From: a virus
Taxonomy: Duplodnaviria > Heunggongvirae > Uroviricota > Caudoviricetes
DNA length: 8,190 nucleotides
IMG/VR virus record: IMGVR_UViG_2734482595_000009
Span: 1-8,190 of that record
Strand: one strand, 5' to 3'
Part shown: piece by piece, positions 1 to 8,190 of the stretch
Layout of the letters: every line of letters begins with the position of its first letter
Position numbering within the stretch: position 1 is the first letter of the stretch
Notes under the pieces: generated by a model
The model's database searches: none
Told to the model about the DNA's origin: nothing
The model's input: the letters and a program-made list of their open reading frames with translations, nothing else
Made by a program: the position numbers and the translations under genes

Positions 1-3000
1 GGCTTGCCCTTAATCGTCCAGCCACGCATATCAGGGATCACGCCTGACGGATAAGCGACTGCAAGTTTCGGGTAGGCAGATTTGTCAAAAGTCTGCCCCT
101 GCATCAGGGCATAACCAGACGGAACGGTATCTGATGGCCACGGGATTGGTGCGCCAGGCGGATAAAACTGCTCTGATGGCGTATAGAGTGAATAAACTGT
201 ACCGTCCGTTAACCCTTCCGGCTTATTAGCAGAATATGCTGGTGACGTATGAATCGTTACGCTGGCATTACTGGTATAATCCCATTGAATATTTACACCA
301 GTCGCATAATTTCCGATTGCAACGTAAATATCGTAAGTATCACCAGATGTATTGACCCAGGCAAAATTTGTAAACCCTGCCGATGTGCGCTGCCATAAAG
401 CACCAGTAATCCCCTTCGGATTACCATTACCTGCACGCAAAACAAGTTCAGATATACCTGCCTGTTGAGGTGAACCGACGTTATATCCAGCCCCACCAAT
501 CAACGTAATTGAAACAACAGAACTCGCCTGCGGCATGGTTACCGTTGCCAGCTTGAACCATCCAGCACCACCACTAAAAGACATTGTTGTGGAGTTGATC
601 GTGCCTATAGACCGTGGGTTAAGTTCAATATCTTTAGAACCATCAAACGAAACACCAGATATTTTTATTGCTGTCTGAAGTTTCGTAGCTGTATCAGAAT
701 TTCCCTTAATCCCCTTAGGAGAATTAAGTGGTGTATTGATCGTCACTTCACCTGTTGCGTTATTTACTGCAAATGGTCGAAGACCGTTCCAGCCACCGTA
801 CTGGTCGCCTTTATCAGTCATGAGCAAGTAAGTATTTGCTCCATCATTTCGCCATATGACACCGTAATCACCTGCAATCATCCTTAACGCGTTCTGACTA
901 CGGACAATAACTTCATCATTAGCGTAAATCTTATTCCCGCTAATGTCTGACTTACTCAAAACAGGATACGAACTATAAAATCCATTACCTTGTTTAAAAT
1001 CTAAAATTAAATTTACCGCAACTGATTCAGAATAAGGATCAGTTGCGCCAAATTTATAAGTCGTTTCAGCAACAATATAATCAGAAGCAGGTGCAGTAAC
1101 GGAGAGACCTTCTTCTAAAAAGACCTCTACGGGAAATGCCCCACCTTCTATATAGAATACGCTGTCTACGGTATCGCCTTTATTACTCATCAGAATGGAA
1201 TGAATAGCGCGTTCCGATGATGAATAAGCCCAGAACATACCACAGGCATAGCTACCCCGGTCCGTCCAGCCGCCTGCGCAAACAAAACCATTAAACTCAC
1301 AATTATTCATTCTGTGATTAGCTGAGCGACTTGGCGTTGAAATGACAACGCGGGATGCCCGATGGCTGTCATTCCTTTTTATCACTAACGGATAATATTT
1401 ACCTTCCTGGACACCCGCCGGGGCATTTACCACAACGTATCGCATCCCCTTTTTCTGATCCACTTCACCTTTGCTGTAAACATTAATGTTACTCAGGAAG
1501 CGGTCCTTGTCGGGAATATCAGCACCGTTCTGGTCTTTCTGCAGACGTTTCTCTGCATTGTCATAGGCTGCTTTTACTGCCTTTGGCGTTGCCGCCAGCG
1601 TTTCAGACGTGCTGTTGGTCGCACTGCTGAGCTGTACTATCCCCTTTTTCGTCGTGCTCGCATCCTCAAGCGCCACGGCGGATGCAATATCCTCTGCCCG
1701 TTTTGCCGCTGTCTCAGCGCGCGTTGCTGCAGATTCCGCCGTACTTTTGCTCTGAGCTGCTGCCGTCGCACTACCAGCTGCCTCTGTCGCCTTCGTGGAT
1801 GCCGTCGTGGCGCTGCCCTTCGCTGCTGACGCCTGTCTGGTCGCCTCATCTTTTGAAGCAGACGCCGATGATGCCGATGACGCCGCCGAACTGGCGGACG
1901 ATGCCGCTGCCGTTTTTGAGGATTCTGCACGGGTTTCCGACGCTTTCGCGTTCGTTTCGGATGTCTTCGCTGCGGAAGCTGACCTCGCTGCTGCCGTGGC
2001 CTGCTCAGTGGCTTCGCCAGCCTTCGTTGTGGCTGTTGAAGCGGATGATGCGGCGCTTTCTGCCGATTTTCCTGCGGCGGTGGCACTGGCTGAGGCCTGC
2101 CCGGCACTTGTTGACGCGGCACTGGCAGATGATGCAGCCGCTGTTTTTGAGCCTGCCGCAGCTGAGGCACTCTGTGCTGCTGCCGTTTCAGAGGACCTGG
2201 CGTTTGTCTCAGACGTCTTTGCCGCCTTCGCGGAATTTCCTGCCGCCGTTGCCGAGGAAGCTGCACTACTGGCGCTTGATGATGCGTTCGTTTCTGATGA
2301 TTTTGCCGCCTCTTTTGAAGCCGACGCATCCCTGGCTGAGGTGGCAGCTTCTGACGCTTTCGTGGTCGCGGTGGATGCAGAAGTGGCGGCTGATTGTTCT
2401 GACGCTGCCGCATTCGTTTCTGACGTTTTCGCCGCACCTGCACTGGTAGCCGCCGCGCTTTTTGAGGACTCTGCAGCGGCAGCACTTTTTGAGGCTTCAG
2501 TGGCCTTTGTTGATGCCGTTCCTGCGCTGGAAGACGCTGACTGAGCCGACGACGCGGCCTGTCCGGCTGACGTGCTGGCTGCGCGTGCTGAGCCTGCAGC
2601 ATCAGTCGCATGGGTTGCCGCCTCACGGGCTGATGTGCTGGCATCGCTGGCTGACTTCTTCGCGGCTGCTGTGTTCTGTGCCACCGCGGACGCGTTACGC
2701 GCCACCTCTTCCACCATCAGTTCAAAACGTCGCAGTGCCTCCGGACGGGCATCATCCTCCGTCATGGCACCGAGAAAATCATTCAGCGTACCGGGTTGAG
2801 AATCTTCATACACGGTGATGGTCCCGGCATGTGACGGCGGGAATCCCTCCACCAACAGAATAACGCTGTACTGACCGTACTCAACGTCCATGCTGTAACG
2901 CCCGGCTTCATCCGGATTTTCTGAGGCCAGCGTGTTCACCACCACAGTGGTACTGTTACGTTTTGCTTTCAGCTGGATTGTGCAGTTCTGTACCGGTTTT

Positions 3001-3041
3001 CCTGTGCCGTCTTTCAGTACACCTGAAATCTTTACTGCCAT
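1..3041 (-). CDS. stf: Side tail fibre protein Stf (lambda Stf / StfR family), N-terminal 1013 codons; C-terminus lies beyond the left window edge
   Basis: ATG at 3041..3039 preceded by GGGGTG (Shine-Dalgarno, 5-nt spacer). Hand translation from 3041 gives [16 protein letters not shown], which I recall as the lambda Stf N-terminus. Hand translation inside the repeat region (2160..2240) gives [28 protein letters not shown]. At the left edge (3..170) it gives [54 protein letters not shown], a conserved distal Stf segment. The frame is open to the window edge as far as I translated it (3..599, 1440..1680, 2160..2240); the rest I did not translate by hand. This ORF is missing from the supplied track because it has no stop inside the window. 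Confidence 0.92.
1680..2700 (-). repeat. Imperfect tandem low-complexity tract encoding Ala/Ser/Thr-rich repeats (KTSETNA-like motifs) inside stf
   Basis: Recurrent near-identical DNA motifs on the plus strand (cgtttgtctcagacgtctttgccgcc near 2199, gcgttcgtttctgatgattttgccgcc near 2283, gcattcgtttctgacgttttcgccgca near 2410, cgttcgtttcggatgtcttcgctgcgg near 1950). The translated stf frame is Ala/Ser/Thr/Lys/Glu-rich. All three plus-strand and out-of-frame ORFs in the track here (1682..2449, 1795..2544, 1637..2644) are artefacts of this compositional bias. Boundaries are approximate. Confidence 0.7.
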
Positions 3042-3051
3042 ATTCACCCCA

Positions 3052-3079
3052 CAAAAAAGCCCGCCTGAACCGGCGGGCT
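3052..3079 (-). terminator. Rho-independent terminator downstream of lom, immediately upstream of the stf ribosome-binding site
   Basis: On the minus strand: AGCCCGCC - GGTTCA - GGCGGGC followed by TTTTTT (plus-strand A-run 3053..3058). A 7-8 bp GC-rich stem, 6-nt loop and U6 tract, 26 nt after the lom stop. Confidence 0.6.
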
Positions 3080-3105
3080 GTCATAACACTGTGTTACCTG
3101 GCTAA

Positions 3106-3705
3106 TCAGAATTTATAACCGACACCCACGATGAAACCGTCAGTGCGCCAGTCACCACTGCCGGAGCCTTCATAAGCAATATCAATGGCCACGGATTCGG
3201 TCGGGTTAAACTGCACGCCAGCCCCCCACGCCAGAGACGTGTTGCTGTGGCGACCGTCATCACTTCCGGTCAGCACATCGTGCGTTTTCCCCTTGTTGTC
3301 AGTTACGCGGAGATAATCCCCGGAGAAAGTCGACACACGGCTGTAAGCCACACCCGCCATCGCATACGCGCTGAACCATTCATTCACGCGTACAGACGGC
3401 CCCGCCATCACGCTGAACCAGCGGTTACGCACGGAATCTTCATGCCAGCGGGTATCGCTGTAACGGGTAAGCTGGCGATTCTTGTCTCCTGCATAGCTGA
3501 ATGACGTCACCAGCCCCAGCGTGTCCGTAAATTCATAACGGTATTTCACGTTAATCCCGTTCAGATCATCGCTGCCGGGAACGTTCGTCGAGGCATGAAG
3601 ATACCCCGCGCTCAGCGTGGCCTGCTGCTCAGACGCCCATGCAGGCGCACCGGATACGGCCAGACAGATGGCTGCGGACAAAATGGCTGCACAAACTTTA
3701 CGCAT
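3106..3705 (-). CDS. lom: Outer-membrane beta-barrel protein Lom (Ail/Lom/PagC family), 199 aa, lysogenic-conversion type gene
   Basis: ORF 3106..3705 with ATG at 3705 preceded by GAGAGG (5-nt spacer). N-terminus [26 protein letters not shown] is a typical Sec signal peptide with an AWA-SE cleavage motif. C-terminus ends in an aromatic residue (GYKF), typical of beta-barrel outer-membrane proteins. Overall close to lambda Lom as I recall it. Sits between J and stf exactly as in lambda. Confidence 0.93.
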
Positions 3706-3729
3706 AATTACCTCTCGCTTTTCTGCAAT

Positions 3730-3754
3730 AAAAAAGGCGCCATTTCTGGCGCCC
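3730..3754 (-). terminator. Rho-independent terminator between the J stop and the lom start
   Basis: On the minus strand: GGCGCC - AGAAAT - GGCGCC followed by TTTTTT (plus-strand A-run 3730..3735). A 6-bp all-GC stem, 6-nt loop and U6 tract, about 20 nt after the J stop codon (3773..3775). Confidence 0.55.
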
Positions 3755-3772
3755 GTATATGGGTTATAAAAT

Positions 3773-6700
3773 TCAGCTGATACTGATGCCTGCGGTGGCT
3801 TTCTTCATCACCACAACCAGCAAATCGCTGATACTTGCTGTGGGATACCAGTCATTTACCAGCCATGCTGACACCGAAAACTCCAGCGTCATGTGACCGT
3901 GACCGGCAGGCATATCAATAACGCCACTGTAAATCAGCGTATTATCCAGCGCGGTACGGTTATAAATTTCAGCACCGTTTTTCCGCACTATCAGACGGCA
4001 TGAGGAGTAAATATCAGTATGCTCTCTCTCATGTTTAGCGCCGCTGAATGCCACCGCCGGAATAACAATCTGCCGGTCAAACGGCTGATCGTCATAAACC
4101 CTGACGGTAATGGTCCCTGATGGCCACCGTTCCGGTGCACGGGAGTCCCGGGGGAAAGCTTTGCCCACTGTTTTAACGAGATCGCCTTCAATCTGGTTCG
4201 CGGACAGTTTTCCCAGAACCCGACAGTTCTCGTTAATCGTGACGTTGTTGAGCGTCCCGGAGTTCGCATTCACGTTACCGCTGATATCGGCATTTTTCGC
4301 CGTCAGCCGCCCGTCCGGTGTCAGGGAAAATGCCGGAGGATTACCGCCGCTGGTAATGGTCGGAGCCGTCAGGCGTTTCAGGAACACGTCGTTCATGAAT
4401 ATCTGATCGCCCTGACCAACAAACATTGGTCTTGTGTTGCCATTAGACGGATCAATAAACGCGATACGGTTAGCGGCAACCAGGAACTGGCTCAGTTTGC
4501 CTTCCTCCGTGTCCTCCATGCTGAGGCCAATACCCGCGACATAATGTTTGCCGTCTTTGGTCTGCTCAATTTTGACGCCCCACATGGCATTCCACTTATC
4601 GTTGGCGTCCTTCCACTCTTTCGAAAACTGCTCCAGTTTGCTGGCGTTATCTTCCGTCAGCTCAAAGTTTTCCAGTAGCTCCTTGCCGAGATGCGTTTTA
4701 TTGATCAACCCTTTATAAAAATTCAGATAACCTTCCGCATCATCGCTCGCCCGACCGACGGCCTCCACAAATGCCGATTTACCAACGGTATTCACGCTGC
4801 GGATATAAAAGTAATAATCATAACCCGGCTTAATATTGCTACTGGCAGCTATCCAGTACAGCGCCGTGCCAAGATAGCGGGCTGTGGTTTCAACCTGCCT
4901 GATATCAGCAATCCGCTTTTCCGAGAACCAGAACTCAAACTGCACCGTCGGGTCATATACAGCCAGTTTCGGGACCGCTGTTATCTGAAAATACCCTGGT
5001 ATCAGTTCAATAGTGACAGGCGCTGCAGGTGCGGCAATCCGGAACGATACCGATGCCGGATCGCCCTGCTGCCCCCACGCATTTGCCGCCCGGACCGTCA
5101 GCGTGTAACGCCCCAGCGCCAGCTGCCTGAAGCGGTATGTGGTTTCCGTCGTCCGGACCGTGCTGACCAGCCGCTCACTGCCGTCATCCGCTGTTACGGT
5201 CAGACGGAGCAGGAAGCTCACGCCCTTCACCACCTTCGGCGTGTCCCAGCGGGCCAGTACCTGATATTCCCCGCTGTCTGCGGAGACTTCGGCGGTCAGA
5301 TGCTGCACTGCTGGCGGCGTGACACCATTCACCGTGCCGCTCTGGTCGCCGTCAAAGTGCGCCCCGTTATCCACGATGGCTTCTTTTTCCGGTACATGCT
5401 GCACGGCGGTGATGGCATACGTGCCGTCGTCGTTCTCACGGATACTCACGCAGCGGAACAGGCGCTGGCGCAGCGTCGGCAGCTTCAGCCCCCACACGCT
5501 GTATTCAGCAACGCCGTCAGGAACACGGCTCACTTTCACCTTCACGCCGTCGGTGACGGACTGAACCTCCACGCTGACCGGATTGCCACTTCCGTCAACC
5601 AGGCTTATCAGCGTGGTACCGGAGGATGGCAGCGTGATTTCACGATCGAGCGTCAGCGTCCGGGTCTGGCTGTTCACCGCCAGCACACGACCACCGTTGC
5701 TGATACCGGCATAGTCATCATCGCAGATTTCAATGACATCGCCCGGTACATGGCGAAGCCCTTCAGCACCCACGCTGAAGTCCACGGTCTGCGTTTCCAG
5801 CAGCTCCGTTTTAATCAGCCACAGCCCGGCGCGGTGTGCCTGCCCCCGGCTGGTACAGCCAAAAGCATCCATCTTCGTGACGTTACGACCGTAACGGGCA
5901 ATGGCCTGCGTATCCTCCACAAGCTCTGTCGCCGTCTCCCAGCCGTTGTTCGGGTCAATCCAGTTCACCTCAACGGCATTATGGCGGTCTTTCAGGGCGC
6001 TGAAGCTGTAGCGGAACGGCGCGCCATCATCCGGCATCACCACATTACTGCGGTTATAGGTCCACACCTTATCTGATGGTCGGTCCTGCACGAACGTCAG
6101 CGTCTGCCCGTTCCATACCGGCATACAGCGCATCGCCGAGCAGAAATCACTGAGCACATCCCACGCCTTGCGCTGCGTGGTCAGCCAGGCATTACAGGTG
6201 ATGCGCGGCTCCGTGCCGCCAAAGCCGTCCGGCACCGACTGGTCGCAGTACTGGCCGATGACATACAGCGCCCATTTATCCACATCCGCCGCACCAAGAC
6301 GTTTCCCCATGCCGTAGCGCGGATGGGTCAGCATATCCCACAGACACCAGGCCGGGTTGTTGCTGTATGCCGGTTTTAACGTTCCGTCCCAGATACCGCT
6401 GTATTGCCGCGTCTGCGGGTTATAGTTCGACGGCACCTGCAGAATGCGCCCGCGAAGATGATAATTACGGCTCACCTGCTGGCTGCCGAACTGCTCCGAG
6501 TCCACCTGCACGCCGACCAGTGCCGTGTTCGGGTAGCACTGTTTCACATCGATGATTTCGGTGTACGACGACCAGAGCGTTTTGTTCTGCAGCTGGTCTG
6601 TAGTGCTGTCCGGTGTCATCCTGCGCATCCGGATATTGAACGGGCGCGGAGGCAGGTTATCCACCATCACCGAGGCCAGATACTGCGAGGTGGTTTTGCC

Positions 6701-7168
6701 CTTAATGGTGATGTCTTTTTCCGTCACCCAGCCACCGTTACGCTGTATCTGAACCAGCAGGCGGACTTCCGACGGATTCCTGTCACCCTTTGAGGTGGTT
6801 TCCACCAGTGCCTGTACACCGAAGGTAAAGCGCAGACGGTCGATGTTTGCCGACGTAATGGTACGGGTGATCGGCGTGTCATATTTCACTTCCGTACCCA
6901 GCACCGTCTCGGAGCCGGAGGATTCAAACCCCTCCGGCGGAGTCTGCTCCTGCTCACCTGCCCGGAACACCACCGTGACGCCGGATATATTGGTATTCCC
7001 CTCACTGTCCAGCACCGGCGTACTGTTCAGCAGCACGCTTTTTAATCCATCCACCGGACCTTCAATCGGCCCTTCGCTGATGGCATCAATCACACTCAGC
7101 AGCTGCGTGGATTTCAGGTTGTCCTTCGCTTCGCGCGGGGTATGCCCCTTACTGCTGCCTTTACCCAT
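3773..7168 (-). CDS. J: Tail tip attachment / host specificity protein J (central tail fibre), 1131 aa
   Basis: ORF 3773..7168 with ATG at 7168 and an upstream GGAG. N-terminus [34 protein letters not shown] and most of the length match lambda J as I recall it, and the length is 1131 aa versus 1132 in lambda. Position between I and lom is as in lambda. The last roughly 150 aa look divergent from lambda J. Confidence 0.97.
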
Positions 7169-7190
7169 TCCTCACGCTCCATAAACGACA

Positions 7191-7210
7191 AAACCGCCCG
7201 CAGGCGGTTT
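7191..7210 (-). promoter_or_regulatory. Stable stem-loop in the I-J intergenic spacer (terminator-like or RNA processing/stability element)
   Basis: On the minus strand: AAACCGCC - TGCG - GGCGGTTT, an 8-bp stem with a 4-nt loop, followed by U-rich TGTCGTTTAT. Lies between the I stop (7229) and the J start (7168). Confidence 0.35.
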
Positions 7211-7228
7211 CACATAAAACATTTTGCA

Positions 7229-7876
7229 TCAGCGACCAATCACCACAACCTGACCACCGTCCCCTTCGTCTGCCGTGCTGATCTCCTGAGAAACCACGCG
7301 TGACCCCACGCGCATTTCCCCGTACAGAACCGGCAGAACATTGCCCTGGGCAACCATGTTATCCAGTGAGGAGAAATACGTGTTCTGTTTGCCGTTATCT
7401 GTACTGGCTGCCGTGGGCGTCCTGGCTTTCGGTGCCAGCATCTGCGCCACTCCGCCCAGGATCATACTGGCCCCTGCCGCATACATGCCCGATACAGCCG
7501 CGGCACCCAGCCAACTCACAGGATTCCACCATGCCACCGCAATCAGCGCCGCCCCAAGCACCACCTGAAACACACCGCCACTTTTAGCTCCCGCCAGACG
7601 CGGCACGATGTGGATCACGGCACCATTTGCCAGCGGCTCATTAAGACGGGCAGATAATTCATTTTCGCCTGCATCACGCCCGGCAATGCGCACCTGATAC
7701 CAGCCCTCATTCAGTTTCTGACGAAACGCCGGGAGCTGTGTGGCCAGCGCCCGGATGGCTTCGGCCCCCGTTTTCACACGAAGGTCGATGCGGCGGCCAA
7801 ATCGTTGCAAATCCCCGTAAAGGCAGATGCGTGCCATGCCCGGTGACGCCAGAGGGAGTGTGTGCGTCGCTGCCAT
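7229..7876 (-). CDS. I: Tail tip assembly protein I, 215 aa
   Basis: ORF 7229..7876. N-terminus MAATHTLPLASPGMARICLYGDLQRFGRRIDLRVKTGAEAIRALATQLPAFRQK and C-terminus NTYFSSLDNMVAQGNVLPVLYGEMRVGSRVVSQEISTADEGDGGQVVVIGR match lambda I as I recall it. A hydrophobic Gly/Ala-rich central segment is present. Overlaps the 3' end of K by 103 bp in another frame, as in lambda. Confidence 0.93.
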   Translation of the reverse strand: MAATHTLPLASPGMARICLYGDLQRFGRRIDLRVKTGAEAIRALATQLPAFRQKLNEGWYQVRIAGRDAGENELSARLNEPLANGAVIHIVPRLAGAKSGGVFQVVLGAALIAVAWWNPVSWLGAAAVSGMYAAGASMILGGVAQMLAPKARTPTAASTDNGKQNTYFSSLDNMVAQGNVLPVLYGEMRVGSRVVSQEISTADEGDGGQVVVIGR

Positions 7877-8190
7877 TTGTCGGTATACCTCTCTCGTTTG
7901 CTCAGTTGTTCAGGAATATGGTGCAGCAGCTCGCCGTCGCCGCAGTAAATAGCGGCATGATTCGGCACCGATGAACCAAAACAGCACAGCAGCACATCGC
8001 CCGGCTGCGCCGCTGACAACGGCACCTGATATAGCCCCGTTGCCTCCAGATTATCCAGATAGAGATTCTGACCGTGACGCCACCAGTCATCCTCACGATG
8101 AAAATCCGGCATCTCAATCCCCGCCAGATGGTAAGCATCCCGGAACAGCGTGTAACAGTCCGTCACCCCGTGCTCAAAGCGCCGCCCGGT
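7774..8190 (-). CDS. K: Tail tip assembly protein K (NlpC/P60-type C-terminal domain), C-terminal 138 codons; N-terminus lies beyond the right window edge
   Basis: Hand translation of the minus strand from 8190 gives TGRRFEHGVTDCYTLFRDAYHLAG, continuing into track ORF 7774..8166. The track's start at 8166 is an internal GTG (Val) codon; the frame is open to the window edge. Contains the Cys/His motif context DCYTLF ... PGDVLLCCFGSSVPNHAAIYCGDGELLHHIP typical of NlpC/P60-like domains. Matches lambda K as I recall it. Confidence 0.93.
   Translation of the reverse strand, partial: TGRRFEHGVTDCYTLFRDAYHLAGIEMPDFHREDDWWRHGQNLYLDNLEATGLYQVPLSAAQPGDVLLCCFGSSVPNHAAIYCGDGELLHHIPEQLSKRERYTDKWQRRTHSLWRHRAWHASAFTGICNDLAAASTFV

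What the first reader, a model, noticed from the sequence alone, without database searches (positions are those of the whole stretch)
165..1510. AT-rich distal module inside stf flanked by conserved, GC-richer segments
By eye, stf sequence between about 200 and 1400 is markedly more AT-rich (for example ttaaaatctaaaattaaatttaccgcaactgattcag near 1000) than the N-terminal and repeat parts of stf and than I, J and K. I did not compute exact GC values. It sits between two segments I recognise as conserved in lambda/StfR-type fibres: [15 protein letters not shown] (near 1515..1560) and GAPIPWPSD...GWTIKGK (3..164). The encoded stretch (for example [106 protein letters not shown]) has a beta-rich, Gly/Thr/Ser/Asn-rich composition typical of fibre receptor-binding domains. 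This pattern suggests a horizontally exchanged specificity cassette.
Basis: partly seen in the sequence, partly recalled or inferred. Interest (0 to 1): 0.45.

Follow-up and report, generated by a model that had tools for sequence, protein, structure and literature searches.

The report
Mosaic AT-rich shaft of side tail fibre
The AT-rich stretch is real, but it is the swappable middle shaft of a lambda-type prophage side tail fibre, built from domains shared with T4-, T5- and P1-like phages. It is an ordinary case of tail-fibre mosaicism, and the receptor-binding tip lies beyond the end of the window.

Summary
Window 165..1510 (stf, minus strand) has GC 0.431 and GC3 0.353, against GC3 0.50-0.67 in the rest of stf, lom, J and I (Fisher p 2.5e-26). 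The difference persists at four-fold degenerate sites (0.35 vs 0.67). Both flanks are conserved, and identity breakpoints to relatives fall at about 1503/1440 and about 157.

It is not one cassette. Positions 635..1505 are 99% identical to E. coli AF16 and phage Turner stf. Positions 4..656 are 99.5% identical to E. coli S51 stf and 92% to P1-like phage JL22. The two join in a 16-nt identical core (635..650) inside a conserved GVSFDGS linker.

The architecture is: neck, domain X (no Pfam or PDB match), T4 gp34 P4-like beta-prism, linker, domain Y (T2-type gp37 shaft domain), gp37 collar. Relatives shuffle these same units.

It is not the receptor-binding tip. By homology with T4 gp37, the needle and tip follow the collar, past the contig end.

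This domain order was not found in any collection searched. The window is a complete short draft contig, so an assembly chimera is not excluded.

Verdict: a known phenomenon, a new allele, low interest.

The parts
2640..3041 (-). stf N-terminal domain (aa 1-134), which attaches the fibre to the tail; GC3 0.58
   Evidence: Pfam PF08400 phage_tail_N, E 8.8e-72, aa 1-134. Composition.
1656..2639 (-). Ala/Ser/Thr-rich repeat rod of stf (aa 135-462); GC 0.61, driven by GC2 of 0.80; GC3 0.50
   Evidence: Translation. Direct repeats spaced at multiples of 21 nt, mostly 42. Composition.
1506..1655 (-). Conserved neck (aa 463-512), [11 protein letters not shown]...[15 protein letters not shown]; the proximal recombination boundary
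   Evidence: Present in all comparator fibres. Aligns to Mu tail fibre S, 5yvq residues 138-172. Identity to PhiR29_1 stops at about 1503 and to S51 at about 1440.
942..1505 (-). Domain X (aa 513-700), a beta-rich fibre domain with no Pfam model and no solved relative; GC 0.426, GC3 0.36
   Evidence: 99.5% identical to phage PhiR30_1, about 60% to other lambdoid Stf, and 30-38% to Aeromonas T4-like, T5-like (Bf23), rV5-like and Hanrivervirus fibres. 130 representative clusters, median relative position 0.45. No Pfam or PDB hit by profile. AF2 pLDDT 55.5.
971..1100 (-). The most AT-rich part of the trough (aa 648-690); GC 0.315, GC3 0.07
   Evidence: Two-change-point likelihood scan of GC3 along stf. 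GC.
1008..1056 (-). Stable hairpin in the stf sense strand (19-nt arms, 11-nt loop) followed by a U-rich tract; significance unknown
   Evidence: inverted repeat I1; dG -24.1 kcal/mol, z = -5.0, 0 of 200 shuffles as stable. Present in the AF16 and Turner alleles, absent from the S51-type domain X.
705..941 (-). T4 gp34 P4-like beta-prism plus triple beta-helix segment (aa 701-779)
   Evidence: Pfam PF21446 Gp34_trimer, E 3.1e-30, aa 655-758. [quoted passage not shown]
621..704 (-). Linker motif [28 protein letters not shown] (aa 780-807), a connector that bounds most of the shaft domains in relatives; GC3 0.11
   Evidence: 1-8 copies per relative, flanking X, G, Y and Z. [quoted passage not shown]
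635..650 (-). Crossover core TCGTTTGATGGTTCTA (codes SFDGS). Gene-upstream of it the window follows the AF16/Turner type; gene-downstream it follows the S51/JL22 type
   Evidence: Five-sequence nucleotide alignment. Megablast ranges.
168..620 (-). Domain Y (aa 808-958), a beta-rich shaft domain; GC 0.457, GC3 0.36
   Evidence: 99.5% nucleotide identity to E. coli S51 stf. Protein identity: 96.5% to P1-like JL22, 68% to T5-like Kenya-K18, 58% to ST64B, 47% to T2 gp37. 53% to Sf24 gp37 aa 822-937 of 1287. AF2 pLDDT 43.5, all-beta.
1..167 (-). First half of the gp37-type collar domain (aa 959-1013), the conserved distal boundary; the contig ends inside it; GC3 0.53
   Evidence: Pfam PF07484 Collar, E 4.3e-11. 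T4 gp37 2xgf chain residues 15-82, E 5e-28, about 90% identity from GAPIPWPSD onward. All comparators become near-identical from about 157. Contig end.

Best explanation
The AT-rich stretch is the mosaic middle-to-distal shaft of a lambda-type side tail fibre (Stf). It lies between the conserved neck (..NGADIPDK) and the T4 gp37-type collar.

It is a string of autonomous trimeric beta-rich fibre domains:
- X, uncharacterised;
- G, a T4 gp34 P4-like beta-prism with beta-helix;
- L, a roughly 28-aa linker motif;
- Y, a T2-type gp37 shaft domain.

The same units occur in other orders and copy numbers in fibres of lambdoid prophages, P1-like phage-plasmids, and T4-, T5-, rV5- and FelixO1-like virulent phages.

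Inferred mechanism. Recombination between short conserved stretches (neck, L motif, collar) swaps or duplicates the intervening domains in frame. The window's allele is one such recombinant. It has X-G from an AF16/Turner-type fibre and Y plus collar from an S51-type fibre, crossed over within 16 identical bases of the L motif.

The AT-richness at synonymous sites most likely reflects the low-GC phage gene pool in which these domains circulate, together with incomplete amelioration in a roughly 57% GC lambdoid tail operon.

Functionally the module sets the length, geometry and stiffness of the fibre between the rod and the tip. The receptor-contacting needle and head follow the collar and lie off the contig.

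Shown: the composition, the breakpoints, the domain homologies and the combinatorial architectures. Inferred: the direction of transfer, the recombination pathway and the structural (non-binding) role.
For: Composition:
- GC3 0.35 against 0.62, p 2.5e-26; four-fold sites 0.35 against 0.67.

Breakpoints and differing donors:
- AF16 is 99.3% identical over 628..3041, has no match over 157..627, and is 98% identical over 1..156.
- S51 is 99.5% identical over 4..656 and 95% over 1440..3041, with only weak, short matches (72-76% over about 70-120 nt) between them.
- The junction was mapped to 635..650. The outer boundaries are at about 1503/1440 and about 157.

Distribution:
- 294 phage records and 5141 of 5426 E. 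coli genomes match somewhere in stf.
- Only 138 genomes carry the A+B arrangement.
- About 1,300 E. coli records carry segment C at 95% identity or more.

Domain identities.

Combinatorial architectures, bounded by L:
- window: N-K-X-G-L-Y-C;
- AF16, Turner, PhiR34_1: N-K-X-G-L-Z-C;
- S51: N-K-X-L-L-Y-C;
- others: (L-L-Y-G)n, and up to 8 L in tandem.

Low-GC homes of the domains:
- X homologues in T4-like, T5-like, rV5-like and Hanrivervirus phages have GC 0.42-0.45 and GC3 0.26-0.40.
- Sf24 gene 37 has GC 0.36 and GC3 0.18.
- DNA-level similarity of 67-68% between 140..660 and T-even gene 37 is still detectable.

Shaft position rather than tip:
- X has a median relative position of 0.45 in 75 long proteins.
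- Y lies at aa 822-937 of the 1287-aa Sf24 gp37.
[quoted passage not shown] The P4 label is my reading.
- The collar (D10) precedes the needle and tip (D11), which bind LPS and OmpC in T4 (PMC6957217).
- Relatives have a His-x-His needle and a hypervariable head after the collar.

Literature: stf is a documented case of ancient transfer between temperate and virulent phages, and lambda recombines with prophage stf/tfa regions through relaxed homologous recombination (PMC3945230).
Against: - No direct functional data exist for X or Y. Monomer AF2 models were poor (pLDDT 55.5 and 43.5), so a binding pocket cannot be excluded.
- Among close relatives the shaft module varies at least as much as the tip, which could mean it is under diversifying selection for host recognition.
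- Sixteen bases of identity is short for RecA-type recombination. The true parents may have shared more, or the join may not be natural.
- The direction of transfer (low-GC phage to prophage) rests on composition alone.
- The proximal roughly 340 nt of the module (1170..1510) is not markedly AT-rich at third positions. Composition and mosaic boundaries therefore do not coincide exactly.
Confidence: 0.75

Rival explanations
1. One reading: the module is itself a receptor-binding specificity cassette. Domains X and/or Y bind a surface glycan or protein and set host range, and they are exchanged for that reason.
For: - It is the most variable stretch between otherwise 95-99% identical fibres.
- It is beta-rich and rich in Gly, Ser, Asn and Thr.
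- The top Foldseek hits for the X model happen to be carbohydrate-binding modules, but none is significant (best E 0.1, TM 0.2 or less).
- Side fibres of lambda-like phages can bind LPS sugars (Gifsy-1 Stf, PMC12312913).
Against: - Homology places the receptor-contacting element after the collar, which is off the window (PMC6957217).
- The gp34-like part comes from the proximal half-fibre of T4 (PMC5537660).
- In T2-type gp37, Y and a G-like domain sit 230-465 residues from the C-terminus, and a separate gp38 is annotated as the adhesin.
- X is never C-terminal in 75 long homologues.
- The fold search was not significant and the model confidence was low.
Confidence: 0.2
2. The B|C join at 635..650, and hence the unique X-G-L-Y-C order, is an assembly or gap-filling chimera between two prophage stf copies in a short-read draft genome. 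It would then not be a natural recombinant.
For: - The window is the whole of an 8190-bp draft contig, CXAJ01000162.1 of GCA_001247905.1, which ends inside the repeated collar sequence.
- The join is absent from 5426 complete E. coli genomes, 50,697 phage records and 72,556 plasmids.
- An exact 46-mer spanning the join is absent from the genome, viral and metagenome contig collections.
- Both parental types are common in E. coli.
Against: - The shared core is only 16 nt, which I expect to be shorter than the k-mers usually used in short-read assembly (my assumption; the assembler is not known).
- The join is exactly in frame, within a motif where relatives also change partners.
- The contig is reported for 2 samples.
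- There are no ambiguous bases or other irregularities at the join.
Confidence: 0.1
3. The AT-richness is a local functional or selective feature rather than a mark of foreign origin. Candidates are amino-acid composition, H-NS binding, an internal promoter or terminator, or an RNA structure.
For: - A strong sense-strand hairpin with a U-rich tail lies in the AT trough (1008..1056, z = -5.0).
- One antisense promoter-like site lies at 1053..1081.
Against: - The AT excess holds at four-fold degenerate sites across about 1.3 kb.
- The promoter-like count is below the shuffle expectation (1 found against 2.7 expected).
- There are no Rfam matches.
- The hairpin is absent from the S51-type domain X, which is equally AT-rich.
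- Homologous domains are AT-rich in their other phage hosts.
Confidence: 0.05

Closest known systems
Lambda-family side tail fibre Stf (Ur-lambda Stf; StfR of Rac; stf of phages Turner, PhiR30_1 and PhiR29_1, and of the E. coli AF16 and S51 prophages)
   Same: - Same gene position, J-lom-stf.
- The PF08400 N-terminal domain, the Ala/Ser/Thr repeat rod, the conserved neck and the gp37-type collar are all present.
- Nucleotide identity is 95-99% over the N-terminal 1.5-2.4 kb.
   Different: - No record found has the same domain order (X-G-L-Y-C).
- AF16 and Turner have Z in place of Y. S51 has a 59%-identical X and L-L in place of G-L. PhiR29_1 has none of X, G, L, Y or Z between neck and collar.
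- Lambda itself matches only the first 905 nt, at 87%.
T4 long tail fibre proteins: gp37 distal half-fibre (collar D10 and needle D11, PDB 2XGF), T2-type gp37, and the gp34 C-terminal region (PDB 4UXE/5NXF)
   Same: - The collar is about 90% identical to T4 gp37.
- Domain G aligns to gp34 residues 1034-1126.
- Domain Y is 47-53% identical to a shaft domain of T2-type gp37.
   Different: - The domains are in a different order: G-L-Y here, against Y...G in Sf24 gp37.
- Domains from the T4 proximal protein (gp34) and distal protein (gp37) are fused in one polypeptide.
- GC is 0.43-0.46 here against 0.36 in Sf24 gene 37.
- The needle and tip are not in the window.
Tail-fibre mosaicism by recombination at conserved motifs. 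From my own knowledge: Haggard-Ljungquist et al. 1992; Sandmeier 1994; Tetart et al. 1998. Also summarised in PMC3945230.
   Same: Abrupt in-frame exchanges between unrelated temperate and virulent phages, bounded by short conserved motifs. The 16-nt crossover here lies in such a motif.
   Different: The classic cases concern the adhesin tip (His boxes and Gly islands of gp37/gp38) or invertase-switched C-terminal exons. Here the exchanged units are shaft domains upstream of the collar, and no invertase site is visible in the window.
P1-like (Punavirus) phage-plasmid tail fibre, for example the phage JL22 stf
   Same: Shares L-Y-collar at 92% nucleotide and 96.5% protein identity.
   Different: The N-terminal two-thirds is unrelated, with no PF08400 domain, no X and no G. 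It is a myovirus fibre adjacent to a cin invertase segment.

Membership tests
Lambda-type side tail fibre (Stf) | N-terminal 'prophage tail fibre N-terminal' domain (PF08400) | tested here: met
   E 8.8e-72, 239.9 bits against a cut-off of 26.6, aa 1-134.
Lambda-type side tail fibre (Stf) | The gene lies directly downstream of J and lom in the tail operon | tested here: met
   K, I, J, lom and stf are all on the minus strand. The same order is annotated in Turner, PhiR29_1, PhiR34_1, S51 and AF16.
Lambda-type side tail fibre (Stf) | A tail fibre assembly gene (tfa) immediately downstream | not testable with these tools
   The contig ends inside stf. All five close relatives have tfa directly after stf.
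T4 gp37-type receptor-binding tip | Collar (D10) domain | tested here: met
   PF07484, E 4.3e-11. 2xgf, E 5e-28, about 90% identity. Only the first half is in the window.
T4 gp37-type receptor-binding tip | Needle (D11) with His-x-His repeats and a variable head inserted in the collar | not testable with these tools
   It lies beyond window base 1. It is present in all six relatives examined, with a hypervariable central segment.
T4 gp34 C-terminal beta-prism/beta-helix (Pfam Gp34_trimer, PF21446) | A significant match to the family model and to the solved gp34 chains | tested here: met
   PF21446, E 3.1e-30, 105.5 bits against a cut-off of 27. 4uxe, 5nxf and 9x3r, E about 3e-19, gp34 residues 1034-1126.
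Horizontally exchanged mosaic segment | Abrupt identity breakpoints against close relatives | tested here: met
   Breakpoints at about 1503/1440, 635..650 and about 157.
Horizontally exchanged mosaic segment | Segments have different distributions and donors from the flanks | tested here: met
   Flanks match 294 phage records and 5141 genomes. Segment B occurs in 2 phages and 138 genomes. Segment C occurs in about 1,300 E. coli records and in P1-like plasmids.
Horizontally exchanged mosaic segment | Compositional deviation at synonymous sites | tested here: met
   GC at four-fold sites is 0.345 against 0.670, p 2e-19.
Receptor-binding (specificity) domain | Located at the distal tip, or shown or predicted to bind a receptor | tested here: not met
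   The position is proximal to the collar. Homologues sit mid-protein. No confident model and no significant fold match to a binding module. Binding itself was not tested.
Invertase-switched tail-fibre C-segment (Cin/Gin/Pin type) | An invertase gene and inverted crossover sites flanking alternative C-terminal exons | not testable with these tools
   The region downstream of stf is off the contig. Turner and PhiR34_1 carry an invertase gene after tfa. No long inverted repeat occurs within 1..3100 other than a local hairpin.

The most novel reading that the evidence does not exclude
Domains X and/or Y are lateral, lectin-like auxiliary binding domains. The Stf would then have two specificity layers, a shaft-borne glycan (O-antigen or LPS) binder and the gp37-type tip, which recombine independently at the L linker. 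Domain X (about 130 sequence clusters, no Pfam model, no solved structure) would then be a new and widespread receptor-binding fold, shared by lambdoid, T4-like, T5-like and rV5-like fibres.
Probability: 0.15. Interest if true: 0.5.

Novelty: new member of a known kind. Interest (0 to 1): 0.2.

Why it matters
Tail-fibre mosaicism is textbook, so the finding does not change understanding. Three smaller points are useful.

1. It gives a base-resolved example of an in-frame domain swap at a roughly 28-aa connector motif. That motif bounds most shaft domains in this fibre family, so it marks practical splice points for engineering chimeric Stf fibres.
2. It shows that the variable, AT-rich part of these prophage fibres is shaft rather than tip. 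Host-range predictions based on this stretch would therefore be unsafe.
3. It flags domain X as a recurrent fibre domain that has no family model and no structure.

Tried and rejected
- AF2 monomer models of X and Y, built on shallow alignments, were poor: pLDDT 55.5 with pTM 0.64, and pLDDT 43.5.
- Foldseek of the X model against the PDB gave nothing significant (best E 0.1). I do not rely on its CBM-like top hits.
- Profile searches with domain X (6 and then 27 diverse sequences) against the PDB returned only chance antibody hits. A scan of the six domain X homologues against Pfam returned nothing.
- The search for homologous proteins appears to list only proteins up to about 1.75 times the query length. 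Full-length fibres were therefore missing, and the alignment search returned mostly fragments. Its failure to show the B+C combination is weak evidence.
- The top hit P0001 looked like a full match but is a repeated (L-L-Y-G)n protein.
- An exact 46-mer across the join found nothing in genome contigs, viral contigs or metagenome contigs. Genome contigs holds only one genome per species, so it has little power here.
- Rfam gave no match.
- The promoter and terminator scan found nothing above the shuffle expectation inside the module.
- A literature search for the linker motif as a text string found nothing relevant.
- I considered and rejected the idea that the GC contrast is purely an amino-acid effect. 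That is true for the high GC of the Ala-rich repeats but not for the low GC3 and GC4 of the module.
Full report
**Setting**

All genes in the window are on the minus strand:
- a C40/NlpC-P60 peptidase (K-like; 7774..8166 as listed, the called gene reaches the contig end);
- I (7229..7876);
- J (3773..7168);
- lom (3106..3705);
- stf, which starts at 3041 and runs off the window at base 1, leaving 1013 aa visible.

The window is the whole of an 8190-bp draft contig, CXAJ01000162.1 of NCBI assembly GCA_001247905.1.

Yes.
- GC is 0.431 for 165..1510. It is 0.561 for 1..164, 0.588 for 1511..3041 and 0.566 for the rest of the window.
- At third codon positions the module has GC3 0.353. The other parts of stf have 0.50-0.58, and lom, J and I have 0.63-0.67.
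- Against all other coding sequence, Fisher p is 2.5e-26. At four-fold degenerate sites GC is 0.345 against 0.670, p 2e-19.
- The effect is therefore not explained by amino-acid composition.
- The trough is uneven. GC3 stays near 0.5 from 1510 down to about 1170. It falls to 0.07 at 971..1100 and to 0.11 in the linker at 621..704.

**Are the flanks conserved and the interior exchanged?**

| Comparator | High-identity ranges (window coordinates) |
|---|---|
| E. coli AF16 prophage | 99.3% over 628..3041; 98% over 1..156; nothing between |
| Phage Turner | same pattern as AF16 |
| Phage PhiR29_1 | stops at 1503; resumes at 169 |
| E. coli S51 | 95% over 1440..3041; 99.5% over 4..656 |
| P1-like phage JL22 | 92% over 1..704 only |

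- Nucleotide alignments put the proximal boundaries just after NGADIPDK (against PhiR29_1) or after KKGMR (against S51). The distal boundary is at about 157, just before GAPIPWPSD.
- Some part of stf matches 294 phage records and 5141 of 5426 complete E. coli genomes.
- Only 138 genomes have the AF16-type arrangement. About 1,300 E. coli records carry the 140..660 piece at 95% identity or more. That piece also occurs on P1-like phage-plasmids of 90-105 kb.

**It is two pieces, not one cassette**

- A five-sequence alignment shows that the window follows AF16/Turner in the gene-upstream direction through ...ATATCTGGTGTTTCGTTTGATGGTTCTA.
- It follows S51/JL22 from TCGTTTGATGGTTCTAAAGAT... onward.
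- The only shared interval is the 16 nt TCGTTTGATGGTTCTA at 635..650, which codes SFDGS.

**Anatomy**

| Unit | Residues | Window coordinates | Identification |
|---|---|---|---|
| N | aa 1-134 | 2640..3041 | PF08400 N-terminal domain |
| Rod | aa 135-462 | 1656..2639 | Ala/Ser/Thr repeat rod |
| K (neck) | aa 463-512 | 1506..1655 | aligns to Mu fibre S |
| X | aa 513-700 | 942..1505 | uncharacterised domain |
| G | aa 701-779 | 705..941 | PF21446; aligns to T4 gp34 1034-1126 and Mu S 268-334 |
| L (linker) | aa 780-807 | 621..704 | [28 protein letters not shown] |
| Y | aa 808-958 | 168..620 | T2-type gp37 shaft domain |
| C (collar) | aa 959-1013 | 3..167 | PF07484; about 90% identical to T4 gp37 |

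Domain X:
- It has no Pfam family, and no solved relative even with a 27-sequence profile.
- It defines about 130 representative clusters among 1.84 billion proteins, inside proteins of roughly 400-2700 aa (short hits are fragments).
- Its median relative position in those proteins is 0.45, with a range of 0.12-0.83.
- Homologues at 30-38% identity sit mid-fibre in an Aeromonas T4-like long fibre, the Bf23 (T5-like) L-shaped fibre, an rV5-like lateral fibre and a Hanrivervirus fibre.

Domain Y:
- It is 96.5% identical to P1-like JL22, 68% to a T5-like Salmonella phage, 58% to ST64B and 47% to T2 gp37.
- In Sf24, a T2-type phage with a separate gp38 adhesin, it lies at aa 822-937 of 1287. A G-like domain follows at aa 975-1056.

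**Modularity**

I scanned relatives with the window's own units.
- Window: N-K-X-G-L-Y-C.
- AF16, Turner, PhiR34_1: N-K-X-G-L-Z-C.
- S51: N-K-X-L-L-Y-C.
- JL22: K...L...L-Y-C.
- Other E. coli proteins: (L-L-Y-G)n, X-L-L-L-L-L-Y, and up to eight L in tandem.

L bounds most of the domains. [quoted passage not shown]

**Where is the receptor-binding part?**

- In T4 gp37 the collar D10 comprises residues 811-881 and 1010-1026. It carries the inserted needle D11 (882-1009), whose tip residues bind LPS and OmpC (PMC6957217).
- The window stops in the first half of the collar.
- The six relatives examined continue with His-x-His repeats around a short hypervariable segment, then a conserved C-terminus.
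- The element that sets receptor specificity by homology is therefore off the contig, and the AT-rich module lies proximal to it.

**Why is it AT-rich?**

- Homologous X domains in virulent phages have GC 0.42-0.45 and GC3 0.26-0.40, in line with their surrounding loci.
- Sf24 gene 37 has GC 0.36 and GC3 0.18.
- DNA-level similarity of 67-68% between 140..660 and T-even gene 37 is still detectable.
- The same trough is present in the AF16, Turner and S51 alleles. It is absent from PhiR29_1, which carries none of the X, G, L, Y or Z units between neck and collar.
- My inference is that these domains circulate in a low-GC phage gene pool and have not ameliorated in the roughly 57% GC lambdoid tail operon.
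- From general knowledge, lambda itself changes from a GC-rich left arm to an AT-rich b region around stf, so a compositional step here is expected for this phage group.

**Mechanism**

- Recombination at short conserved stretches (neck, L, collar) swaps whole domains in frame.
- Lambda is known to pick up prophage stf/tfa DNA by relaxed, Red-dependent homologous recombination.
- stf is cited as the documented case of ancient exchange between temperate and virulent phages (PMC3945230).
- The recombination pathway used for this particular allele is not shown.

**Uniqueness and caveat**

- No record covers 80% or more of a 301-nt query spanning the join. This holds for 5426 complete E. coli genomes, the phage collection and the plasmid collection.
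- No stf match exceeds 85% coverage.
- An exact 46-mer across the join is absent from three contig collections.
- The source is a short draft contig that ends in a repeated sequence, so an assembly or gap-filling chimera cannot be excluded.
- Against that, a 16-nt overlap is probably shorter than the k-mers usually used in short-read assembly (my assumption), and the join is in frame.

**Structure prediction**

It was attempted and was uninformative.
- X: pLDDT 55.5, pTM 0.64.
- Y: pLDDT 43.5.
- Both models are all-beta.
- Foldseek of X against the PDB had no hit below E 0.1.

**Verdict**

- 'Horizontally exchanged' is supported.
- 'Single', 'distal', 'receptor-binding' and 'specificity' are not supported.
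- This is an ordinary, well-understood kind of tail-fibre mosaic. It comes in a domain order not seen elsewhere, and it includes one recurrent domain (X) that still lacks a family model and a structure.

Noticed in passing
window 3773..4170 (minus strand, J C-terminus): The last roughly 130 aa of J are only 52-56% identical to the AF16 J, while aa 1-650 are 96-100% identical. Megablast matches to all comparators drop out here, and GC dips to 0.48. This is probably a second exchanged receptor-binding region in the same window.
   Followed up: partly
window 1008..1056 (minus strand, inside stf domain X): A 19-nt-arm hairpin with an 11-nt loop, followed by a U-rich tract in the sense strand. dG is -24.1 kcal/mol and z is -5.0, with no shuffle as stable. 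It is conserved in the AF16 and Turner alleles and absent from the S51-type domain X. Its function, if any, is unknown.
   Followed up: partly
window 1..8190: The window is the complete draft contig CXAJ01000162.1 (GCA_001247905.1). It ends inside the collar sequence, which is repeated in many prophages. The 3' end of stf and tfa are therefore missing because of an assembly break.
   Followed up: yes
window 3048..3079 (minus strand): A terminator-like hairpin (8-bp stem, 7 G-C pairs) with a T-run lies between the lom stop (3106) and the stf start (3041).
   Followed up: no
window 1637..2644 (-), 1682..2449 (+), 1795..2544 (+): Long ORFs (249-335 aa) in other frames and on the other strand overlap the GCN-rich repeat region of stf. 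They look like by-products of the repeat composition rather than genes.
   Followed up: no
window 621..704 and relatives (P0040, P0155, others): The roughly 28-aa motif [26 protein letters not shown] occurs 1-8 times per fibre and bounds most of the shaft domains. [quoted passage not shown] I found no description of it in the searchable literature.
   Followed up: partly
L001 7033..7623; L003 7072..7662: Phages Turner and PhiR34_1 carry a DNA invertase (Pin-type serine recombinase) gene just after tfa. AF16 has only a recombinase pseudogene there. I did not examine whether these fibres are invertase-switched.
   Followed up: no
L004-L006, L001-L003 (stf C-termini beyond the window): The tips of the six relatives are identical in their conserved needle parts. 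They differ in a 40-60 aa central segment between His-x-His boxes. S51 and PhiR34_1 have identical tips despite different shaft modules, which shows that tip and shaft assort independently.
   Followed up: partly

Follow-up and report, generated by a model that had tools for sequence, protein, structure and literature searches.

Which cells a lambdoid phage is able to enter depends on the tip of its J protein. The question raised by the window (the whole 8,190-nucleotide stretch of caudoviral DNA analysed here) is whether its J gene has exchanged this tip for one of different origin and, if so, which receptor on the cell surface the new tip would engage. The original prediction held that a divergent receptor-binding domain sits at the end of an otherwise lambda-like protein, that this is a mosaic junction, and that such a junction implies a different receptor. 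These claims fare rather differently when they are followed up, and so we take them in turn, beginning with the gene itself.

All of the genes in the window lie on the minus strand and together make up a lambdoid tail-tip module, the order of which (K, I, J, lom and stf) is that of lambda and is annotated in the same way in related phage and prophage records (Table 1). J (gpJ, the central tail fibre or tip attachment protein) is matched in order by the Pfam domains FNIII-A_GpJ, Phage-tail_3, Ig_J, Ig_J_second, Phage_Tail_Tip and Ig_GpJ_C, which is the full lambda-type gpJ set, and every one of the six scores is far over its cut-off. The gene is followed by lom without a separate receptor-binding gene in between, and the hairpin that lies after J occupies a position equivalent to that of a terminator annotated in phage 21. 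Rfam, searched at gathering thresholds, gave no match in the window. Three open reading frames overlapping J (4110-4406 on the plus strand, 3991-4269 on the minus strand and 4691-6076 on the plus strand) were dismissed, as none of them matches a Pfam family and the J frame within which they fall is strongly supported.

Table 1. Features of the window, in the order in which the genes are read, with their positions, strand and basis
Feature	Position	Strand	Basis
K, partial		-	NlpC/P60 match
I	7229-7876	-	Lambda_tail_I match
J, complete coding sequence	3773..7168	-	1131 aa plus stop codon; open reading frame list and translation
J: lambda-like backbone, residues 1-936	4361..7168	-	94.7% nt identity to lambda over J nt 1-2400
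J: conserved junction zone, residues 937-973, crossover inside	4250..4360	-	J nt 2809-2920: 100% identity to PhiR55_1, 89% to lambda
J: divergent specificity module, residues 974-1131	3776..4249	-	57.1% nt and 43% aa identity to lambda; 99.6% nt identity to PhiR55_1
J: Ig-like receptor-binding domain, residues 1001-1131	3776..4168	-	Pfam PF12421 Ig_GpJ_C, 128 bits
J: predicted L1 loop region, residues 1004-1017	4118..4159	-	AF2 loop; lambda-like length; covers lambda hot spot 1012
J: predicted L2 hairpin, residues 1043-1056, tip REHT at 1048-1051	4001..4042	-	lambda-like length; most variable spot within the class
J: predicted L3 turn LDN, residues 1074-1076	3941..3949	-	AF2 inter-strand turn; adjoins indel hot spot 1077-1078 (PMC6646904)
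J: predicted L4 loop, residues 1105-1115	3824..3856	-	low-pLDDT block; 1-aa deletion relative to lambda just before
Terminator-like hairpin and T-run	3735..3754	-	directly past the J stop codon; consensus scan
lom	3106-3705	-	Ail_Lom match; directly after J
Side tail fibre gene (stf)	start 3041, runs off the left end	-	phage_tail_N (Stf) match

Aligned end to end with the J of lambda (NC_001416), the window protein is 88% identical and the alignment contains a single gap of 1 aa, but the two parts of the protein behave very differently. Residues 1-979 share 95.0% identity with lambda (930/979), whereas residues 980-1131 share 43.1% (66/153 columns), and the contrast between backbone and tip is highly significant (Fisher exact p = 2.5e-52). 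The pairwise alignment that had been set as a check on the prediction therefore finds the drop-off, with a tip that is not as similar to lambda as the rest, and confirms that the last 150 or so residues are clearly unlike the lambda C-terminus; lambda J does indeed end in ...VIKKQALGISVV. Both of the peptide stretches quoted in the prediction occur in the translation, one starting at residue 979 and the other forming the C-terminus. At J nt 2921 (window ~4248), nucleotide identity to lambda, which is 89-95% before this point, drops to 57%, so that the interval first given for the divergent module, 3773-4260, brackets it correctly. The accompanying claim that the first ~980 residues are near-identical to lambda J holds as an average but not throughout, since the backbone is patchy: residues 1-650 are 98% identical, residues 651-850 are 87.5% identical and residues 851-979 are 91.5% identical, with nucleotide identity at 75-90% around residues 680-840. 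In structural terms, the lambda-like backbone (residues 1-936) comprises the hub domains, the FNIII/Ig domains, the alpha-helical shaft and most of the beta-prism fibre.

The origin of the divergent end becomes clear in a three-way DNA alignment with lambda and the phage PhiR55_1, in which the nearest relative of the window gene changes from lambda to PhiR55_1 at J nt 2809. Upstream of this point, J nt 2401-2808 are 88.2% identical to lambda and 66.7% identical to PhiR55_1, and nt 2808 is the last position before the tip at which the window and PhiR55_1 disagree. Downstream, J nt 2809-3396 (window 3773-4360) carry 2/588 differences from PhiR55_1 (99.7% identity), compared with 63% identity to lambda. 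Given that the nearest relative switches so sharply between adjoining stretches, the tip was acquired by a recombinational swap and not by gradual divergence. It is very improbable that no recombination took place and that the C-terminus merely outpaced the rest of the protein under diversifying selection in one lineage, as, despite the known fast evolution of this region (PMC6646904), 588 nt at 99.7% to PhiR55_1 adjoin 400 nt that are only 67% identical to that phage and 88% identical to lambda. The mosaic junction is thus real and can be placed at residues ~937-980, the swapped part being the receptor-binding domain.

An exchange of this kind has good precedent. Maddamsetti et al. 2018 examined 1207 J homologues and described residues 960-1132 as an independently recombining 'specificity region' (PMC6646904), which the module identified here (residues 974-1131, the last fibre layers together with the entire receptor-binding domain) matches. 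Brodel et al. built their engineered gpJ chimeras by fusing at lambda aa 964, in the last conserved stretch (PMC11338833), and this point falls in the same conserved stretch as the junction in the window. The window is one instance of the specificity-region exchange of Maddamsetti et al., and the phenomenon, the allele and even the exact protein (RefSeq WP_052979541.1 / CSN44427.1, from Shigella sonnei) are already on record; the expectation that this would prove to be ordinary J module shuffling and no new system agrees with the published modularity (PMC6646904). A prophage of E. coli APEC 102026 encodes a 1131-aa gpJ that is 98% identical to window J. The two differ at residues 983-997, where the APEC protein has QIK and DI as in the phi21/A8 types. 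In this protein the switch to the window-type tip appears to occur ~25 aa further downstream than the window junction, and so it would seem that J has undergone crossover more than once or at more than one point.

The allele that was acquired is a widespread one. The 153-aa tip occurs at 95% identity or more in 52 deposited phage records, with four more at 89-94%, and its carriers include PhiR55_1 (99.3%), VT1-Sakai, JLK-2012, 2G7b, PPompW prophages and many Stx2a- and Stx1a-converting phages. Across 5,426 complete E. coli genomes, the 488-nt tip stretch is present at 99% identity or more in 830 records and at 95% or more in ~2,300; fragment matches extend over E. coli, E. albertii, E. fergusonii and Shigella, and the tip class is abundant in O157/EHEC prophages. 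The window tip allele thus ranks with the most common J tips carried by prophages of E. coli and Shigella. Clustering of full-length J at 90% places the window protein in a 25,550-member cluster together with 1132-aa J proteins of lambda length, which means that clustering of this kind can hide the tip type.

Turning to the tip itself, residues 1001-1131 cover the whole of the PF12421 profile (positions 1-135 of 135), at a score well above the cut-off of 26 bits. When the last 225 aa were compared with PDB sequences by phmmer, the matches were A8 gpJ 713 (9wca/9wcb; 3e-97) and lambda gpJ (8xcj/8xck/8iyk; ~1e-76). An AF2 model of residues 972-1131, built from 31 homologues, has nine strands and a pLDDT of 79, and Foldseek aligned it with 9wca, 9wcb, 8xck and 8xcj at TM 0.78-0.81 (E 2.5e-17 to 2.7e-15). 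These are the solved tips of A8 gpJ, closed in 9wca and open on EDL933 OmpC in 9wcb, and of lambda gpJ, closed in 8xck and open on LamB in 8xcj. Structure prediction of the C-terminal domain, as had been proposed, therefore gives the fold of a gpJ tip, and the swapped tip as modelled shares the Ig-like beta-sandwich fold of its lambda and A8 counterparts. According to Ge & Wang, four loops at the bottom of this Ig-like module (L1-L4) enter the porin, and porin binding spreads the base of the trimer, sends a twist up the fibre and opens the tail tip (PMC11101478).

The inter-strand loops of the AF2 model alternate between nearly invariant motifs, including DMPAGHG, and the variable segments L1, L2 (the HEREHTD hairpin), L3 and L4. 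The variable segments coincide with the lambda hot spots 1012, 1048-1049, 1077-1078 and 1107, the indel positions by which the lineages of the specificity region are marked (PMC6646904), and in the model the near-invariant motifs would face the fibre at the 'top' whilst L1-L4 would lie at the 'bottom'. It is in L1, L2 and L4 that both the differences from all other tip types and the variation within the class fall. Relative to the window, L1 is 4 aa shorter in the phi21/A8 group and 2 aa longer in 434, and the window L2 hairpin is 5-7 aa shorter than that of phi21, A8 and 434. L2 corresponds to the phi330 hairpin that is predicted to enter the OmpC barrel (PMC12502783) as well as to the hot spot at 1048-1049. 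Compared with the long hairpin that phi330 and A8 are predicted to insert into OmpC, that of the window tip is 5-6 aa shorter, an observation that would speak against OmpC. Among 15 sequences of at least 85% identity, within-class variation is concentrated at the L2 tip (EREHTD, EKEHTD, QDEHTD, ERENND and others) and around L4, which forms a second cluster near the hot spot at 1107, a distribution consistent with an arms race in which the opposing surface loop is polymorphic. A hypervariable L2 tip would likewise fit a polymorphic receptor such as OmpC. Judged by its sequence, the window tip is a class of its own, in which lambda-like lengths of L1 and L2 are set on a scaffold nearer to phi21 and A8.

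Our preferred reading, which we hold at a probability of about 0.9, is that a specificity cassette acquired by horizontal exchange, and bearing a porin-binding tip, makes up the 3' end of J (window 3776-4360); the figure covers the swap and the porin-binding nature of the tip but not the choice of OmpC. On this reading, a lambda-type body was joined to a tip of the PhiR55_1 / VT1-Sakai / Stx-phage class when homologous recombination took place inside the conserved part of the fibre (residues ~937-973). By analogy with 8xcj and 9wcb, the Ig-like beta-sandwich tip is likely to trimerise at the end of the central fibre, with the variable bottom loops L1-L4 making contact with a trimeric outer-membrane porin and the conserved top motifs presumably maintaining the connection to the fibre through which the signal to open is passed on. 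Binding of the porin could then lead, by way of fibre twisting, to opening of the tail tip, as has been shown for lambda.

The identity of that porin is a more delicate matter. Measured from the NENC motif to the end of the protein, the window tip is 68% identical to that of phi21, which uses LamB, 65% identical to that of BP-4795, for which no receptor was found, 63-64% identical to those of phi330, Turner and A8, where phi330 and A8 use OmpC, 45% identical to that of 434, which uses OmpC, and 43% identical to that of lambda, which uses LamB. The native receptor of phi21 is LamB and a single mutation leads to OmpC use (PMC11336670); the OmpC dependence of phi330 was shown by Keio knockout and complementation (PMC12502783), and A8 gpJ has been solved in complex with OmpC (9wcb). 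Sequence similarity does not decide between LamB and OmpC for the window tip, since the tips of phi21 (LamB) and phi330 (OmpC), like those of phi21 and A8, are 81% identical with identical loop lengths, whereas the window tip is only 63-68% identical to them and has other loop lengths. The original prediction took the mosaic junction to imply a different receptor. This is plausible but does not follow from divergence, as the phi21 tip is 48% identical to that of lambda and yet uses LamB (PMC11336670).

Hosts of isolation offer little further guidance. None of the six PhiR phages of this tip class, from the set of Brenes & Laub 2025, was propagated on K-12 (E. coli C or ECOR13 having been used instead), compared with seven of the 30 lambdoid PhiR phages, a difference that falls short of significance (hypergeometric p = 0.17). 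The comparison is confounded, moreover, because E. coli C is permissive as a host in general. No published receptor for carriers of the tip class (PhiR55_1, VT1-Sakai, 2G7b and other PhiR phages) was found in the literature searched.

Taking these points together, we would rank OmpC slightly ahead, with LamB close behind and FhuA unlikely. The suggestion that the receptor of the window tip is OmpC, probably in an allele-selective manner, is a tentative one that we hold at a little under even odds. The slight lean derives from the polymorphism of OmpC (76 variants among 525 genomes; PMC11338833), from the closest solved complex being one on OmpC, from the abundance of the tip class in EHEC, and from the natural gpJ tip 1A2, which uses the OmpC of EDL933 and not that of K-12 (PMC11338833).

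It is also quite conceivable, if somewhat less probable, that the tip is still specific for LamB, as in lambda and phi21, in which case the mosaic would alter the affinity or the range of LamB variants and not the receptor. The nearest characterised relative, phi21, is natively a LamB phage (PMC11336670), the lengths of L1 and L2 equal those of lambda, W1015-P-S-G-T is common to both, and the phi21 tip, at 48% identity to lambda compared with 43% for the window, indicates that LamB binders can diverge so far. [quoted passage not shown] The loop sequences also differ, with RDSRAPERW in the window against RQRESSVDW in lambda, and HEREHTD against KRTVSGR.

We consider it unlikely that the tip binds another outer-membrane protein, be it OmpF, PhoE, an NmpC-type porin or the monomeric FhuA. 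The J proteins of lambda and phi21 can come to use OmpF after a small number of changes within these loops (PMC6646904, PMC11336670), and our literature search yielded no receptor for the tip class, both of which leave room for such a reading; the natural family members examined whose receptor is known nevertheless all use LamB or OmpC. FhuA, which had been named among the candidates, fits poorly. In both solved complexes the trimeric Ig-like tip of this family is docked on a trimeric porin, to which its threefold symmetry is suited (8xcj, 9wcb), and receptor binding in FhuA-dependent siphophages falls to a separate protein whose gene lies after gpJ (bioRxiv 10.64898/2026.04.02.716166), where the window has lom. 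Less probable again is that the tip natively uses a receptor new to natural gpJ tips (OmpF or another porin) or is a dual LamB/OmpC intermediate; if this were true, then the commonness of the tip would make it a major uncharted entry route for toxin-converting phages.

Whatever its receptor, the tip allele is carried by Shiga-toxin-converting phages such as VT1-Sakai and many of the Stx2a type, and prophages bearing it are found in a large share of E. coli and Shigella genomes. Knowledge of the receptor would help to predict the spread of stx and other prophage-borne genes, and would also help in the selection of tips for engineered lambda delivery particles.

The window J shares with lambda gpJ (P03749; 8xck, 8xcj) the order of its domains, 95% identity over residues 1-979, a modelled tip fold at TM 0.80-0.81 and the lengths of L1-L3, but the tip is 43% identical, all four receptor loops differ in sequence and the window has a 1-aa deletion before L4. 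The tips of PhiR55_1, VT1-Sakai (Sp15), Stx2a_WGPS2 and 2G7b belong to the same allele class, with 98-99.3% protein identity. The J of PhiR55_1 is, however, 1159 aa long, and its shaft/fibre region is 28 aa longer at 51-62% nucleotide identity (J nt ~2460-2680), whereas the shaft in the window is of the lambda type.

Among tips with an experimentally known receptor, that of phage 21 is the closest (68%) and has the same C-terminal strand as the window, although its L1 is 4 aa shorter and its L2 hairpin (NFNSNNQQSYW) is 5 aa longer. The J of phage 434, an OmpC phage, belongs to the same domain family (PMC11101478), with 45% identity and a longer L1, L2 and L3. The possibility that the window tip is simply that of phi330 was rejected on the basis of 64% identity and different loop lengths. 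A8 gpJ and phi330 J provide the best PDB sequence match (3e-97) and the best fold match, with 61-64% identity to the window tip; they represent a different allele class, in which the lengths of L1 and L2 differ from the window as they do in phi21, and so their OmpC assignment cannot be transferred to the window tip. A8 gpJ is itself a natural tip fused to lambda J at aa 964 (PMC11338833, PMC12502783), and the window shows this same architecture as it arises naturally.

Judged by nucleotide identity, the 'lambda-like' backbone of J, the tail-tip protein, itself holds additional mosaic patches. Across window positions ~4650-5130 (J residues ~680-840), near the second Ig domain and where the helical shaft begins, identity falls to 72-87% against lambda and against PhiR55_1 alike, suggesting that a third parent contributed sequence. 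The J protein of E. coli APEC 102026 shares the lambda-type shaft of the window J, but departs from it at residues 983-997, where it has residues (QIK, DI) resembling those of A8 and phi21, two other tip types, and at the end of the variable hairpin loop L2, which reads ERENND. It appears to switch to this tip class, the C-terminal receptor-binding allele class that the window shares with PhiR55_1 and Stx phages, ~25 residues further downstream than the window J does, and this suggests that independent crossovers have occurred repeatedly within a few dozen codons of J.

Features compared or located during the analysis
Feature	Sequence	Position	Strand	Remark
J	E. coli APEC 102026 (record L009)	6659-10054		98% identical to window J
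This tip class, carrier	PhiR40_1 (PV340560)			
This tip class, carrier	PhiR47_1 (PV340566)			
This tip class, carrier	PhiR55_1 (PV340571)			
Terminator-like GC hairpin and T-run	window	3735-3754	minus	just after J
lom	window	3106-3705	minus	between the two hairpins
Terminator-like GC hairpin and T-run	window	3058-3079	minus	just after lom
stf (side tail fibre)	window	3-3041	minus	start 3041; open up to left end
Long ORF	window	4691-6076	plus	antisense to or out of frame in J or stf
Long ORF	window	1637-2644	minus	antisense to or out of frame in J or stf
Long ORF	window	1682-2449	plus	antisense to or out of frame in J or stf

The window J is identical to a protein on record from Shigella sonnei. 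At 90% identity over the full length, its cluster has 25,550 members and groups this 1131-residue protein with J proteins of lambda length (1132 residues), and annotation at the cluster level can therefore mask the receptor-binding type. Three of the four phages that PMC13190303 names in its discussion of independence from the inner-membrane ManYZ channel carry this tip class, the fourth being PhiR68.2; in that study ManYZ use was sorted by the clade of the tape-measure protein, the gene for which lies outside the window.

The window, a complete draft contig, ends within K on the right and within stf on the left, presumably because the assembly broke at these repeated prophage genes. The three long ORFs that overlap J or stf had no match in Pfam; such frames most likely stay open by chance because the coding sequence is rich in GC.

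The arrangement of lom, bracketed by its two hairpins, agrees with the moron-like arrangement of this gene in lambdoid phages. The Stf protein, of at least 1013 residues given that its frame is still open at the window's left end, has the Pfam domains phage_tail_N, Gp34_trimer and Collar. Since the visible part of stf is free of a frameshift, unlike the frameshifted gene of lambda PaPa, the phage probably has side fibres, which would be a second determinant of its adsorption.
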